A stretch of DNA of 64,000 nucleotides from Kofleriaceae bacterium (GTDB lineage: Bacteria > Myxococcota_A > Polyangia > Haliangiales > Haliangiaceae): the NCBI GenBank assembly GCA_965215005.1, contig CBDCCZ010000038.1, positions 32,001-96,000 of the forward strand, read 5' to 3'. Positions 1 through 64,000 of the stretch are shown one piece after another. The notes beneath the pieces are model-generated. The model was not told where the DNA came from, did no database searches, and was given only the letters and a program-made list of their open reading frames with translations. Positions within the stretch are counted from its first letter, which is position 1. Each line of letters starts with the position of its first letter. The translations under genes were made by a program, and so were the position numbers.

Positions 1-1020
1 CTCTATGTTGGGCTCGGGCTCATCGCGCTTGGCGCGGGCGGCATCAAGCCGTGCGTCTCGGCGCATGTTGGCGACCAGTTCACCCAGCGCAACAAACACT
101 TGCTAGGTAAGGTGTTCAGCGCGTTCTACTGGTCGATCAACCTGGGATCGCTCGCTTCCACGCTGCTAACGCCACAACTTCGGCAGCACTTTGGCGCTAG
201 TGTCGCGTTCGCGGTGCCCGGCATATTGATGGCGCTAGCGTTGTTCGTGTTTTGGCTGGGGCGTCGCTACTACCGCGTGGTGCCGCCGACCGGCGCGCGT
301 CCCGACACGCCGGCGCGCGTGCTTTGGTCTTTGCTGCGCCATGGTCGCGCGGCCACCGCCGAGCGCTTCGGCGCCGTGCGTCTCGAAGAGGCCTTGGCCG
401 TGGCTCGTGTCGCTAAGATCCTCGCGCCGGTCATGTTCTTCTGGGCGATGTTCTTCCAGACCGGTTCGAGCTGGGTGATTCTCACGACCCAGCTCGACCT
501 CCACGGTTTCCTGGCCGCCGATCAGCTGCAGGCCGCGAATCCGGCGTTGGTGATGGCGATGATTCCGCTGTTCACGGTCATCATCTATCCCGCGCTCAAG
601 CGCCGCGGCATCAGCACCATGCCGCTGCACCGCATGACGGTGGGCATGTTTGTCACCGCGGCGTCGTTCTTGCCGGTGGCGGCGCTGCAGTGGCTCGTAG
701 ATAACGGCTCGCAGCCGTCTGCGCTGTGGATTCTTGTCCCCTATTTCATCCTCACCGCCGGGGAGATCATGGTGTCGATCACCGGTCTCGAGTTCGCGTA
801 TACCCAAGCGCCGGCGTCGGTGAAGAGCACGGTGCAGAGCGTTTGGCTGCTCACGTTTGGCTTTGGCAATCTGCTCACCGCAGCGATCATTCAGCTCAAT
901 CCATTCGACGGCGCCTGGCGCTTTGCCATGTGGACGGTGCTCATGAGCGTGGTCGCGATCTTGTTCGCGTTGTTCGCGCGCAGCTACAAGATGGTCGAGT
1001 ACGTCGACGACCGCGACTAA
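1..1020 (+). CDS. POT/PTR2 family proton-dependent oligopeptide transporter (5'-partial)
   Basis: Frame is open from base 1: LYVGLGLIALGAGGIKPCVSAHVGDQF, then FYWSINLGS (PTR2-like motifs), QAANP and GLEFAY; many TM helices. Confidence 0.9.
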   Translation, partial: LYVGLGLIALGAGGIKPCVSAHVGDQFTQRNKHLLGKVFSAFYWSINLGSLASTLLTPQLRQHFGASVAFAVPGILMALALFVFWLGRRYYRVVPPTGARPDTPARVLWSLLRHGRAATAERFGAVRLEEALAVARVAKILAPVMFFWAMFFQTGSSWVILTTQLDLHGFLAADQLQAANPALVMAMIPLFTVIIYPALKRRGISTMPLHRMTVGMFVTAASFLPVAALQWLVDNGSQPSALWILVPYFILTAGEIMVSITGLEFAYTQAPASVKSTVQSVWLLTFGFGNLLTAAIIQLNPFDGAWRFAMWTVLMSVVAILFALFARSYKMVEYVDDRD

Positions 1021-2063
1021 TACAGCTCGTCGATCAAGCGGCAGAACGGGCTGCCTGGGCAGCAGATGTCGACTGGACTGCCGCCGCGTTCGGTGTGAAA
1101 GCAGGTGCGGGCGCCGGCGCTGGGATAATAGTAGGCCCAGAAAAAGCACATCTCATCATCGACGCCTTCGCCGAAGTACACGGTGCGCTCGCTGCGATTG
1201 TTCCAGGTGCACGAAAATCGAAATCCGCCCTCAGGCGGCAGCTGCAGCGGCGGATCGAGGTGCACCGTCTCCGGCTCGCTCCAGTTGAACGAGGGCAGGT
1301 CGTAGACCGGCGTGCCCGGATCGCTCGCATCATCGGCCGCGGCAATCCACACGTCAGTGCCCCATTGATGTTGATGGCCGGTGAGGCCGAAAAATCGGCT
1401 GCCTTCGAGCTCCGCTGGGAGCGGAAAGTATACGGGACCGAGCGTTTGCGACGCACCGGGTGCGAGCTCGATGTCGGGATTGCCGATGAACAGAAAATCT
1501 GCCGCGTGCTCGAGCTCGGCGGCGGGCATGCTGGAGAGCTCGGAAATGACCTCGACCGACTGGGGGGCATCGCTGGCGTTGATGAAGTGGAGCTCGAGCC
1601 GAAGCATCTGCTCGGCTTCCAGCTCAAAACCCACGCCCGCAGGCAAACGCAGTGTTTCCTCGGCTTTTTGAGTGATCATCAGCGGCGCCCCTTGCTCAGG
1701 GGAAACCAGGTTCTGGATCGATTCGCAGCGATACGGCTCACGTTGCTCGGGGGTGCCAGCGGGGGCTCGATATAAGATGAAGTGGTGCGACGCCGTGCCG
1801 AGCTGGTTGTGGATCTCGTTGATGACTACCGGCGTTTCGTTACCGAGCGATAGCGTCACGCAGCGAACCTCTTCGACGCCGGGCTCGACCATGAGCGGCC
1901 CCCAGCGCAGCTCGAACTGCTGCGGCTCGTCGCTCGGTTCGTCACTCGGCTCGCGGGGCTGGCCGCCCGGCTCGTCGGGGAGCGCGGAGCTCGTGCAGCT
2001 CGAGCTGGCAAAGGAGACGAGAAGCGTGAACCAGAGCCAAGACCGATACTGCAAAGTAACCAC
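1017..2063 (-). CDS. Copper type II (PHM/DBH-like) monooxygenase-domain lipoprotein
   Basis: Signal peptide with Cys; HH (ASHHFILY), LELHFIN, HxH (GHQHQWG) and DEMC motifs match the CuH/CuM ligand pattern. Confidence 0.75.
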   Translation of the reverse strand: MVTLQYRSWLWFTLLVSFASSSCTSSALPDEPGGQPREPSDEPSDEPQQFELRWGPLMVEPGVEEVRCVTLSLGNETPVVINEIHNQLGTASHHFILYRAPAGTPEQREPYRCESIQNLVSPEQGAPLMITQKAEETLRLPAGVGFELEAEQMLRLELHFINASDAPQSVEVISELSSMPAAELEHAADFLFIGNPDIELAPGASQTLGPVYFPLPAELEGSRFFGLTGHQHQWGTDVWIAAADDASDPGTPVYDLPSFNWSEPETVHLDPPLQLPPEGGFRFSCTWNNRSERTVYFGEGVDDEMCFFWAYYYPSAGARTCFHTERGGSPVDICCPGSPFCRLIDELY

Positions 2064-2189
2064 ACCATAGTGTAGCTAAGATCGCTCGCACACCTAGCTG
2101 CACTTGCCGAGCCCGCAGAACCGGCGTAGCAGTCGCGCCGACAGCAGCCGCAGGTTGCTTACAACAATTACTGCAGTGCAGTGTGTGGC

Positions 2190-2504
2190 CTATATCAGCT
2201 CGACGTACACGTCGCCATCGACGAGGTGCACCGGATAGCGGCGCAATAGCAGCCGCGCGTCGTGGGAGCAGCGCCCGGTTCGCAGGTCGAATTGATAACC
2301 GTGACCGGGACAAATGACGCGCATGCCTACGCGCTTGCCGCCGAGCAGCGAGACATCTTCATGCGGACACATACTCGAGGCCGCAAGTAACGTGCCCTCG
2401 ACGTTGGCGATGAGCACCGGTATCGCCACGCCTTCTACGGCAAACCCACGCGTTTCGCCAGGCGCAACCTCATCGGCGGCACATACGCGAACTCGCAGCG
2501 GCAT
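2190..2504 (-). CDS. Rieske [2Fe-2S] ferredoxin
   Basis: CPHE...CPGHG Rieske motifs; about 104 aa; ATG at 2504 overlaps the permease stop (ATGA). Confidence 0.88.
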
Positions 2505-3357
2505 CACGCGCGCTCGCTGCGGCCGCGCGGATCGAATCGATCGCGCAGCCCATCGCCGAGTAAGTTGGCACCGAGCACGACCCACATGATCGCAAAGCCG
2601 GGAATCAGTGCGAAGTAGGCATAGTCGGCTTTGAGCATGAATGTCGTGCCTTGATCGAGCAGCGCGCCCCACGTGTAATCGACTTGCGGGCCGAGTCCGA
2701 GAAACGACAGCGAAGCCTCGACGAGGATCACAGTGCCAAAGCCAAAGGTCATCTGCACGATGATTGGCGATAGCAGGTTGGGCAGCACGTGCTTGCGCAT
2801 GATGCGCCCAGCGCTGGCGCCAACCGCGCGTGCCGCCTGCACGTACTCGCGTTCGCGCAGCGACAACACCTGCCCGCGAGCAACGCGGGCGTAGCCCACC
2901 CAGCCATTGAGAGCGAGCGCGAAGATCAGCACGCCCACCCCAGGACGTGCCACCGCCGCGACGATGGCGATGTTGAGCAGAATGCCCGGAAACGCCATCA
3001 GGATGTCGACCAGGCGCATGATGACCTCATCGATCTTGCCGCCGAAGTAGCCACTCGCGACGCCAAGGGCGACGCCGACGACCGCGCAGGTGGACACCAC
3101 CGATAAGCTGATGATGAGCGCAACCCGCGCGCCAAACAGCATCTCCGAGACAACGTCGACGCCGCGGTGATCGGTTCCCAGCCAATGGCTTGCCGAGGGC
3201 GGTTGGAACGCGGCTTCGAGCGCCTGAGCGGTGGGCGAGTAGGGTGCCAAGTAGGGGCCGAAGGCGCCGAGCAGCAGAAACGTTGTCACCATGAAGAGCC
3301 CGAGCCACGCACTCGAGCTCAAGTCCAAGCGCCGCAGTAGCGACTTGCGTGGCCTGC

Positions 3358-3361
<4 letters not shown>
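2504..3361 (-). CDS. dppC: Peptide ABC transporter permease, DppC/OppC family
   Basis: [18 protein letters not shown] (EAA loop), [19 protein letters not shown]. Confidence 0.9.
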
Positions 3362-4296
<935 letters not shown>

Positions 4297-4367
4297 GCGG
4301 TGCTCAGGCTAACAGCTCGGGTGCCGTGGGCAACTTCGTCAGTGACCGATCGACGTCTGAGCGGGTG

Positions 4368-4871
4368 CTACTCGTCGTCGGCTTCTTCGAGCGCCGCAGG
4401 ATCGACTGCGCAGAAGCGCTGTGTGGACGATTCGCCGGGCGCGCTGACGATCTCTCCGCCATGCGCCAACATCAGCTCTCGATCGCGGCACTCGTACTTG
4501 TCGCGACAGTCGCCTTCGCCCTCGCAAGTTTTCATGCAGTAGCGCGTCTCGGCGACCGCCGGGACGCAAAATCCGCCCATGGTGCACAGCTCCGAAGAGC
4601 TGCAGTCTGCGGTCTCTTCACAAGGAACGTTGGTGCTGCCGACGGAAAAGAACCGCACGCACACGCCCCCTTCGGGGCAGCTGTCGTAGTCACAGCCAAG
4701 GACCGTGCAGTAGCCGCCCGGGGAGTTGCTCGGCAGGTCGCAGATCAAGTCGCCCGAGGGCGAACAATCGGTGCTCGATGAGCATTCATCGCCAATCTCC
4801 GTGCCGCAAGCCGAGGCGATGAGAGTGATGAAAAGTATGGAAAGGGGAGCTATGAACCGCACGGACCGCAA
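4368..4871 (-). CDS. Cys-rich lipoprotein, unknown function
   Basis: Lipobox-like IASAC followed by numerous cysteines (PGGYCT...C repeats). Confidence 0.7.
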   Translation of the reverse strand: MRSVRFIAPLSILFITLIASACGTEIGDECSSSTDCSPSGDLICDLPSNSPGGYCTVLGCDYDSCPEGGVCVRFFSVGSTNVPCEETADCSSSELCTMGGFCVPAVAETRYCMKTCEGEGDCRDKYECRDRELMLAHGGEIVSAPGESSTQRFCAVDPAALEEADDE

Positions 4872-4935
4872 ATCCTATCGAACGCTAAGACGCATCACAA
4901 GCGGCTGCGGTTGCCCGCGGTCGCTCTGCACCCAG

Positions 4936-5091
4936 CTAGTGGTTCACGGCGGAAGTCGTGAACCGCTAGAAAAACAACAATCGCTTGGGGAGACGCCGAA
5001 CGGGGCGCCTGAGCAGCAGAAATCTGCCGCCCTTGCCCCGCATCGGGGCGGCGGAATTCTGCGTCATGAATCCCGCGGCGTCGTACTCTAG
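4936..5091 (+). repeat. Structured interspersed repeat (REP/MITE-like), full-length copy A
   Basis: CTAG-bounded 156 bp; 15-bp hairpin CTAGTGGTTCACGGC-GGAA-GTCGTGAACCGCTAG plus a long second hairpin; recurs elsewhere in the window. Confidence 0.9.
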
Positions 5092-5130
5092 GCGGTGACA
5101 ACGTCCAACGCGCCCCGTAGAGTCGCCCCG

Positions 5131-5583
5131 ATGCGGGCAGTGGTGCAGCGGGTATTACGTGCCTCGGTCACGGTCGAGGGCCACGTGGTCGGCGCTATCG
5201 AGCGCGGCCTTTGCGTGCTCGTCGGGGCGGGGTCTGACGATAGCGAACGTGATCTCGACTATATCGTCGATAAGATCGTCAACTTGCGAATCTTTGCAGA
5301 TGCCGACGGCAAGATGAACCTCTCGGTGCTCGACGTTGGCGGCGCGGTATTGGCAGTTTCGCAGTTCACGCTGTATGGCGATGCACGGCGAGGCCGGCGC
5401 CCCGCGTTCACGAGTGCGCTTGCGCCCGCCGCCGCAAGCGAGGTCTACGAGCAGCTGGTGGTGGCTCTGCGGACCGCCGGCGTCGCGCAGGTGGCCACCG
5501 GGGTGTTCAAAGCGCATATGGCGGTGGAGCTCGTCAACGATGGCCCAGTGACGATCCTTCTCGACTCGGCCAAGCAGTTTTGA
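5131..5583 (+). CDS. dtd: D-aminoacyl-tRNA deacylase
   Basis: MRAVVQRV start, SQFTL, GRRP, NDGPVT. Confidence 0.96.
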
Positions 5584-5731
5584 TCTCGCGGTTCGCCCGC
5601 GAACTCGCATCTCGCCGTAGCTCGACCTTGGCGACTGGTAAGTTGCCTCGAGGCGCGCCTGAGCAGCAGCGCGCGGGCAGTACATGAAGGTCCGAGGCGG
5701 AGCCGGTGCGCGGCAGTCGTTTGCGCGCGGG

Positions 5732-6658
5732 TTACGGCACTACGACGAACTCGCGGCTCATCAGGCTTACCAAGCCCTGTGCTGCCGCCAGGTCGCTGCC
5801 TGGATGGTGATCGAGCACCGCCTGCAGCTGGCCATGGTCGAGCACGAGCTGAAACGTATCGAGCTCGGCCGGCGACAAGTCGCGCAGCCGTCCCGCCAAC
5901 GGCGTGGGCACGGCGAGCGCCGAGTGCGGCGGCGGCAGTTGCGCCTCGAGCATGCGAAACTCATCGAGCTGTCGGACGCCCTCCATGAGCAGCGCCTCGG
6001 TGGATTCTTGCAGCTCTTCCATCACCTGCATCTCGACCTGAGGCTCGAGCTCGAAGGTGCCGGTGGACCAAGTGAGCATCCGATAGATCGCTTTGTGGGC
6101 GCTGATCGTGAAGTCGTCGTTGATGGCGGCGAAGTACAGCTGTCCCTTGCGCAGGTAGATCTTGCCGACCAGCGCGCCGGAGTGAATCGACAGCACGCCA
6201 GATTTTCGGCTGGTCGAGAGCAGCTGTAGGAGATCGGGCAGCGGAATCTCCTCGATCACGCCCGACATCGGCCGACCGGCCGTAGAATGGCGGTTGGCGC
6301 CTGCTTCGAGACGTCGACGGGCCTCGGCCTCGGATTGATGGATGGCGCTCTCATCCACGCCGACCAACTTTATGATCGAGGTGCCTACGAGAATGCGATC
6401 GCCCTCGGCGAGGCGCGAGCGGGCGACCTTTTCACCGTTGACGAAGGTGCCGTTGGTGGAGCCGAGATCTTGGATATGCACCTCGGCTTCGGTGCTGGTG
6501 ATCTTGGCGTGGCGCCGAGACACCATATCCTCCACCAGGACCATATCCAGGTCACTGGATCGTCCGATGATGATCTCGCGATTCATTCGGAGGGGAAACT
6601 CTCCCCCTTGATACTTGCCCGAAATGAACCGCAGCGCGAAGCGAGGGCGGTCTGACAT
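5732..6658 (-). CDS. FHA domain + DUF4388 (PATAN-like) protein
   Basis: IIGR...VSRRHA...DLGSTNGTFVNG FHA motifs; LPDLLQLLSTSRKSGVL...LTWSTGTFE DUF4388-like. Confidence 0.85.
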   Translation of the reverse strand: MSDRPRFALRFISGKYQGGEFPLRMNREIIIGRSSDLDMVLVEDMVSRRHAKITSTEAEVHIQDLGSTNGTFVNGEKVARSRLAEGDRILVGTSIIKLVGVDESAIHQSEAEARRRLEAGANRHSTAGRPMSGVIEEIPLPDLLQLLSTSRKSGVLSIHSGALVGKIYLRKGQLYFAAINDDFTISAHKAIYRMLTWSTGTFELEPQVEMQVMEELQESTEALLMEGVRQLDEFRMLEAQLPPPHSALAVPTPLAGRLRDLSPAELDTFQLVLDHGQLQAVLDHHPGSDLAAAQGLVSLMSREFVVVP

Positions 6659-6749
6659 TTCCCTTTAGTTGTAGACGGGTTACCGCAAGCCTATAGCGAA
6701 GCACTGGCGTTGCGCAAGTTGGCTAGCGCGCGACTGCGCTTGCTTCGCG

Positions 6750-7691
6750 CTAACGACGCTTCCCTACCCCAGCGACCTCGAGCGCGGCCAAGTCGTCGCG
6801 CGCCTCACCGGGCTCGGTGTCGACGTCGGCGGGCGATGGATCGCTGGCGGTGGGGCCGGCGATGGAGCCGGCACCGAAGGCCGGCAGTTCATCTCCGGCG
6901 ACGGCAGCTAGGCGCACTGGCCGCAAAATATTCTTGATGCGGCGATAGACCTCTTCCGATACGACGAGGCTCGAGTGGCCGAGCGGCACGGTGACCGAGT
7001 GGGCGCCGGACATGCGAGTACTCGGCAACGGACACACCCAATCGCGCACCGCTGCCAACGTATGAACTTCGAGTCCCGGCGGCAGCGGCCCTTGCGTTAG
7101 CTCGTCGAGGAACCGGCTGCGCGGCAACAGCTGCCACGACGAGGTAGAAAATAATCCCAAGGTCATGACGCCAGCGAGCGCTGCCCAGGTGCCGCGGATC
7201 GGCGTGCCCATCATGATGAGCCGACGCACGCGCGTGTGCCCCCCGAGCTTCTTGGCGTAGTAAAGGCCGATAAGGCCGCCCATAGAGTGGCCGACGATAT
7301 CGATTTCTTCGAACGACGTTTGCGCCAGGATCCGTTCGATCTTTCGGTGAATCAAAAACGCTGAGCGGCGAATGTCGCGGACATTGATGGTGCCGAGGTT
7401 GAACGAGAACACCGCGAAGCCATCATCGAATAGGCGCTTTTCCAGCAAGTACATCGAGCCGCGGGTGCCGAGGAACCCGTGGATGATGAGGACTGGCCGG
7501 CCGTCGCCTTCGATCGCTTCGAGGGAGGTGCGGCGGCGGATGCGATTGCCGCGTGCGAGGTGGCGCAGGTACGACAGCCCGTGGCTTCCGCCGGTGATGT
7601 CTTGACCGACTGAGCTCTCTTTGCCCAGCCACCGCGTTGGCGCCGACATCAGCCAGCGCGCGAGCCACGGCGCTCTTGGAGGCTTACTCAC
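6750..7691 (-). CDS. Alpha/beta hydrolase (lipase/esterase family)
   Basis: IIHGFLG oxyanion motif, GHSMGG nucleophile elbow, GTP, LGHSSL. Confidence 0.85.
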   Translation of the reverse strand: MSKPPRAPWLARWLMSAPTRWLGKESSVGQDITGGSHGLSYLRHLARGNRIRRRTSLEAIEGDGRPVLIIHGFLGTRGSMYLLEKRLFDDGFAVFSFNLGTINVRDIRRSAFLIHRKIERILAQTSFEEIDIVGHSMGGLIGLYYAKKLGGHTRVRRLIMMGTPIRGTWAALAGVMTLGLFSTSSWQLLPRSRFLDELTQGPLPPGLEVHTLAAVRDWVCPLPSTRMSGAHSVTVPLGHSSLVVSEEVYRRIKNILRPVRLAAVAGDELPAFGAGSIAGPTASDPSPADVDTEPGEARDDLAALEVAGVGKRR

Positions 7692-7826
7692 CGTGAAAGT
7701 CTAGCGCTAGATCTGCGTTGTCGTCACCCTAGGCTGCGGGCTCCAGCCAATTCGCAGCGTGCGCGCGGCGGCTGGAGTCTCTGGTGCTGTAATGAACGCG
7801 AGCTACACGGCACGCGATACACCTCA

Positions 7827-8423
7827 TCAGCGCAGGTCGCGGAACCCTTCGCCGGTGAGCTCCGAGCAGCGATGCGCGTAGGCGTGCGAGGCCGCGCCTT
7901 GATGGGGATATTCGGTACAAGTCCACGCACCTTCTCGACCGACGATGCCGCGTCGGGTGATGAGATATGAGCCGCTGCGGTACACCAAGGCGAATTCTTC
8001 GCCGGCGTCGGTGTGACGACGGAACGAGCGCGCGTCGCCGGCGGGTGCTCGCCCCGGCGGTTTGGCGGTCGCGTCAGCATCAGGGCGATCGCGTACCTGG
8101 GGCGGTCCAGGCAGCGCTGCGACGTCCTCGGAAGAGGGCGGTTCGGCGGAGTCGATGGCCGCAGAGGGCTCGTCTGCTTGCGCCGGCTGCTCGGGAGCTC
8201 CATGGTTTTCGCTCGCATCCTTTTGCTGCGAAGGAAAACTCTGCGACTCCTTCTTGAACGGATCGTCAGCGACAGAAGGGCTCGAACCACCATCGCCGAC
8301 GAGCCCCATGCCGAGTGGGCTCATGGCGCGAGCCTGCTTCTCGAGCTTGTTTGCTTCGGGCTCGGGCGTGGAAGTGTTCGCGTCGTCGTCGCGATCCTTG
8401 GTCTCTTCGACTTTGGTCACCAT
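7827..8423 (-). CDS. Hypothetical protein: disordered N-terminus plus degenerate WGR-like C-terminal domain
   Basis: Probable ATG at 8423; C-terminus LITRRGIVGREG...EYP...AASHAY...EGF resembles the WGR pattern. Confidence 0.55.
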   Translation of the reverse strand: MVTKVEETKDRDDDANTSTPEPEANKLEKQARAMSPLGMGLVGDGGSSPSVADDPFKKESQSFPSQQKDASENHGAPEQPAQADEPSAAIDSAEPPSSEDVAALPGPPQVRDRPDADATAKPPGRAPAGDARSFRRHTDAGEEFALVYRSGSYLITRRGIVGREGAWTCTEYPHQGAASHAYAHRCSELTGEGFRDLR

Positions 8424-8736
8424 CGGAGGCGTGTCCCTGCGCAGCGCTGCGCGTGAAGTGAACGCCGCATCGCCATGGCCACTGCCAGGACGTTGCATGC
8501 CGCGTTCAACGTTGCGCGCCCTCGCGGCCGATGACCGCGCTCGGCGTGCCATCAGTCTCACACAACCCAAGCGCTGCTCGCACGTCGAGCAGGTGGCAAA
8601 TGTCGGCGCTGGGGGGCGCCGCGGGGAAAGGTGGGCGACGAGCGTCTGCTGCGCGCTCAAGAAGCCGTGGGCCAAGCCACTACTCCTATGGATTCATTGA
8701 CAGTGTTATCAGCGGGCCGCTACCGTTGAAGGGTTG

Positions 8737-11187
8737 ATGACGCCGTCGAGTGCGGGTGCCGCGGGACGCCGGCTGGGCCGCTACCACTTGGCGGAGTCGC
8801 TTGGGGGCGGTCCGACGGGCGAGGTGTATCGCGCCAAGGTCTATGGCGTCGCGGGGTTCGAGCGTGAGCTCGCCGTCAAGCGACTGCACGACGAGCTGGT
8901 CGGTGACCCCGACCTCGCGGCCAAGCTGGCGGCCGCGGCGCGCGCGTACGGCAGCCTTGAGCATCCGCGGATCGCGCGACTCCACGAGTATGGCGTTGCC
9001 AACGGCGAGACCTTCACGGCGGTGGAGCTCGTGGAGGGACTCGACGTCGCGCGGCTGCTGCGCGCAACCCATGGCCGCGGTCATGCGCTCGCTCTTGGCG
9101 CTGCCGCCACCATCATTGCGCAGGCGGCGCGCGCTGTCGGCTACGCGCACGGACGCAACATTGCCCACTTTGGGTTGTGCCCGACCAACTTGCTCTGCAC
9201 CCCCGAAGGCGAGGTGAAGGTCACCGACTTTGGCCTGTTGGCGGCGCGACTTCCCGCTCGCCCCGGCGACGACAGCTTACGAGCGCGAATCCAATATCTG
9301 GCGCCCGAGCAGCTGGTCAACGAAGCGGCGTCGGCGGCGACCGACGTGTTCTCGCTGGGTGCGATCGCGTATGAGCTGTTTACCGGCGAGCCGGCGTTCA
9401 CCGGCGACAGTCCGCGCGAAATCGCTCAGCGAATCCTCTCGGGACAACGCGCGATACCGGTGCTGCCCGCGCTGTTGTCGAAGGTCTTGAGGCGATGCTT
9501 AGCACGCTCACCATTCGAACGATTTCCCGATGCGCGAGCCCTGGCGGAGGCGCTCGAAGCGGCGGTGCGTTCGACGCCGCTTGCTGGAGGTCGCGCGGAC
9601 ATTGCGCGAGCGGTCTGCGGTGCGCTCCGCGAGGCGCCAGCGGCGGTAACCGATGCGACAGCTCCACGGGCGAGCATTCCGAGCATTGCCTCCACTTCGC
9701 TGGCGGCGCGCCTGGGGCCGCGGCTGTCCTCGACGGAGCTCGAAGAAGAGCCGACGCGGGTGCAGGAGAGCTCGCCACCCGCAGCTGCGTCGGCGGCTCG
9801 ATTCCAGGACTTCGTCGCGGACCTGCCGCGGCGGCAATCGGTGACCGAGGCGGATACGGCGGTGGGGGAGTCGTCGCTGGCACAGCTCATGGTCGCCTCC
9901 AGCGACCGAGCCGACACCGATCGGTCGGCAAGGGTCGCTAGCGCGGAGCGCTCGGCGAGTGAGCGCGCCGAGACCGACGCGCAGCCAGAAAATGAGCTGG
10001 TCGCAGAATGGTCGGATCGTGGGCGTCCCGCGAGCGACTCGGGCGCGATGGAGCGCGCGGCGACGACGATGCAGCGCGCCGTGCCCGGTGGCGAGGCAGC
10101 CGAGGACGCCACGGACGAGCTCGAATTCGCCGATCTATCGGTGCTGACGCCGCTTCCTGCCGAAGTTCCGCAGGCGCCTTCGATCCCGCTCAGTGCGAAG
10201 CTGCCGTTTGCCTTTTCCGGAAGTGCGGCTGGCCAAGACGGACCAGTCGCCGAGCCTGTCGCGACGAAGCCGTTTGCCTTTAGCGGAGGTGCTGCTGGCC
10301 GAGACGGACCACTTGACGAGCCCGCCGCGCCAGAGCCGTTTGTCTCTGGTGCCGTGGCGGCCACCTCGTCGCGGCCGCCCGACACGATCCCACCGCACGA
10401 TGCGCCGCTTCTCCGCGGTGACGCCGAAGCCACGGCCAGCTCCGATGAGGAGCGGCAAGCTGCACGAGCGGATGCTGCACCAGTGCAGCTTGCGACGGCC
10501 GCCCGTCGGTCCCGTCGCGGCATCGCCGGCGGGGTTGCCGCGTTGCTAGCCGCTGCGCTCGCGGTCGGTTCGCTGGTTCTTTACGATCAGATCGCAGATA
10601 GGCAGCGGCACGTAGCGCCGCCTCCCACGACAGAGACGATAGTCGCATCGAGCCAAGCCGATCGACCTGCGAGCGTTTCGAGCGAGGCATCGGCGCCATC
10701 CGCCAGCCTCGACTCGCCACCGCCGGTGATCGCGTTGCCGCCTAGCGACGAGGAGCAACCAGTTCCGGCCGAGCTGCGCATCGCCACCGAGCCCCCCGGC
10801 GCCAAGGTGTACGTGGATGGTCGCTTGCGCGGCAAAGCGCCGGTCACGCTCGACGCGACCGACGACGAACACTCGCTGGCCATCATCATGCCTGGATACA
10901 AGCTGCACACCTCGCAAATCGATGGCCAAGGTGACCTAACGATCGCGCTCGAGGAGGTCACGCCTCCAGGCGGCCGCGGCGGCATCAAGGTGCGATGTCG
11001 GCACAAGAACCGCTACTACGTATTCGTCGACGGCTACGATATCGGCCAGCTGTGCCCATCCGAGCGCATCGGCGCCGACGTTGGCGCGCACGTCGTCGAG
11101 ATTTACGATCCAGAGACTGAGAGCCGCCGTGAGTTCCACGTCGAGGTCAAGCAAACCCGGCTGAGCTTGCGCGTGCGCGTCGACTAG
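8737..11187 (+). CDS. Ser/Thr kinase-like protein (probable pseudokinase) with TM and PEGA domain
   Basis: LAVK, TDFG and YLAPE are present but the catalytic loop reads AHFGLCPTN; TM helix; TEPPGAKVYVDG PEGA. Confidence 0.85.
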   Translation: MTPSSAGAAGRRLGRYHLAESLGGGPTGEVYRAKVYGVAGFERELAVKRLHDELVGDPDLAAKLAAAARAYGSLEHPRIARLHEYGVANGETFTAVELVEGLDVARLLRATHGRGHALALGAAATIIAQAARAVGYAHGRNIAHFGLCPTNLLCTPEGEVKVTDFGLLAARLPARPGDDSLRARIQYLAPEQLVNEAASAATDVFSLGAIAYELFTGEPAFTGDSPREIAQRILSGQRAIPVLPALLSKVLRRCLARSPFERFPDARALAEALEAAVRSTPLAGGRADIARAVCGALREAPAAVTDATAPRASIPSIASTSLAARLGPRLSSTELEEEPTRVQESSPPAAASAARFQDFVADLPRRQSVTEADTAVGESSLAQLMVASSDRADTDRSARVASAERSASERAETDAQPENELVAEWSDRGRPASDSGAMERAATTMQRAVPGGEAAEDATDELEFADLSVLTPLPAEVPQAPSIPLSAKLPFAFSGSAAGQDGPVAEPVATKPFAFSGGAAGRDGPLDEPAAPEPFVSGAVAATSSRPPDTIPPHDAPLLRGDAEATASSDEERQAARADAAPVQLATAARRSRRGIAGGVAALLAAALAVGSLVLYDQIADRQRHVAPPPTTETIVASSQADRPASVSSEASAPSASLDSPPPVIALPPSDEEQPVPAELRIATEPPGAKVYVDGRLRGKAPVTLDATDDEHSLAIIMPGYKLHTSQIDGQGDLTIALEEVTPPGGRGGIKVRCRHKNRYYVFVDGYDIGQLCPSERIGADVGAHVVEIYDPETESRREFHVEVKQTRLSLRVRVD

Positions 11188-11703
11188 TCCGCCGCCGCGG
11201 GACTTATGACGCAGAAATCCGCCACCCCGATGCGGGGCAAGGGCGGCAGATTTCTGCTGCTCAGGTGCCCCTCTCGGCGTCTCCCCAAGCGATTGTTGCT
11301 TTGCTAGCGGTTTGCCGGCTAACGCCGCAAACCGCTAGACCGACGCCGCGGGACTTATGACGCAGAAATCCGCCACCCCGATGCGGGGCAAGGGCGGCAG
11401 ATTTCTGCTGCTCAGGTGCCCCTCTCGGCGTCTCCCCAAGCGATTGTTGCTTTGCTAGCGGTTTGCCGGCTAACGCCGCAAACCGCTAGACCGACGCCGC
11501 GGGACTTATGACGCAGAAATCCGCCACCCCGATGCGGGGCAAAGGCGGCAGATTTCTGCTGCTCAGGTGCCCCTCTCGGCGTCTCCCCAAGCGATTGTTG
11601 CTTTGCTAGCGGTTTGCCGGCTAACGCCGCAAACCGCTAGACCGACGCCGCGGGACTTATGACGCAGAAATCCGCCACCCCGATGCGGGGCAAGGGCGGC
11701 AGA
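11184..11703 (-). repeat. Tandem array of the structured repeat: three full 151-bp units plus a partial unit
   Basis: GACTTATGAC recurs at 11201, 11352, 11503 and 11654; units are nearly identical; reverse-complement relative of 4936-5091. Confidence 0.97.
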
Positions 11704-11708
11704 GCTGG

Positions 11709-13070
<1,362 letters not shown>

Positions 13071-13095
13071 AGTACGCGTGCTGAGGTTTGGCTGT

Positions 13096-14820
13096 CTACT
13101 GCGTGCGACCGATGGCTGCGTCGAGAAGCTCGATTTTTTCGCTGGGTTGCGTGCTCGCAGCGCTGGACTCCGGGGAGGTCCCGGGCAGCGCGGAGGGCGC
13201 GGGAGCAGGTGTTTGGGGCAAGCGCGGAAGACTCGGTCCCGATAGTCCCACCGCCGCCGCCGCGCCAATTCCCAGCAGCAGGATCACCAGCAGCGCGAGC
13301 CACATGCTGGTGGAGTTGCTCGGCGCCACCTCCGAGCGCGGCTCTGCAGCCGGTGCCTGTGCGTCGGCACCTCGATCGACATAGACGTGCGCGGGCAGTG
13401 GCGTGGTTGAAATCAGCGAGCCTTCGGTCTTACTACCCGCTGGAGACCGAGGATCGTCGCCCTCTTCGAGCGAGGCGATGGAGTCCATGGCGGCGGCCGC
13501 GACGCGATCGAGCTCGTCATCATCCGGCGATCGTGGAGACACCAGCGGCGCCGACTGTAAATCGTCTAGGTCGACCAATGGCTGCGCTCCAGCCTCGTCC
13601 ATTGCCGCCAGCTTGGCCATGGAGGTGAGCTCCACGCCTTGCAGTCGCGTGAGGTTGGTGAGCGAGGTGAGGGCTCTGCGCTTGCGCAGCGACTTGGCGC
13701 TGAGCAGCGGCGCCTCCTCGCGCTCTTCGTCCACCACGCTCAGCAGCTCACCGGCGCTGCGTTGCCCGACGCCGCTGGTGTCGATCTGCTCGGTGCCTTC
13801 GACATCGTAGAGCTCGGTGCCGCCAGCCAATGCCTGGGTACCCGCGCCCAGACTCGTGGCGCGTGCCTCATTGACACTGCGCCAGGTATCTGGCTCGCCG
13901 CACACAGCGCGCAGGTGCTGCGCCAGCTCAGGAGCGCTCATCATCAAGCCGAAGCGATGCGCGACGCGCAGCAGCGCTTCTTGAAATTCACCAGCGGTTT
14001 GATAGCGATGATCCGGGTCGAGCGCGAGAGCCTTGAGCATGACCTTGTCGAGCTCGGGCGGAATGCCGGGAACTTTGCGCGAGAGCAGCGGCACCGGCTG
14101 GCTGTAGATCTCCTCGGCCGAGGTGGTGAGCCCGGCGTGAACGAAGAGGCGCTCGCCGGTGATGATCTCGTAGACGCAAACCGCGAGCGAATATAGGTCG
14201 GAGCGGTGGTCGAGCGGCTCGCTCTTGGCCTGCTCCGGCGACATGTAGCCGATCTTGCCTTTGACTCGATAGAACACCGAGTTGTGCGTCGCGGCCTTGG
14301 CGATGCCAAAGTCGGTGAGCTTCACCTCGCCGTTTTGCGACACCAAGATGTTCGAAGGCGATACATCGCGGTGGATGAGCCGCAAAGGCTGGTCGTCGGG
14401 GCCGGATTTGTTGTGCGCGTATGCCAGCGCCGAGAGCATCTCGCGGGCAACGTAGATGCCGGCCGCGGGAGAAAACGCCCGTTTGCGCCGCTTGGTCTTC
14501 TTGAGGATGGTCCGCAGGTCGGCGCCCGGCAGGTACTCCATGACGATGAAGTACTCATCGCCGGCGGTGACCAGGTCGATGGTGTGAATGATGTTGGCGT
14601 GGTCCAGGGTCGCCGATAGTCGCGCCTCGCGCAAAAACAGGTCGATGAACTCGGGCTGCTGCGTGAACTCCGGCAACAGCTGCTTGAGCACGACCTCTTT
14701 CTCGAAGCCGCCGGCACCGAGCTTCTTGCCGATGTAGATCGCCCCCATGCCACCCTCGGAGAGGTACTCCAAGACGACATAGCGATCGATGGGCGCCCCT
14801 TGCGGCGAGCTGTCGACCAT
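13096..14820 (-). CDS. Membrane-anchored Hanks-type Ser/Thr protein kinase
   Basis: EGGMG, VVLK, HRDVSPSN, TDFG, GYMSPE; C-terminal TM helix. Confidence 0.93.
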   Translation of the reverse strand: MVDSSPQGAPIDRYVVLEYLSEGGMGAIYIGKKLGAGGFEKEVVLKQLLPEFTQQPEFIDLFLREARLSATLDHANIIHTIDLVTAGDEYFIVMEYLPGADLRTILKKTKRRKRAFSPAAGIYVAREMLSALAYAHNKSGPDDQPLRLIHRDVSPSNILVSQNGEVKLTDFGIAKAATHNSVFYRVKGKIGYMSPEQAKSEPLDHRSDLYSLAVCVYEIITGERLFVHAGLTTSAEEIYSQPVPLLSRKVPGIPPELDKVMLKALALDPDHRYQTAGEFQEALLRVAHRFGLMMSAPELAQHLRAVCGEPDTWRSVNEARATSLGAGTQALAGGTELYDVEGTEQIDTSGVGQRSAGELLSVVDEEREEAPLLSAKSLRKRRALTSLTNLTRLQGVELTSMAKLAAMDEAGAQPLVDLDDLQSAPLVSPRSPDDDELDRVAAAAMDSIASLEEGDDPRSPAGSKTEGSLISTTPLPAHVYVDRGADAQAPAAEPRSEVAPSNSTSMWLALLVILLLGIGAAAAVGLSGPSLPRLPQTPAPAPSALPGTSPESSAASTQPSEKIELLDAAIGRTQ

Positions 14821-14975
14821 CCCGCTGCAGCATAACACCCGAGCATCTCAGGCGGCTTACCGGGCTGCGGCATTGCTCGCCCACATGTCGGCAAAGGAGG
14901 GATTGCCAGAGCGACAGTTGCTGGCTTCGACTCACCGCCGCCGCCCTTGCAGGTGCTCGATGGCATGCTGCGTGG

Positions 14976-16055
14976 GTGTGGCGCGCACGTGCAATGATCG
15001 TCGTCGTTGGCTGGGTGTGCGGCTGTGGCCAAGAGGCGGCGCTGATGGTCGATGCCTTCGATGCCGGAGCGGCTGTCGATGCAGGCGATGGAGCGGTGCC
15101 CGAGGCCGCGTGCCCGACGAGTCCGCGACCGACTCCGCCCGCGGAGCTGAGATTTTGGCTTACTGGCAACGCTGAGGACGCCTGCGTTTCGCTCGAGAGC
15201 GCCGTTATGGTGCTCATGGGCGGCGGCAACGAGGTCGACCAGGCGTTCGCGCAGGTCCGCTTGCAGGTGGGGCGCGCTGACGTGGTGGTGCTTCGAACCG
15301 ATGCTCGCAGCACCTACAACGACTATCTGGCCGAGTTGTTAGCTGCCGACTCGGTCGAGACGCTGGTGATTGATTCGCGCGACGCTGCGAGCAGCGCCTA
15401 CGTCGAGTGGGTGCTGGCGTCGGCGGAGATGGTGTGGATCGCCGGCGGCGATCAATCGCGCTATCTCGAGCTCTGGCAAGACACGGCGGTGTCCCGGGAG
15501 CTGGCGGCGCTGCATGCGCGCGGTGGGGTCATCGGTGGCACCTCAGCGGGGCTTGCGGTGCTGAGCGAGGTCGTCTACGACCCGGGGGAGGCCGACTCGG
15601 CGACCAGCGCGGAGGCCGCCGCCGATCCATGCCATCGCAACGTGGCCCTTTCGAAGGGCTTCGCGGGGCTGTCGGCGATGCGCGGCGTGGTCGCCGATTC
15701 GCACTTTCGCGAGCGCGATCGGCTCGGGCGGTTGCTGGTGTTCATGGCGAAAGCCGCAGAGATGGTAGAGCCGCGAGGAGTCACTGGCATCGGAGTCGAC
15801 GAGGACACGGCAGTCATCGTCGAGGCGAGCGGGCGAGCGCGCGTGTTTGGCGCCGGTGCGGCGTACGTTCTGCGCGCCGATGCGCAGTCTGCGCTCGGCT
15901 CCCTGCGCTGCGGCCAACCGGTCGACTATCGCGGCGTAGTGCGATATCGGCTACGCGACGGCGATGTTCTCGAGCTGGCCACGGGCGAAGGCTCGGTGTC
16001 GGCGACCCGTGTGGGTCTCGCCGATGGCCGCTACGCGCCGAGCGATCCGTATTAG
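14976..16055 (+). CDS. Cyanophycinase-like serine peptidase (S51), probably exported or a lipoprotein
   Basis: LMGGG, AGGDQ, GGTSAG, DSHFRERDRLGRL, GVDEDTA; hydrophobic N-terminus with Cys; start uncertain. Confidence 0.85.
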   Translation: MWRARAMIVVVGWVCGCGQEAALMVDAFDAGAAVDAGDGAVPEAACPTSPRPTPPAELRFWLTGNAEDACVSLESAVMVLMGGGNEVDQAFAQVRLQVGRADVVVLRTDARSTYNDYLAELLAADSVETLVIDSRDAASSAYVEWVLASAEMVWIAGGDQSRYLELWQDTAVSRELAALHARGGVIGGTSAGLAVLSEVVYDPGEADSATSAEAAADPCHRNVALSKGFAGLSAMRGVVADSHFRERDRLGRLLVFMAKAAEMVEPRGVTGIGVDEDTAVIVEASGRARVFGAGAAYVLRADAQSALGSLRCGQPVDYRGVVRYRLRDGDVLELATGEGSVSATRVGLADGRYAPSDPY

Positions 16056-16204
16056 TGGTTCACGGCGGAAGTCGTGAACCGCTAGAAAGCAACGGTCGAT
16101 GAGGGAGACGCCGAAGGGGGCACGTGAGTAGCAGAAATCTGCCGCCCTTGCCCCGCATCGGGGCGGCGGATTTCTGCGTCATCAATCCCGCGGCGGCGTA
16201 CTAA
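16052..16204 (+). repeat. Structured interspersed repeat, full-length copy
   Basis: TTAGTGGTTCACGGCGGAAGTCGTGAACCGCTAG...GCAGAAATCTGCCGCCCTTGCCCCGCATCGGGGCGGCGG; begins on the TAG stop of the upstream gene. Confidence 0.92.
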
Positions 16205-16218
16205 TGGTGTCGAGCGGC

Positions 16219-16530
16219 TCACATGCACGCGAGCACTTGCTCGCAGCTCTCGGCCTGGCCTAGGCACGTGGCGTGATCATCGACCAGCCGCTTGCCCTCG
16301 GCATCGCGCTCGAGCGCGGTGCACGCGGCTTCGCACTCGTCGGCGTCGAAGGTGAGCTCGGTTTCCTCGCTGGTGTCTACGCAGCGCGCTTCGCGCCGGC
16401 ACATCTCGCGGCATCGCTGACTTCGCGGCGCGGCGCAGCCGGCCAGCACTGCAAGTGCGAGCAGGAGCGACAGCGCGGCGCGGCTGTCAATCTTTGCGCA
16501 TCTGCGGATCGAGTGCATCGCGAAGTCCAT
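16219..16530 (-). CDS. Small Cys-rich lipoprotein
   Basis: LAGC lipobox; CxxxC pairs; start uncertain (16518 or 16530). Confidence 0.65.
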   Translation of the reverse strand: MDFAMHSIRRCAKIDSRAALSLLLALAVLAGCAAPRSQRCREMCRREARCVDTSEETELTFDADECEAACTALERDAEGKRLVDDHATCLGQAESCEQVLACM

Positions 16531-17467
16531 CGCCGAGAAAGTTGAGCGAGAAGATGGTGATGCCCATGACCAGGCCCGGACCGATCAAGATCCATGGTTA
16601 GACGAGAATCTGGCCTGCGCCTTCGGTGACCAGGGTGCCCCAAGAAGCCAATGGAGCCTGCACTCCGAGTCCGATGAACGACAGGAAGGCTTCGGTGAGC
16701 ATGACGCTGGGAATCGAGAGCGTGGCGTAGACGATGATCGGCCCCAAGGTGTTGGGAACCACGTGCCGCGCGATGATGCGCGGGGTGGGCACGCCGATGC
16801 AGCGCGCGGCTTCGATGAACTCGCGATGGCGCAGCGACAACACCTGGCCGCGCACGATACGGGCCATGTTGAGCCAAGAGATTGCGCCGATGAGCATGAA
16901 CAACAGCACGATGCTGCGCGAGTCGATCACCGCCATGATGACGATGACGAACACCACCGTGGGAAACGCATACATGATGTCGACGAAGCGCATCATGACT
17001 TCATCGATCTTGCCGCCGGCGTAAGCGGCCACCGCGCCCCAGCTCACGCCGATGACCAGCGCGACAGCCGTGGCCACGAGGCCGACGGTGATGGCGATGC
17101 GGCCGCCGATCATCGTGCGCACCAACATGTCGCGCCCGAGGCTATCGGTTCCCATCCAGTGGGTCGCGCTCGGACCAGCCGCGCCCACGTCGTAGTTTTG
17201 CGTGAGCCCATCGACCCCGAACCAGCCGGCGATGATGGGACCGAGAAACGAGAACAGACACACCAATCCGAAGATCGCGCCGCAAATCACCGCCATGCGG
17301 TTCTTCTTGAGCCGGCGCCAGGCATCGACCCACAGCGACTGCGGCGGCGTGACCGGCTTCCAACCGATGGGACCGACCGGCCCTTTGGCGGCATCGGGCA
17401 TGGGCTCGCCGACGACGTCGGGCTTGGCCAGCGCGGGCGCGGCTTTGTCAACGGGAGGCTGACTCAT
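16487..17467 (-). pseudogene. oppC: OppC permease interrupted by an in-frame TAA at 16598-16600
   Basis: OppC motifs up to GQILV*; the same frame continues PWILIGPGLVMGITIFSLNFLGDGLRDALDP to TGA at 16487. Confidence 0.85.
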
Positions 17468-18381
17468 CGCTTGCCTCGAATCCGCGGATCGAGCACGCCG
17501 TAGGCGATGTCGACGAGGAGGTTCATGAGCACCAGGAACACTGAATAGAAGATCAACACGCCGGTGAGCACCGGGTAATCACGATCGGTGATCGAGGCGA
17601 TGAAGTAGAAGCCCAAGCCGGGAATCTGGAAGATCTTTTCGACCACGAAGGAGCCGGTGATCAGCGCCGCCATCGCTGGCCCGAGATAGGTCACTACCGG
17701 CAACAGCCCGAGCCGGATCGCGTGTTTCCACACGATGCGACCCTCCGAGAGGCCCTTGGCGCGCGCGGTGCGAATGTAGTCCTGGCGCATGGTCTCGAGC
17801 AGACCACTGCGCGCTAGCCGCGCGATGATGCCCATGTAGATCATCCCGAGCGTCGCCGAAGGCAGGATCCACGTGAGCACGCCTTCGAAGCGTGCTGGCG
17901 GCAGCCAGCCGAGCTGAAGCGAGAACGCCAGGATGAGAATGGGGCCGAGCACGAAGGCGGGAATGGAAATCCCAAACAGCGCGAGCGCCATCGCGCCGTG
18001 GTCGAGCCAGGTGTTGTGGCGCTTGGCGGCGACCACTCCGAACGTGATGCCAAACAGCAGCGCGAACGCAAACGAGCAGATTCCCAAGATCGCGCTGCGC
18101 GGAAAGTGCTCGGCGATGATTTCCTTCACCGACTGGGTGCGCTTCATGGAGTAGCCGAGATCGAGCTGCACCAAGCGGCCCATGTAGCGCGCGTATTGCT
18201 CCAGGAGCGGCTTGTCGAGGTCGTAGCGCTTCTCGATGTTGGCCTTGACCTCCGGCTGCAGCTGCCGCTCTTCATCGAACGGGCCGCCTGGCGCCGCTCG
18301 CAGCATGAAGAACGAGAACGTCGCGACGAAGAAGATCACCACCAGGCCACCGAGCAGGCGCCCAAGGACCAGTCTGAGCAT
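17464..18381 (-). CDS. oppB: Oligopeptide ABC permease OppB
   Basis: APGGPF, DYIRTARAKGL, EKIFQIPGLG, RDYPV, DPRIR. Confidence 0.93.
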   Translation of the reverse strand: MLRLVLGRLLGGLVVIFFVATFSFFMLRAAPGGPFDEERQLQPEVKANIEKRYDLDKPLLEQYARYMGRLVQLDLGYSMKRTQSVKEIIAEHFPRSAILGICSFAFALLFGITFGVVAAKRHNTWLDHGAMALALFGISIPAFVLGPILILAFSLQLGWLPPARFEGVLTWILPSATLGMIYMGIIARLARSGLLETMRQDYIRTARAKGLSEGRIVWKHAIRLGLLPVVTYLGPAMAALITGSFVVEKIFQIPGLGFYFIASITDRDYPVLTGVLIFYSVFLVLMNLLVDIAYGVLDPRIRGKR

Positions 18382-20630
18382 CAGTTGCGCTCCGCTTCGC
18401 TAGCAGCCGCGTGCTGCTTCCACTGCGGATCGATCCACGCCTTCTCGAATGGGATCATGTTGGTGAGGTTGATGGCGAGGTCTTTGACGTACGGCTTCTG
18501 CAGGTGGTGCTGCGTGTAGACGTATACCGGAATCACCGGAGCCTCTTCGAGGAACACCCGTTCGGCTTCCCGGATGATGCGAACGCGCTCAGTGCGATCG
18601 GTGGTGGCCTCGGCGCGCTCGTAAATCTCCTCGAACTCGCGGCTGCACCACTTGGTGCGATTGTCAGGCGAGTCGCAGCGGAACTGCGGCAGCATCTCAG
18701 CCTCGAGGTCGGGAAAGTTCATGATCCAACCCATGCGAGCGACGTCGTATTGGCCGTAGGTGGTATCGGATAAGAAGGTCTTCCACTCTTGGCTCTCGAG
18801 CTGTACATCGAGGCCTAGCTTGGTCTTCCACTCGTATTGCATGTACTCGGCCAGGAGCTTGTGCTGCTCGGAGCCGATGTTGAACTTCAGGGAAAAGGAC
18901 TTGGGAAATGCGGCTCCCATTTCCTTGCGGGCCAGGGCGAGCTCTTGTTTTGCTGCTTCGAGGTCGTAAGGGAGACCGGGCGGCGGCACGTAGCAGAGCT
19001 CGCCAGAAATCATCACGCTCGCCACGCCCGGCTGATCCTCGCTAACCCCACACAGCTTTCGGTCTTCAGGACTCAGCTGATCGATGGGTGTGCCCGGCAT
19101 GAGCTGAACGGTGGGAATCTGGCCGCCGTTGGCAATTTTGGGAATCGGCGCGCGATCGATGGCCATCGACAAGGCGCGGCGAAAGTGGACGTTGGGAAAT
19201 CGCTCGGTATTGATGAGGTAGAGGTACACGCCGAGGTAGGGCGCCACCTTGTAGTCTTTGTAGGGGCGACCGCCGCGCTGCTCGCCGCGGAGCACGGGCA
19301 AATACGATGGCGGGATGTTGTTCTGCACGAGGGCATCGCAGCCGCCTTGATAGTAGTAGTTCGTCGACGCCGCCTGATCGTCCATGCTGAAGACGGTGAT
19401 GCGCCCGAGGCGGGTATGCTCAGCGTCCCAGTACGTGGGCGACTTGGTCATCTCGATGCGATCGCGCACCAGCCATTTCGCTAGATGGTAGGGGCCGGAG
19501 GTGATGACGTGCGCCGGCTCGCTCCACTTCTGCGGCCAGCGTGAGACCGCCTCGCGCGGCGACGGGCGAAACGCACGCTGTACCGATAGGTCGATCATGT
19601 ATGGGATGGGGTTCTCGGTCTCGAGCACCAGCGTTTGGTCATCGACCACCCGCATGCCGAGCGCCTCGGGAAGCATCATCACATCGGCGGCCTTGACCTT
19701 GCCGGTGATGAGCGGCGGCGTGCCTTCTGCTTGAACGTCGGTGGCAGCGAGCATTCGACCGGGGATGCGGCTCGGCGGCACCGCGGTGACGGTGTGCTCG
19801 AAGTCGGCGTGGGGCTGGTTTTTCAGCTGCGTCGTCGGCACCCAGCCATACACGCCTTGGCCTTCGAGCCAATGGATGTAGCCCCACTCGCCTCCGCTGG
19901 CGTCGGTCTTGAGGTCGATGATCGTGACGCTTTCACCCGCCGGAACCGTGCGATACGGCTCTTTCAGTCGACAATCGTCCCGCTGGCCGCAAAAGTCCCA
20001 AAACCCGGGAAAGTCGCGGAGCGCAGCGGGCTCCTGCAGAACGCGGGTGTTGGAGTACGAAAGCTCGGTGGAGGCCAGCGCCTTGGCCTCCTCGGAGGCA
20101 TCCTCGGCGGGCGCCACGATCTCCACGACGTCGCCCTTCTTGAAGGGGCCGACGTCGCGCAGCATCACCCGGATGCGGTTGCCGGTGAACGCTTGCGCGT
20201 TCTTGAGCTTCCACAGCGCATCGACGTTGCGCGAGGCGGTGAACGGATGCAGGACGCGCACGATCTGATAGGCAAAGTCGTGAGCGGTGAGCGGGCGGCC
20301 GTTCGACCAACGCGCATCGTCGCGTAAGTGAAAGGTGAAGGTGCGCAGGTCCTCGGAGATGTCCCAGTGAGTGGCGATCGACGGCTCGGGCAATCCCTGG
20401 AGGTTGTGCCGGGTGAGGCCGTCCCACAGCGCGTAAACCAGCGGCAACCCGGTGGTGCTCGTGGTCAAGGCGGGGTCGAGGTACTGCGGCTCGCCAAAAT
20501 TGCACCAGCGCAGGTGGGTGGGATCCGGATGATCGGCGACTTTGCCAAAGTAGTCGCCTTCTGGCAGACCGCAGCCGCTCCCCAGGAGGATCATCCCGGC
20601 GGCCCACGGCAGCGCCTTCATCGCTCGCAT
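18381..20630 (-). CDS. oppA: Oligopeptide-binding lipoprotein OppA with a large internal insertion
   Basis: Lipobox GSGC; EPQYLDP, FTFHLRDDARWSNGRPLTAHDF, SGPY, ARMGW; 749 aa. Confidence 0.9.
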   Translation of the reverse strand: MRAMKALPWAAGMILLGSGCGLPEGDYFGKVADHPDPTHLRWCNFGEPQYLDPALTTSTTGLPLVYALWDGLTRHNLQGLPEPSIATHWDISEDLRTFTFHLRDDARWSNGRPLTAHDFAYQIVRVLHPFTASRNVDALWKLKNAQAFTGNRIRVMLRDVGPFKKGDVVEIVAPAEDASEEAKALASTELSYSNTRVLQEPAALRDFPGFWDFCGQRDDCRLKEPYRTVPAGESVTIIDLKTDASGGEWGYIHWLEGQGVYGWVPTTQLKNQPHADFEHTVTAVPPSRIPGRMLAATDVQAEGTPPLITGKVKAADVMMLPEALGMRVVDDQTLVLETENPIPYMIDLSVQRAFRPSPREAVSRWPQKWSEPAHVITSGPYHLAKWLVRDRIEMTKSPTYWDAEHTRLGRITVFSMDDQAASTNYYYQGGCDALVQNNIPPSYLPVLRGEQRGGRPYKDYKVAPYLGVYLYLINTERFPNVHFRRALSMAIDRAPIPKIANGGQIPTVQLMPGTPIDQLSPEDRKLCGVSEDQPGVASVMISGELCYVPPPGLPYDLEAAKQELALARKEMGAAFPKSFSLKFNIGSEQHKLLAEYMQYEWKTKLGLDVQLESQEWKTFLSDTTYGQYDVARMGWIMNFPDLEAEMLPQFRCDSPDNRTKWCSREFEEIYERAEATTDRTERVRIIREAERVFLEEAPVIPVYVYTQHHLQKPYVKDLAINLTNMIPFEKAWIDPQWKQHAAASEAERN

Positions 20631-20675
20631 CCGCGCGTTATAACCTTAGTGCGAGCACCGTTCAAACCGCCGCCC

Positions 20676-20768
20676 GCGACCCGCTCGGACGACCCGGCCG
20701 CGACCGGCTTGAACGCGCGCGCGACCGGCGTGAATGAGCCGCGCGCGACCGGGGTGAACGAGCCGTGC
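20676..20768. repeat. Short degenerate tandem repeat (21-24 bp unit, about 4 copies)
   Basis: GCGACCGGCTTGAAC / GCGACCGGCGTGAATGAGCC / GCGACCGGGGTGAACGAGCC between korB and oppA. Confidence 0.7.
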
Positions 20769-20769
20769 C

Positions 20770-21831
20770 TCAGTGCTTGACGCCGTCTGGTCCGACTTCC
20801 CAGGTCATCCCCGAGTACAACAGCCGCTTGAGGTCGCCTTTGCCCTGCGACTCGATGGTGCTTTGCACCTGCGCCGCCGCCATCTCGTCGTACGCGGGCT
20901 TGGCTTCGGCGCGCATGACGCCCACTGGAATGGGGAAATCGGGATGGCTCATTTGCGCCAGCATGAACGGCCACGCGGGCGTAGCGCGCTCATCGTGCAC
21001 CGCCACGTCGCTCAGCGGCACCTTGCCCTCGCCCTCGCCGATCTCGACCACTTCGGGACGAAGGTCGCCGCCGACGCGGATGCCAAACTGCTTGTTCTTG
21101 CCAAATAGCAGCGGCTTGCCGTGCTCGAGCACCAGCTGGCGGTCGGCCTTGTGCTTCTTATCGGCGATATCGGCCCACACGCCATCGTTGAACACCGGGC
21201 AGTTCTGCAAGATCTCGATGATCGCGGCGCCTTTGTGCTCGTGCGCGCGCGTGAGCAGCTCGCCCATCAGCTTGGCGTCGGTATCGGCGACGCGGGCCAC
21301 GAACGTTGCCCCTGCGCCCAGTGCAAACGCCAGCGGGTTCACCGGATGGTCGATCGATCCATACGGCGTGGATGGAGCCTTCATGCCGAGCTGCGAGGTC
21401 GGCGAATATTGCCCTTTGGTGAGCCCATAGATCTGATTGTTGAACAGCAGGATGTTCAGATCCACGTTGCGCCGCAGCGCGTGCAGCAGGTGATTGCCGC
21501 CGATGCTGAGACCATCGCCGTCACCGGTGACCACCCATACCGAAAGCTCCGGTCTCGCCACCTTCAGGCCGCTGGCGATCGCCGGAGCGCGGCCGTGAAT
21601 GCTGTGGAACCCGTAGGTGTTCATGTAATACGGAAAGCGGCTCGAGCAGCCGATGCCCGAGACGAATACGATGTTCTCTTTGGGCACTCCCAAGAGCGGC
21701 ATCTGCCGCTGCACCGCCGCCAGGATGGCGTAGTCGCCGCAACCGGGACACCAGCGCACGTCCTGGTCGGACTCGAAGTCTTTCTTGCCGAGCTTCACAG
21801 GCCCGTTGGGATGTTTCACCGGGTCAGCCAT
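20770..21831 (-). CDS. korB: 2-oxoacid:ferredoxin oxidoreductase beta subunit
   Basis: WCPGCGD, SGIGCSS, HGRA, GDGDG...NN TPP motif, YGLTKGQYSPT. Confidence 0.95.
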   Translation of the reverse strand: MADPVKHPNGPVKLGKKDFESDQDVRWCPGCGDYAILAAVQRQMPLLGVPKENIVFVSGIGCSSRFPYYMNTYGFHSIHGRAPAIASGLKVARPELSVWVVTGDGDGLSIGGNHLLHALRRNVDLNILLFNNQIYGLTKGQYSPTSQLGMKAPSTPYGSIDHPVNPLAFALGAGATFVARVADTDAKLMGELLTRAHEHKGAAIIEILQNCPVFNDGVWADIADKKHKADRQLVLEHGKPLLFGKNKQFGIRVGGDLRPEVVEIGEGEGKVPLSDVAVHDERATPAWPFMLAQMSHPDFPIPVGVMRAEAKPAYDEMAAAQVQSTIESQGKGDLKRLLYSGMTWEVGPDGVKH

Positions 21832-21840
21832 GGCGTTTTC

Positions 21841-23733
21841 TCACTGCAGTGGTTTCAGGGTGGCGGTGGTGCTAACGGCGGCGGCACCGCCGAGCATTTC
21901 GCGGATGGCGGCGACGATCTCTGCCACCTTGAAGGGCTGGCCTTGCACCTTATTCAGCCCTACAGCATCCACCAGGTACTCGGCGCGCAGCACGTAGCGA
22001 AGCTGGCCCATGTTGAGCTCCGGGACCAGCACCCGTTTGAATCGCTTGAGAAGCTCTTCTAGGCGCGGATTGAGCGGGCTGAGCCACTGCAGGTGCACGT
22101 GACTCACGCTCTCGCCGGCGACTTGCACTTGCTGCACCGCCTGGCGAATTGCTCCGAACGTGCCGCCCCAGCCGACCACCAATAGCTCGCCTTCATCGCG
22201 ACCGCAGATCTCCAGCTCGGGCGTGTCTTGCGCGATCTTGGCGATTTTGGCGGCACGCGTGAGGATCATGCGCTCGTGGTTCTGCGGGTCGTAGGAGACG
22301 TTGCCGGTGAGAAAGTCTTTCTCGAGACCGCCGATGCGATGCTCGAGCCCCGGCGTTCCCGGCAGCGCCCACGCGCGCGCCAGCGTCTGCGGGTCGCGCT
22401 CATACACGAGGTAGCCTTCCGGATCGGTGCGATGCTCGACCTTGATCGGCGGCAGCGCGCTCACGTCTGGAACCATCCACGGCTCAGCGCCATTGGCCAA
22501 ATAGCCATCGGTGAGCAGGAACACCGGCACCATGTATTTGAGCGCGATGCGCACCGCTTCAACGGCGCAGTAGAAATTATCGCCGGGCGTCTTGGCGGCG
22601 ATGATGGGCATCGGCGCTTCGCCGTTGCGGCCAAACAGCGACTGCAATAGATCCGCTTGCTCGGTCTTGGTGGGCAGCCCGGTCGAAGGACCGCCACGCT
22701 GCACGCTCACGACGACCATCGGCAACTCGGTCATGACCGCCAAGCCGATGCCTTCGCCCTTGAGCGCGATGCCTGGTCCAGAAGAGGCCGTGACGGCGAT
22801 GGAGCCGCCATACGCGGCGCCAATGGCGGCACCGACCGCCGCGATCTCATCCTCGGCCTGGAACGTGACGGCGTTATAGTTTTTGTAGCGCGAGACGTAA
22901 TGCAGAATGGACGACGCCGGAGTGATTGGATACCCGCTGTAGAACAGCTGCTTGCCGGCCAGGTTCGCTGCGGTGACCAGACCGAGCGATAGCGCTTCGT
23001 TGCCGGTGATGTTGCGGTAGATGCCCGGCGCAAACTTGGCGGCGGCGACCTCGTAAACGTCTTGAAAGACCTCGGCCGTTTCGCCGTAGTGATAGCCCGC
23101 TTTGAATACGCGGATGTTGGCGTCGGCGAGCTGGGGCTTCTTGCCGAACTTGGCGTGGATGTTGGCTACCTCGACCTGCGGATCCTTGGAGTACATCCAG
23201 AACAGCAGCCCGAGCGCGAAGAAGTTCTTCGAGCGGCCCTTCTCCTTGGTGGAGAGGTCGGTCTCTTCCAGCGCCGCCATCGTGAGGCTGGAGATATCGA
23301 TGGAGTGCAGCCGATACGGCTTGAGCGAGCCGTCGTCGAGGGGATTGGCGTCGTAGCCGGCCTTCTTGAGATTGGGCCCGGTGAAGGTGCCGCTATTGAT
23401 GATGAGAAGTCCGCCTTCGACGAGCTCGCGAAGATTTGTCTTCAGCGCGGCCGGATTCATCACCACCAGGACGTCGGGAGCGTCACCCGGGGTGTGGATC
23501 TCATTCGAAGAGAAGTGCAGCTGAAACCCGGAGACGCCGGCGAGGCTGCCCGCGGGCGCACGAATCTCGGCCGGGAAATCGGGAAAGGTGGAAATGTCGT
23601 TGCCGGCAACGGCCGCGGCTTTGGTGAGCTCGGTGCCAGTGAGCTGCATGCCGTCGCCCGAGTCGCCCGCAAAGCGAATGACGACCTTTTCGAGAGACTT
23701 CGCGACGGGTCGCTTGGCCTGCTGGGTGTCCAT
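21841..23733 (-). CDS. korA: 2-oxoacid:acceptor oxidoreductase alpha subunit (gamma-alpha fusion)
   Basis: FAGDSGDGMQ, YPITPAS, QAEDEIAA, SGPG, QRGGPSTGLPT. Confidence 0.95.
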   Translation of the reverse strand: MDTQQAKRPVAKSLEKVVIRFAGDSGDGMQLTGTELTKAAAVAGNDISTFPDFPAEIRAPAGSLAGVSGFQLHFSSNEIHTPGDAPDVLVVMNPAALKTNLRELVEGGLLIINSGTFTGPNLKKAGYDANPLDDGSLKPYRLHSIDISSLTMAALEETDLSTKEKGRSKNFFALGLLFWMYSKDPQVEVANIHAKFGKKPQLADANIRVFKAGYHYGETAEVFQDVYEVAAAKFAPGIYRNITGNEALSLGLVTAANLAGKQLFYSGYPITPASSILHYVSRYKNYNAVTFQAEDEIAAVGAAIGAAYGGSIAVTASSGPGIALKGEGIGLAVMTELPMVVVSVQRGGPSTGLPTKTEQADLLQSLFGRNGEAPMPIIAAKTPGDNFYCAVEAVRIALKYMVPVFLLTDGYLANGAEPWMVPDVSALPPIKVEHRTDPEGYLVYERDPQTLARAWALPGTPGLEHRIGGLEKDFLTGNVSYDPQNHERMILTRAAKIAKIAQDTPELEICGRDEGELLVVGWGGTFGAIRQAVQQVQVAGESVSHVHLQWLSPLNPRLEELLKRFKRVLVPELNMGQLRYVLRAEYLVDAVGLNKVQGQPFKVAEIVAAIREMLGGAAAVSTTATLKPLQ

Positions 23734-23908
23734 CGGCGTGTACCTTACAGAAGACGTCTGGTTTGGGAAGCCGGTGCGCCACCCAAACACGAAGAGCGGC
23801 AAAACCTACGCGAGGCCGCGAAGATAGGCAATAGCTGCGCTCGATTCCGCGGCCGCTCGGGCGTGGCCGCGGGCCTCGGTTTGCGCGGCAGTTTCGCCCG
23901 GAAGCGCC

Positions 23909-23938
23909 TTGCCGACATTGGTTCACGGGCGGTATAAG
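23909..23938 (+). promoter_or_regulatory. Possible sigma70-type promoter for the tRNA
   Basis: TTGCCG-N18-TATAAG ending 11 bp before the tRNA. Confidence 0.45.
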
Positions 23939-23949
23939 CCTCTACCTAC

Positions 23950-24027
<78 letters not shown>

Positions 24028-24094
24028 GGCGCGATGCGCGGCGGCTCGCCACGCGCGCCAGTGGGCGCCGACCCGTCCGAGCAAGGTTCCGCCC

Positions 24095-24745
24095 GTGCCC
24101 AAGCCCCTCGCTGAAATTGTCATCGATGCTGGCCTCGCGGGCCGCAGCGACGTCGTGGCGGCGGCCAAAATTGCCGATGAGCGCAAGCTGCCGCTCATTG
24201 CGGCGCTGGTTCGCCACGGGGGAGTCGACGAGCTCGGCTTGGTCGCCGCGATCCGCAAGCAGGTCCGCTTGCCGGTGATCGACCCGGCGTCGATACAGCA
24301 CGACCCCGATGCCCTTCGCGAGCTGCCTCGCGAGGTGTGTCGGCGCTTGCGGGTATTGCCCATCGGAGTTGCCGCGTACGACTCCGGTCCGCGCATTCTG
24401 CGCTTGGCCATGGCAGATCCGACGGATCCCGTCACTCTTGCCGAGGTCGAGCACGTCACCGGATGCGAGGTCGAAGCGATGCTGATGCCGCTCTCGGCGA
24501 TCGAAGAAATGGTCGAGAACAGCTATCGCGCGTTCGTGACGGCGGTCATGCCGCGCGAGCCAGCAGCAGCATCTCGAGAGACGTCTGCATCGACCACGCC
24601 CTATCATCGGGTATCGGATGAAGCCGACCTGGCGTTGCGGCATCGCGCGCTACTCGAGCTGTTGGTGAAGAAGCAGCTCATCAGCGAAAGCGACTACGAG
24701 GCCGAGGTGCGGGCGCTGATGAAGCGGCGCGCCGCTGACCCGTAG
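24095..24745 (+). CDS. Stand-alone GspE/PilB N-terminal (T2SSE_N/MshEN-like) domain protein
   Basis: LAEIVIDAGL..., CRRLRVLPI, LRLAMADP; no ATPase domain. Confidence 0.75.
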   Translation: MPKPLAEIVIDAGLAGRSDVVAAAKIADERKLPLIAALVRHGGVDELGLVAAIRKQVRLPVIDPASIQHDPDALRELPREVCRRLRVLPIGVAAYDSGPRILRLAMADPTDPVTLAEVEHVTGCEVEAMLMPLSAIEEMVENSYRAFVTAVMPREPAAASRETSASTTPYHRVSDEADLALRHRALLELLVKKQLISESDYEAEVRALMKRRAADP

Positions 24746-24758
24746 GCTATAGTTTGGC

Positions 24759-26978
24759 GTGCCGGTGACTGCTTCCGTGGACACGAATCGTTGCCAACAT
24801 TGTGGGCTCGAGTTTGCCGCGAGCGCGCTGTTTTGTCCGGCGTGCGGCACGGCGAGGTCGCGCGACGAGGGTGGCGATCCGCTGCTGGGGACGGTTCTCG
24901 GCGAGCGATTTCTGCTCGTAGAGCGCCTCGGGCACGGCGCCTCGGGCACCATCTATCGCGCCGAGCACACCACCTTGCGCCGGCGCGTGGCGGTCAAGGT
25001 GCTTCATCACGAGCTGTCTCGCGATGACCTCGCGATGGAGCGCTTCCGCCGCGAAGCCACCACCGTGAGCGATATCGATAACGAGCACATCGTGCAAATT
25101 CACGACTTCGGGCGAGCTGCCGATGGTCGTTTGTATTTGGCGATGGAGCTGCTCGAGGGCGAGACCCTCGATCAGGTGTTGCACCGCGACAAGCGGCTCG
25201 CCATTGCCGACACGGTTGACGTCATCATTCAGCTCGGCGAAGCGCTCATGGAAGCGCACGCGATGGGCTACATCCACCGCGACCTGCGACCGCGCAACAT
25301 CTATCTCGCGATGCGCCGCGGCCGCGCCAACTTCGTCAAGCTGCTCGACTTTGGGCTCGCAAAGTTGGTCGAGAAAGAGGGCGAGGCGGAATCTACCAGC
25401 CTCGGCATGACGTTCGGCGACCCCAAGTACATGTCGCCAGAGCAGGCCCGCGGCGACAACGTCGACCGTCGCGCGGACATTTATTCGCTTGGCTGCATCG
25501 CCTACGAGATGCTGGTTGGGCAGCCGCCATTCGTGGGCGGCAAGGTCTTCGACATCCTCACGCGCCACGTCGATACCGTCCCCGTGGCGCCCATCGAGCG
25601 CCGCGAAGACGTGCCGCCATGGCTCAACGCGACGGTGATGCGCATGCTCGCAAAATCGCCCGGCGAGCGCTTCATCACCGTCTATCGGCTGATCGAGGCG
25701 ATGCGCGAGGGGCAGCAAACGGGTGCGGTCATGGCCGATGAGGTGGCGCGGCGGCGCGAGTCGATTCCGCCGCCGTCGGTGTCGCGGGCGATGGAGCGGC
25801 TTGGCTACGATCCTCAAGACGCCTATCGCGTCGCTCGCGAAGAGATTCGCGATGAGGGCCAGGAATCCGGCTCCGCGGCGCCGGAGACGTTGCCGCCCGA
25901 CGAGCTGGTAATCACCGCGCCCGACGACGATGACGCTCGGCAGACGCTGGCGGTCGCGCCGGTGGTCGCGGAGCAGCGACGGGCGGCGGGCAAGCGCAAG
26001 GCCGACACCGAAGATTCGGGGGTGGGCATCTCGGGGGCATGGTTTGCCGATGGCGAGGTGCGTGGTGGCGAGCGGAGCGGCGCGCTCGAGCAGTCGGAGC
26101 AGGCGCGCCTGGAACGCGCCCGCGCCGCGATATCGCCCGGTGACACGAGCCTCATCGATGACCTCTACTTCGAGCCGCCGCGGGGGCGGCTGCTAAAAGT
26201 CGCAGCTGGCGTGGCGGGGGCCGCGCTCCTAGTGGTGCTGGCGATCGCGCTGTGGCCGAGCGAGCCGGCGAAGCGGGATGTGGTGGCGGCTGCCGAGGAG
26301 CGCGCGGTTCCGGCGACCACCGTCATCGAGCCGCCGTACGGCGATGCGCTGGTGCAGCCCGGCGATGACCTCATGCAAGCCGAGGCGGACATGCCGAACC
26401 TCGAGGAGGATCGCGAGGCGGAGCAAGCGGTGGCGGCTGCCGCTCCGACAGCGCAGCAAGCGCGTGATTCGTCGCGGCCGAAGCGCCGCGACAAACCAGC
26501 GGCGGCGCGTCCTCGGCCCGCGGCTGCAGCGGCGAAAGCCAAGCCTGTTGCCGAGCCGGCCGACGATGACGAGCCCGTCGATGACGAGCCGAAGTCCACA
26601 GGTGATTCCGCAAAAGACGGTGGCAAGCGGGCTGCATTTTTCGCGCAGCTCGGCGCGCAAGCGCTGCGCAGCGGCGACACACTCGGCGCTGCAGGCAACT
26701 TTCAGAAAGCCCAAGAGCTCGATCCGCAAAATGTCGATGCCGCCGCGGGGCTGGGCGAAATCGCCCTTTTGCAGGGCTTTTACGCGGATGCCATCGCGCA
26801 TCTCGATCGCGCGGTAAAGCGTCGTCCGCGGAGTGCACGCTTGCAGACGCTCCTTGGCGAAGCATATCTAGGCAGCGGCAAAACCGCCGCCGCCACCACC
26901 GCCTTTCGTCGCGCACTCGACGCCGAGCCGGGCAACGAGCGCGCCCGGAGCGGACTCGAAGAAGCCACCGGGAGCTAG
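24759..26978 (+). CDS. Ser/Thr kinase with N-terminal Zn ribbon, TM and C-terminal TPR
   Basis: CQHC..CPAC; GHGASG, VAVK, HRDLRPRN, LDFG, YMSPE; TPR-like helices at the C-terminus. Confidence 0.92.
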   Translation: MPVTASVDTNRCQHCGLEFAASALFCPACGTARSRDEGGDPLLGTVLGERFLLVERLGHGASGTIYRAEHTTLRRRVAVKVLHHELSRDDLAMERFRREATTVSDIDNEHIVQIHDFGRAADGRLYLAMELLEGETLDQVLHRDKRLAIADTVDVIIQLGEALMEAHAMGYIHRDLRPRNIYLAMRRGRANFVKLLDFGLAKLVEKEGEAESTSLGMTFGDPKYMSPEQARGDNVDRRADIYSLGCIAYEMLVGQPPFVGGKVFDILTRHVDTVPVAPIERREDVPPWLNATVMRMLAKSPGERFITVYRLIEAMREGQQTGAVMADEVARRRESIPPPSVSRAMERLGYDPQDAYRVAREEIRDEGQESGSAAPETLPPDELVITAPDDDDARQTLAVAPVVAEQRRAAGKRKADTEDSGVGISGAWFADGEVRGGERSGALEQSEQARLERARAAISPGDTSLIDDLYFEPPRGRLLKVAAGVAGAALLVVLAIALWPSEPAKRDVVAAAEERAVPATTVIEPPYGDALVQPGDDLMQAEADMPNLEEDREAEQAVAAAAPTAQQARDSSRPKRRDKPAAARPRPAAAAAKAKPVAEPADDDEPVDDEPKSTGDSAKDGGKRAAFFAQLGAQALRSGDTLGAAGNFQKAQELDPQNVDAAAGLGEIALLQGFYADAIAHLDRAVKRRPRSARLQTLLGEAYLGSGKTAAATTAFRRALDAEPGNERARSGLEEATGS

Positions 26979-27057
26979 CTGGTTCATGGCGGAAGTCGTG
27001 AACCGCTAGCAAAGCAACAATCGCTTGGGGAGACGCCGAAGGGGGCGCGTGAGTAGC
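26975..27057 (+). repeat. Structured interspersed repeat, 3'-truncated copy
   Basis: CTAGCTGGTTCATGGCGGAAGTCGTGAACCGCTAG-CAAAGCAACAATCGCTTGGGGAGACGCCG; starts at the kinase TAG stop. Confidence 0.88.
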
Positions 27058-27164
27058 TCCGCCCGACAAGTGCCTACATGCAGCTGCGGCACCGTTGCAA
27101 AATTCGGCGACAGCGCATTTCTCTGCTACTCTTGGAATCAATGGGTGCTCGCTTCGAGAGTCCG

Positions 27165-27314
27165 ATGGATCCCTCGAGACAATGGGAGCCGGAGCCGCTC
27201 CACCTGCCAACGTCCGATAGCGCCGAGCGCGGCCCACGCCGCCGCGAGCGCGACGACGCCGAACCCGATGAGTCGGGTCCTTCTGGCAGTCACGTCATCG
27301 TGATCGATCTATAA
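27165..27314 (+). CDS. Small hypothetical protein (about 49 aa)
   Basis: MDPSRQWEPEPLHLP...HVIVIDL fills the intergenic gap; no family recognised with certainty. Confidence 0.4.
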   Translation: MDPSRQWEPEPLHLPTSDSAERGPRRRERDDAEPDESGPSGSHVIVIDL

Positions 27315-27322
27315 CTTCTGTC

Positions 27323-27351
27323 AGTGGCTCACGCCGAAGTCGTGAGTCGCT
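27323..27351 (+). repeat. Degenerate solo hairpin of the repeat family
   Basis: AGTGGCTCACGCC-GAA-GTCGTGAGTCGCT. Confidence 0.6.
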
Positions 27352-27378
27352 ACGAACGAATGACGGCCGCGTAACCCG

Positions 27379-28470
27379 ATGCGCTACGACGTTTTCATCG
27401 AGCGAGCGCAATCAGGGATGCGTCTGGAAGACGTTGCTCGCCGGATCGCCGGCGACTACGGGCTACCGGCCTCGGCACTGGCGCAACGCCTCTCGAGTGG
27501 TCGGTTTCGCGTCAAAGCGGGCATCGAGCTGAGCGTGGCCGAGGGCTTGGTGCGGCACCTCGAGTCCTTGGGCGCTATGTGCAGCGTTGACGAAGCCGCC
27601 GATGGGGCTACCGTCTCGGCCGGCGCTCATGAGCGAGCGGCCAGCGCAGCACGCCCCGGCATCGCGGGAGACTTTCCGGTGGGCCTGGCGGCGGCGACGT
27701 CCAATGCGACGGATACTGACCTCGGCGCGCTCGCGACGCTCGATGGGCTGTTGTCGCTAGCCGACGTGGACGGTTCCGACAATCGACGCGTCAGCGGGGC
27801 CTCGAAGTCGACCGGTGGCGATGGCGCGCCTGCCAGCGCGGACGCGTTCGCGCCGCCAGGCCGAAGCGCTCCGCCGCCAATCATCGATCCTTCGCTGTCG
27901 TCAGGTTCGAGCGAGCCGCATGCCTCGGTACCAACCGCTCACGCCTTCTCGCCGCCCGGTGAGGACGACGAGGCTTTGGAGCTGCTCGAGGAGGCCCCTT
28001 GGCAGGCAGCGGCGGCCGCGCCCTTCGCGCCAAGCGCTGAAATCTCGGCGTCTCATGGCCCTGCTCCAATTGCCTCGCCAGCCCCCGCCGCGGTGCGCGT
28101 CGATGGAGGGCCTGCATCGCCGATGGCGCGCGCGCGCAATCAGCTAGCGGCGGATTCTCGCTTGCGCGTGTTGGTGGGCGTCATGCTGGCGCTGCTGATA
28201 GGTTTCGTTGCGGCGCATCTTGCGGCGAGCGTGCAAGAACGCGGATATGCGGCGCTCGATGCGCGGCTGGTTGCACAGCGAGCCGAGGCTGGTGAGACGC
28301 TAGTCGCTTGGCAAGCCTTCGCTGAGCGTCGCCAAGAACACCTGGCGCGTAAGCAGGCGATGCAGACGCGCATCGCGATTACCGGCTTGCTCGTGTGGGG
28401 GTTGGCTGCCGCAGGCGTTGGGTATCTGTGGTTCCGCCGCATCCCGTGGCAGCCTGCAGTCAGGGCGTAG
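27379..28470 (+). CDS. Hypothetical membrane protein (2 C-terminal TM)
   Basis: Small folded N-terminal domain, Pro/Ala linker, two hydrophobic helices. Confidence 0.65.
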   Translation: MRYDVFIERAQSGMRLEDVARRIAGDYGLPASALAQRLSSGRFRVKAGIELSVAEGLVRHLESLGAMCSVDEAADGATVSAGAHERAASAARPGIAGDFPVGLAAATSNATDTDLGALATLDGLLSLADVDGSDNRRVSGASKSTGGDGAPASADAFAPPGRSAPPPIIDPSLSSGSSEPHASVPTAHAFSPPGEDDEALELLEEAPWQAAAAAPFAPSAEISASHGPAPIASPAPAAVRVDGGPASPMARARNQLAADSRLRVLVGVMLALLIGFVAAHLAASVQERGYAALDARLVAQRAEAGETLVAWQAFAERRQEHLARKQAMQTRIAITGLLVWGLAAAGVGYLWFRRIPWQPAVRA

Positions 28471-29353
28471 GAAGCTCGAGGCGCGCTTCGCGGCGCTTGG
28501 TGACGATCCAGGCGATGATGATCGATAGGTTGTAGAGCACCACCAGCGGGCCCGCCATCATCGTCTGCGAGATGACATCGGGCGGTGTGAGAATCGCGGA
28601 AATCACGAACGAGAGCACGATCCACCAGCGGTTGAACTTCCACAGCCCGCGGTGCGTGACCAAACCGATCAGCGACATGAAGAAGATCGCGAGTGGCAGC
28701 TCGAATACCAGCCCGAAGCCGAGCAGCAGCTTGCGCGCGAAGGAGAGATACTCCTGCATCGATAGCAGCGGCAGGAGCGCTACCTGCTCGCCAAGGTCGA
28801 ACTGCTTGCCGAGCGATTTGATCTCCGCCAGGTTGCGCGTTGAGTAGCCGAGCAGGAACTCGAATACCTGCGGTAGTACGAGGAAATAGCAGAACAGAGC
28901 CCCGGCGACGAACGACAGCGCGGAGCACGTAGCGAACAGCACTCCAAACTTGCGCTCCTTCTTGTAGAGGCCGGGCGCGATGAACTTCCAGATTTGATAG
29001 AAGATGAACGGCGAGGCCACGAAAATGCCCGCCCATAGCGCCATCGAGAAGTAGGTCCAAAACGGCTCGACCAGCGAGCCGAAGACCAACTTCGAGTCGC
29101 CGATGGCTGGATTTTCGGCTTTGGCTTCCGCCCACACCTGGGTGAGCGGCTTGAGCATGAACACCAACACCAACTCTTTGAATGAGTAGGCGATCACAAA
29201 GCCGGCAGCGAGCGCAATGACCGCGTTGCGCAGCCGAATCCGCAGCTCGCGGAGATGCTCGACGAACGGCATTCGGCCATCCTCGAGCTCGAGGTCGGGA
29301 CTAGCGACGCTATCGGGGCCGGGGGGCAGCGCGGGAGGAGGTTGGTCAGCCAT
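28460..29353 (-). CDS. tatC: Twin-arginine translocase TatC
   Basis: MPFVEHLRELRIRL, FIAPGLYKKE, FELP, ILTPPD. Confidence 0.95.
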   Translation of the reverse strand: MADQPPPALPPGPDSVASPDLELEDGRMPFVEHLRELRIRLRNAVIALAAGFVIAYSFKELVLVFMLKPLTQVWAEAKAENPAIGDSKLVFGSLVEPFWTYFSMALWAGIFVASPFIFYQIWKFIAPGLYKKERKFGVLFATCSALSFVAGALFCYFLVLPQVFEFLLGYSTRNLAEIKSLGKQFDLGEQVALLPLLSMQEYLSFARKLLLGFGLVFELPLAIFFMSLIGLVTHRGLWKFNRWWIVLSFVISAILTPPDVISQTMMAGPLVVLYNLSIIIAWIVTKRREARLELPTP

Positions 29354-29906
29354 GCGCGTTGCCGGTGCTAGACGGCTCATCCGAGCCGGTGGTGGTGGAT
29401 TCGGCGGCCTCGGCCGCTGGACGCCCGGCGCTTCGAGCCACCGTGGCGCCGGCGGGGCGAATCAGCGGCAGCTCGTCACCGGTCGCAGCCGGCTGCGGCG
29501 TGCTCGAGGCGCCGGTCGCTACAGCCGCTTCGGTGCTGTAGGCGGCGCCTGCGCCTGGCTCGGCGCTGGGGGCCTCGGCGCTGCCAGCAAGCTCTGCCGG
29601 TGGATCGGCTGCCGCAGCGGGACTGATCACGGCGGCCACACCCGGATCCGCCGTGACCTTAGCAGTTGCCGGTGCCCGCGGCGGCCACACCCGGTCATCG
29701 CCGCGCAACGCGCTTTTCAGATCGCGGATGGCGCCGCCAATCTCCGCATCGGCCTCGATGGTGTCCTGCAGCTCTCGGGTCTGGCGCCGGAAGTCGCGAA
29801 TGCCCTTGCTGAGGGACTTGGCGGCTTCCGGCAGCTTGTCGGGTCCCAAAAACAGCAGGGCTACCACCAAGATCATGAGGATCTCGCCCATGCCCAAGCC
29901 GAACAT
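29346..29906 (-). CDS. tatB: Twin-arginine translocase TatB (TatA/B family)
   Basis: MFGLGMGEILMILVVALLFLGPDKLP; immediately upstream of tatC. Confidence 0.88.
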   Translation of the reverse strand: MFGLGMGEILMILVVALLFLGPDKLPEAAKSLSKGIRDFRRQTRELQDTIEADAEIGGAIRDLKSALRGDDRVWPPRAPATAKVTADPGVAAVISPAAAADPPAELAGSAEAPSAEPGAGAAYSTEAAVATGASSTPQPAATGDELPLIRPAGATVARSAGRPAAEAAESTTTGSDEPSSTGNAHG

Positions 29907-29999
29907 ACAGGCGAGCAGCATAGCATGAGCGCGGGGAGCCAAGCCGTCGCGTCGGCTTGGGCATAGGTCCGGCCAAGCGCCACTCGGCCGACGTTCGTT

Positions 30000-32141
30000 C
30001 TAGAACTCGCGAGCGGTGCGGCCGAAGCCCTCGGCGCCGGTGCCAAGGCTCGGCTCCGATCGCTCGAGTGGCGCGGTACCGGGCACGAAATGCAGCTCTA
30101 TTGCGCTGCTCGAGCCGGGCCCAGCGAGCAAGCCGTTATCGCGATCGATCCGCGCGGCCTGCAGCCCCAGCGGCGGAGCCTGTGGAACTTCCCGCGATGG
30201 CCTCTCGGCCTCGCCGAGCTGCACCAGCTGCATCCACAGCGGCAGCGCGGCGTGGGCGCCGTCTTGTTTCCGTCCGAGCCCGCGGCTGGGATCGTCGTAA
30301 CCAACCCAGACGGCGGCGACCACCCGCGCGGTGAAGCCGAGGAACCAGGCATCGGTGTTGTCGTTGGTGGTGCCAGTCTTGCCGGCGGCTGGACGGCCGA
30401 GGGCGCGGGCGGCGGTGGCCGTTCCGCGCCGAACCACGTCACGGAGCATGCTGGCGACTTGAAAGGCAGTGCCAGCGTCGAGAGCCGACATGCCCTCGTT
30501 CAAGGTTGCCAAGCGGTCCAGGCGCCGCGCCGGCGCGAGCTGGGGGTCGAGCGGGGAGGCGCGATCGACGTACGTTCGTCCAGCGCGCTGGACCCGCACC
30601 ACCACCACCGGTTCGAGCTCGATGCCGCCGCGGGCGATGGCCGCGTAGGCGCCAGCGAGCTCTAGGGGCACCACGCACGAGGCTCCAAGCGCCATGGGTC
30701 GAACCTCGGCCAGCTCGGTGGTGATGCCGAGGCGCCGCGCCAGCTCGATGACGCGCGGGGCACCAACGCGATCGAAGACATCGACGGCGGGCGCGTTGAG
30801 AGAAGCGACGAGCGCATCGTGGGCAAGGGCCACGCCGCGGAAGGCGCGACCGCTGTTTGCTGGCTTCCAGAAGACGTCGCGATTCTCGTCATAGGCGGCA
30901 ATCGGCGCATCGCGCAGCAACGTAGCGGGCGTGATGGCATGGGCTGCGAGGGCGGCGGCGTAGACGATGGGTTTGAACGCCGAGCCTGGCTGGCGGCACG
31001 CTTGGCTGGCTCGGTCGAACTGGCTGATTGCCCAGGAGGTGCCGCCGATGAGCGCCTCGAGATAGCCGGTGCGATAGTCCCACAGCAGCGCTCCCACCTG
31101 CGGCGGCGCATGCTCGGCGCGCTTGCCCAGCGTCTGCGACCAACGCGTCGCCGCTTCGGCCGCGGCGACAGCGAGCACCGGCTGGGCGCTGGTCTCGATG
31201 ATCAGGCCCCCGCGGGCAAACGCCGCGGGATACGCACGGGCGACCTCGCGACGAGCGCGCTCGGTGAGCCACGGAGCCACGCCTCCGTAGCGCTGATGTG
31301 GCGGTGTGAGCTCCAGTGGCGCGTCCTTGGCGGCAGCGTGCGCAGCGCTGTCGATGAAACCGGCGCGCAGCATGCGATCGAGCACCTCGCTACGGCGCGC
31401 CAAGGCGGCAGCTCGGTCGCGATAGGGATCGGCGCGGCCTGGGGCCTGCGCCAGGCCGGCGATGAGGGCGGTTTGCGCCAGGTTGAGTTGCGCCAGCGGC
31501 CGTGAGAAGTACGCGCGCGCGGCGGCGGCAACTCCGTAGGCGCCGGCGCCGAGAAACGCCTGATTGACGTAGGTCGTGAAGATGCGCTGCTTGGAGTATC
31601 GCCGCTCGATTCGGCGCGCCAGCAGCGCTTCGCGGACCTTGCGCCGCAAGCTTCGCTCATGACCAATGGCGTCGGGCAGCAAGTTCCGCGCGACTTGCTG
31701 CGTGAGTGTCGAGGCGCCTTCGACGACGCGACCAGCGGCAACATTGGCGCGCGCGGCGCGGACGATGGCGCGCAGGTCGACACCATCGTGAGCAAAAAAT
31801 CGCGCATCCTCGGCGGCTAAGAAAGCGTGCACCAGCATCGGCGGGAGCTCGTCAAAGGCGACAGGAAAGCGATGGCCAACGAGGTCGCCATCGACGAACG
31901 GCAGCTCGGCAAGCACGCTGCCGTCGTGAGCGAGTACCAGGCTGGTGCGCGGCAGTCGTTGGTCCCAGCGATCGAGATCGGGCACGCGAGGTAAGTCGGC
32001 GGCCCAGTCGCGCAGAATCGCGAGCGCAACGGCGGCGGCGACGAGCGGCGCAGTGAGAACCAGCCACAGAACCAACGCCACCGGCACTCGCCACCACAGC
32101 CCACCGGGCCTGCGATTGGCGATGCGCGCGCGAGAGATCAT
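30000..32141 (-). CDS. Class A penicillin-binding protein (PBP1A family)
   Basis: GT51 motifs AEDARF, GASTLTQQ, RKVRE; transpeptidase SAFK, SLN, KTG. Confidence 0.94.
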   Translation of the reverse strand: MISRARIANRRPGGLWWRVPVALVLWLVLTAPLVAAAVALAILRDWAADLPRVPDLDRWDQRLPRTSLVLAHDGSVLAELPFVDGDLVGHRFPVAFDELPPMLVHAFLAAEDARFFAHDGVDLRAIVRAARANVAAGRVVEGASTLTQQVARNLLPDAIGHERSLRRKVREALLARRIERRYSKQRIFTTYVNQAFLGAGAYGVAAAARAYFSRPLAQLNLAQTALIAGLAQAPGRADPYRDRAAALARRSEVLDRMLRAGFIDSAAHAAAKDAPLELTPPHQRYGGVAPWLTERARREVARAYPAAFARGGLIIETSAQPVLAVAAAEAATRWSQTLGKRAEHAPPQVGALLWDYRTGYLEALIGGTSWAISQFDRASQACRQPGSAFKPIVYAAALAAHAITPATLLRDAPIAAYDENRDVFWKPANSGRAFRGVALAHDALVASLNAPAVDVFDRVGAPRVIELARRLGITTELAEVRPMALGASCVVPLELAGAYAAIARGGIELEPVVVVRVQRAGRTYVDRASPLDPQLAPARRLDRLATLNEGMSALDAGTAFQVASMLRDVVRRGTATAARALGRPAAGKTGTTNDNTDAWFLGFTARVVAAVWVGYDDPSRGLGRKQDGAHAALPLWMQLVQLGEAERPSREVPQAPPLGLQAARIDRDNGLLAGPGSSSAIELHFVPGTAPLERSEPSLGTGAEGFGRTAREF

Positions 32142-33184
32142 GAGCCGTGGGCGGCTTCGAAGAGTGGCATCTGCCGCGGCGGCTGCAGCGGCCGAGCCAC
32201 GCGCGACTCGCTCGCAAGCGTTTGTGCAAACGACTCTGCATGGGCGCCGACGGTGTAGATGAGCGCCGCGCCGCTGGCGTCGGCGTAGGCGCCGAGGGCG
32301 GCGTAGTCGGCGCGATTGCTCCAGGCAATGGCGGCATCGGCGCGCGCAGCGGCGACCGCGGCGGGCTCTACCGCGGCGCCTGAGACGAGGACGACGCGGC
32401 TATTCGGTGGCAGCGGCACGGTATCGAGCGCCGCGCGCCTCTGGAGCGGCCACACCACCGCGTGACCGGAAAGCATCGCCGGCGGCGCGGCTCGCTCGAT
32501 TCGACGAACCGCAGGCAGCGACATCAACGGGCGCAGGCGCTGCGCGGCTTGGTGTATGGCGCGATGCGCGGCGATGGCCACGCCGGCTTCGGCGAGCCGC
32601 ACCAGCACGTCGAGTCCTTTGCTGGGCGAGGTCACCAGCAAGACCGCGGCACCGCCAGCGGCCACGATGGCGGCGACTTCGGAGAGGCACGCGGCCACCG
32701 CTTCATCGCGGCTGGGAAACGCAAACGCTGGCATGCCGTAGGTGCTGTCGAGGACGAGGACGTCGCAGCGGCGCAGGTCGCAGTCGCCGCCGAGGCCGCC
32801 GCTGGCGCCGATGGCGGGGGCGTAGAGAATGCGAGTGCCGGCGACGTCCACGGCCAATGAGGCGGCGCCGGGGCCAAGGCCGGAGCGGACCAGCTCGAGC
32901 CGCAACGTGCCTAAAGTAAATGGGCGCGCGCACGGCACCGCAAGCTGCGAGTTGGCGGCGAGCTGCGAGGGAGCGAGCAGCGCCAGGGTCTCTTGCGTGG
33001 CGATGAGCTGGCCGTGGCGGGCGCTATCGATGGCATGTGCGGCCGACACGAAGCAGACATCGCGGGCGCGGCGCGCATCGCACCAGATCGACGTGCCGGC
33101 GATGTGAACGCCGTCGCGCCACATCACCGCGGGCGCATCTTCGGCTGGCGAGCTGGCGGAGCGCATGGCCCTCGACCTTCCCAC
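32138..33184 (-). CDS. Degenerate MBL-fold/beta-CASP-like protein
   Basis: GTSIWCDA, CFVSAAHAID, CDVLVLDSTYG..P.F.FP, WSNRADY; metal-binding His residues missing; start uncertain. Confidence 0.7.
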   Translation of the reverse strand: MGRSRAMRSASSPAEDAPAVMWRDGVHIAGTSIWCDARRARDVCFVSAAHAIDSARHGQLIATQETLALLAPSQLAANSQLAVPCARPFTLGTLRLELVRSGLGPGAASLAVDVAGTRILYAPAIGASGGLGGDCDLRRCDVLVLDSTYGMPAFAFPSRDEAVAACLSEVAAIVAAGGAAVLLVTSPSKGLDVLVRLAEAGVAIAAHRAIHQAAQRLRPLMSLPAVRRIERAAPPAMLSGHAVVWPLQRRAALDTVPLPPNSRVVLVSGAAVEPAAVAAARADAAIAWSNRADYAALGAYADASGAALIYTVGAHAESFAQTLASESRVARPLQPPRQMPLFEAAHGS

Positions 33185-33216
33185 GCTGCGACCGCTGCGG
33201 CAAACGGCTCGCCGCT

Positions 33217-33843
33217 CTAGAGCAGCACGTCGTCGGGGAGGGAGCCGGCGAGAAAGCGCTTTTCGAGCTCGTCGACCACGTTGGCGAGAATCGTCGAGTC
33301 GTCGAAGACGATGCCCATGCCGGGCAGGTCTTCGTCTTCCACGACCACCGTATGCGACACTACCCCGGTTAGCGTGATGGGCTCGCTGTGGCCGGGAATC
33401 TCGAGGACGAGGTGCACGGGCGAGTCCTCGGGGAGCGGCTGCTCGGAGACCACGAACACGCCCTCTTCATTGATATCGCGGGTGTAGGTTTGGTGTGCGG
33501 CGGCGGTGCTGCCGTAGCGGATGGGCAGCCGCAGCGGCAAGCGGCGGCGTTCGCGTAGATTGAGCAGCCCGCCGCGGACGAAGCCGTTGAGGTAGTTGAT
33601 CTTCTCGCGCTCCTCGGGGCCGAGCGCTACGACGAACCCGCTGGGACCGGGACCCTCGCCGCTATGCGAGATGACCGAGCCGCGAAAGATGACGCGTGGG
33701 CCACCGCCCTCGATTGTGAGATCGAGCCGGACGGGCTGGCCAAACGCCGGCGTATCGGCGCTTGCCACGAAGACGGTGCAGTCGCGTGGCTCGAACAATT
33801 TTACCCAGTCGTGCTTTTCCGCGAGTCTCACGTCAATCCGCAT
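33217..33843 (-). CDS. PilZ domain protein
   Basis: RERRR (RxxxR), DINEEGVFV, PGMGIVF. Confidence 0.85.
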   Translation of the reverse strand: MRIDVRLAEKHDWVKLFEPRDCTVFVASADTPAFGQPVRLDLTIEGGGPRVIFRGSVISHSGEGPGPSGFVVALGPEEREKINYLNGFVRGGLLNLRERRRLPLRLPIRYGSTAAAHQTYTRDINEEGVFVVSEQPLPEDSPVHLVLEIPGHSEPITLTGVVSHTVVVEDEDLPGMGIVFDDSTILANVVDELEKRFLAGSLPDDVLL

Positions 33844-33991
33844 GCCGCTTTCCCTCACTGCGCCGCGGCGGAGTGTAACGCGAGGCGTCCGAGCGCGGAA
33901 CTTCTCGACGTTGCGGAGCGTCGTTTGCCGCGATAGCGGGCGCCGCGGCGCCGGAGGCCTTGCACTCGAGACACCGCGGAGGTCGAGCGGC

Positions 33992-35023
33992 TCACGGGAC
34001 GATGCGCACGTGGTAGGTCGTGTTGCGCGCGCCGCGCTTCACCGTCATGCGGAGCTCGCTCGCGTCTATGAGGCGGGCGTAGACACTGGCGGCTTCATTG
34101 AGGCTGGTGATGGGGGTGCCATCCACGGCGGTGACGAGGTCGCCAGCGCGCAGCCCGAGTTGGTGGGGAAGCGAGCCAGGTGCAACCCGAAGGACCTCGA
34201 TGCCCTTGGTACTGAGGTTGACTTCGATGCGCTCGCTGAGGCTTGGGAGGTCTGCGAGCGCGGCGTCGAGCGCAGTGCGGCGAATGGAGACGGACTCCTG
34301 CGGAACTTGCGGTCGTTGGGTGCGATCGCGGGACGTTGCGGCGAGGCGCGGCTCGCGGGAAGGCGCGCCTCGCGACGGGCTCGTGTTAGCAACAGAGGCG
34401 TTCGAGGTAGCGAGGGTCGATGGCGATGGGGGCGCGGAGGGCCTGATCGGCAGCTCGAAGGTGCCGATTAGGTCACGCTCGACGCCTGCGGTGGATGACG
34501 TTCGCGGTGTATTTGAATCAGCGCTAGGGTCGCCCTCGCCAACCTCGAGCTCGGTGATGTTCGGGGACGCCGTTGATGGGCTGGAGATGGGCCCCAGATT
34601 GGCTTCGGGCGCTGCGTAAGGATCGAGTAGTTCTTGGCCCGGCCGCGCGCGCTCCGGCGACAGAGCCGCCGCGGAAGGTGCGACGATAGCGGCTCCTCGC
34701 TGATCAGCGGCCGCAGCGCCCGCTACGCCTTCGCTAACACCGGTCGCCGCCGGCAGCACCCAGCGGACGTCGGCGGCATCGACCAGCACGACGTGATGCG
34801 CTCGTACCTGCAGCACGCGGAACCCCTGAACGACGTCGCCCTCCTGCACCACCCGATACGACTGCTCCTGGCGATCGAACACCAGCGCCTGCGCGGCGTC
34901 GGTCATGACGGCTATCACCCGGGCATCTGGAGCCGGCGCCTGCGGCGATTGCGCTGCAGACGGCCTCGCCAGCGACAGCACCGCCAGCATCATGCTCGAG
35001 CCCCACCACATCTTCGAGCGCAT
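33992..35023 (-). CDS. Exported GspC-like/PDZ domain protein
   Basis: Signal peptide, VQEGDVVQGFRVLQV, LGLRAGDLVTAVDG PDZ; start uncertain. Confidence 0.7.
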   Translation of the reverse strand: MRSKMWWGSSMMLAVLSLARPSAAQSPQAPAPDARVIAVMTDAAQALVFDRQEQSYRVVQEGDVVQGFRVLQVRAHHVVLVDAADVRWVLPAATGVSEGVAGAAAADQRGAAIVAPSAAALSPERARPGQELLDPYAAPEANLGPISSPSTASPNITELEVGEGDPSADSNTPRTSSTAGVERDLIGTFELPIRPSAPPSPSTLATSNASVANTSPSRGAPSREPRLAATSRDRTQRPQVPQESVSIRRTALDAALADLPSLSERIEVNLSTKGIEVLRVAPGSLPHQLGLRAGDLVTAVDGTPITSLNEAASVYARLIDASELRMTVKRGARNTTYHVRIVP

Positions 35024-35260
35024 CACGGCCGCGATGAAATGCAATGCTCGAGCCCATACTCTCGTCACCGCCAAGCCACGACACGCGCTGCTTTTGCGGC
35101 GCTCAACCAAGATAGCGTTACCGGTTGTTCACGGCCGCGCCCGACGCAAATGCCACGCTGCGCACCCCGCCCGCCATCCAAAAGCGCGAGCGGTCTCGGT
35201 TCGAGATCGCGCCCGAAGGTGGCGAGGGCAGAGATCTGGCCACGCCGTCCCGAAACGACG

Positions 35261-35285
35261 AGCAGCCCCGGGGTGAGGGGCTGCT
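35261..35285. terminator. Hairpin downstream of pspA, possible terminator
   Basis: AGCAGCCCC-N7-GGGGCTGCT perfect 9-bp stem; weak U-tract. Confidence 0.35.
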
Positions 35286-35312
35286 TTGGTGAGAGCTGCT
35301 CGGGGAACGGCG

Positions 35313-36206
35313 TTACGCCCCGGCTTTCTCCGCTTGTTTGGCGCCAGCCGTGTCTTTCTTGTCGCCGTCGACGTCGAAATCGGAGAGGTCGAGGTCCTCT
35401 AGCTCTTTCAGGTCCTCTTCGGTAAGAGACGAGGCGGCGTTGCTGGCTCCACCACCGGTGCTGCCAGTGCTAGTCGCAGAGGTCTCGCCGGCAGCGAGCT
35501 GTTTGGCGCTATCGCCGGAGCCGGCTTCTAGGAGGCCCATCTTCGACTTGAGCTCGAGGAGCATGTCATCTTCGCTGTTGCCGCCCGATGCTTCGAGCTG
35601 CAAGAACTTGGACTCGAGCGTGTCGCCCGAGAGCTCGCCCGCGAGCTCAGCGCCGGCTTCCGCTTCGGCCTCGAGAAGATTGATCCGCTCGGCCATGCGG
35701 TCGAAGGTGTCGAACGCGCTGGTGTCGCCGAGCCCTTGCATGGTTGCCGCGATCTGCTGCTGGGCCTCTGCGCGCTTCTTGCGGGCGATGAGGATGTTCT
35801 TCTTGCGCTTGGCTTCTTCGATCTTCTGATTGAGAAGACGGAGCGCGTCTTTGAGCTTATCGACCGCGGCCTTCTGCGAGATCCACTGCTGCTGAAACTG
35901 TTGCGCGATGCTTTCGTGCTCTTGCTTGCGCATGAGCGCCTGGCGCGCCAAGCCATCATCGCCAGCGCGCACCGCGACCATCGCTTTGCGTTCCCACTCT
36001 TTGGATTTATCGCCTTCGGCGTTGAACTGCTTTTGCAGCTTCTTCTCATCGGCGATGGCCACCGCCACTGCCTTCTTCGCGTCAACCAGTTGCTGCTGCA
36101 TGTCCACCAGCACTTGGTTGAGCATCTTTTCGGGATCCTCGGCCTTCGAGATGAGGTCGTTGATGTTGGATTTTATGAGAGTTCCCAGTCTCGCGAAGAT
36201 GCCCAT
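35313..36206 (-). CDS. pspA: PspA/IM30 family protein
   Basis: MGIFARL...AEDPEKML, long coiled coil, FDRMAERI. Confidence 0.93.
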   Translation of the reverse strand: MGIFARLGTLIKSNINDLISKAEDPEKMLNQVLVDMQQQLVDAKKAVAVAIADEKKLQKQFNAEGDKSKEWERKAMVAVRAGDDGLARQALMRKQEHESIAQQFQQQWISQKAAVDKLKDALRLLNQKIEEAKRKKNILIARKKRAEAQQQIAATMQGLGDTSAFDTFDRMAERINLLEAEAEAGAELAGELSGDTLESKFLQLEASGGNSEDDMLLELKSKMGLLEAGSGDSAKQLAAGETSATSTGSTGGGASNAASSLTEEDLKELEDLDLSDFDVDGDKKDTAGAKQAEKAGA

Positions 36207-36301
36207 GTCCGTCCTATAAGTGGTGGATTGGTCGAAAGAAAGCCTACGGGATCAGACCCCGTGTTGCAACGCCAAGCACTGCGTGATATGCGCCTCGTTC
36301 C

Positions 36302-37063
36302 ATGATCGACCCGGCTGCGCCCGGTGGCGCTTCCCGTCCTTTGCCGCGCCACATCGGCATCATAATGGACGGCAACGGACGCTGGGCCGAGCGGCGCGGT
36401 CTACCCCGCATCGAGGGCCATCGCGTCGGCGCCGAGTCAGTCAAAGACATCGTCCGCGCGTGTCGGCAGCTCGGCGTCGAGACGCTCACGCTGTACGCGT
36501 TTTCGTCGCAGAACTGGGCCCGTCCTGCCGACGAGATTGCGGCGCTGATGCAGCTCTTGCGCGATTACCTCATCGAAGAGCGTGATGAGCTGATTGACAA
36601 CGAGATCCGCTTGCGCGCCATTGGCGACGTCGAGCGGTTGCCGCCGCTGGTCAAGGCACCGCTCGATGCGCTCGCTCGCGACACCGCGGGCAATGCGAAG
36701 ATGACGCTGGTGTTGGCACTTTCTTATGGTGGACGCGAGTCGATTGCGCGCGCGGCCGCGGCCGCCGCCGCCGCCGCGCGTGCCGGGCAGCTCGAGCCCG
36801 AGCAGCTCGATGCCAACGCTTTCGCCGCCTTTCTGCCGACCTTCGAGCTGCCGCCGCTGGATTTGCTCATTCGCACCAGCGGCGAGCAACGCATCTCCAA
36901 CTTCATGCTGTGGGAGCTGGCCTACGCCGAGCTCGTGTTCGTGGATACGATGTGGCCAGATTTTCGCCGGCAGCAGCTGTTTGCAGCGCTCGAGACCTTT
37001 GGAGTGCGCGAGCGCCGCTTTGGTCTCACCGGAACGCAGGTCGCAGGAAAGGATTTGCAGTAA
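36302..37063 (+). CDS. uppS: Undecaprenyl diphosphate synthase
   Basis: HIGIIMDGNGRWA, YAFSSQNW, SYGGR, IRTSGEQRISNF. Confidence 0.96.
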   Translation: MIDPAAPGGASRPLPRHIGIIMDGNGRWAERRGLPRIEGHRVGAESVKDIVRACRQLGVETLTLYAFSSQNWARPADEIAALMQLLRDYLIEERDELIDNEIRLRAIGDVERLPPLVKAPLDALARDTAGNAKMTLVLALSYGGRESIARAAAAAAAAARAGQLEPEQLDANAFAAFLPTFELPPLDLLIRTSGEQRISNFMLWELAYAELVFVDTMWPDFRRQQLFAALETFGVRERRFGLTGTQVAGKDLQ

Positions 37064-37939
37064 GTGGCTCTTGGAAACCTCGCGTCCCGCATCCTAGTTG
37101 CCGTCGTTGCCGTTCCCATCCTGCTCGTCGCCATCTACCACAGTCGCCCCGAAATCATCTGGGCCGTCGTCTTCGGCGCGACGCTGCTGGCCCTCTACGA
37201 GCTGTTTTCGATGACTCTCACCGATCGCGTCGATCGAGTGGCGAGCCTGGCATGCGGCGCTGCTGCGTCGCTATCGCTGTATTGGTTGCGACCACCGCAG
37301 CTCGGAGATGCCGCGTGGGGCATCGACCTGGTGGGTGGCCCCATGGTGGCCATGTTCCTCGCGGTCATTCCCATCTCGCTCTACTACTTGTTTCGCTTTG
37401 GCGAGCTCGTTAGCGTGGGCGCCCGTTTTGCGCAGTCGCTCAGCGGCATTGTCTACGTCGGGGTGCTGTTCACGTTCGTGGCGCTGCTCAAGCGCGATTT
37501 CGCGACTTCTTCTGGTCATCTCGGTGGTGACCTCATCGTCTTCGTGCTGATGGTTTCGTGGGTCGGCGATACTGGCGCGTACTTTGCGGGTCGCTTCCTC
37601 GGTCGGCGCAAGCTCTATCCCGCCGTGAGCCCGAAGAAGACCTGGGCCGGCGCACTCGGCGGCGTTGCTGCCTCGGCGCTAGCTGGCGCGGCCGTCAAGC
37701 TGGTGCTCATCGGCGACTCGCCGCTGTTTACATGGTTCGACTGCTTCGCCATCGCAGTGCCGGGGGCAATCCTCGGTCAGCTCGGCGACCTCGTGGAGTC
37801 GCTCATCAAACGGTCGACCGGAGTCAAGGACTCGGGCAACATCTTGCCGGGGCATGGAGGAATTCTCGACCGCATCGATGCAGTCATCTTCCTAGCGCCC
37901 TATGTCTATCTCTATATGGTGATTCGTCCCCAGGTGTGA
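37064..37939 (+). CDS. cdsA: Phosphatidate cytidylyltransferase
   Basis: DTGAYFAG, SPKKTW, GDLVESLIKR..GVKDSG..LPGHGGILDRID; follows uppS. Confidence 0.95.
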   Translation: MALGNLASRILVAVVAVPILLVAIYHSRPEIIWAVVFGATLLALYELFSMTLTDRVDRVASLACGAAASLSLYWLRPPQLGDAAWGIDLVGGPMVAMFLAVIPISLYYLFRFGELVSVGARFAQSLSGIVYVGVLFTFVALLKRDFATSSGHLGGDLIVFVLMVSWVGDTGAYFAGRFLGRRKLYPAVSPKKTWAGALGGVAASALAGAAVKLVLIGDSPLFTWFDCFAIAVPGAILGQLGDLVESLIKRSTGVKDSGNILPGHGGILDRIDAVIFLAPYVYLYMVIRPQV

Positions 37940-38058
37940 GCCACCTGGCGGTGGTGAAACCGGAAGAATTTTTTGCTGCAAAAGCGCTTGGCGAGTCGCG
38001 GACGCTGGTGCAGTGTCAGGGGCGAAACGCACCCCTTTACGCCGATAGGAGTCGTCAG

Positions 38059-38355
38059 ATGGTATCCAAGGAGGTTGTCGAGATTGTCGAGCACTTCTTC
38101 TCCGACCTAGCGGACGAAGACGATTTTCTTACTGCCGATGGCGATCTCGCGTTCAACCTTATCGACATTGAGGTCGAGGACGATGACGTCCAGCTCCTGC
38201 TCGAGCCAGCGTCGAGCTGGGAGGGCAGCCTCGATGAGCTTCGCGATCTCGCAAAAGACGCGCTCGCCTTGCTAGTGGAGAACAAAGAAGAGTTGGCCGA
38301 TGCCAACATCACGCTTCGCTGGCAGCTCGACGATTGGGAAGACGACGAGGACTGA
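38059..38355 (+). CDS. Small, highly acidic hypothetical protein (98 aa)
   Basis: AGGAG RBS ahead of the ATG at 38059; very D/E-rich. Confidence 0.7.
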   Translation: MVSKEVVEIVEHFFSDLADEDDFLTADGDLAFNLIDIEVEDDDVQLLLEPASSWEGSLDELRDLAKDALALLVENKEELADANITLRWQLDDWEDDED

Positions 38356-38411
38356 GTTCAGGCTGAGGAACCCACGAGCGCTCAGGAAAGAGCGCCCGTG
38401 GGACATCGGCT

Positions 38412-41141
38412 CTAGCGCTTAGGCTGGGCGCTCGCTGGGGCGGCCTGCGGGGCGGCGAAGGTCCGCTCGAAGTCGGCGAGCTCTTGCTGCTGCTGGGCCA
38501 CGCAGAGCTCGAATTGCTCGAGTGCCTGCTCGGCCGCGCGCGGGCCGCCCCGCTCGGGGCGCACGTGCTCCTCGAGGAACGCGACCACCGCGTCACGCTC
38601 GCCGGCATCGCAAACCACCTGTGCTACGCGGGCGATGTCAGCGCGAGCAGTGACGGGCATGCGCTTCATCAGCTCGTCGCGGCGCTCGCCGAGCATGCGC
38701 CAGGCGACGCGCGCGGCGGTGGTGTTCAGCGCTCGGCGGTTTGTTATCGTCTGGAGCATACGGAGTACCTCGCGCAGATCGACCTGGGGGTCGAACAGCA
38801 GCGCCATGACGCGCTCCGCCTGCGCTTCGTCTCGCACCGCCGCCAACGCATTGAGCATGAACTTGCGGGCGCGTCGATCGGGCTCGGTCTTGACCAGCGT
38901 GAGGATACTCTCGAACACCTGCGTGTCGCCGGTGCGAACCGCCGTGGCGAGCACTAGTGGCGCGACGTTGTCGGAAACCGCGCTGTGGTCGGCGAGCCAG
39001 GCAATAGCCAACTTTTTGGCCTCGGCGCGCAGCGCTGCGTCTTGCCCCTCATTCGCAACCAGCGGGACCACGAGCTGGCGAAGCTCGATGGTCGCCGGGC
39101 CATCGGTTGGTGCCTCGCGCCAACCCAACGCCGCGGCCCGCTCACCAAAGGTGTCGCGAATGAGCTTGGCGTAGGCCGGCATGAGGGCAGCAGGTAAAAA
39201 CTGCTCGATGGGCGCGTAGAGCGCAACCAGCCAGTTCATCACGAAGTTGCTGGGAGTGTTGACGTGCGGAGCCGCGAGCTTCCATGCCAGGCTGCGCGGC
39301 AGTGCCCCGGCGCGAACTTGCGCGAGCACGTCGGAAAGCAGCGTTACGCGCTCACCATCGGTGAGGGAGGTCCAGGCTTCACCGAACAGCTTGACCAATA
39401 GACCCTCATCGAGCTTGGAGTGATAGTAGCCAATGCCGCCGGCATTGGGCAGCACCCAGGAGGGGCAGCTGGTGGTGTCGAGCTCGAGCTCGGTCGCACC
39501 CTCGGTGAGGAGCGTGCACTGGCGCTGCGCTCTGGCGCCGGTCCCGAAGCGGACGCACACGGCGATTTGCCAGCTTCGACGGGTTTCGGCGCTGGAGCCG
39601 TGCGGGACGTAGCGCGTCTGCGCTAGCAGGAGCTTTGGCCGCTCATTGGTCGCGCACGTCAGCGCTACGTTGAGCTGTGGAACGCCGTTCTGCTCGAGGA
39701 ACGTGTTGAACGGAGTTGCTACGTCTCGTCCTGCCGCCTCACCGATCGAGGCCAGGAAATCAGCCGCAGTGGCGTTCTTCCAGGCAAACTTCTCGAGGTA
39801 GCGCTGTACGCCGTTGCGGAAGGCTTCCGCGCCGACCCACTGCTCGAACATGCCGATCACCGCGGCGCCCTTGCCGTAGGTGATGCCGTCAAAGGCGCTG
39901 TTGATGTCGTCGTTGGTCTCGATCGGCTGGCGAATCTGCCGCGCGGTTCGCAGGTGGTCGTTGATGATGGCGTCGGCGCGCTCGTTTACAGCGTTGACGT
40001 CGGCCTCCCACGCGGGCTCGAACTTCTCGATCGCCTTGAACTCGATCCAACTGGCAAACGCCTCGTTGAGCCAGATGTCATCCCACCACACCGGCGTCAC
40101 CAAGTTACCAAACCATTGATGGCCGAGCTCGTGCGCGCCGACGTAGCCGTACTTCTTTTTCATCTCGAGCGGCTCTTGGTTAGGTGGCGCGAGGATGATT
40201 TCTTCGACATACGTGATCAGCCCGGGATGCTCCATGGCGCCAAAGCCCACGGTGAGCGGAACCGCGATGCTATCGAGCTTGGCGTAGGGGTAGGTAATGC
40301 CAAAGTAGGCTTCCAGCGTGGAAAGCAGCCGATCCGTCGACGCCGCGGCATACGCGGCGTCTGCGGCGCGGCCTTTGGGGGTGATGATGCCGATGGGCAC
40401 GCCCGAGGCGCTTTGACCGGCGTCGACTCGCTCAAACGGACCCACTGCAAACGACAGTAGATACGTCGGCAGCGGCTTGGTCGGCGCAAAGCGCACAAGC
40501 TTGGTCTCTCCGCGCGGCTCGACCGCGACTGCCGGAGTGTTGAAGTATGCCTCTAGGTTCGCCGGAACCTCGAGAGCCACCGTCCATGGGACTTTGTTGT
40601 CGGGCTCATCGAAGCTTGGGAATGCGCGTCGAGCCGCTAGCGCCTCGAACTGAGTAAAGACATACCAGTCACCGCCCGCCTTTTGCCGAAACACCCCGTA
40701 GGTATCGTTGTCCTCGATCGTGCCGGTGTAACGAAGGCCGACCTCGACCTCGCCCGAGAACGCACGCGGGGCGCGAAAGCCGATGAAGTCAGCCTTGGTC
40801 GGGATGATCTCGAGCGCCAGGACCTCATCGGCGCCGTCTTTGGTGCGAAGCGTTGCTTCGCTCACGTCGAGACCTTGCGCATTGAGCCAGAACGTCGTCA
40901 CCGGCTCGGCGGCGGTCGCGCGGATGGTGATAGCGCCGGCAAACTGCGGCTCGGCCGGATCGATCGAGATCGTCGCCTCGTAAGCAGTAGGCATCACCGT
41001 CCGCGGGAGTCGCAGGGTGGGCGCCTCCGGCGGCGGAACGGGTTTTTGAGGAGCGCTGGCGCTGCCGCTGCAACCTGCCAGGGCCGCGGATGCGAGCGCC
41101 GGGATGATCCAGCCTCGCCTTACAACCGTATGAAATTGCAT
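38412..41141 (-). CDS. M1 family aminopeptidase (ERAP1-like C-domain), lipoprotein
   Basis: LAGC lipobox, ARRAFPSFDEP, GAMEH, HELGH-18x-E (WLNE), YGKG. Confidence 0.94.
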   Translation of the reverse strand: MQFHTVVRRGWIIPALASAALAGCSGSASAPQKPVPPPEAPTLRLPRTVMPTAYEATISIDPAEPQFAGAITIRATAAEPVTTFWLNAQGLDVSEATLRTKDGADEVLALEIIPTKADFIGFRAPRAFSGEVEVGLRYTGTIEDNDTYGVFRQKAGGDWYVFTQFEALAARRAFPSFDEPDNKVPWTVALEVPANLEAYFNTPAVAVEPRGETKLVRFAPTKPLPTYLLSFAVGPFERVDAGQSASGVPIGIITPKGRAADAAYAAASTDRLLSTLEAYFGITYPYAKLDSIAVPLTVGFGAMEHPGLITYVEEIILAPPNQEPLEMKKKYGYVGAHELGHQWFGNLVTPVWWDDIWLNEAFASWIEFKAIEKFEPAWEADVNAVNERADAIINDHLRTARQIRQPIETNDDINSAFDGITYGKGAAVIGMFEQWVGAEAFRNGVQRYLEKFAWKNATAADFLASIGEAAGRDVATPFNTFLEQNGVPQLNVALTCATNERPKLLLAQTRYVPHGSSAETRRSWQIAVCVRFGTGARAQRQCTLLTEGATELELDTTSCPSWVLPNAGGIGYYHSKLDEGLLVKLFGEAWTSLTDGERVTLLSDVLAQVRAGALPRSLAWKLAAPHVNTPSNFVMNWLVALYAPIEQFLPAALMPAYAKLIRDTFGERAAALGWREAPTDGPATIELRQLVVPLVANEGQDAALRAEAKKLAIAWLADHSAVSDNVAPLVLATAVRTGDTQVFESILTLVKTEPDRRARKFMLNALAAVRDEAQAERVMALLFDPQVDLREVLRMLQTITNRRALNTTAARVAWRMLGERRDELMKRMPVTARADIARVAQVVCDAGERDAVVAFLEEHVRPERGGPRAAEQALEQFELCVAQQQQELADFERTFAAPQAAPASAQPKR

Positions 41142-41280
41142 AGTAACCTCTGAAGGAAGCGGCGAGGTTACAACGCCTCTGAAGGGACGCAAGCGCCGGT
41201 GCCCCTCCGTCGCTGACTGGCCCTGTCGAACCAGGTTTGTTGCTGCTAGCGGCTTGCCGAATTACGCCATCAATCAACCG

Positions 41281-42219
41281 TCAGCAGGCTGCTTCCGGCG
41301 CTGGCACCAGACCTCGCAGCACGCCGCGGGCGCGGCCGGCCCACTCGCTCTCGTGATCGAGCTCGAGATAGCGCTCGAGGTGCTTGCGCGCCTGTAGCGT
41401 TCCCCCGACCCGCGCCAACGCGAGCCCGAGGTTGTAATGCGCATCGGCGAAGTCTGGCCGTGCCCACACCACTCGTCGCAGCTCGGCGATCGCCAGCTCG
41501 GTCTCCCCGAGGTCTTCGAGCAGGTTGCCGAGGTTGTAGCGAGCCTCGGGCTGCTCAGGCTCGTGCTCGAGAGCGCGCTCATAGGCGCTGCGGGCGGCGG
41601 TGAGCTCGCCGCGGCGATAGCGCAGATTACCAAGGTTGGTGTGTGCTGACGCCAGCGACGAATCCAACCCAATGGCGCGCTCGTACAGCGCCTCGGCGGT
41701 GCCGAGCTCGCCGCGATCTTCGGCCGCGCAGGCCTCGAGGAATGCGCGGTAGGCGCTGGGCGGCTCGTGGGCGGCAGTTGGCGCGTCGTCGATTGGAGTC
41801 GGCGCACCCGGCGCAGTCGACGCGGGCAATCGCAAGACTTCGGCAACGTGCTGCGACAGCGCGCCGAGACCAAACGCCATCACCACTTGCCCGGTGGCAG
41901 GCTCGAACACCACGTCGTCGGTGACCGCGACGATGTCCTGGCCATCGGAACAAATTCGCAGCCGCGCCGCCGGTTGCTCGAGGTCGGGGAGCGTGTGGCG
42001 CAAGCCGTCGAGGTTGCGGCGAACGGTTTGCAGCGGCATGCCGGCGTCGATGAGCTCCTTGGCCGCTTTGACGCTCACCAAGTCGCGAAACGTATAATAG
42101 AAGCGGCCGCGTTGCCGCACCGTTGGGCCGACGAAGCCGGTTTGCGCCCAATACCGCAGGCGCGACTCCTGCAGCGCGAAGATCTTAGCGACGTCTTTGA
42201 TGCTAAAGAGCTCGGTCAC
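41281..42219 (-). CDS. MerR-type HTH + TPR protein
   Basis: FSIKDVAKIFALQESRLRYW HTH; AHTNLG, ARYNLG, AHYNLG TPRs; GTG start overlaps the upstream stop. Confidence 0.85.
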   Translation of the reverse strand: MTELFSIKDVAKIFALQESRLRYWAQTGFVGPTVRQRGRFYYTFRDLVSVKAAKELIDAGMPLQTVRRNLDGLRHTLPDLEQPAARLRICSDGQDIVAVTDDVVFEPATGQVVMAFGLGALSQHVAEVLRLPASTAPGAPTPIDDAPTAAHEPPSAYRAFLEACAAEDRGELGTAEALYERAIGLDSSLASAHTNLGNLRYRRGELTAARSAYERALEHEPEQPEARYNLGNLLEDLGETELAIAELRRVVWARPDFADAHYNLGLALARVGGTLQARKHLERYLELDHESEWAGRARGVLRGLVPAPEAAC

Positions 42220-42674
42220 GATTCGTTTGCCTCGCTTGCCTTGGCGTCGATGTCCAGATCCAGGTGCAGGTGACTTCCGGTGCAGCGCAGCCGCACGTCG
42301 ATTCGTGGCGTTTGCAGGCGGCAACCAGCGTGGCGCTCGGCTTCCGCCAGCCCTAAGTCGCGAGCCCGTGCGCGCACTCGCTCGTCGTCGGCAACGAGCT
42401 CACCAACCCGGCGCGCGGTGGCAACGTCGCAGGCTTCGCTGACCAAAGCACTGGCGCGATGAAGATCGATGGTGATCATCGTCGAGCCGAAATACTGGCC
42501 TCGCTCGAGCTGTCCTTCGGACAGCAGCGCGGCGATGTCAAAGAGGATGTCGATAGCCGCTGTCGACAAGCCAACGCGAACCTGGCGCTCGAACAGCGAC
42601 ACGCGCCGCGCCCGCGCCATGGGCTTGCGCAAGCGCGGCGTCGGCCAGTTGCGCGGACGAAGAGAAGATCCCAT
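42216..42674 (-). CDS. Hypothetical protein
   Basis: ORF translationally coupled to the MerR-TPR gene; no family recognised. Confidence 0.6.
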   Translation of the reverse strand: MGSSLRPRNWPTPRLRKPMARARRVSLFERQVRVGLSTAAIDILFDIAALLSEGQLERGQYFGSTMITIDLHRASALVSEACDVATARRVGELVADDERVRARARDLGLAEAERHAGCRLQTPRIDVRLRCTGSHLHLDLDIDAKASEANES

Positions 42675-42731
42675 GCCGAGATGGTAATCAAGTGGCGCAC
42701 AGGGCGCCACTTTTACCTACATGAAGACGCC

Positions 42732-44495
42732 TCAAGGCGAGCATTCGCGGACCATGTCGGCCAGCATCGTGTCGGCGGACGCGAGCGCGCGGGCGCTGGC
42801 GAGGGCATCAGCAGCGGCACGGCGGCGGCCGGTATCGCAGAAGTGGCGGGCGCGCACGAAGTCGTGCCAGAGAAGCGCGTCGACGATGGCGGCGCGCTCG
42901 GCAGGTTGAGGAGCTTGCAGGCGCCGTTCGAGCTCGGCGCGGGCTTGGCGGTCGAGGGTCTCGGTGCGCCGGCGATCGGCTTCTCGAGGTGGTCGCGGCG
43001 CAAAGTAAGCGAACGGACCCGCGGGCAACAGCCAGGGTCGCGCGGCGGCGTCGAGATTGGGGTGGAGCTCGACGAGCACCGGGCGCTGCGTCGCTAGTCG
43101 GCGCAGTTGCTCGATGGGCGTCGGCGCATCGGCGCGCAGCGGCGCTTCTATGAGCGCAGCAAGGTCGGGATGCGCGCGAAGGGCTTCTTGCTGCGCGCCG
43201 GGATAGGTGAGAAAGCTGCGATCGAGAATCGCAATGTCCGGACGCGCGTGCTCGATGGCGCGCAGCGCTTGCAGCCGAAAGCTGGTCTGAAAGTAGCCGG
43301 GCAAGAGCAACGTTCGCGGCGGCAGCGTTTCGAGCTGCCAATGAGCCATTTCCTCGGCGGCGTACGCATGGCGAAGGGAGGCGCTGTCATAGGTGCGAGC
43401 GAGCTGCCAAGCAGCCGTTAGCAGCAGCACCACAGCGGCGAGGCGGGACGCACGTGCGCGCTTGGTGAGCTCGAAAAGGCCGGCACCGGCGAGCAGCAGG
43501 ATGGCGATGAGTCCCGGTGCCAAATACGCGAGATGATCGGGCGTTTGGGAGTCGAATCCCACCAGCATGCGAGCCGCGGCGGTGGTGACAGCGATCGCTA
43601 GCAATAGGCCGGCGGGAGCTCGCCAGTGCGGATTGACGAGCCCTAGAATTGCGCCGAGCAGGGCAAGGAGCGCCATCAGCGGCGTTGCTTGTTCGACATA
43701 GGCCGCGAGGATTTGCGCTGCATCTTGCAGCGGAGTCGATACGTGATCGCCGGCGAGGTTCTTATGAAATGCGCGTCCGCTGATCGTCCAAAACAGTCGC
43801 GAGGCAGTCGATGGTGCACCCCAGTTCACCACCGGATGCTGCGCGGCGCGCGCGGGCAGATAGACGATGGCCGCAAGGCCGATGATGCCGAGTGTCGCGG
43901 TGAGTGATGCTAAGCGTGCGCTCGGGCGTCGCCGACTCGCAAGGATGAACACAGCGCCTGGGAGCAGAACGGTGAGTGTGATGAAGTGATGGTTGGCGAG
44001 CCCGAGCCCGAGCAGCAGCGCGCTAACCAGCAGCCAGCGCGGCATTGGCGCATCGTTATGAGCAAGCAGCGCGGCGAGCGCGCCGGCGACTAACGCGGTT
44101 TCTAGCGCGTAGACCTCCGTGCGCACCGCTTGAAACCACAATGCCCACGCGAAGGAGGCGATGAGCGCGCTGCCAACGGCGGCGGCGCTCACGGTGCGTT
44201 CGTCGGCGTTGCGATCCACGCGCCGATAAAGCTGCACGGCGGCCGCATAGATGCCCACCGCCGCAGCTGCTGCGCACGCCGCCGAGGCCAGATTGCTGCG
44301 TGAGGCAGCGTCGCCAATCGGCAAGAGCGTAAACACCGTGCCGACGAACACACTCAAGGGATGACCTGGTGAGTGCGGCACGCCAAGGGTGGCGCTTGCG
44401 GCGGCGAGCTCTGGGGCATCGAGCCAGCCAAGGGTCGGGGAGGCGGTGAACGCGTAGGTAACGAACGCGCCGAGAAACACGAAAACGCCCGCCAT
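42732..44495 (-). CDS. DUF2723/TMEM260-like GT-C membrane glycosyltransferase
   Basis: WLDAPEL...LGVPHSPGHP, QAVRTEVY, LANHH, YLPARA..HPVVNWG; many TM helices. Confidence 0.85.
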   Translation of the reverse strand: MAGVFVFLGAFVTYAFTASPTLGWLDAPELAAASATLGVPHSPGHPLSVFVGTVFTLLPIGDAASRSNLASAACAAAAAVGIYAAAVQLYRRVDRNADERTVSAAAVGSALIASFAWALWFQAVRTEVYALETALVAGALAALLAHNDAPMPRWLLVSALLLGLGLANHHFITLTVLLPGAVFILASRRRPSARLASLTATLGIIGLAAIVYLPARAAQHPVVNWGAPSTASRLFWTISGRAFHKNLAGDHVSTPLQDAAQILAAYVEQATPLMALLALLGAILGLVNPHWRAPAGLLLAIAVTTAAARMLVGFDSQTPDHLAYLAPGLIAILLLAGAGLFELTKRARASRLAAVVLLLTAAWQLARTYDSASLRHAYAAEEMAHWQLETLPPRTLLLPGYFQTSFRLQALRAIEHARPDIAILDRSFLTYPGAQQEALRAHPDLAALIEAPLRADAPTPIEQLRRLATQRPVLVELHPNLDAAARPWLLPAGPFAYFAPRPPREADRRRTETLDRQARAELERRLQAPQPAERAAIVDALLWHDFVRARHFCDTGRRRAAADALASARALASADTMLADMVRECSP

Positions 44496-44589
44496 GGTTG
44501 GAAGTGTACAGGCTTACGAGAGCATGATAGGCCTACGTTGCGCACGCGCATTGCTGCTTTGCGCCCAGCGGAGCGGCCGTTCTCGGACC

Positions 44590-46119
<1,530 letters not shown>

Positions 46120-46129
46120 GGAGCGTCTC

Positions 46130-47086
46130 GTGCGTCTGCTCGTCATTCTCGATCCTCTCGCCAAGCTCGAGCTCGCTGGTGACACCTCGTACGCGTTGAT
46201 GCTCGAAGCGGCGCGCCGCGGCCATGAAATCTGGACCTGCCAGGTTGGCGAGCTGGCGCTCGAGCACGACGATGCCATTGCCGAGGCACGGCTCACTCAC
46301 GTGCGCGCGGGCGATTCGGCCGCGGCTGCGTTCACCGAGGAAGCCACCACGGCCATTCCGCTCGAGTCGTTTGACGCGGTGCTGATGCGCAAAGATCCGC
46401 CGCTCGATGTCGAGTTCCTTCAGGCTACGTGGATCCTCGAGCGGGCACGCGGCAAGACGCTGCTAGTGAATGACCCGCGCGGCCTGCGCGAGCTCAATGA
46501 GCACCTCTCGGTGCTGCATTTCCCTGACCTGATTGCCCCCACCATCGTCACGCGCAGCGCCAAGCGTTTGCGCGCGTTTCTCGATGAGCAAGGCGGCACG
46601 ATCGTCGTCAAGCCAGTCGATGGCTTTGCTGGCTATGGGGTTTTCATCGTTCGTGCGGGTGATGCCAACGTGTCGTCGATCTTCGAGTCCTCGACCCGTG
46701 CGGGACGCATTTGGACCATGGCGCAGCGGTATCTGCCCGAGGCCGCGCTCGGCGACAAGCGCATTCTTTTGGCCGACGGTGAGCCGATTGGTGCGGTTCT
46801 TCGCGTGCCGCCGCAAAACGAGGCGCGGGGCAATTTGCACGTTGGCGGCAAGGCAGTGCGCACCGAGGTCACCGCCGAGGACCTGCGCATCGTGCGCGCC
46901 GTGGCGCCGCTGCTCGCCGAGTATGGCCAGCTGTTCGTCGGACTCGACGTCATCGGCGGCAGGCTCACGGAGATCAACGTTACGTCTCCCACCGGCATTC
47001 GACATATCGAGACGCTGGAAGGTGTGAACGCTGCGGCGCCGGTGATCGACTGCATCGAACGCAAAGCGCGCGAGCTCCGCTCCTAG
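46130..47086 (+). CDS. gshB: Glutathione synthetase
   Basis: AAGGAG RBS + GTG; DTSYALM, MRKDPP, GDKRI, RGNLHVGG, EINVTSPTG. Confidence 0.93.
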   Translation: MRLLVILDPLAKLELAGDTSYALMLEAARRGHEIWTCQVGELALEHDDAIAEARLTHVRAGDSAAAAFTEEATTAIPLESFDAVLMRKDPPLDVEFLQATWILERARGKTLLVNDPRGLRELNEHLSVLHFPDLIAPTIVTRSAKRLRAFLDEQGGTIVVKPVDGFAGYGVFIVRAGDANVSSIFESSTRAGRIWTMAQRYLPEAALGDKRILLADGEPIGAVLRVPPQNEARGNLHVGGKAVRTEVTAEDLRIVRAVAPLLAEYGQLFVGLDVIGGRLTEINVTSPTGIRHIETLEGVNAAAPVIDCIERKARELRS

Positions 47087-47134
47087 GCGATTGTTGTTTT
47101 TCTAGCGGTTCACGACTTCGCCGTGAACCACTAG
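47087..47134 (-). repeat. Structured interspersed repeat, truncated copy (hairpin + A-rich linker)
   Basis: Reverse complement reads CTAGTGGTTCACGGCGAAGTCGTGAACCGCTAGAAAAACAACAATCGC. Confidence 0.9.
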
Positions 47135-47187
47135 CGGGTCACTAGCGCGTAGCAGTCGCCATTGGCAGCGTCTGCTATAGTGACTCG

Positions 47188-48339
47188 ATGTCGACCGAAT
47201 TGAGCCTCGAGTTCATCGAGAAGCTTCCCAAAGCAGATCTGCATGTGCATCTCGATGGTTCCGTGCGGCTCGATACCATCCTCGATCTCGCCAAGAAGCA
47301 GAATGTCGAGCTGCCGACCTTCGACAAGGGCGAGCTGTTCCGCATGCTCTATGCGGGGGAAGTGTGCGGCTCCCTCGATGACTACTTGAAAGGCTTCGAG
47401 ATCACGCTTTCGGTCATGCAGACCGAAGACTCGCTCGAACGAGTCGCTTTCGAGCTAGCGGAAGATGCCTGGCGCGAGGGCGTGCGCTACATCGAGGTGC
47501 GCTACGCGCCGCTCTTGCATACGGTGGGCGGGTTGCGCCACACCACGGTCGTCGAGGCAGTGCTCCGCGGTCTGCGCTGCGCAAAACGCAGCTTAGGTAT
47601 CCGTTATGGAGTCATTCTGTGCGGCATACGCTCGATGAGCCCCGAGACGTCGGTGCGCATGGCAGAGCTCTGCATTGCTTTCAAGAACCGCGGTGTCGTT
47701 GGGTTCGACCTTGCCGGCTCCGAAGTCAATAACCCCGCTCGTTCGCACCAGCGCGCGTTTCAGCTCATTCTCGACAACAATATCAACTGCACGGCGCACG
47801 CTGGCGAGGCCTACGGGCCCGACTCCATCGCTCAGGCAATTCACAAGTGCGGCGCGCATCGCATTGGTCATGGCACGCGGCTCATCGAGAACGGTGATCT
47901 GCTCAATTATGTCAACGACCATCGCATTCCGCTCGAGGTCTGTCCGTCCTCCAACATTCAAACCAAAGCGGCGGCTACCTGGGAGTCGCATCCAGTCGAC
48001 TTCTTCGTCGACTACGGCCTTCGCGTCACGGTCAACACCGACAATCGGCTGATCACCGACACCACGGTTTCCAAGGAGCTATGGCTCTGTCATCAGCATT
48101 TCGGTTGGACGCTCGAGCAGATCAAGGAAGTGGTCATCGCCGGCTTCAAGAGCGCGTTCCTCCCCTATCGCGAGAAGGCAGATCTGCTCAAGGAGATCAC
48201 GCGCGAGCTCGAAGTCATCCAGGCGCCAACCAACGGCAAGTCGGTGAGGAAGACGCGCAACATCGACCTGCAAGATACACATGCGCCGCCGCCACCTGCC
48301 GAGCCCGAGTCGGTGCCCACGACCGACATCTCCCGCTGA
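47188..48339 (+). CDS. add: Adenosine deaminase
   Basis: LPKADLHVHLDGS, GFDLAGSE, HAGE, RIGHG, EVCPSSN, NTDN. Confidence 0.93.
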   Translation: MSTELSLEFIEKLPKADLHVHLDGSVRLDTILDLAKKQNVELPTFDKGELFRMLYAGEVCGSLDDYLKGFEITLSVMQTEDSLERVAFELAEDAWREGVRYIEVRYAPLLHTVGGLRHTTVVEAVLRGLRCAKRSLGIRYGVILCGIRSMSPETSVRMAELCIAFKNRGVVGFDLAGSEVNNPARSHQRAFQLILDNNINCTAHAGEAYGPDSIAQAIHKCGAHRIGHGTRLIENGDLLNYVNDHRIPLEVCPSSNIQTKAAATWESHPVDFFVDYGLRVTVNTDNRLITDTTVSKELWLCHQHFGWTLEQIKEVVIAGFKSAFLPYREKADLLKEITRELEVIQAPTNGKSVRKTRNIDLQDTHAPPPPAEPESVPTTDISR

Positions 48340-48438
48340 CGCTCTCACGAAGTAGCGCGAGCGATGACGCCAGAGTCGCTCTCGTATTCGGTTCGGCGTT
48401 GGTGGCCAGATTCGGAGCGGTTGCCTTCCTTGCGGCGC

Positions 48439-48921
48439 CTAACGCCGTACGGTGAGCTGCATCTGAAAGCGAACCGTGCTGGCATCGCCGTCGCCATCGG
48501 AGACAGTGAGCTCGATGGTGGCAGGACGATCGCCGCGCAGCTCGATCACCGGGCTCACCGACGTTTGGTCGCCCTCGACGAATCGATGCTCATCGAAGAG
48601 CACTCGCCAGTGGTACCGCAACGGTAGCTCCGCCGTGGGATCGTCGAGAGGATCGGCAGAGGCTGTCCCATCGAGGGTGACTCGGGTGCGAAAGCCGTCG
48701 TTCTCGACAATGGCGGCAGGGTTTGCGCTGGCGCGGGCGATCGGCGGACGACCGGATTCGGTGGTGCAAGCCAGCATTCCGAGTCCCACGCTCGCAATGA
48801 GCGCACAGCAAGCGACACGCGCGAGCAGCGCCGCCGGTGAGGTGTAGCCAGCGCCAGATGATGTAGCAGGTGCGCCCACCTCACGCCATCGTCTCTTCAT
48901 CACCGCCGGTCGTGATACCAT
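48439..48921 (-). CDS. PKD/Ig-like domain lipoprotein
   Basis: MLAC lipobox-like, PPIARA, VTLDGTASADP, LRYHW, IELTVSDGDG; start uncertain. Confidence 0.7.
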   Translation of the reverse strand: MVSRPAVMKRRWREVGAPATSSGAGYTSPAALLARVACCALIASVGLGMLACTTESGRPPIARASANPAAIVENDGFRTRVTLDGTASADPLDDPTAELPLRYHWRVLFDEHRFVEGDQTSVSPVIELRGDRPATIELTVSDGDGDASTVRFQMQLTVRR

Positions 48922-48944
48922 GCGTTTTGGTGGTACCGACGACG

Positions 48945-49763
48945 GTGAAGCAAGAATTTTCCCAGATCGTCTCCGACCATTGGCGACGCATCTACAACTT
49001 TGCGTTTCGGATGACGCTCGATCACGATCGGGCGGCTGAGGTGGTGGAAGAGAGCTTTCTGCGCGCCTACGTCGGGGCTGACAACCTGCCGGAGGCCGGC
49101 CGGCACGAAGCCTGGCTGTTGCGCATTGCCAGCCATATCCTCGAGCAGCGCCTGCCGCGCACCCCGGAGATCAGCTTCGACACGCTTGATGACACGCTGC
49201 GCGACGAGGCTACCCGCACCGATGTCGTGCGCTCCATGACCGACCCGCAGCGCGACTTCATGCTTTGGGAGCTCAAGCAAGGCTGCATGACCGCGGTGAT
49301 CAACTGCCTGTCACCCGGAGAGCGCGCCGCCTTCGTGATGTCGACGGTGCTCAAGCTCACCGATGACGACGCTGCTAGCAGCCTTGGCATCACCAAGAGC
49401 GCCTACAAAGTGCGGCTCTCCCGTGGCCGCAAAAAAGTGGCCGATTATTTGGCCCCGCGATGCGAGCACGTGGACCCCATGAATCCATGCCGCTGCCCGG
49501 CGCGCGTGGGTACGGCGCTGAAGAAGGGGTTCATCCGCAGCTCGGGTGAGATCAATCTACGCAAGCCAGTGACGCCGTTTGGTCGCTATGGCGCCGGACC
49601 CGAAGCGGAAGATGCGCCGCTGCGCGACGTGGTCACCATCTACGGCAATTTGCCCGAGCCAGACCCGCCGGAAGAGCTGCATCAACGCTTGCTCGAGCGT
49701 TTGCAGGGCGACGAGTGGGATCGAATTCGCGAGAAGAAGCAGCAAACAGCGCGCACCCCGTGA
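48945..49763 (+). CDS. ECF sigma factor with Cys-containing C-terminal extension
   Basis: RIYNFAFRM...EESFLRAY...AWLLRIA (sigma2), LSPGERAAF...KVRLSRGR (sigma4), then CEHVDPMNPCRC. Confidence 0.88.
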   Translation: MKQEFSQIVSDHWRRIYNFAFRMTLDHDRAAEVVEESFLRAYVGADNLPEAGRHEAWLLRIASHILEQRLPRTPEISFDTLDDTLRDEATRTDVVRSMTDPQRDFMLWELKQGCMTAVINCLSPGERAAFVMSTVLKLTDDDAASSLGITKSAYKVRLSRGRKKVADYLAPRCEHVDPMNPCRCPARVGTALKKGFIRSSGEINLRKPVTPFGRYGAGPEAEDAPLRDVVTIYGNLPEPDPPEELHQRLLERLQGDEWDRIREKKQQTARTP

Positions 49764-49827
49764 GCCTTTGGCCATCCGGTGCGCCGCGCGTTATCCTTTA
49801 CAACGCCAGCGTGAGGCGCAATCGGGC

Positions 49828-50634
49828 TCAGTCGGGAAGCACGATGCGAGGCCTGGTCGCGGGGCAAATGATGGGACCGCGGGCGACAAAGATGCCGGGT
49901 AGACAGCTACCAAGGGCGAAATCGTCGATGGTGCAAGCAATGCGCAGATGCAGGTGGTCGTTGTGCGGAGACGAGTCGCTCGGCTCGCGCATGACCGCGC
50001 TTGCATGAGCGAGCAGCTCCGGAGGCGCCCCAATTGCTTGGCCATACGCCAACAGCCAGCGCTCGATTCGGGTGGAAATGAAGATGTGGGTGACGATGGC
50101 ATCGTCATCGGTGAGCAGCGCGGCGATGAGCGCCCAGTTGCGCGGCAAGTCGAAGTACCGGGCGCTGATGCGGCGGCCGTAGGTGGTGCTGGTGGCCATG
50201 CCCGAGTCGCGATAGTTCGGAAATGCGGCATCGGGTACGAAAGGCTCACCGTGCTGATCGAGTGCATAGAAGTGCAGATCCGCGTCGCGTCCTGATTGAT
50301 GAGAGAGGTGACGCAGGGCGCGTCCGCCGCGAGCGTGGGCGAGGTCGGCGACTCCGAGAATGGCGCCTGGATGAGCGCCGGCGACGCGCGCGGCTGCGCG
50401 ACGGATGAGCCCTACTAGCTCATCGGTGCCGTAGTGCAGGCCGCGGCTACGCCACGGCTCCGGGATGATGTAGCCGACTCCCCGGGTAGGTAGTCGGGCG
50501 GCGCGGGCGAGGGCGCCGCGATTGACGGAGCCGCAGGAGACGCTGTCGCGAACCGGGCCAGACGCGCCGACATACACCGGGTCAACGATCACGGCGAGTA
50601 CGACAGCGAAGAGCGCCAAGTGCCAACCCCGCAC
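49828..50634 (-). CDS. Penicillin-insensitive murein endopeptidase (MepA-like)
   Basis: YGTDEL, ADLA..RGG, HLSHQSGRDAD, HNDHLHLR. Confidence 0.85.
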   Translation of the reverse strand: MRGWHLALFAVVLAVIVDPVYVGASGPVRDSVSCGSVNRGALARAARLPTRGVGYIIPEPWRSRGLHYGTDELVGLIRRAAARVAGAHPGAILGVADLAHARGGRALRHLSHQSGRDADLHFYALDQHGEPFVPDAAFPNYRDSGMATSTTYGRRISARYFDLPRNWALIAALLTDDDAIVTHIFISTRIERWLLAYGQAIGAPPELLAHASAVMREPSDSSPHNDHLHLRIACTIDDFALGSCLPGIFVARGPIICPATRPRIVLPD

Positions 50635-50695
50635 CCGCTGAGCATACTGGTCTCGCGGCGTCAGCGGCTAGCCTGCGGTGCGTCGTTGGCCGCGC

Positions 50696-52942
50696 TCATG
50701 CGGCGTCGGCGCAGGGGCGAGCGAGCTCGTTCTGGAGCCCCACGGCCAGCTCCGCTGCACTTGGACGACCGGCAGGATCCACCGCCAGGCAGCGGCTGAG
50801 CAGCTGCTGCGTCTCGCTGGTGAGCGCGGCTGGCAGAAGCGGGGGCTCGGCGAGCGTGCCGCGCTGGCTGCGAATCACCAGCGGCGGAGTCGCGAACGGA
50901 TAGCTGCCCGTGAGCAGCTGATACGCGATGAGCCCGAACGCATAGACGTCGCTGCCCGGCGCGACGTTGCGCCGGCCATCTGCGAGCTCCGGCGCCATGT
51001 AGCGCGGGGTACCCATGATCATTCCAGTTTGGGTAAGCGAGCTCGAGACATCGGCATTCGTCGGGGCTTGATAGCCGGCAGGCAAGGCGCGGGTATCCTC
51101 GGTCTCTGCCGGCAGCGGTAGCTCCTCGCTTGCTTCCAAGGAAGCTAGCTGCCAATCGCCGCCGGCGATGCCGAAGTCGGCAATCTTCACGATGTCGGTC
51201 TTCTCCGCGTGACGAACCAGCAGAATATTGGCCGGCTTGAGGTCACGGTGAACGATCCCAGCTCTGTGAATGGCAGCGAGACCATCGGCCAGCTGGGTGA
51301 GGATTTCCAGGCCCCAGGAGCGCTGCCCATAGCGGCTTTCCGAGCGGTCGAGCGAGCTGCCGTCGACGTACTCCATCACCAAGTACATAAAGCCCGATCC
51401 CGATAGCTCGACGTCGACCACCTGCACGATGTTGGGATGAAAAAGCTCACACGCCAGCTGCGCTTCCCGAGCAAAGCGCGCCGCCCGTTGAAAGTCGATC
51501 TGCGTGAGTACCTTCATCGCGAGGCGACGCTGGTCACTCAGCCGAACTGCCTCGTAGACTGCACCGGCCGCGCCAGCACCGATCGGGCGCACGATCCGAT
51601 AGCGGGCATCGACCACGTCATCGGCCGCAAGCGTAGGAGCGCGGCCGTGCAGCGCAAGCTTGGCAAGTCCGTCGGAGAGGTGGCGTGATCGTTGAGCGAT
51701 TTGCCGTTGCAGCTCGATGTTGAGCAGCTCGGTCTCGCGTTTGCCTGCTTGCAAGCTCACGACGCTGTCAGCCAGCTGCCCATTGAGGCGTTCTCCGTGC
51801 TCCAGTGATATGAACAGCGCCCGCGCCAGCCCTAGTAGCTGCGCAAAGGCGAACATCGCTAGACCCAATCCGGCGGGATGAACCCCCGAAAGAATCTCGG
51901 GAAATCCCAGCCACCAGGAGTTGTCGAGCGGTGTGGTGATCGTGAGGCTGATCCATCCGACTAAATGCACCATGACCTCGCCATTGCGCTCGCGCCGATA
52001 AAGCCTGGCGAGCAGCACGACTTGGTACACAAGTCCTATTAGCAAGGTGATAATGACCGTGCGAGCGGACCAGGTGACATTCTGAAAGTTTCCAGTGGTC
52101 GTCGTTGCAGATAGCAGGGCGACTGCAAAGAGTGTCCAAAGCCATTTGCCCATGGGACCGAGGTTGAAGTGCGCATGCGTGGCAGCAACTGCCAACATGA
52201 TCGCGCTCGTGAGACTCGTCATCACCAAGAAGACATCGAGTGAGCTCGTGAGGTGCTGAGTAACGCCGAGATCGAAGAATAAGTAGTAGATAGGCGCCGC
52301 GATGCACGTTGCAAATAGTGCATACGAGCGGCGTGGCCGGAGGAAGTACAGCACGACATAAACGAAGGCGATGGTGCCGAGCGAGCCTATACCGAGCCAT
52401 TGAACCGCATCCCTTGCGCGCTCCACCCCATACGCCAGAGAGGCTTCTCCAGCGCCGAGCGAGAGCCGAGGCGCGGTCCGCAGCCAGCTGCTTTGCGTCC
52501 ACCGATGCTGGATGACGAGCGACAGGTCCACCAGCCCGCTTGATGTAGAGGCGGCCGGGATGGTCCAAACGTGGGTTCCGGTGGAACGGTATCCGCTGGA
52601 GCTGCGATCGCCTCGGCCGAGATGTTGGTTGTTGGCGACGAGCTCGGTGGCGCCGCCAAAGTAGGGAATGGAGAGTGTGATGGGCTGCCCCGCCCACTTC
52701 GCCGGTAGCACCACACGGCGCTGCAGGATGTACTCGAGCGGCTTGGGCTCGAGAAAGCGGTCGAGCATGGTTGGCAGCTCGACCGTGACGTTGGCCGCCG
52801 GGAGGCGCCAGTCGCGCAACAGCAACGTGTCGGCACTGCTGCTACAGCCAGCGAGGTAAACGTAGAACAGCGCCGGGAGGCAGCGCTGGAAGAGGCGGTA
52901 GAGCCGCGAGGCCATCGCGGCTGCAATCGGTTGTCTTGGCAA
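50696..52942 (-). CDS. 7TM sensor (7TMR-DISM-like) fused to a C-terminal Ser/Thr kinase
   Basis: Signal/lipobox LAGC, extracellular beta domain, 7 hydrophobic helices, coiled coil, GAGAAG, AMK, HRDLKPAN, DFG, YMAPE; start 52942 or 52915. Confidence 0.85.
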   Translation of the reverse strand: MPRQPIAAAMASRLYRLFQRCLPALFYVYLAGCSSSADTLLLRDWRLPAANVTVELPTMLDRFLEPKPLEYILQRRVVLPAKWAGQPITLSIPYFGGATELVANNQHLGRGDRSSSGYRSTGTHVWTIPAASTSSGLVDLSLVIQHRWTQSSWLRTAPRLSLGAGEASLAYGVERARDAVQWLGIGSLGTIAFVYVVLYFLRPRRSYALFATCIAAPIYYLFFDLGVTQHLTSSLDVFLVMTSLTSAIMLAVAATHAHFNLGPMGKWLWTLFAVALLSATTTTGNFQNVTWSARTVIITLLIGLVYQVVLLARLYRRERNGEVMVHLVGWISLTITTPLDNSWWLGFPEILSGVHPAGLGLAMFAFAQLLGLARALFISLEHGERLNGQLADSVVSLQAGKRETELLNIELQRQIAQRSRHLSDGLAKLALHGRAPTLAADDVVDARYRIVRPIGAGAAGAVYEAVRLSDQRRLAMKVLTQIDFQRAARFAREAQLACELFHPNIVQVVDVELSGSGFMYLVMEYVDGSSLDRSESRYGQRSWGLEILTQLADGLAAIHRAGIVHRDLKPANILLVRHAEKTDIVKIADFGIAGGDWQLASLEASEELPLPAETEDTRALPAGYQAPTNADVSSSLTQTGMIMGTPRYMAPELADGRRNVAPGSDVYAFGLIAYQLLTGSYPFATPPLVIRSQRGTLAEPPLLPAALTSETQQLLSRCLAVDPAGRPSAAELAVGLQNELARPCADAA

Positions 52943-53083
52943 AAACCTTTGGGGAGGCTCGTGCGCAAATGGCTATCACTGCGGAGTGCGCGCCCTCGCG
53001 GACAGCGCGGCGCGGCGCTGCCAGACCCCGGCCGGCCCGTCTTGCGTCGCTATCGAGCCAAGGCGACGGCCGGGATAGGCGGA

Positions 53084-54253
53084 TCAGCTGCGGGCGGCGG
53101 CGAAGGCGGCCTCGAGATCGGCGCGGAGGTCGGCGACGTCTTCGATGCCCACGGAGAGGCGAATGAAGCCGTCGGTGATGCCGAGCTTGGCCCGAGTCTC
53201 ACTAGGTACGCTGGCGTGGGTCATGATGGCGGGATGCTCGATGAGGCTCTCGACGCCGCCGAGCGACTCAGCCAGTGCAAAGACGCTCACGGTGCTGAGG
53301 AAGCGACGAGCCGCCTCGAGCCCGCCGCGCAGGTGGAAGCTGATCATGCCGCCGAAGCCGCGCTGCTGCGACTTCGCCAGTGCGTGCTGAGGATGGCTCT
53401 CGAGACCGGGGTAGATGATCGTCTCAACTTGGTCGTGCTTGGCGAGCCAGCCGGCGAGCTCGCGGGCGTTTGCCTCGTGGCGGTCCATGCGCACGTGCAA
53501 GGTCTTGATGCCACGCAGCACCAAAAACGAGTCCATGGGGCTAGGCACGGCGCCCACGGCGTTTTGCAAGAACGCCAGGCGCTCGTGCAGCTCGCTCGAG
53601 CCCGTGATGACTGCACCACCGACGACATCTGAGTGGCCGTTTAAATACTTGGTCGTCGAGTGGCAGACGAGATCCGCGCCCAGCGCAAGCGGCTGCTGCA
53701 AGTAGGGCGTCATGAAGGTGTTGTCGACGGCGAGCAGCAGCTCGTGTTGCTTACACACCTTGGCCACTGCCGCGATGTCGCAGAGCTTGAGCATGGGGTT
53801 GGTGGGCGTCTCAACCCAGACCAGCTTGGTGTTGGGTCGAATCGCCGCTGCGACCGCATCGCCGCCGGCGGCCGGATCGACGTAGCTAAACTCGAGACCG
53901 AATCGGCGATAGACCTTGTCGAACAGGCGAAAGGTACCGCCGTAGAGGTCATCGCAGGCGATGACGTGGTCGCCCGCGGAAAGGAGCTGCAGCACTGTCG
54001 AGGTCGCGGCGAGGCCCGAGGCGAAGGCCAATCCGTGGGTGCCACCCTCGAGCGCGGCGAGGTTGTCTTCGAGCGCGAATCGAGTGCGATTGTGGGTACG
54101 CGAGTACTCGAAGCCCTTGTGCTCACCCGGCGAAGCTTGAGCATAGGTCGAGGTGTAATAGATCGGCGTCATCACCGCGCCGGTCGTTGGGTCGGGCTCC
54201 TGGCCGGCGTGAATGGCTCGGGTACCAAATCCTGCGTCGCTTGCTTTCACCAC
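53084..54253 (-). CDS. Cystathionine gamma-synthase/gamma-lyase (Cys/Met PLP enzyme)
   Basis: TRAIHAGQ, YSR, SGLAA, YGGT, ETPTNP, DNTF, STTKYLNGHSD, ESLGGVESL, IRLSVGIED. Confidence 0.94.
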   Translation of the reverse strand: MVKASDAGFGTRAIHAGQEPDPTTGAVMTPIYYTSTYAQASPGEHKGFEYSRTHNRTRFALEDNLAALEGGTHGLAFASGLAATSTVLQLLSAGDHVIACDDLYGGTFRLFDKVYRRFGLEFSYVDPAAGGDAVAAAIRPNTKLVWVETPTNPMLKLCDIAAVAKVCKQHELLLAVDNTFMTPYLQQPLALGADLVCHSTTKYLNGHSDVVGGAVITGSSELHERLAFLQNAVGAVPSPMDSFLVLRGIKTLHVRMDRHEANARELAGWLAKHDQVETIIYPGLESHPQHALAKSQQRGFGGMISFHLRGGLEAARRFLSTVSVFALAESLGGVESLIEHPAIMTHASVPSETRAKLGITDGFIRLSVGIEDVADLRADLEAAFAAARS

Positions 54254-54255
54254 AG

Positions 54256-54747
54256 TTACACCTCGTCGAAATCAAAAGTCTCGGGGTTGAGGTCCAGCAC
54301 CCGCTCGAGCGCCTGCTCCTCGAGCAGATCTGACATGCGCTGCCCGCCATACTTCGTGGCCAGCTTATCGTCGTAGTCATCGGCGATGAGCGCTACGTCG
54401 CGCACGGTGGCTAGCAGCTCATCTGGATCCAGGGTGGTGCCGCCGAGGATCGAGTGGATGAACAGAACCAGCTTACCCACCGGATCATAGGCGAAGGCGC
54501 CGAAGCGCAGGTGCGCGTTGAGCTCCATGAGCTGAAGTGCCAGCGCGCCATCGACCTCGAGCCCCTTCACCAGCTGCGCAACGCATCGCACCATGGTCTT
54601 CTCTTCGCCCCACGGCACGATGTTGATCATGACGTAGGCAGACCCCTGCTTCACGACGTACAGCTGCTCATCGACTTTTCGAAAGGCACTGCTCTTGCCC
54701 AAGGTCTTTTCGATGAGTAGTGCCGTGGCGACTTCGGCTGCATTCAT
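54256..54747 (-). CDS. YbjN/CesT-like (T3SS chaperone fold) protein
   Basis: QGSAYVMI, LMELNAHLRFGAF, IADDYDD..KYGG. Confidence 0.75.
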   Translation of the reverse strand: MNAAEVATALLIEKTLGKSSAFRKVDEQLYVVKQGSAYVMINIVPWGEEKTMVRCVAQLVKGLEVDGALALQLMELNAHLRFGAFAYDPVGKLVLFIHSILGGTTLDPDELLATVRDVALIADDYDDKLATKYGGQRMSDLLEEQALERVLDLNPETFDFDEV

Positions 54748-54867
54748 GGTCGTTCTGATACCACATCCGCAGAGACCGTGGCTTGCGATGCCGGGGCGGT
54801 CGGCGGATACTCGCCGAGCGCGGTTAGCCTGGCGCTGTGGGGGCTACGCAACCGTCTTTGTCCACCA

Positions 54868-54975
54868 CCCACCAACCGGGGCGGTGGGATCGGTTTTGGC
54901 GAGAACAACTTGTTTGGTGAAAGCAAGAAGCTCTTATTGTATGGCCAGCTCGCTACCGGCGATTCCTTCGTTATT
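54868..54975 (+). pseudogene. Possible Omp85 (BamA/TamA)-family gene fragment
   Basis: PTNRGGGIGFGENNLFGESKKLLLYGQ resembles the E-x-NLFG first barrel strand; no full-length ORF. Confidence 0.45.
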
Positions 54976-55086
54976 CGCCCAATCACGAGGTGCTAGGGCT
55001 GGCACCATTCAAGAACGCAGTTGGCGTCGGCACGCGCGTGGTGGTGCGGCAGATCGTACTACCCCTGTTGGGCCTCGACCTGGGGT

Positions 55087-56802
55087 ATGGTCTCGAACGC
55101 GGTGACATCGAAATCCATCTCGCTATTGGCCTTACTGACGTGTAGCGCTGCTGTGGCTTGTGGCAGCAAAGCCGCGCCCATTGTTGCGCCGGCAGAACCC
55201 CCTCCCGGAGTAGATTTGGTGTTCCTGGGAGGCGACATCTGGACAATGGATCCAGCGCAGCCGCGTGCCTCGGCGCTGGCGGTCCGCGCAGGGGAGATCG
55301 TCGCGGTGGGAAGCGACGCGGCGATCCGTCCGCTCATCGGCACCGACACGCGCGTTGTCGAGCTCCGCGGTGCGAGCGTCACGCCCGGCCTCGTCGACGG
55401 TCACGCGCATCTTTATGGTCTGGGCGCGGCGCTCGAGAGCGTGGACGTTCGGGGTGCTGCGAGTGCCGAAGCTGCCGCGACAACCGTTGCCACGGCGGCT
55501 GCAGAGATCGATCCCACCGGATGGATCGTTGGTCGTGGCTGGGATCAGAATCTCTGGCCAAATCAGGCGTTCCCCACGCATCAGGAGCTCGATGCGGCGC
55601 TGGGCGATCGGCCGGTCGTGCTCACGCGCATCGATGGCCACGCACTTTGGGCCAACTCCGCGGCGATGCGCGCGGCGGGCGTGGACCGCAGCACGGCGGT
55701 ACCAGCTGGCGGCAAGATGATCCTTGATGAAGCCGGCGAGCCAACGGGGGTGTTCATCGACGCAGCGATGGCGCTCATCGAAGCTCACGTGCCGCCGCCG
55801 TCGCGGCAGGTGCGCGAGCGGCGAATTCGTAGCGCGGCCAAGGTCGCCGTGGCGGCCGGGCTCACCGGTGTTCACGAGATGGGCATCGACGATGCGACCG
55901 CGGCTGTCTACGCACACTTGGCGGCGCACGATGCGTTGCCGCTGCGGGTTTACGCGTTCTTGGCCGGAGATGGCCAAAGCGCGGCCGAGCTGCGTCGCCG
56001 CAAGCCCCGAGCCGACAGCGGCGAGTCATTCTTCGCGCTGCGCGGCGTCAAGCTCTACGCCGACGGCGCGCTCGGCTCACGCGGCGCTCTTCTGCTGGAG
56101 CCATACAGCGACGATCCAGGCAATCACGGGCTCGCCGTCACTGCACCGAAAGCACTGGTCGAGGTGGTGGAGGCCGCCGCGGCAAGCGGCTGGCAAGTGG
56201 CTACGCATGCTATCGGTGATGCCGCCAATCGCGCGGTGCTCGATGCGTACGAAGCCGCGGCACGTGGTGCCCCTGAGGCAGATCGCCGCTTCCGCATCGA
56301 GCACGCGCAAGTGTTGCAACCCGATGATGTGCCGCGGGTGGCGGCGCTCGGCGTGCTGGCGGCGATGCAGCCAACCCATGCTACCAGCGATATGCCGTGG
56401 GCCGAGCAGCGTCTCGGTCCGCAGCGCATTCTTGGGGCGTACGCGTGGCGGACCCTGCTCGATGCGGGCGTACGTGTCGTGGCTGGCTCGGATTTTCCGG
56501 TCGAAGAGGTCTCGCCGCTGCTCGGCATCTATGCCGCTGTGACGCGGCAAGACGCCAGCGGCGCACCGGCGGGCGGCTGGTATCCAGCGCAGCGCATGAG
56601 CTTGGAGGAGGCTCTTGCCGCCTACACGGTAGCGCCGGCGTACGCGGCGTTCGTCGAGGATCGCCGCGGCCGGCTCGCTCCGGGTTACGTGGCCGACATA
56701 ACCGTGTACGATCGCCCTCTTGCAGCGGATCGGACGCTGCTATCGACGGCTATCGCGATGACGATCGTGGGAGGTCGGGTAGTCTTCGAGAACACCCCGT
56801 AG
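55087..56802 (+). CDS. Amidohydrolase family 3 (YtcJ-like), probable lipoprotein
   Basis: PGLVDGHAH, GRGWDQ, DGH, KLYADGALGSRGA, HAIGD, RIEHAQ, GSDFP. Confidence 0.92.
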   Translation: MVSNAVTSKSISLLALLTCSAAVACGSKAAPIVAPAEPPPGVDLVFLGGDIWTMDPAQPRASALAVRAGEIVAVGSDAAIRPLIGTDTRVVELRGASVTPGLVDGHAHLYGLGAALESVDVRGAASAEAAATTVATAAAEIDPTGWIVGRGWDQNLWPNQAFPTHQELDAALGDRPVVLTRIDGHALWANSAAMRAAGVDRSTAVPAGGKMILDEAGEPTGVFIDAAMALIEAHVPPPSRQVRERRIRSAAKVAVAAGLTGVHEMGIDDATAAVYAHLAAHDALPLRVYAFLAGDGQSAAELRRRKPRADSGESFFALRGVKLYADGALGSRGALLLEPYSDDPGNHGLAVTAPKALVEVVEAAAASGWQVATHAIGDAANRAVLDAYEAAARGAPEADRRFRIEHAQVLQPDDVPRVAALGVLAAMQPTHATSDMPWAEQRLGPQRILGAYAWRTLLDAGVRVVAGSDFPVEEVSPLLGIYAAVTRQDASGAPAGGWYPAQRMSLEEALAAYTVAPAYAAFVEDRRGRLAPGYVADITVYDRPLAADRTLLSTAIAMTIVGGRVVFENTP

Positions 56803-56816
56803 CTCCGCTAGACCTG

Positions 56817-58724
56817 ATGCGGTTTTGTCCCTTTTGCAGCGCCGAGAACGCCGACGAGGCTAGCCATTGCTCCTCGTGCGCCCGGCGTCTGCCGCCGCTG
56901 CCTCCGCGCCGAACCCCGGAGGCAACGGCTGGCGCGGCTCGAAGCGTTGCCGTGCCGCGGGCGTCACAGCCCGAGAGCGGGCCCAGTGATGGCCGGCCGC
57001 GGACGCTGCCGCCGTCGCCGTCACGTCGCGAGCGCGACCGCGCGATGGCGCCGGCCGGCCGCGATGGCGGCGGTGCGATGGTCGCGCCCAAACGGGTGGA
57101 GTTGCCGCTACGACCGGTGCGGCCGGTGACGCGCGAAGATGAGCCGTCGTGGCCTCTTGGCGACGGCGAGCCGCCGCGTCCATTGATGCCGCAAGAGTCG
57201 GCAGCGCCGATGCCGGCGCCGGCACCACTGGCCGCTTCGCCACTGGCCGCTTCGCCACTCGCCGATTCAATCGACGATTGGGACGATAGCGACGACGGTG
57301 CGACGACCGTGCAGGCGGCGCCGGCGATGCTCGAAGAGCTGTTGGCCGATGGCATCTCCGGGGCCGCGGTCGACGACGAAGAAACTCGCGTCGAGCACGT
57401 CGAGCGGCTCGAGGTCTTCGCCTCGGTCGAGCGGCCAGGTCCGCAGGTTGGCGCGGCGGCGCCCATCGATCGCAGCTGGGCGCGAAGTGAGACGCCCACG
57501 GTCCGCGAGCAGCTCTCGCTCAAAGCTGCTGCGCCTGCTGCTGCAAACGCTGCCGTGCCCGAGCCGCTGCCGCCCGCGCCGACTGGGCCGCGCAAGGCGA
57601 CGCCGCCGCCCACGCCGCCGCCGCGTCCCGAGCCGCCGCCCACCCGCATCGTGGCCGACATCCGCGAAGGCAGTGAGCCCTTCGAGCGACTCGAGGTCGC
57701 GCCGATTCCCGAAGTTCCCGAGCCGGGGTTCGGCAACGCCGTGGCGTACGCAATTCGCTTTACACGCGCGCGCTGGCAGCGGCGGGCCGCGATTGCCACG
57801 CTCGAAAAAGACATCACCACCGACACCGCTGCGCTCGATCAAGTGCTCGGCGCTCTCGGCAAAGAGGGACGGCGCGTTCGTACCGACAACCGCGCGTTGG
57901 TGGGCGAGCACCACGCGATTGACGAGGCCGAACGGCGCTGCGAGCGCATCGATCAAACCTGCGCCGAGCTCACCAGCCGACAAGCAGAAGAGAATACTCG
58001 CTTCGATGAGCTCGAAGCCGAACGCCTGGCCAAAGTCACCGAGGCCGAGGAGTCGCTGGAGAAAGCCGAGGCCGAGCTCGTGAGCTTAGAGGGCCAACGG
58101 CGCAGCCTGCGCGACAAGAAGAAGGCGATCGATCGCCGTCATAAAGCGCTGCTAAAGAGCGCCGATGACCGCGAAGATCAGGCCGGCAAAGCGGCTATGC
58201 CGGATGCGCGTGAGCAGCTGCGTCGGGCTGCGGAAGACTTGCGCGCTGATGCCGCTGCCATCGATCCGCAGCGGCTCGAGATCGATCGGCGGCTGCTAGC
58301 GCTCGATGCGCCCATGACCCGCGTTGCTGCGACTGTCGATACGCTCAAAGCCGAGCTCGAGTCGGCGCGGCGCAGTCTGCACGATGCACGCGAGGGGCAT
58401 CGGCACCGGTTGGCGGAGCTCGAAGCCGAGATGGGACGTCGCACTCGCGAGCTCGCGCAAGCGCAAGCCGAAATCGCGCGACGGCTGGTCACGCTCGGCA
58501 CGCTCATGAACCTACACCGCGTCGATGCGCCGGAGCTCGTGCAGCTATACGCGCGCATCGATCGCTTGCGCACCGCCATCGGAACGCGCACCCGCGAAAT
58601 CGATCGGCTCACGGCCGAGCGCGAGGCCTACGACCGCGGCTCGCTGGTCCGCGGTTATGCAGTGATGGGCGGATTGGCGATCGTGTTGTCGACGATCATC
58701 GTCATCATCCTGGCGCTCACGTAG
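56817..58724 (+). CDS. Zn-ribbon, Pro-rich, coiled-coil protein with C-terminal TM anchor
   Basis: MRFCPFC..CSSC; long coiled-coil region; hydrophobic tail. Confidence 0.75.
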   Translation: MRFCPFCSAENADEASHCSSCARRLPPLPPRRTPEATAGAARSVAVPRASQPESGPSDGRPRTLPPSPSRRERDRAMAPAGRDGGGAMVAPKRVELPLRPVRPVTREDEPSWPLGDGEPPRPLMPQESAAPMPAPAPLAASPLAASPLADSIDDWDDSDDGATTVQAAPAMLEELLADGISGAAVDDEETRVEHVERLEVFASVERPGPQVGAAAPIDRSWARSETPTVREQLSLKAAAPAAANAAVPEPLPPAPTGPRKATPPPTPPPRPEPPPTRIVADIREGSEPFERLEVAPIPEVPEPGFGNAVAYAIRFTRARWQRRAAIATLEKDITTDTAALDQVLGALGKEGRRVRTDNRALVGEHHAIDEAERRCERIDQTCAELTSRQAEENTRFDELEAERLAKVTEAEESLEKAEAELVSLEGQRRSLRDKKKAIDRRHKALLKSADDREDQAGKAAMPDAREQLRRAAEDLRADAAAIDPQRLEIDRRLLALDAPMTRVAATVDTLKAELESARRSLHDAREGHRHRLAELEAEMGRRTRELAQAQAEIARRLVTLGTLMNLHRVDAPELVQLYARIDRLRTAIGTRTREIDRLTAEREAYDRGSLVRGYAVMGGLAIVLSTIIVIILALT

Positions 58725-58804
58725 ACGGGTTTTCACACGCATCCCGCGGCTCCCGGTGCCCGCGTTGCGCTCGCTCGGCTGAATTCTGATACGCTGCGGT
58801 TTGC

Positions 58805-59920
58805 GTGCCGAAGGTCCTGGTCTCCAATAACAGCGAGCTTCTCCGGCATCTTGCCGCGGCGCCGTTTCGTCACTTGGCGCTCGAGCTGGTCACTGCATCC
58901 AGCGGCGATGAAGCCCTTTATTTGCGCAATCGTGAGGCGCCAGCGCTGGCGATCCTCGATGCTGAGCTTGCGGGCGTGTCTGGCTATCAGGTTGCGCAGC
59001 AGATCAAAGAAGAGTCTGACTGCCGCGTGGTGCTCGTGCTCGGCAAGCGCATCAACGCCGAACAGATGCGCCGCGTGAGCAAGTCGGGGTGCGATGAGGT
59101 CTTGATCGCGCCAATGAGCGCCGATGAGCTCTATGACGTCGTCGCGATTCAGCTCGGGCTGCCGCGGCGCGGAACCGAACGCTTTAGCGTCCAGCTGACT
59201 GTCCGAGAGGGCGATGATCGCCGGCCCGTCGATGGTCGAGTTACCAATCTCTCCGTGGATGGCGCGCGGCTGGTGGTGGCCGAGCCACTGGTCGAAGGCA
59301 CCCGCCTCGAGCTCATCATCTCCGAGGCCGACGCCAAACCGATCACGGTGGCCGCGCGGGTGGTTTGGGCGCAGCCCCACGAGCGCAAGACGGTCGTGGG
59401 CGCCGCCTTCGATGAGCTCGAGCCGCGGATGCAATCGGTGTTGGCGCGGCTCACGCAATGGGACTTGGTCAAAGAGACCGAGCGAACCCGAATCGTGCTC
59501 AAGGGCGACTTCACCGAAGCCACTGCCTTCGATGATCTGTTGCCGGTGCTGGTGGGGCGCATCGACTTCGATCTGTCGCAGGTGCGCTATCTCAATTCGC
59601 TGGGTGTACGGGCCTGGTGCGAGTTGATTCGCGCGGCGCCCATTCACGGCTACGAATTCCACGCGTGCTCGATTCCGTTCGTGTTGCAGGCTTCGCTGGT
59701 GCCCGATGTGCTGGGGCGCGGCTCGGTGACGTCGTTCTTTGCGCCGTACGCGTGCGAAGTGTGCGAGCACCAGGAAGAGCGGCTGCTGCAAGCAGCGACG
59801 ATCTTGGCTGCCGAAGACATGGAACCACCACCGGGCGTGTGTCCCGAATGTGGCGGCCAGACTTCGCTCGACGACATCCCTGAGCGCTACTTGGCGTTCC
59901 TCCGCCAAGACGACGAGTAA
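58805..59920 (+). CDS. Atypical receiver + PilZ + STAS-like + Zn-ribbon protein
   Basis: REC-like ILDAEL; RRGTER/NLSVDG PilZ; DLSQVRYLNSLG STAS-like; CEVC..CPEC. Confidence 0.8.
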   Translation: MPKVLVSNNSELLRHLAAAPFRHLALELVTASSGDEALYLRNREAPALAILDAELAGVSGYQVAQQIKEESDCRVVLVLGKRINAEQMRRVSKSGCDEVLIAPMSADELYDVVAIQLGLPRRGTERFSVQLTVREGDDRRPVDGRVTNLSVDGARLVVAEPLVEGTRLELIISEADAKPITVAARVVWAQPHERKTVVGAAFDELEPRMQSVLARLTQWDLVKETERTRIVLKGDFTEATAFDDLLPVLVGRIDFDLSQVRYLNSLGVRAWCELIRAAPIHGYEFHACSIPFVLQASLVPDVLGRGSVTSFFAPYACEVCEHQEERLLQAATILAAEDMEPPPGVCPECGGQTSLDDIPERYLAFLRQDDE

Positions 59921-59938
59921 TCGCCGTCGCTACTATCG

Positions 59939-60751
59939 CTACAGTATTCCGCGCCGCTCTTGATAGAGGCGCAGGATATCAGCCGCGGTTTCTTCGACGG
60001 CCTTGTTGGTGACATCGATGACCGGCCACCTGGGGTGTGCTCGAAAGATGCCGCGCGAGTAGTTGATCTCATTCTCGATGTGCGCACGAGCGCCATAGCT
60101 CGAGTCGCTCGGCATTCCCAAGTGCTTGAGACGTGCTTGGCGGATGCGCATCAGCGTATCGGCGCTGATGATAAGTCCATAGACCTTGTCATCCTCGACC
60201 TCGCCTAGCTCCTTGGGAGGCTCGATCCCGAGCACGAGCGGCACGTTGGCCACCTTGAGCCCGCGCTGCGCCAGGTAGGTGGACAGCGGTGTTTTCGAGG
60301 TCCGCGAGATGCCGACCAGCACCAGATCCGCTTTTGGCAAATTGCGCGGCTCGGCGCCATCGTCATTCTTGACTGCGAACTCGACCGCTTCCATGCGGCG
60401 GAAGTAATCATCGCTGAGGCGATGGAGCAGGCCAGGAACTCCCGATGGAGTTGCTTGCAAGAAACCGGCGAGCTTGCCAATCAGCGCGCCGATCAGGTCG
60501 ATCGCTTCGACGTTGTGGCGCTCGATCTGATCGAGTAGCAGCTCACGAGCATCCTGATTGACCATGGTGAAGACGACCAACGCGCGCAGCTCGGCGGCGC
60601 GTTCGATGATTCGCTCAACCTCCGCCTCGAGGCGCACGCGTGAATAGGTTCGGATGCTCACCGGCGTGTCGCTGAACTGCAACGTGGCGGCGCGAACCAT
60701 GCGTTCGGCGGTTTCACCGGTAGCGTCGCTGATGACTATCACCGTCTTCAT
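59939..60751 (-). CDS. Pyruvate,phosphate/water dikinase regulatory protein (DUF299 kinase/pyrophosphorylase)
   Basis: ISDATGETA, YFRRMEAVEFAVKNDDG, GISRTSKTPLS, ANVPL, AVEETA. Confidence 0.93.
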   Translation of the reverse strand: MKTVIVISDATGETAERMVRAATLQFSDTPVSIRTYSRVRLEAEVERIIERAAELRALVVFTMVNQDARELLLDQIERHNVEAIDLIGALIGKLAGFLQATPSGVPGLLHRLSDDYFRRMEAVEFAVKNDDGAEPRNLPKADLVLVGISRTSKTPLSTYLAQRGLKVANVPLVLGIEPPKELGEVEDDKVYGLIISADTLMRIRQARLKHLGMPSDSSYGARAHIENEINYSRGIFRAHPRWPVIDVTNKAVEETAADILRLYQERRGIL

Positions 60752-60764
60752 GACGCGCTCGAGT

Positions 60765-62075
60765 CTATCTCAGAACCGGCAGCCGCGCCTGCTTACGGCT
60801 CGCACCGCCGGCATCTGCAGGCTGCTCACGCTGCCAATCGATCACCCTTGGGCATTCGGGATCGGGGGCGTGCTCATCGCCGAGCACGTGCGCCGAGACC
60901 ACCTTGCAGCCGCCACGACAAAGATCGTGATAGGAGCAGCTTGCACAGGGCTCGGCTGCATCGTGCCAGCGGCGAAACGCGCCGAAGGCTTCTTGCCGCC
61001 CCCAATAGTCGCGCAGCCGATCGACCGTGGGCCGCTCACGCGGCGCATGCGCAAAGCTGCACGCCGTGACCAGCCCGGAGGCTTTGGCGCCGATCAAAAA
61101 GTCGCCGCCGGTGCAGCCATACACCGCCAACTTGGCGAGCAGGGCGCGGTCCGGCTGGTGGTGAGCGAGCATCGGCGTGTACGAACAATCGACGCGGGTT
61201 CGAATGCGATGATGGCGTGCCGCGGCCAGCACGGTGGGCAAAAACGCGCGATGTTGGGCATCGCTGCAGGTGTGCTCGACGAATGCTCGAGCGCCGCGTC
61301 CCGCCGGCTTGAAGCGCAGTAGCTCGATTTCGCTGAGGCGCTTCTTTCGCGCATAGGCAAACAGCGCATCGAGCTCGCCAAAGTTATGGCGGGTCACGAC
61401 CACGTTGATACCGATCTCGCGCTTGACTGCTCGCAATGCGGTGATCGCTTTATCGGCGCGATCGAACCCGTCAAAACCGCGAACCGCCGCGTAGGTTGGG
61501 CCGAGTCCGTCGAGCGAGACGTTGATCTGTCCGAACAGCTCGGCGATGGGAAGCAATCGCTGCAGGCCGCTCAACCCGCTGGTCGTGAGGTTGGGAACCA
61601 GCCCGCGACTGCGCGCGTGCGCGGCTACTTCACCGAGCCACGGCAGGTCGGCGCTTTCACCGCCACCGAGCGCGAGATGAAAGACTCCCATCGCTGCCAG
61701 CTCATCGATCGCACGCTTCCAATCGCTAGCGCCCCACTCGTTTTTGCTGCCGCCTGGCGTCGCTCCGGTGTAGCAGCCTTGGCAGCCGGCATCGCAGCGA
61801 TTGGTGAGCTGAAGGTGCGCTTCGAGCGGTGCCGCCAACACCGCGCGCCCCACCGCGCCGTCATCAGCGGGATCGTTCCACAGCGAATCGCCCGGGCTAG
61901 GCCGTAATCCGAGCGAGCGCGCGTACGTGCGATCGACGAACACCAAGGCACGCGGCCATGCCAGCTGAACGATGGCGCCAAACGGCTCGATCCGCGCTCG
62001 TCGCGCGCCGTCGCCGGCAAGCCGCCGCGCTTGATCAATCCAGCGCGTGGCGCGACGTTTGATCCGCTCGAGCAT
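60765..62075 (-). CDS. Radical SAM/SPASM domain protein
   Basis: CDAGCQGC (CX3CX2C), GGGE, TTSG, VSLDG; SPASM C-TGG...CSF...CASC.....CRGGC...DPEC. Confidence 0.92.
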   Translation of the reverse strand: MLERIKRRATRWIDQARRLAGDGARRARIEPFGAIVQLAWPRALVFVDRTYARSLGLRPSPGDSLWNDPADDGAVGRAVLAAPLEAHLQLTNRCDAGCQGCYTGATPGGSKNEWGASDWKRAIDELAAMGVFHLALGGGESADLPWLGEVAAHARSRGLVPNLTTSGLSGLQRLLPIAELFGQINVSLDGLGPTYAAVRGFDGFDRADKAITALRAVKREIGINVVVTRHNFGELDALFAYARKKRLSEIELLRFKPAGRGARAFVEHTCSDAQHRAFLPTVLAAARHHRIRTRVDCSYTPMLAHHQPDRALLAKLAVYGCTGGDFLIGAKASGLVTACSFAHAPRERPTVDRLRDYWGRQEAFGAFRRWHDAAEPCASCSYHDLCRGGCKVVSAHVLGDEHAPDPECPRVIDWQREQPADAGGASRKQARLPVLR

Positions 62076-62256
62076 CGATGGAGGCCTCGAGAGCAGGCTT
62101 TCGCCAGCGCACCAGCGCCGCGATGATCGGCGTTGCCATCGACAGCGTCGCTGCGCCAAAGAGGAGAAACGTGACGTCCACGCCCAGACTCGATGAGTTG
62201 GGGTTTAGCCCCCACTTCACCGCGAGAATGCGACCGCGTGGTTTGCGTCCAAACAT
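62035..62256 (-). CDS. 73-aa peptide with NPNSSS motif and one TM helix; candidate radical SAM substrate
   Basis: Starts 4 bp after the upstream stop and overlaps the rSAM start; fills the operon gap. Confidence 0.65.
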   Translation of the reverse strand: MFGRKPRGRILAVKWGLNPNSSSLGVDVTFLLFGAATLSMATPIIAALVRWRKPALEASIDARADQTSRHALD

Positions 62257-62260
62257 GAGT

Positions 62261-63427
62261 TCAAGCGGGTCCGAAGCGAACGGTATCGAGAACTAGATCC
62301 ACTAGCTGCGCGCGATACAGCGCAATATAGCAGAGGGCGAGCACCGCGACGAACGCCGTGACGATGTGTGCCAGCGACCGCGCTCGCCGCGGCGGTTTCC
62401 CGGCGGCCAACGCTGCGCCGCTGAGCCAGGTGATCGCCAGCCCGCCGACCGCGATGGTGGCAACGGCGGGTCCGGCGGCGAAGTAGTCACTGTACGCCGC
62501 GAACATGAGTAGCGCGAGCCCTGGCGCGAGATAGACGACCTCGATGGGAGGGACTACCAGCGCTCGCAACGACTGTTGCAGCGTGCGCGTGGTTGCGGCC
62601 AGCGAAGCCAGAAAACCAGCCGCGGTGAGAATGAGAAGCGCGAGCGCTGCTACGTACAGCCGATGACGCCGGCGCTCGCTTTGAGCGTGACTGAGCGCAT
62701 CGTGCTGAGTTTGGCGTCGCGACGGCTCCGTGCCCACCGGCAAGGCTCGATATTCGGCTATTGCAGTGTCGAAGTCGCCAAGCGCCAACGCTGCGTCGGC
62801 GCCACCTAGCTGCGCTTCGTAGCGCTCTTTGGAATCGGGCCAGCGCCGCACCACCTCGCGGAACCAACGCCGCGCCAGCGCCGGCTGCGAACGGCGCGTG
62901 TGAAGGTTGGCCAACCACAGCGCCACCGCCGGTAATCCCGACCAGGTGCTGTACTCGGCGATCAGCGCTTCGGCCATACGCTGCGACTGCACCTCGCTGC
63001 GCTCGCCATAGCCCATGCGCAGCTCGTTCCAGCGAGCGATCGCGGCGGTGTCCTCGCCAAGCGGACCGAGCTGCGCGCGCAGCGCCTCGGCTCTCTGCTG
63101 GGCTGCCAAGGCCACTCGACTGCGAGGAAAACGCGCGAGCAGCTGCTCATAGAGCGCCAGCCCCTGCGTTGGCTCACCGAGCCGCTCGACACGCAACTCT
63201 GCGGCGCTAAACAGCGCATCTGCCGCCAGCGCCGGCTGCGCGAGCGCATCCTGAGCGACCGCTTCGTATGCCTCGGTTGCCTCGCGCCAGCGAGCTGCCG
63301 CCATTGCCTCGGCTGCGGCGGCGAACCGTTCTTGCACCTGGGCCTTGCTGCTTGGCACGTCGGCGCGCGCGGATGGCTGCAGCGCCATTAGCGCCATCAG
63401 CACCATCATCGCTGCGATCGCTTGCAT
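62261..63427 (-). CDS. TPR-like exported domain with C-terminal multi-TM region
   Basis: Signal peptide, BamD/YbgF-like repeats (LLARFPRS, VVRRWPDS), four C-terminal hydrophobic helices. Confidence 0.75.
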   Translation of the reverse strand: MQAIAAMMVLMALMALQPSARADVPSSKAQVQERFAAAAEAMAAARWREATEAYEAVAQDALAQPALAADALFSAAELRVERLGEPTQGLALYEQLLARFPRSRVALAAQQRAEALRAQLGPLGEDTAAIARWNELRMGYGERSEVQSQRMAEALIAEYSTWSGLPAVALWLANLHTRRSQPALARRWFREVVRRWPDSKERYEAQLGGADAALALGDFDTAIAEYRALPVGTEPSRRQTQHDALSHAQSERRRHRLYVAALALLILTAAGFLASLAATTRTLQQSLRALVVPPIEVVYLAPGLALLMFAAYSDYFAAGPAVATIAVGGLAITWLSGAALAAGKPPRRARSLAHIVTAFVAVLALCYIALYRAQLVDLVLDTVRFGPA

Positions 63428-63435
63428 GGCGCTCG

Positions 63436-64000
<565 letters not shown>

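What the first reader, a model, noticed from the sequence alone, without database searches (positions are those of the whole stretch)
4936..5091. CTAG-bounded ~155-bp structured repeat family with compensatory base changes and strand polarity
Seen: related sequence at 4936-5091, 11184-11703, 16052-16204, 26975-27057, 27323-27351 and 47087-47134, all intergenic. Module 1 is a 15-bp hairpin with a GGAA (GNRA) loop. Module 2 is a ~90-nt rod closed by GACGCCG (4992-4998)/CGGCGTC (5076-5082), with inner stem GCAGAAATCTGCCGCCC/GGGCGGCGGA(A/T)TTCTGC. Variants keep the pairing: TTCAC/GTGAA becomes TTTGC/GCAAA in the array (two compensatory pairs), and T-A becomes C-G at 27323. Most stem mismatches are G.T wobbles in one orientation only. 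Inference: the structure is selected as single-stranded RNA or DNA, either a non-autonomous element mobilised in trans (REP/REPIN-RAYT, IS200/IS605-like or MITE) or a multicopy structured ncRNA. I cannot assign it to a known family.
Basis: partly seen in the sequence, partly recalled or inferred. Interest (0 to 1): 0.78.

Follow-up and report, generated by a model that had tools for sequence, protein, structure and literature searches.

The report
Folded jumping repeat using IS630 ends
The repeats are copies of a 150-base gene-less mobile element, present at over a hundred places in this genome and with relatives in a few other myxobacteria; it is likely moved by an IS630-type transposase into CTAG sites, and its inner hairpin is kept by paired base changes for a reason that is still untested.

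Summary
The six spots belong to one family with 129 copies at 122 loci in this genome. The unit is 150 bp (148 bp plus TA). Empty paralogous sites lack exactly 150 bp or 50 codons. The ends look like IS630 ends: the left end outscores all ~13,000 background CTAG flanks on a profile of 31 myxobacterial IS630 ends, and the right end matches the resident IS630 end at 16 of 23 bases. That IS630 also sits in CTAG, twice at this element's left end. Related families occur in five other genomes, with 11 of 25 pairs changed on both sides across three genomes. Resident copies show no selection on structure and no orientation bias to host genes. The 'GNRA loop' coincides with the IS630 end motif. No Rfam match and no RAYT link were found. 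Verdict: a new IS630-type MITE family, not an ncRNA. Unexplained: why the two-arm fold survives while the end sequences turn over. This scan reported the same family on three other pieces of this genome; the related families in other genomes were not in the notes I saw.

The parts
4936..5091 (+). Full copy: CTAG, 148-bp element, 2 extra bases, CTAG; lies between divergent genes, upstream of D-Tyr-tRNA deacylase
4939..4964 (+). Left imperfect terminal repeat, with the IS630-type core CGGAAGT at positions 12-18 after the TA
4936..4969 (+). Module 1: 15-bp hairpin (left end plus its inverted copy), loop 4951-4954, closed by a second CTAG
4970..4985 (+). A-rich unpaired linker, similar in all related families
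5016..5062 (+). Inner rod stem with the conserved tip GCCCT...GGG(C/T)GG; 9 of 17 pairs changed on both sides across three genomes
5061..5086 (+). Right imperfect terminal repeat (read inward on the minus strand); in the reference copy it matches the resident IS630 left end at 16 of 23 bases
11184..11714 (-). Head-to-tail array: three 151-bp units (11184-11338, 11335-11489, 11486-11640) sharing single CTAG junctions, plus a right-end fragment (11637-11714); between convergent genes, sharing the kinase stop at 11185-11187
16052..16205 (+). Full copy, TTAG ... CTAA; its left TAG is the stop of a peptidase S51 gene
26975..27058 (+). Left-half fragment; its CTAG overlaps the stop of a kinase-TPR gene
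27321..27353 (+). Degenerate lone left hairpin (weak match)
   Evidence: E 0.006
47082..47134 (-). Left-end fragment (hairpin and linker), ending at the stop of the glutathione synthetase gene

Best explanation
This is a 148-base non-coding mobile repeat with about 130 copies in the genome, which is likely cut out and pasted into the TA of CTAG sites by an IS630-family transposase acting in trans, adding 150 bases per insertion. Shown: copy number, unit length, empty sites, CTAG boundaries, imperfect terminal repeats, their likeness to IS630 ends, and a resident IS630 with the same target. Inferred: that an IS630 transposase does the moving, and that TA rather than all of CTAG is duplicated. 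Because each insertion recreates CTAG, new copies can land beside old ones and form arrays (inferred). Because 150 is a multiple of three and one frame on each strand is open, a few copies stay inside genes (shown). The two-arm fold is likely selected during the move and not afterwards. My preferred guess is that extrusion of the central palindrome, helped by the A-rich linker, brings the two ends of so short an element together for the transposase. That step is untested.
For: Empty sites: the copy at C3:185472-185625 has paralogous flanks on C46 and C40 with 4 bp in its place, net 150 bp. The in-frame copy on C14 has a tandem paralogue lacking exactly 50 residues. Ends in 47 good copies: the inner bases are fixed (left G 45/47, right C 45/47) and the outer bases vary (left C 38/47, right G 32/47), the pattern of TA duplication within a CTAG preference. 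In G087, 2 of 28 copies carry the same non-TA pair at both ends. G000 holds an IS630 (NF033545, E 1e-73), 1523 bp from CTAG to CTAG, in three full copies plus stubs. The element's right end matches its left end 16/23 and its right end 14/23; 8 of 13,012 background flanks reach 16/23, and 7 reach the IS's own end-to-end score of 18/23, which are probably the IS ends themselves. 17 of 22 IS630 loci examined have CTAG at both ends and inverted repeats. A profile of 31 such ends from other genomes scores the left end above every background flank. The IS630 abuts the element's left CTAG at 2 of about 6 sites (p 0.009) and forms a tandem with itself as the element does. IS630-family chemistry, TA insertion with duplication: PMC2170065, passages.
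Against: No long element carrying both of the repeat's own ends exists in the assembly (0 of 42 end pairs longer than 182 bp). The left end matches the resident IS630 only 8-10/23, not significant. No PF13358 hit was found in G016, G103, G006 or G019 (MAGs lose repeats). The ends of the G174 and G006 families do not fit the IS630 profile (p 0.2-0.5), and the locus of G174's one IS630 contains no CTAG. About 15% of terminal TA bases deviate in G000 and mostly do not match between the two ends. At the C14 site the right end equals the empty-site triplet CTC while the left end differs, which fits a carried core as well as a duplication. In the cut-and-paste mechanism described for ISY100 I saw no role for an internal fold, so the compensatory changes need an extra explanation.
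Confidence: 0.8

Rival explanations
1. The element is moved as folded single-stranded DNA by a HUH enzyme (RAYT or IS200/IS605-like) that reads CTAG plus a hairpin, as for REPINs.
For: The left end is a tetranucleotide followed by a hairpin. One strand folds better in 47 of 49 copies with DNA energies. G000 has five RAYT-like genes, three of them within 5 kb of a copy against 18% of random points. Y1 genes occur in 4 of 5 other carrier genomes. Left-only fragments (34) outnumber right-only ones (24).
Against: The one close copy (670 bp from the C3 gene's match) is a late insertion: the same flanking repeat is empty on C46 and C40. None of 26 Y1 loci in four other genomes holds a family copy within about 1.5 kb, apart from one 33-bp hit at E 8e-4. 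G174, which has a young family, has no Y1 hit. No TnpB hit in G000. No bias to GC-skew strand (62:47, p 0.18). The ends match IS630. RAYTs are described with REPs in their immediate vicinity (PMC3116915, passages).
Confidence: 0.08
2. An IS630-related enzyme or another recombinase moves the element through a circle that carries its own TA/CTAG core, so one terminal CTAG comes from the donor and the fold acts in a single-stranded or circular intermediate.
For: Unmatched terminal dinucleotides. The C14 empty site. Head-to-tail arrays with single junctions. Modest G.T polarity in consensus stems.
Against: The internal CTAG decays about as much as the terminal ones, and CTAG is depleted genome-wide (6730 against 10101 GTAC and 21159 CATG), so later mutation can explain the mismatches. 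Matched TG/TG and CA/CA ends in G087. No IS110 hit in G000.
Confidence: 0.07
3. The repeat is a multicopy structured non-coding RNA, or an mRNA element kept for the host's benefit.
For: 96.5% of cells paired and 11 of 25 pairs changed on both sides. GNRA loop in 41 of 49 copies. Conserved linker and rod tip across families.
Against: No Rfam match. Orientation to host genes is even: 37 sense and 31 antisense between tandem genes, 17 and 19 at shared stops. Private changes per site are 0.49 in pairs and 0.57 outside, with G.U 13 and A.C 13. Sites are not conserved between paralogues. Patchy spread: 2 of 61 relatives by DNA search. No promoter- or terminator-like site inside the 4936 copy.
Confidence: 0.05

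Closest known systems
IS630-family insertion sequences (ISY100, IS630) and their MITEs, such as RUP of Streptococcus pneumoniae
   Same: TA at both ends, CTAG preference, imperfect terminal repeats like those of IS630 elements of related hosts, about a hundred intergenic copies. Sources: PMC2170065 passages (the CTAG preference only as a reference title there) and PMC2229807 parts 1-2 of 3.
   Different: GC-rich. The two ends fold locally (hairpin and rod) instead of pairing with each other. Open frames allow in-gene copies. No exact autonomous parent was found.
Caulobacter/Brucella CIR repeats
   Same: Two stem-loop arms joined by a linker, TA at the termini, conserved structure between species (PMC2229807).
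   Different: No sequence relation tested. CIR is about 110 bp, carries a GANTC site and is never inside genes. No transposase link was described for it there.
Bacillus cereus group bcr1
   Same: About 155 bp, mobile, with compensatory changes that keep a cruciform-like fold (PMC3184786, passage).
   Different: bcr1 has 5-bp direct repeats and is shown to be transcribed. Here the duplication is TA/CTAG and no RNA data were available.
Rickettsia palindromic elements (RPE) and ERIC
   Same: Palindromic repeats of similar size that sit in frame inside genes (PMC2229807); here 50 residues are added.
   Different: ERIC effects on mRNA depend on orientation, whereas orientation is even here. Those elements pair 5' with 3' end.
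REP/REPIN with RAYT
   Same: Tetranucleotide plus hairpin at the left end, clusters, RAYT-like genes in the genome.
   Different: No flanking of RAYT genes, not an inverted doublet of one REP, IS630-like ends.

Membership tests
IS630-type MITE | Short, multicopy, no transposase gene | tested here: met
   148 bp; 129 copies at E<1e-5 in 122 loci; no long element with both ends
IS630-type MITE | Mobile: filled and empty versions of one site | tested here: met
   Two filled sites with three empty paralogues, net 150 bp or 50 residues
IS630-type MITE | TA target duplication | tested here: inconclusive
   The fixed-inner, variable-outer pattern and the net 150 bp fit TA duplication. A 4-bp duplication or a carried core is not excluded; about 15% of terminal TA bases deviate.
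IS630-type MITE | Terminal inverted repeats | tested here: met
   Imperfect: 14/26 in G000 (p about 0.005), 16/26 in G016, 19/26 in G087, 16/26 in G174; only 7/26 for the G006 copy tested
IS630-type MITE | Ends resemble those of an IS630 | tested here: met
   Right end 16/23 to the resident IS630; left end tops all background on a 31-end profile. Not met for the G174 and G006 families.
IS630-type MITE | Mobilised by the transposase in trans | not testable with these tools
   Needs a transposition assay
REPIN/RAYT | REP copies flank the RAYT gene | tested here: not met
   1 of 5 genes within 1 kb in G000, and that copy is a secondary insertion; 0 of 26 loci elsewhere
REPIN/RAYT | Inverted doublet of one short REP forming one hairpin | tested here: not met
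   Two different arms plus a linker
IS200/IS605 non-autonomous element or TnpB guide RNA | Cognate TnpA/TnpB element with the same ends; no target duplication | tested here: not met
   No PF07282 hit in G000, which is 92.8% complete; target bases appear at both ends
IS110/IS1111 | Cognate IS110 recombinase in the genome | tested here: not met
   No PF02371 hit in G000; absence from a MAG is not proof
Known structured ncRNA | Rfam match | tested here: not met
Known structured ncRNA | Discrete transcript | not testable with these tools
   No RNA holder listed
Catalogued ISfinder MITE | Match to an ISfinder entry | not testable with these tools
   ISfinder is not available; plasmid searches gave only short matches at E 0.4 or worse

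The most novel reading that the evidence does not exclude
A class-wide superfamily of IS630 parasites in myxobacteria keeps one architecture (CTAG, end hairpin, A-rich linker, rod with a fixed GCCCT tip, CTAG) while swapping its terminal repeats to fit different transposases. The fold is a working part of the transposition step, a cruciform or single-stranded intermediate that lets a 148-bp element be synapsed, rather than a by-product or a host RNA signal. That would make testable why bacterial MITEs keep stem-loops by compensatory change.
Probability: 0.25. Interest if true: 0.65.

Novelty: new member of a known kind. Interest (0 to 1): 0.33.

Why it matters
As a MITE family it is ordinary in kind but useful: it accounts for about 120 loci, for 50-residue in-frame inserts in several genes, and for repeated 'structured RNA' false leads in this genome. 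The part of wider interest is the comparison. The fold is kept between lineages, yet resident copies decay neutrally and lie in either orientation. This points to selection during the move itself, and the family offers natural variants to test it.

Tried and rejected
Rfam at gathering threshold on the window (only a tRNA) and at E<1 on four copies: nothing significant. Plasmid searches with two family members: only short matches at E 0.4 or worse. Viral contigs: 0 matches. The metagenome pattern scan gave 6 loci, none showing the full element on inspection. IS4/IS5-type PF01609, IS110 PF02371 and TnpB PF07282: no hit in G000. RAYT link: rejected. Search for a long parent with both ends in G000: none. 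The model found nothing significant in 58 IS630 and Y1 loci, so the rod is not shown to derive from an IS interior. Sequencing runs: one DNA holder, probably the source, and no RNA holder listed; no empty allele in its contigs (low depth, contigs drop rare variants). Terminator reading: none in the scan. Orientation to genes and to GC skew: no bias. An IHF-like reading of the linker is recalled from memory, fits G174 loosely and G000 poorly, and was not tested. Two modules as independent elements: rejected, since 64 of 129 copies keep both ends in fixed order. Paper searches found no description of this family. The MITE catalogue in the supplements of bioRxiv 10.1101/2024.01.18.576219 could not be seen and may hold some members.

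Full report
Observation. The window is G000:C38:32001-96000 of a 6.2-Mb, 65% GC assembly, 92.8% complete. Its gene content (Ser/Thr kinases, sigma-54 activators), and a titled Nannocystineae record that holds 7 matches to the left-end pattern, suggest a myxobacterium; this is an inference. The plus strand of 4936-5091 folds into a 15-bp hairpin, a linker and a rod (z -7.8; other strand z -4.7). Rfam has nothing.

Copy number and anatomy. A profile search found 166 non-redundant hits, 129 at E<1e-5, in 122 loci including five arrays. Of the 129, 64 keep both ends, 34 only the left, 24 only the right and 7 neither. Among 47 copies over 85% identical to a reference, the distance between terminal tetramers is 150 in 26 and 149 in 10. 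The left tetramer has a fixed last G (45/47) and a variable first base. The right has a fixed first C (45/47) and a variable last base. This reads as TA, a 148-bp element running G to C, then TA, inside a preferred CTAG. Mean pairwise identity of 49 copies is 0.90 and no two are identical, so the spread is not very recent.

Mobility. Searching the flanks of all 129 copies gave two informative sites. At C3 the same flanking repeat on C46 and C40 has four bases where the copy sits, net 150 bp. At C14 a tandem paralogue lacks exactly 50 residues. With my own gene caller (unvalidated), 7 of 122 loci lie inside open frames, and 36 flanking gene stops coincide with a terminal TAG or TAA. One frame on each strand of the unit is open.

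The likely mover. G000 has three full copies and some stubs of a 1523-bp IS630 bounded by CTAG. The repeat's right end matches the IS left end at 16/23 and the IS right end at 14/23, against a background mean of about 6.8. The repeat's left end does not match this IS (8-10/23) but matches the repeat's own right end (13/23, p 0.004). I then collected IS630 loci from other genomes of the class. In 17 of 22 examined, the best TA-to-TA inverted pair had CTAG at both ends, and most carry C-N-G-A-A-G-T at positions 12-18. The repeat's left end has CGGAAGT in that register. A profile of 31 distinct ends, leaving out G000's own IS, scores it above all background flanks; the right end gets p 0.014. The IS630 abuts the repeat's left CTAG on C6 and C21, 2 of about 6 sites, while 2.5% of the genome's CTAGs lie in copies. 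Against this: no parent with the repeat's exact ends, no IS630 hit in four other carrier genomes, and terminal TA deviations that mostly do not match.

Relatives. DNA search found the family in 1 of 60 relatives (G016, 16 matches). A 400-genome class search led to G087 (42 matches, only 40 of 188 candidates scored). A covariance model from 32 chosen copies of these three genomes hit 6 of 151 class genomes. Two of its weak hits proved to be multicopy families of the same build: G174 (13 full matches; only 13 of 86 candidates scored) and G006/G019 (17 and 4 matches). They share CTAG-type ends (degenerate on the left in G006), an end hairpin, an A-rich linker and an invariant GCCCT rod tip, but their terminal sequences differ and do not fit the IS630 profile. 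G119 has two weaker hits, not followed up. G103 has a conventional end-to-end MITE: one of its two end types fits the IS630 profile, and its interior looks unrelated. An end pattern hit only 4 of 400 further phylum genomes, once or twice each. The spread is patchy.

Structure. On the 32-copy alignment 96.5% of cells pair, against 80.4% shuffled and at most 48% slid; 11 of 25 pairs change on both sides, 9 of 17 in the rod. These cells reflect a few lineage-level events, and the two measures that count pairs or types do not exceed the shuffles (165/500 and 156/500), so this is no formal covariation test. The plus strand folds better in 48 of 49 copies as RNA and 47 of 49 as DNA. A strand-neutral count on seven consensus sequences gave 10 G.T and 2 A.C (p 0.04). 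Private mutations show no such bias (13:13 in G000; 41:34 pooled over five families), shared variants show a non-significant one (29:18), and paired sites mutate nearly as often as unpaired ones. Orientation to host genes is even and there is no clear link to GC skew. So the fold is kept between lineages but not defended in resident copies. The loop's G-N-A-A coincides with positions 13-16 of IS630 ends, where the second base varies and AA is conserved; it needs no RNA explanation.

Mechanism. Shown: a mobile 150-bp unit, a CTAG target and IS630-like ends. Inferred: cut-and-paste by an IS630 transposase in trans with TA duplication, as shown for ISY100 (PMC2170065, passages); arrays by re-insertion at the recreated CTAG; survival mostly at stop codons and between genes because insertions in genes are purged unless in frame. 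Most speculative: the fold helps the move, for instance by cruciform extrusion that shortens a 148-bp element for synapsis. Palindrome self-correction during replication (general knowledge, not from a call) could also produce paired changes without selection.

Rivals. RAYT: five RAYT-like genes exist and three lie within 5 kb of a copy, but the nearest copy is a secondary insertion, and 26 Y1 loci elsewhere hold no copies. A carried core or circle remains possible from the C14 site. An ncRNA has no support beyond the fold, and no RNA run was available.

Known systems. Closest are RUP and other TA-flanked MITEs, the two-armed CIR repeats and in-frame RPE (PMC2229807, parts 1-2 of 3 read), and bcr1 with compensatory changes (PMC3184786, passages). 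REPIN criteria are from PMC3116915 (passages). PMC3372372 and bioRxiv 10.1101/2024.01.18.576219 (passages) did not mention such a family in the passages seen; the preprint's supplements were not seen. Eight paper searches found no description. Three earlier notes of this scan called the same G000 family an IS630-type or TA-flanked MITE. They steered me to IS630, which I then tested; they are not counted as evidence.

Verdict. A real feature and a new member of a known kind, interest 0.33. The open and more interesting point is the conserved fold across families whose ends differ.

Noticed in passing
G000:C14:184019-185541 (L045); also C6, C21: The IS630 carries a small passenger gene on the opposite strand, 86 aa, with a weak match to the LexA DNA-binding domain. 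Among the three near-identical copies only C14 shows no single-base indel in the transposase gene.
   Followed up: partly
L001-L005 (G000 C25, C3, C17, C4, C46): Five RAYT-like HUH genes 79-91% identical to each other, with fragments elsewhere and shared flanking repeats. A multicopy RAYT-like element is unlike the single-copy RAYTs described in PMC3116915.
   Followed up: partly
L139, L205-L227 (G103): One interior sequence occurs with two different pairs of CTAG-bounded terminal repeats (4 copies and many more), a direct sign of end swapping in a MITE.
   Followed up: partly
L124 (G685) and L128 (G731): Further short CTAG-bounded sequences with the same type of terminal motif in other classes of the phylum.
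   Followed up: no
L041/L042 at 2501; L038 at 2501-2525: The left-hairpin pattern also occurs between apparent cas genes and a CRISPR-like array, and next to an apparent tRNA end and integrase-like gene; these labels are by eye and recalled.
   Followed up: no
L121:590-560 (G087): A left-end fragment of the G087 family lies about 240 bp beyond a partial IS630 gene.
   Followed up: no
G000:C14:124872-131493: Tandem pair of kinase-like paralogues, 64% identical, one with the 50-residue insert; a natural pair for testing the effect of the insert.
   Followed up: partly
window:23950-24023 +: A tRNA gene.
   Followed up: no
G000 whole genome: CTAG is depleted (6730) relative to GTAC (10101), CATG (21159) and GATC (34449).
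   Followed up: no

Follow-up and report, generated by a model that had tools for sequence, protein, structure and literature searches.

A small tagged membrane peptide as the predicted substrate of a radical SAM/SPASM enzyme in a Kofleriaceae bacterium, with likely relatives in phages

In the genome of a Kofleriaceae bacterium (GenBank assembly GCA_965215005.1, contig CBDCCZ010000038.1), a gene for a radical SAM/SPASM enzyme overlaps an open reading frame for a peptide of only 73 amino acids, which raises the question of what so small a gene does beside such an enzyme. An earlier note on this DNA had proposed that the enzyme modifies the N-terminal segment of the peptide, which was thought to be anchored in the membrane. 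The window, i.e., the whole stretch of DNA analysed, comprises 64,000 nucleotides, and the following features are given in its numbering:

62261-63427, minus strand: TPR membrane gene, from reading of the ORF; recurring third gene of the system
62035..62256, minus strand: ORF of the 73-aa tag peptide, with basic N-terminus, beta-strand, N-S-S tag loop, hydrophobic helix, basic cluster, and variable tail
62215..62232, minus strand: peptide residues 9-14 (RILAVK), a strand predicted by modelling to run antiparallel to strand 3 of the half-RRE of the enzyme
62182..62211, minus strand: tag loop G16-G25, from alignments of Ser-type and Cys-type peptides
62194-62196, minus strand: codon of Ser21, the proposed site of chemistry
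62113..62181, minus strand: hydrophobic helix V26-L48, a probable membrane anchor that partly contacts the enzyme in the model
60765..62075 (ATG at 62075), minus strand: radical SAM/SPASM enzyme of 436 aa, in no curated family
61914..61997, minus strand: half-RRE (enzyme residues 27-54), from the AlphaFold2 model and a fold search
61773..61796, minus strand: CX3CX2C motif (C94, C98, C101) of the SAM-binding cluster, from sequence and alignment
60852..61187, minus strand: linker Cys297 and SPASM domain, from TIGR04085 and alignment of cysteines

The layout described in the earlier note was recovered on these three minus-strand ORFs: their order, a gap of 4 bp between the TPR gene and the 73-aa ORF, an overlap of 41 bp between the latter and the enzyme frame, and one hydrophobic, putatively transmembrane helix (hydropathy up to 1.99 in a 19-residue window) with a basic stretch, RWRK, behind it. 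Inspection by eye led to the rejection of Tat, pilin, and lipoprotein signals for the peptide. The TPR protein displays four C-terminal hydrophobic helices and, judged by eye, a probable signal peptide.

The 73-aa ORF is a true gene and not a chance reading frame, because 1026 of 1030 candidates were homologs at E<=0.1 (341 representatives at 50% identity and E<=0.001) and because silent differences in its core exceed replacements. Comparison of 44 core codons at 80 genome loci with those of the window revealed 1502 identical, 1220 silent, and 798 residue-changing codons; the loci had been chosen by motif, which makes motif invariance within this set circular. Searches of Pfam, NCBIfam, PHROGs, and PADLOC revealed no family for the peptide, the TPR protein was also without a PADLOC match, and the ESM Atlas returned only unnamed clusters for the peptide (0.78-0.79, low recognition). 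In the literature searched, mostly outside subscription journals, we found no published description of the tag or of the peptide-enzyme pair; supplementary tables of radical SAM genome-mining studies could list the family.

Alignment of 56 diverse peptides of the type present in the window (Ser-type) showed that G16, N18, P19, N20, S21, S22, and S23 are invariant. Common to these and to a second type carrying Cys in the tag (Cys-type) are G16, N20, S/C21, S22, and G25, with position 21 exclusively Ser or Cys; across both types, S23 can be Ala, and N18 and P19 are variable. No constraint is apparent on the first seven residues or on the tail beyond residue 54. Of the segment WGLNPNSSS singled out before, the conserved part is thus the core G-x-x-x-N-[S/C]-S, while W, L, the first N, and P vary. 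As had been stated, the peptide resembles neither MftA nor PqqA, lacking the MftA core, ExxxY, and any Tyr; it is also without the sulfatase motif, C/S-x-P-x-R. Among longer proteins, 11 carried the tag, most of which look like frameshifted or merged calls. One of them, P0395, has a full PqqD-type RRE domain (PF05402) fused ahead of a Ser-type tag peptide and is possibly a merged call too, since it is a single sequence on a 1.2-kb contig.

We identified 2210 homologs of the enzyme at E<=1e-20 (8000 scored). Database homologs with a name belong to Haliangiales/Kofleriaceae for the most part, and Haliangium ochraceum carries the genes for both peptide and enzyme. Among 251 genomes of the same phylum, in which the enzyme was called at E<=1e-60, it was present in 51, and a tag peptide was found in all 51, so that the small ORF is indeed conserved with the enzyme; since the genomes are related, these counts overstate independence, and no p-value is attached to the pairing. 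Using the peptide of the window as the query revealed 22 of these peptides, and the remaining 29 genomes yielded two more Ser-type and 25 Cys-type peptides beside the enzyme and, in the last two (G059 and G230), a Cys-type peptide away from it. The 200 enzyme-less genomes gave weak peptide matches in only two cases, one a degenerate remnant and one false. At the former locus (L386:3-545), helix and basic cluster are kept, the tag is altered, and no enzyme was found, which is consistent with a possible decayed remnant. Five genomes carried two peptides, three of them also two enzymes, and the two genes lie apart in 11 or more genomes. Starting from the peptide, the enzyme was found at 63 of 80 genome loci (the best 80 of 327) and at 51 of 80 metagenome loci (the best 80 of 573), including 34 of the 37 with at least 1.5 kb downstream of the peptide. 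One metagenome contig (L139) harbored two Ser-type tag peptides within 3.5 kb of a single enzyme. Profile A8 was built from 20 loci that it later counted, so those matches arise by construction; independent of it are the reading around the enzyme, the new finds in G059 and G230, and the near-absence of the peptide from the 200 enzyme-less genomes. Altogether, the genomic data show that peptide and enzyme form an obligate pair that is often fused.

The enzyme matched the radical SAM family PF04055 (39.6 bits, cut-off 29.5) and passed the SPASM model TIGR04085 (31.6 bits, cut-off 27). Its CX3CX2C motif (C94-C98-C101) has Gly ahead of the last Cys and, as pointed out before, no aromatic residue there, which is of little weight since annotated MftC has His at this position. 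The tail is Cys-rich as claimed, C297, C321, C339, C377, C380, C386, C390, and C408 being invariant in 39 of 39 aligned homologs; by analogy with SuiB, these eight would suffice for two fully ligated auxiliary clusters, and C297 resembles the linker Cys before the SPASM hairpin that the available text on SuiB describes (PMC6231123). No NCBIfam equivalog cut-off was reached, the top named scores being those for MftC, GeoRSP, and PqqE, and the enzyme stayed below the families of MftC (TIGR03962, 112.5 of 265 bits), PqqE (TIGR02109, 86.9 of 381 bits), and the small-molecule enzymes AhbC, AhbD, and NirJ (70-81 bits versus 500-650); AhbD-like rows also branch away from the tag-linked enzymes on the tree. 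Though MftC and PqqE are the closest named families, identity is about 30%, they form separate well-supported clades, their systems (MftABC, PqqADE) use a separate full RRE protein, and their peptide cores (G-V-Y in MftA, ExxxY) differ from the tag. Judged by the tests described here, the enzyme works like an RRE-dependent SPASM peptide maturase and belongs to none of the mycofactocin, PQQ, Ahb/NirJ, anSME, and Avap groups.

In the AlphaFold2 model (pLDDT 91.6), the enzyme begins with strands 27-30, 33-38, and 43-48 and a short helix 49-54, followed by the barrel. Fold searches placed it closest to the cross-linking maturases SuiB (Z 30.2, rmsd 3.6, 371 aligned, from model residue 19), SkfB (Z 27.4, rmsd 3.1, 303 aligned, from residue 24), and CteB, with anSME at Z 23.8. 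The N-terminal region superposes on the N-terminal RRE domains of SuiB and SkfB, so that the RRE suggested earlier stands in its first half only: a canonical RRE, as described in the available part of PMC6231123, has three strands and three helices and binds the leader by extension of its sheet, while here two helices are absent, and we therefore speak of a half-RRE. At the sequence level, a search of the N-terminal profile against solved structures revealed no RRE but one unrelated match (E 0.016). The suggested likeness to MftB holds for the common word RxEPFG and is otherwise weak (a single one of 12 N-termini matched TIGR03967, at E=0.078, and the alignments with three MftB proteins, at E 0.14-2.1, covered at most about 30 residues). 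With SuiB/SuiA, SkfB, and CteB, the enzyme shares domain order and fold and, in the model, a sheet that a leader strand extends. Differences are an identity of 17-18%, the two missing RRE helices, a peptide with a probable hydrophobic anchor that is often fused to the enzyme and has neither a Trp/Lys nor a Cys-rich core, and recurring neighbours that include no protease or exporter.

Modelling of the complex, proposed before as a check, resulted in a score of 0.87 for peptide and enzyme (0.91, 0.84, 0.87) versus 0.00 for the best of three controls. Of 157 solved complexes, 116 come up to this mark, as do 2 of 215 mismatched pairs; since SuiB-SuiA and CteB-CteA are already solved, the score may reflect likeness and is no proof of binding. 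At least 79% of contacts agreed between runs, with a partner pLDDT of at least 56. In the predicted complex, peptide residues 9-14 pair with enzyme strand 43-48 (expected error 0.3-0.7 A), the peptide interface spans residues 6-32, and the helix partly touches the enzyme. The modelled contacts on the enzyme side (Y102, the GGGE loop, E251/R254/K256, D296-S298, and C339-F341) line the barrel interior; as the tag loop lies between the paired strand and the helix, we read it as the part that would sit inside the barrel.

Cys-type tags, with N-C-S in place of N-S-S, occur in 27 of the 51 genomes. The argument of the earlier note that a peptide with no Cys cannot be sacti- or ranthipeptide-like fails at this point for the family: the peptide of the window has no donor Cys, but position 21 is Cys in those 27. 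In one of them (L227), Asn20 is Ser. On the tree, the Cys-type arises once within the Ser-type (support 89). Seventeen of the 27 tags are in frame with the enzyme, in the order tag, hydrophobic helix, hairpin, and barrel, and fused rows fall in three places, indicating at least three separate origins. Among enzymes of the Cys clade, 9 of 10 unfused but 7 of 17 fused ones retain RxE-x-F/W-G, the motif of the hairpin, a loss that is expected mostly in fusions if the hairpin recruits the peptide, and a model of a fusion protein independently shapes the same peptide segment as a strand. Because the enzyme follows the helix in fusions, tag and enzyme would lie on opposite sides of the membrane if the helix crosses it; therefore, either the chemistry precedes insertion or the helix does not cross.

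Regarding the neighbourhood, 41 of the 80 close loci, i.e., the top-ranking ones among 327 genome loci, have a TPR protein with C-terminal membrane helices, and divergent TPR groups accompany the peptide in 33 and 11 distant loci, even with the enzyme elsewhere. Beyond the close relatives, the recurring neighbours are genes of the purple-acid-phosphatase type (37 loci) and genes for HupE/UreJ (17 loci), TlpA (10), and a TonB receptor (9), which weakly points to the envelope and to metals; none of these lies in the window's own neighbourhood, and at the 80 close loci, phosphatase, HupE, and TonB genes do not rank as common neighbours either. Neither a protease nor an exporter was detected among the recurring neighbours, in line with what had been seen in the window, and the same holds for peptidase, oxidoreductase, and dehydrogenase genes and, among neighbours scanned with Pfam, for sulfatases. 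Two co-oriented genes flank the system in the window, one downstream for a PPDK/PEPS regulatory kinase (59939-60751) and one upstream for a sigma-54 response regulator (63436-64000), which might drive the operon. Since hardly any but close relatives retain them (38 of 44 loci for the kinase, 32 of 38 for the regulator), we regard them as synteny and not as parts of the system. A receiver-PilZ-zinc-ribbon protein (58805-59920) and a zinc-ribbon, proline-rich, coiled-coil membrane protein (56397-58724) recur in some close loci. In 11 loci from several families, the enzyme is followed by an unannotated membrane protein of about 150 aa without a Pfam match (e.g., L244:3438-3887).

Viral sequences were scanned with two spellings of the tag as patterns; the resulting sets of loci hold near-duplicates. 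In the first scan, the bacterial profile recognised an enzyme at 21 of 33 loci (16 fused, 4 adjacent, and 1 nearby), while the other 12, without enzyme, look like chance matches. The second scan revealed the enzyme at 19 of 24 loci, at many of which two to six tagged ORFs form an array, and tags or matches with no enzyme within 5 kb at the other five. For the Ser-type peptide itself, none of 83 pattern matches in viral contigs was confirmed. In a blind test on six of 33 records of isolated phages, picked by similarity of the enzyme, an ORF with an N-terminal N-S-S-S was found within 2 kb of the enzyme or fused to it in all six inspected. Examples from phages are Arash gp146c, RM378 p106/p108, Ma-LMM01 gp128/gp130, phiYS40 gp161/gp162, Lak-A1, and Vibrio phage D479. 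In Lak-A1 (L295:6849-9301), five tandem ORFs follow the enzyme with the N-terminal tag as their sole common part; the spacing from Gly to Asn is one residue longer there than in the window. In most ORFs of the phage arrays, the tag begins 2-8 residues from the first Met, and the tagged bodies of about 40-250 residues revealed no Pfam family over cut-off and, in the ESM Atlas, no named family for the body domain.

Profile-profile comparison linked the phage enzymes to the bacterial one (99.6%, E 5.5e-25), and the phage profile identified the window enzyme in the source genome at 86 bits, with the next protein at 20. They share the tag register, the hairpin, GVFxxAxGGGE, KxxGRG, and Asp(-Cys) after strand 6 with the bacterial enzyme. 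In contrast to it, their tagged proteins have soluble, unrelated bodies, often several per enzyme, and the enzymes themselves have Twitch-like or Cys-less tails, one group keeping Asp-x-Cys and a Twitch-like tail and another being without SPASM cysteines. Four phage enzymes (L296, L300, L312, and L320) displayed a stretched or altered cluster motif with about seven or more residues between the first two Cys, the first Cys being displaced in L300 and L320. In a quick LG+G4 tree search, affected by long branches and compositional warnings and leaving out L320 because no CxxC was found in it, all tag-linked enzymes fell on one side of a branch (SH-aLRT 88), with support of 96 for the bacterial and 97 for the phage rows, and MftC and PqqE apart (support 100). 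Since the AU test did not reject a clade of bacterial enzymes plus MftC (p-AU 0.503), a common origin rests on tag, hairpin, and motifs more than on the tree; we consider it likely, though not proven.

A possible distant analogue is found in anti-phage defence, where, according to the available text of PMC11564622, Avap1 (radical SAM) and Avap2 (DUF6375) assist KpAvs2, and Avap2 binds KpAvs2 and is needed for defence. Like the pair of the window, Avap1/Avap2 combine a radical SAM enzyme bearing the same short hairpin with an adjoining small gene of similar N-terminal register. DUF6375 differs in reading E-H-S against N-S/C-S and in being soluble, its enzyme has a Cys-less tail, and the available text reports no chemistry (PMC11564622); provided that E-H-S is aligned correctly, no residue but S22 is universal. 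Genome G132 holds an Avap-like pair that displays the hairpin, the Cys-less tail, and E-H-S in the register of the tag; it scored 83-102 bits on the bacterial profiles and grouped with the tag-linked enzymes (support 88) on a long branch that leaves its placement unsure. At its locus (L299:2-4145), genes for an Avap1-like enzyme, DUF6375, and a large NTPase stand in a row as in the KpAvs2 operon, and the same genome also harbors a Cys-type fusion. A search for PF19902, the partner expected beside an Avs2 gene, found nothing in the source genome, and the peptide has no Pfam match.

The first proposal, modification of the peptide at its N-terminal segment by the adjoining enzyme, is supported, as it withstood the refuting conditions that the earlier note had set on co-occurrence, RRE fold, and family. 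We explain the locus in four steps. Peptide and enzyme form the obligate, often fused pair seen in the genomes. Peptide residues 9-14 would dock, according to the model, as a fourth strand on the half-RRE, and the loop behind them would enter the barrel by the SAM site. There, a 5'-deoxyadenosyl radical would abstract a hydrogen from the triad Asn20-Ser/Cys21-Ser22, with the beta-carbon at position 21 as the most likely site. Oxidation of the resulting radical by the two auxiliary clusters would yield formylglycine whether that residue is Ser or Cys, the reaction that anSME carries out on sulfatases. The modified peptide would then stay in the inner membrane with the TPR protein, where a role in the envelope, probably in maturing or loading a periplasmic metalloprotein, is conceivable. 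Docking and chemistry on the triad are very probable in our opinion. The whole explanation, with the small gene encoding the enzyme's substrate, we hold probable by a narrow measure. Formylglycine at residue 21 is put forward tentatively as the likeliest product, closely rivalled by cross-linking and leader cleavage, and the envelope role together with the TPR protein is rather doubtful.

We chose formylglycine because it is a known outcome identical for Ser and Cys: anSME, in the available account, turns either residue into formylglycine via the beta-hydrogen (PMC8326336). The enzyme resembles anSME in a SPASM domain with, putatively, two fully ligated clusters, and the Ser or Cys that anSME accepts recalls position 21, an exchange that is suggestive only. 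anSME differs in having no RRE-like hairpin, and the neighbours scanned include no sulfatase. Against the proposal, the peptide is without the sulfatase motif, Asn20 is Ser in L227, and one group of phage enzymes paired with the tag is without SPASM cysteines, which the oxidation might need.

Instead of an aldehyde, the enzyme could form a small ring by linking the side-chain O or S at position 21 to a carbon in either Asn20 or Ser22, i.e., an ether in the Ser-type and a thioether in the Cys-type, like TqqB/NxxcB. The kinship in fold to SuiB, SkfB, and CteB and the eight Cys, which suit oxidation, agree with such a cross-link, and the invariant Asn beside Ser/Cys recalls the Cys-Asn thioether and Thr-Gln ether mentioned in the available text of PMC8326336. 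However, ethers and thioethers alike would have to be products of one enzyme family, neither protease nor exporter recurs beside it, and Cys-less phage enzymes fit it poorly, so that we judge a ring unlikely.

To the same degree, we doubt that the enzyme is a radical leader peptidase that cuts or primes the backbone at Asn-Ser/Cys and removes the basic leader, the new N-terminus (e.g., keto-acyl) activating or releasing what follows. Phage tags near the first Met on unrelated bodies, with five tagged ORFs per enzyme in Lak-A1, would make sense for such a cut; its redox-neutral reaction would explain enzymes without auxiliary clusters, and the membrane peptide, once freed of its basic leader, would no longer pose a topology problem. 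But the bacterial enzyme appears to keep two full auxiliary clusters, no SPASM enzyme in the literature consulted sets a direct precedent for scission at N-S/C, and the common origin with the phage enzymes is not proven.

The peptide might also be a subunit that completes the half-RRE and anchors the enzyme or plugs its active site, the enzyme acting on a small molecule or on the TPR protein. In the model, the peptide helix touches the enzyme and could replace the two missing RRE helices, while equal copy numbers (1:1) and fusion on several occasions would suit a partner in fixed stoichiometry, as does Avap2 in its binding to KpAvs2 (available text of PMC11564622). We nevertheless find this improbable, as a substrate would better account for a position restricted to Ser or Cys in the contact zone of the active site and for phage arrays in which many tagged proteins go with one enzyme, and the two genes lie apart in 11 or more genomes. 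Excision of the tag core and its maturation into a diffusible cofactor, as for mycofactocin or PQQ, is the least credible reading and quite improbable, because the highest NCBIfam scores, the MftC sister group left standing by the AU test, and the RxEPFG word of MftB are outweighed by scores far under the cut-offs, a peptide without MftA or PqqA core, and neighbours among which no peptidase, oxidoreductase, or dehydrogenase recurs.

Substrate modification, the reading we prefer, can be extended to the phages. The system looks less like a secreted RiPP and more like a portable N-terminal modification tag of 12-15 residues (strand, Gly, Asn-Ser/Cys-Ser) that would steer one radical SAM lineage to any bearer: the membrane peptide, the enzyme's own N-terminus, arrays of phage proteins, and, in altered form, an accessory protein of anti-phage defence. 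The chemistry would be new for such a tag (an aldehyde or a radical cut of the backbone), and the half of the RRE that the enzyme lacks may come from the peptide itself; we give this extension a fair hearing but somewhat less than an even chance.

The tag-enzyme pair represents an undescribed substrate class of radical SAM enzymes, with a minimal two-gene unit and natural single-chain fusions. Unlike its phage counterparts, the bacterial form comes with a complete SPASM domain and an envelope context, and its natural exchange of Ser for Cys indicates which residue reacts. Were the enzyme to leave an aldehyde or to cut cleanly, the system would provide a short, genetically encoded tag for protein labelling. 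Knowledge of the chemistry may clarify what Avap1/Avap2 contribute to defence by Avs2, and it would assign a function to bacterial and phage genes that number in the thousands and have no annotation.
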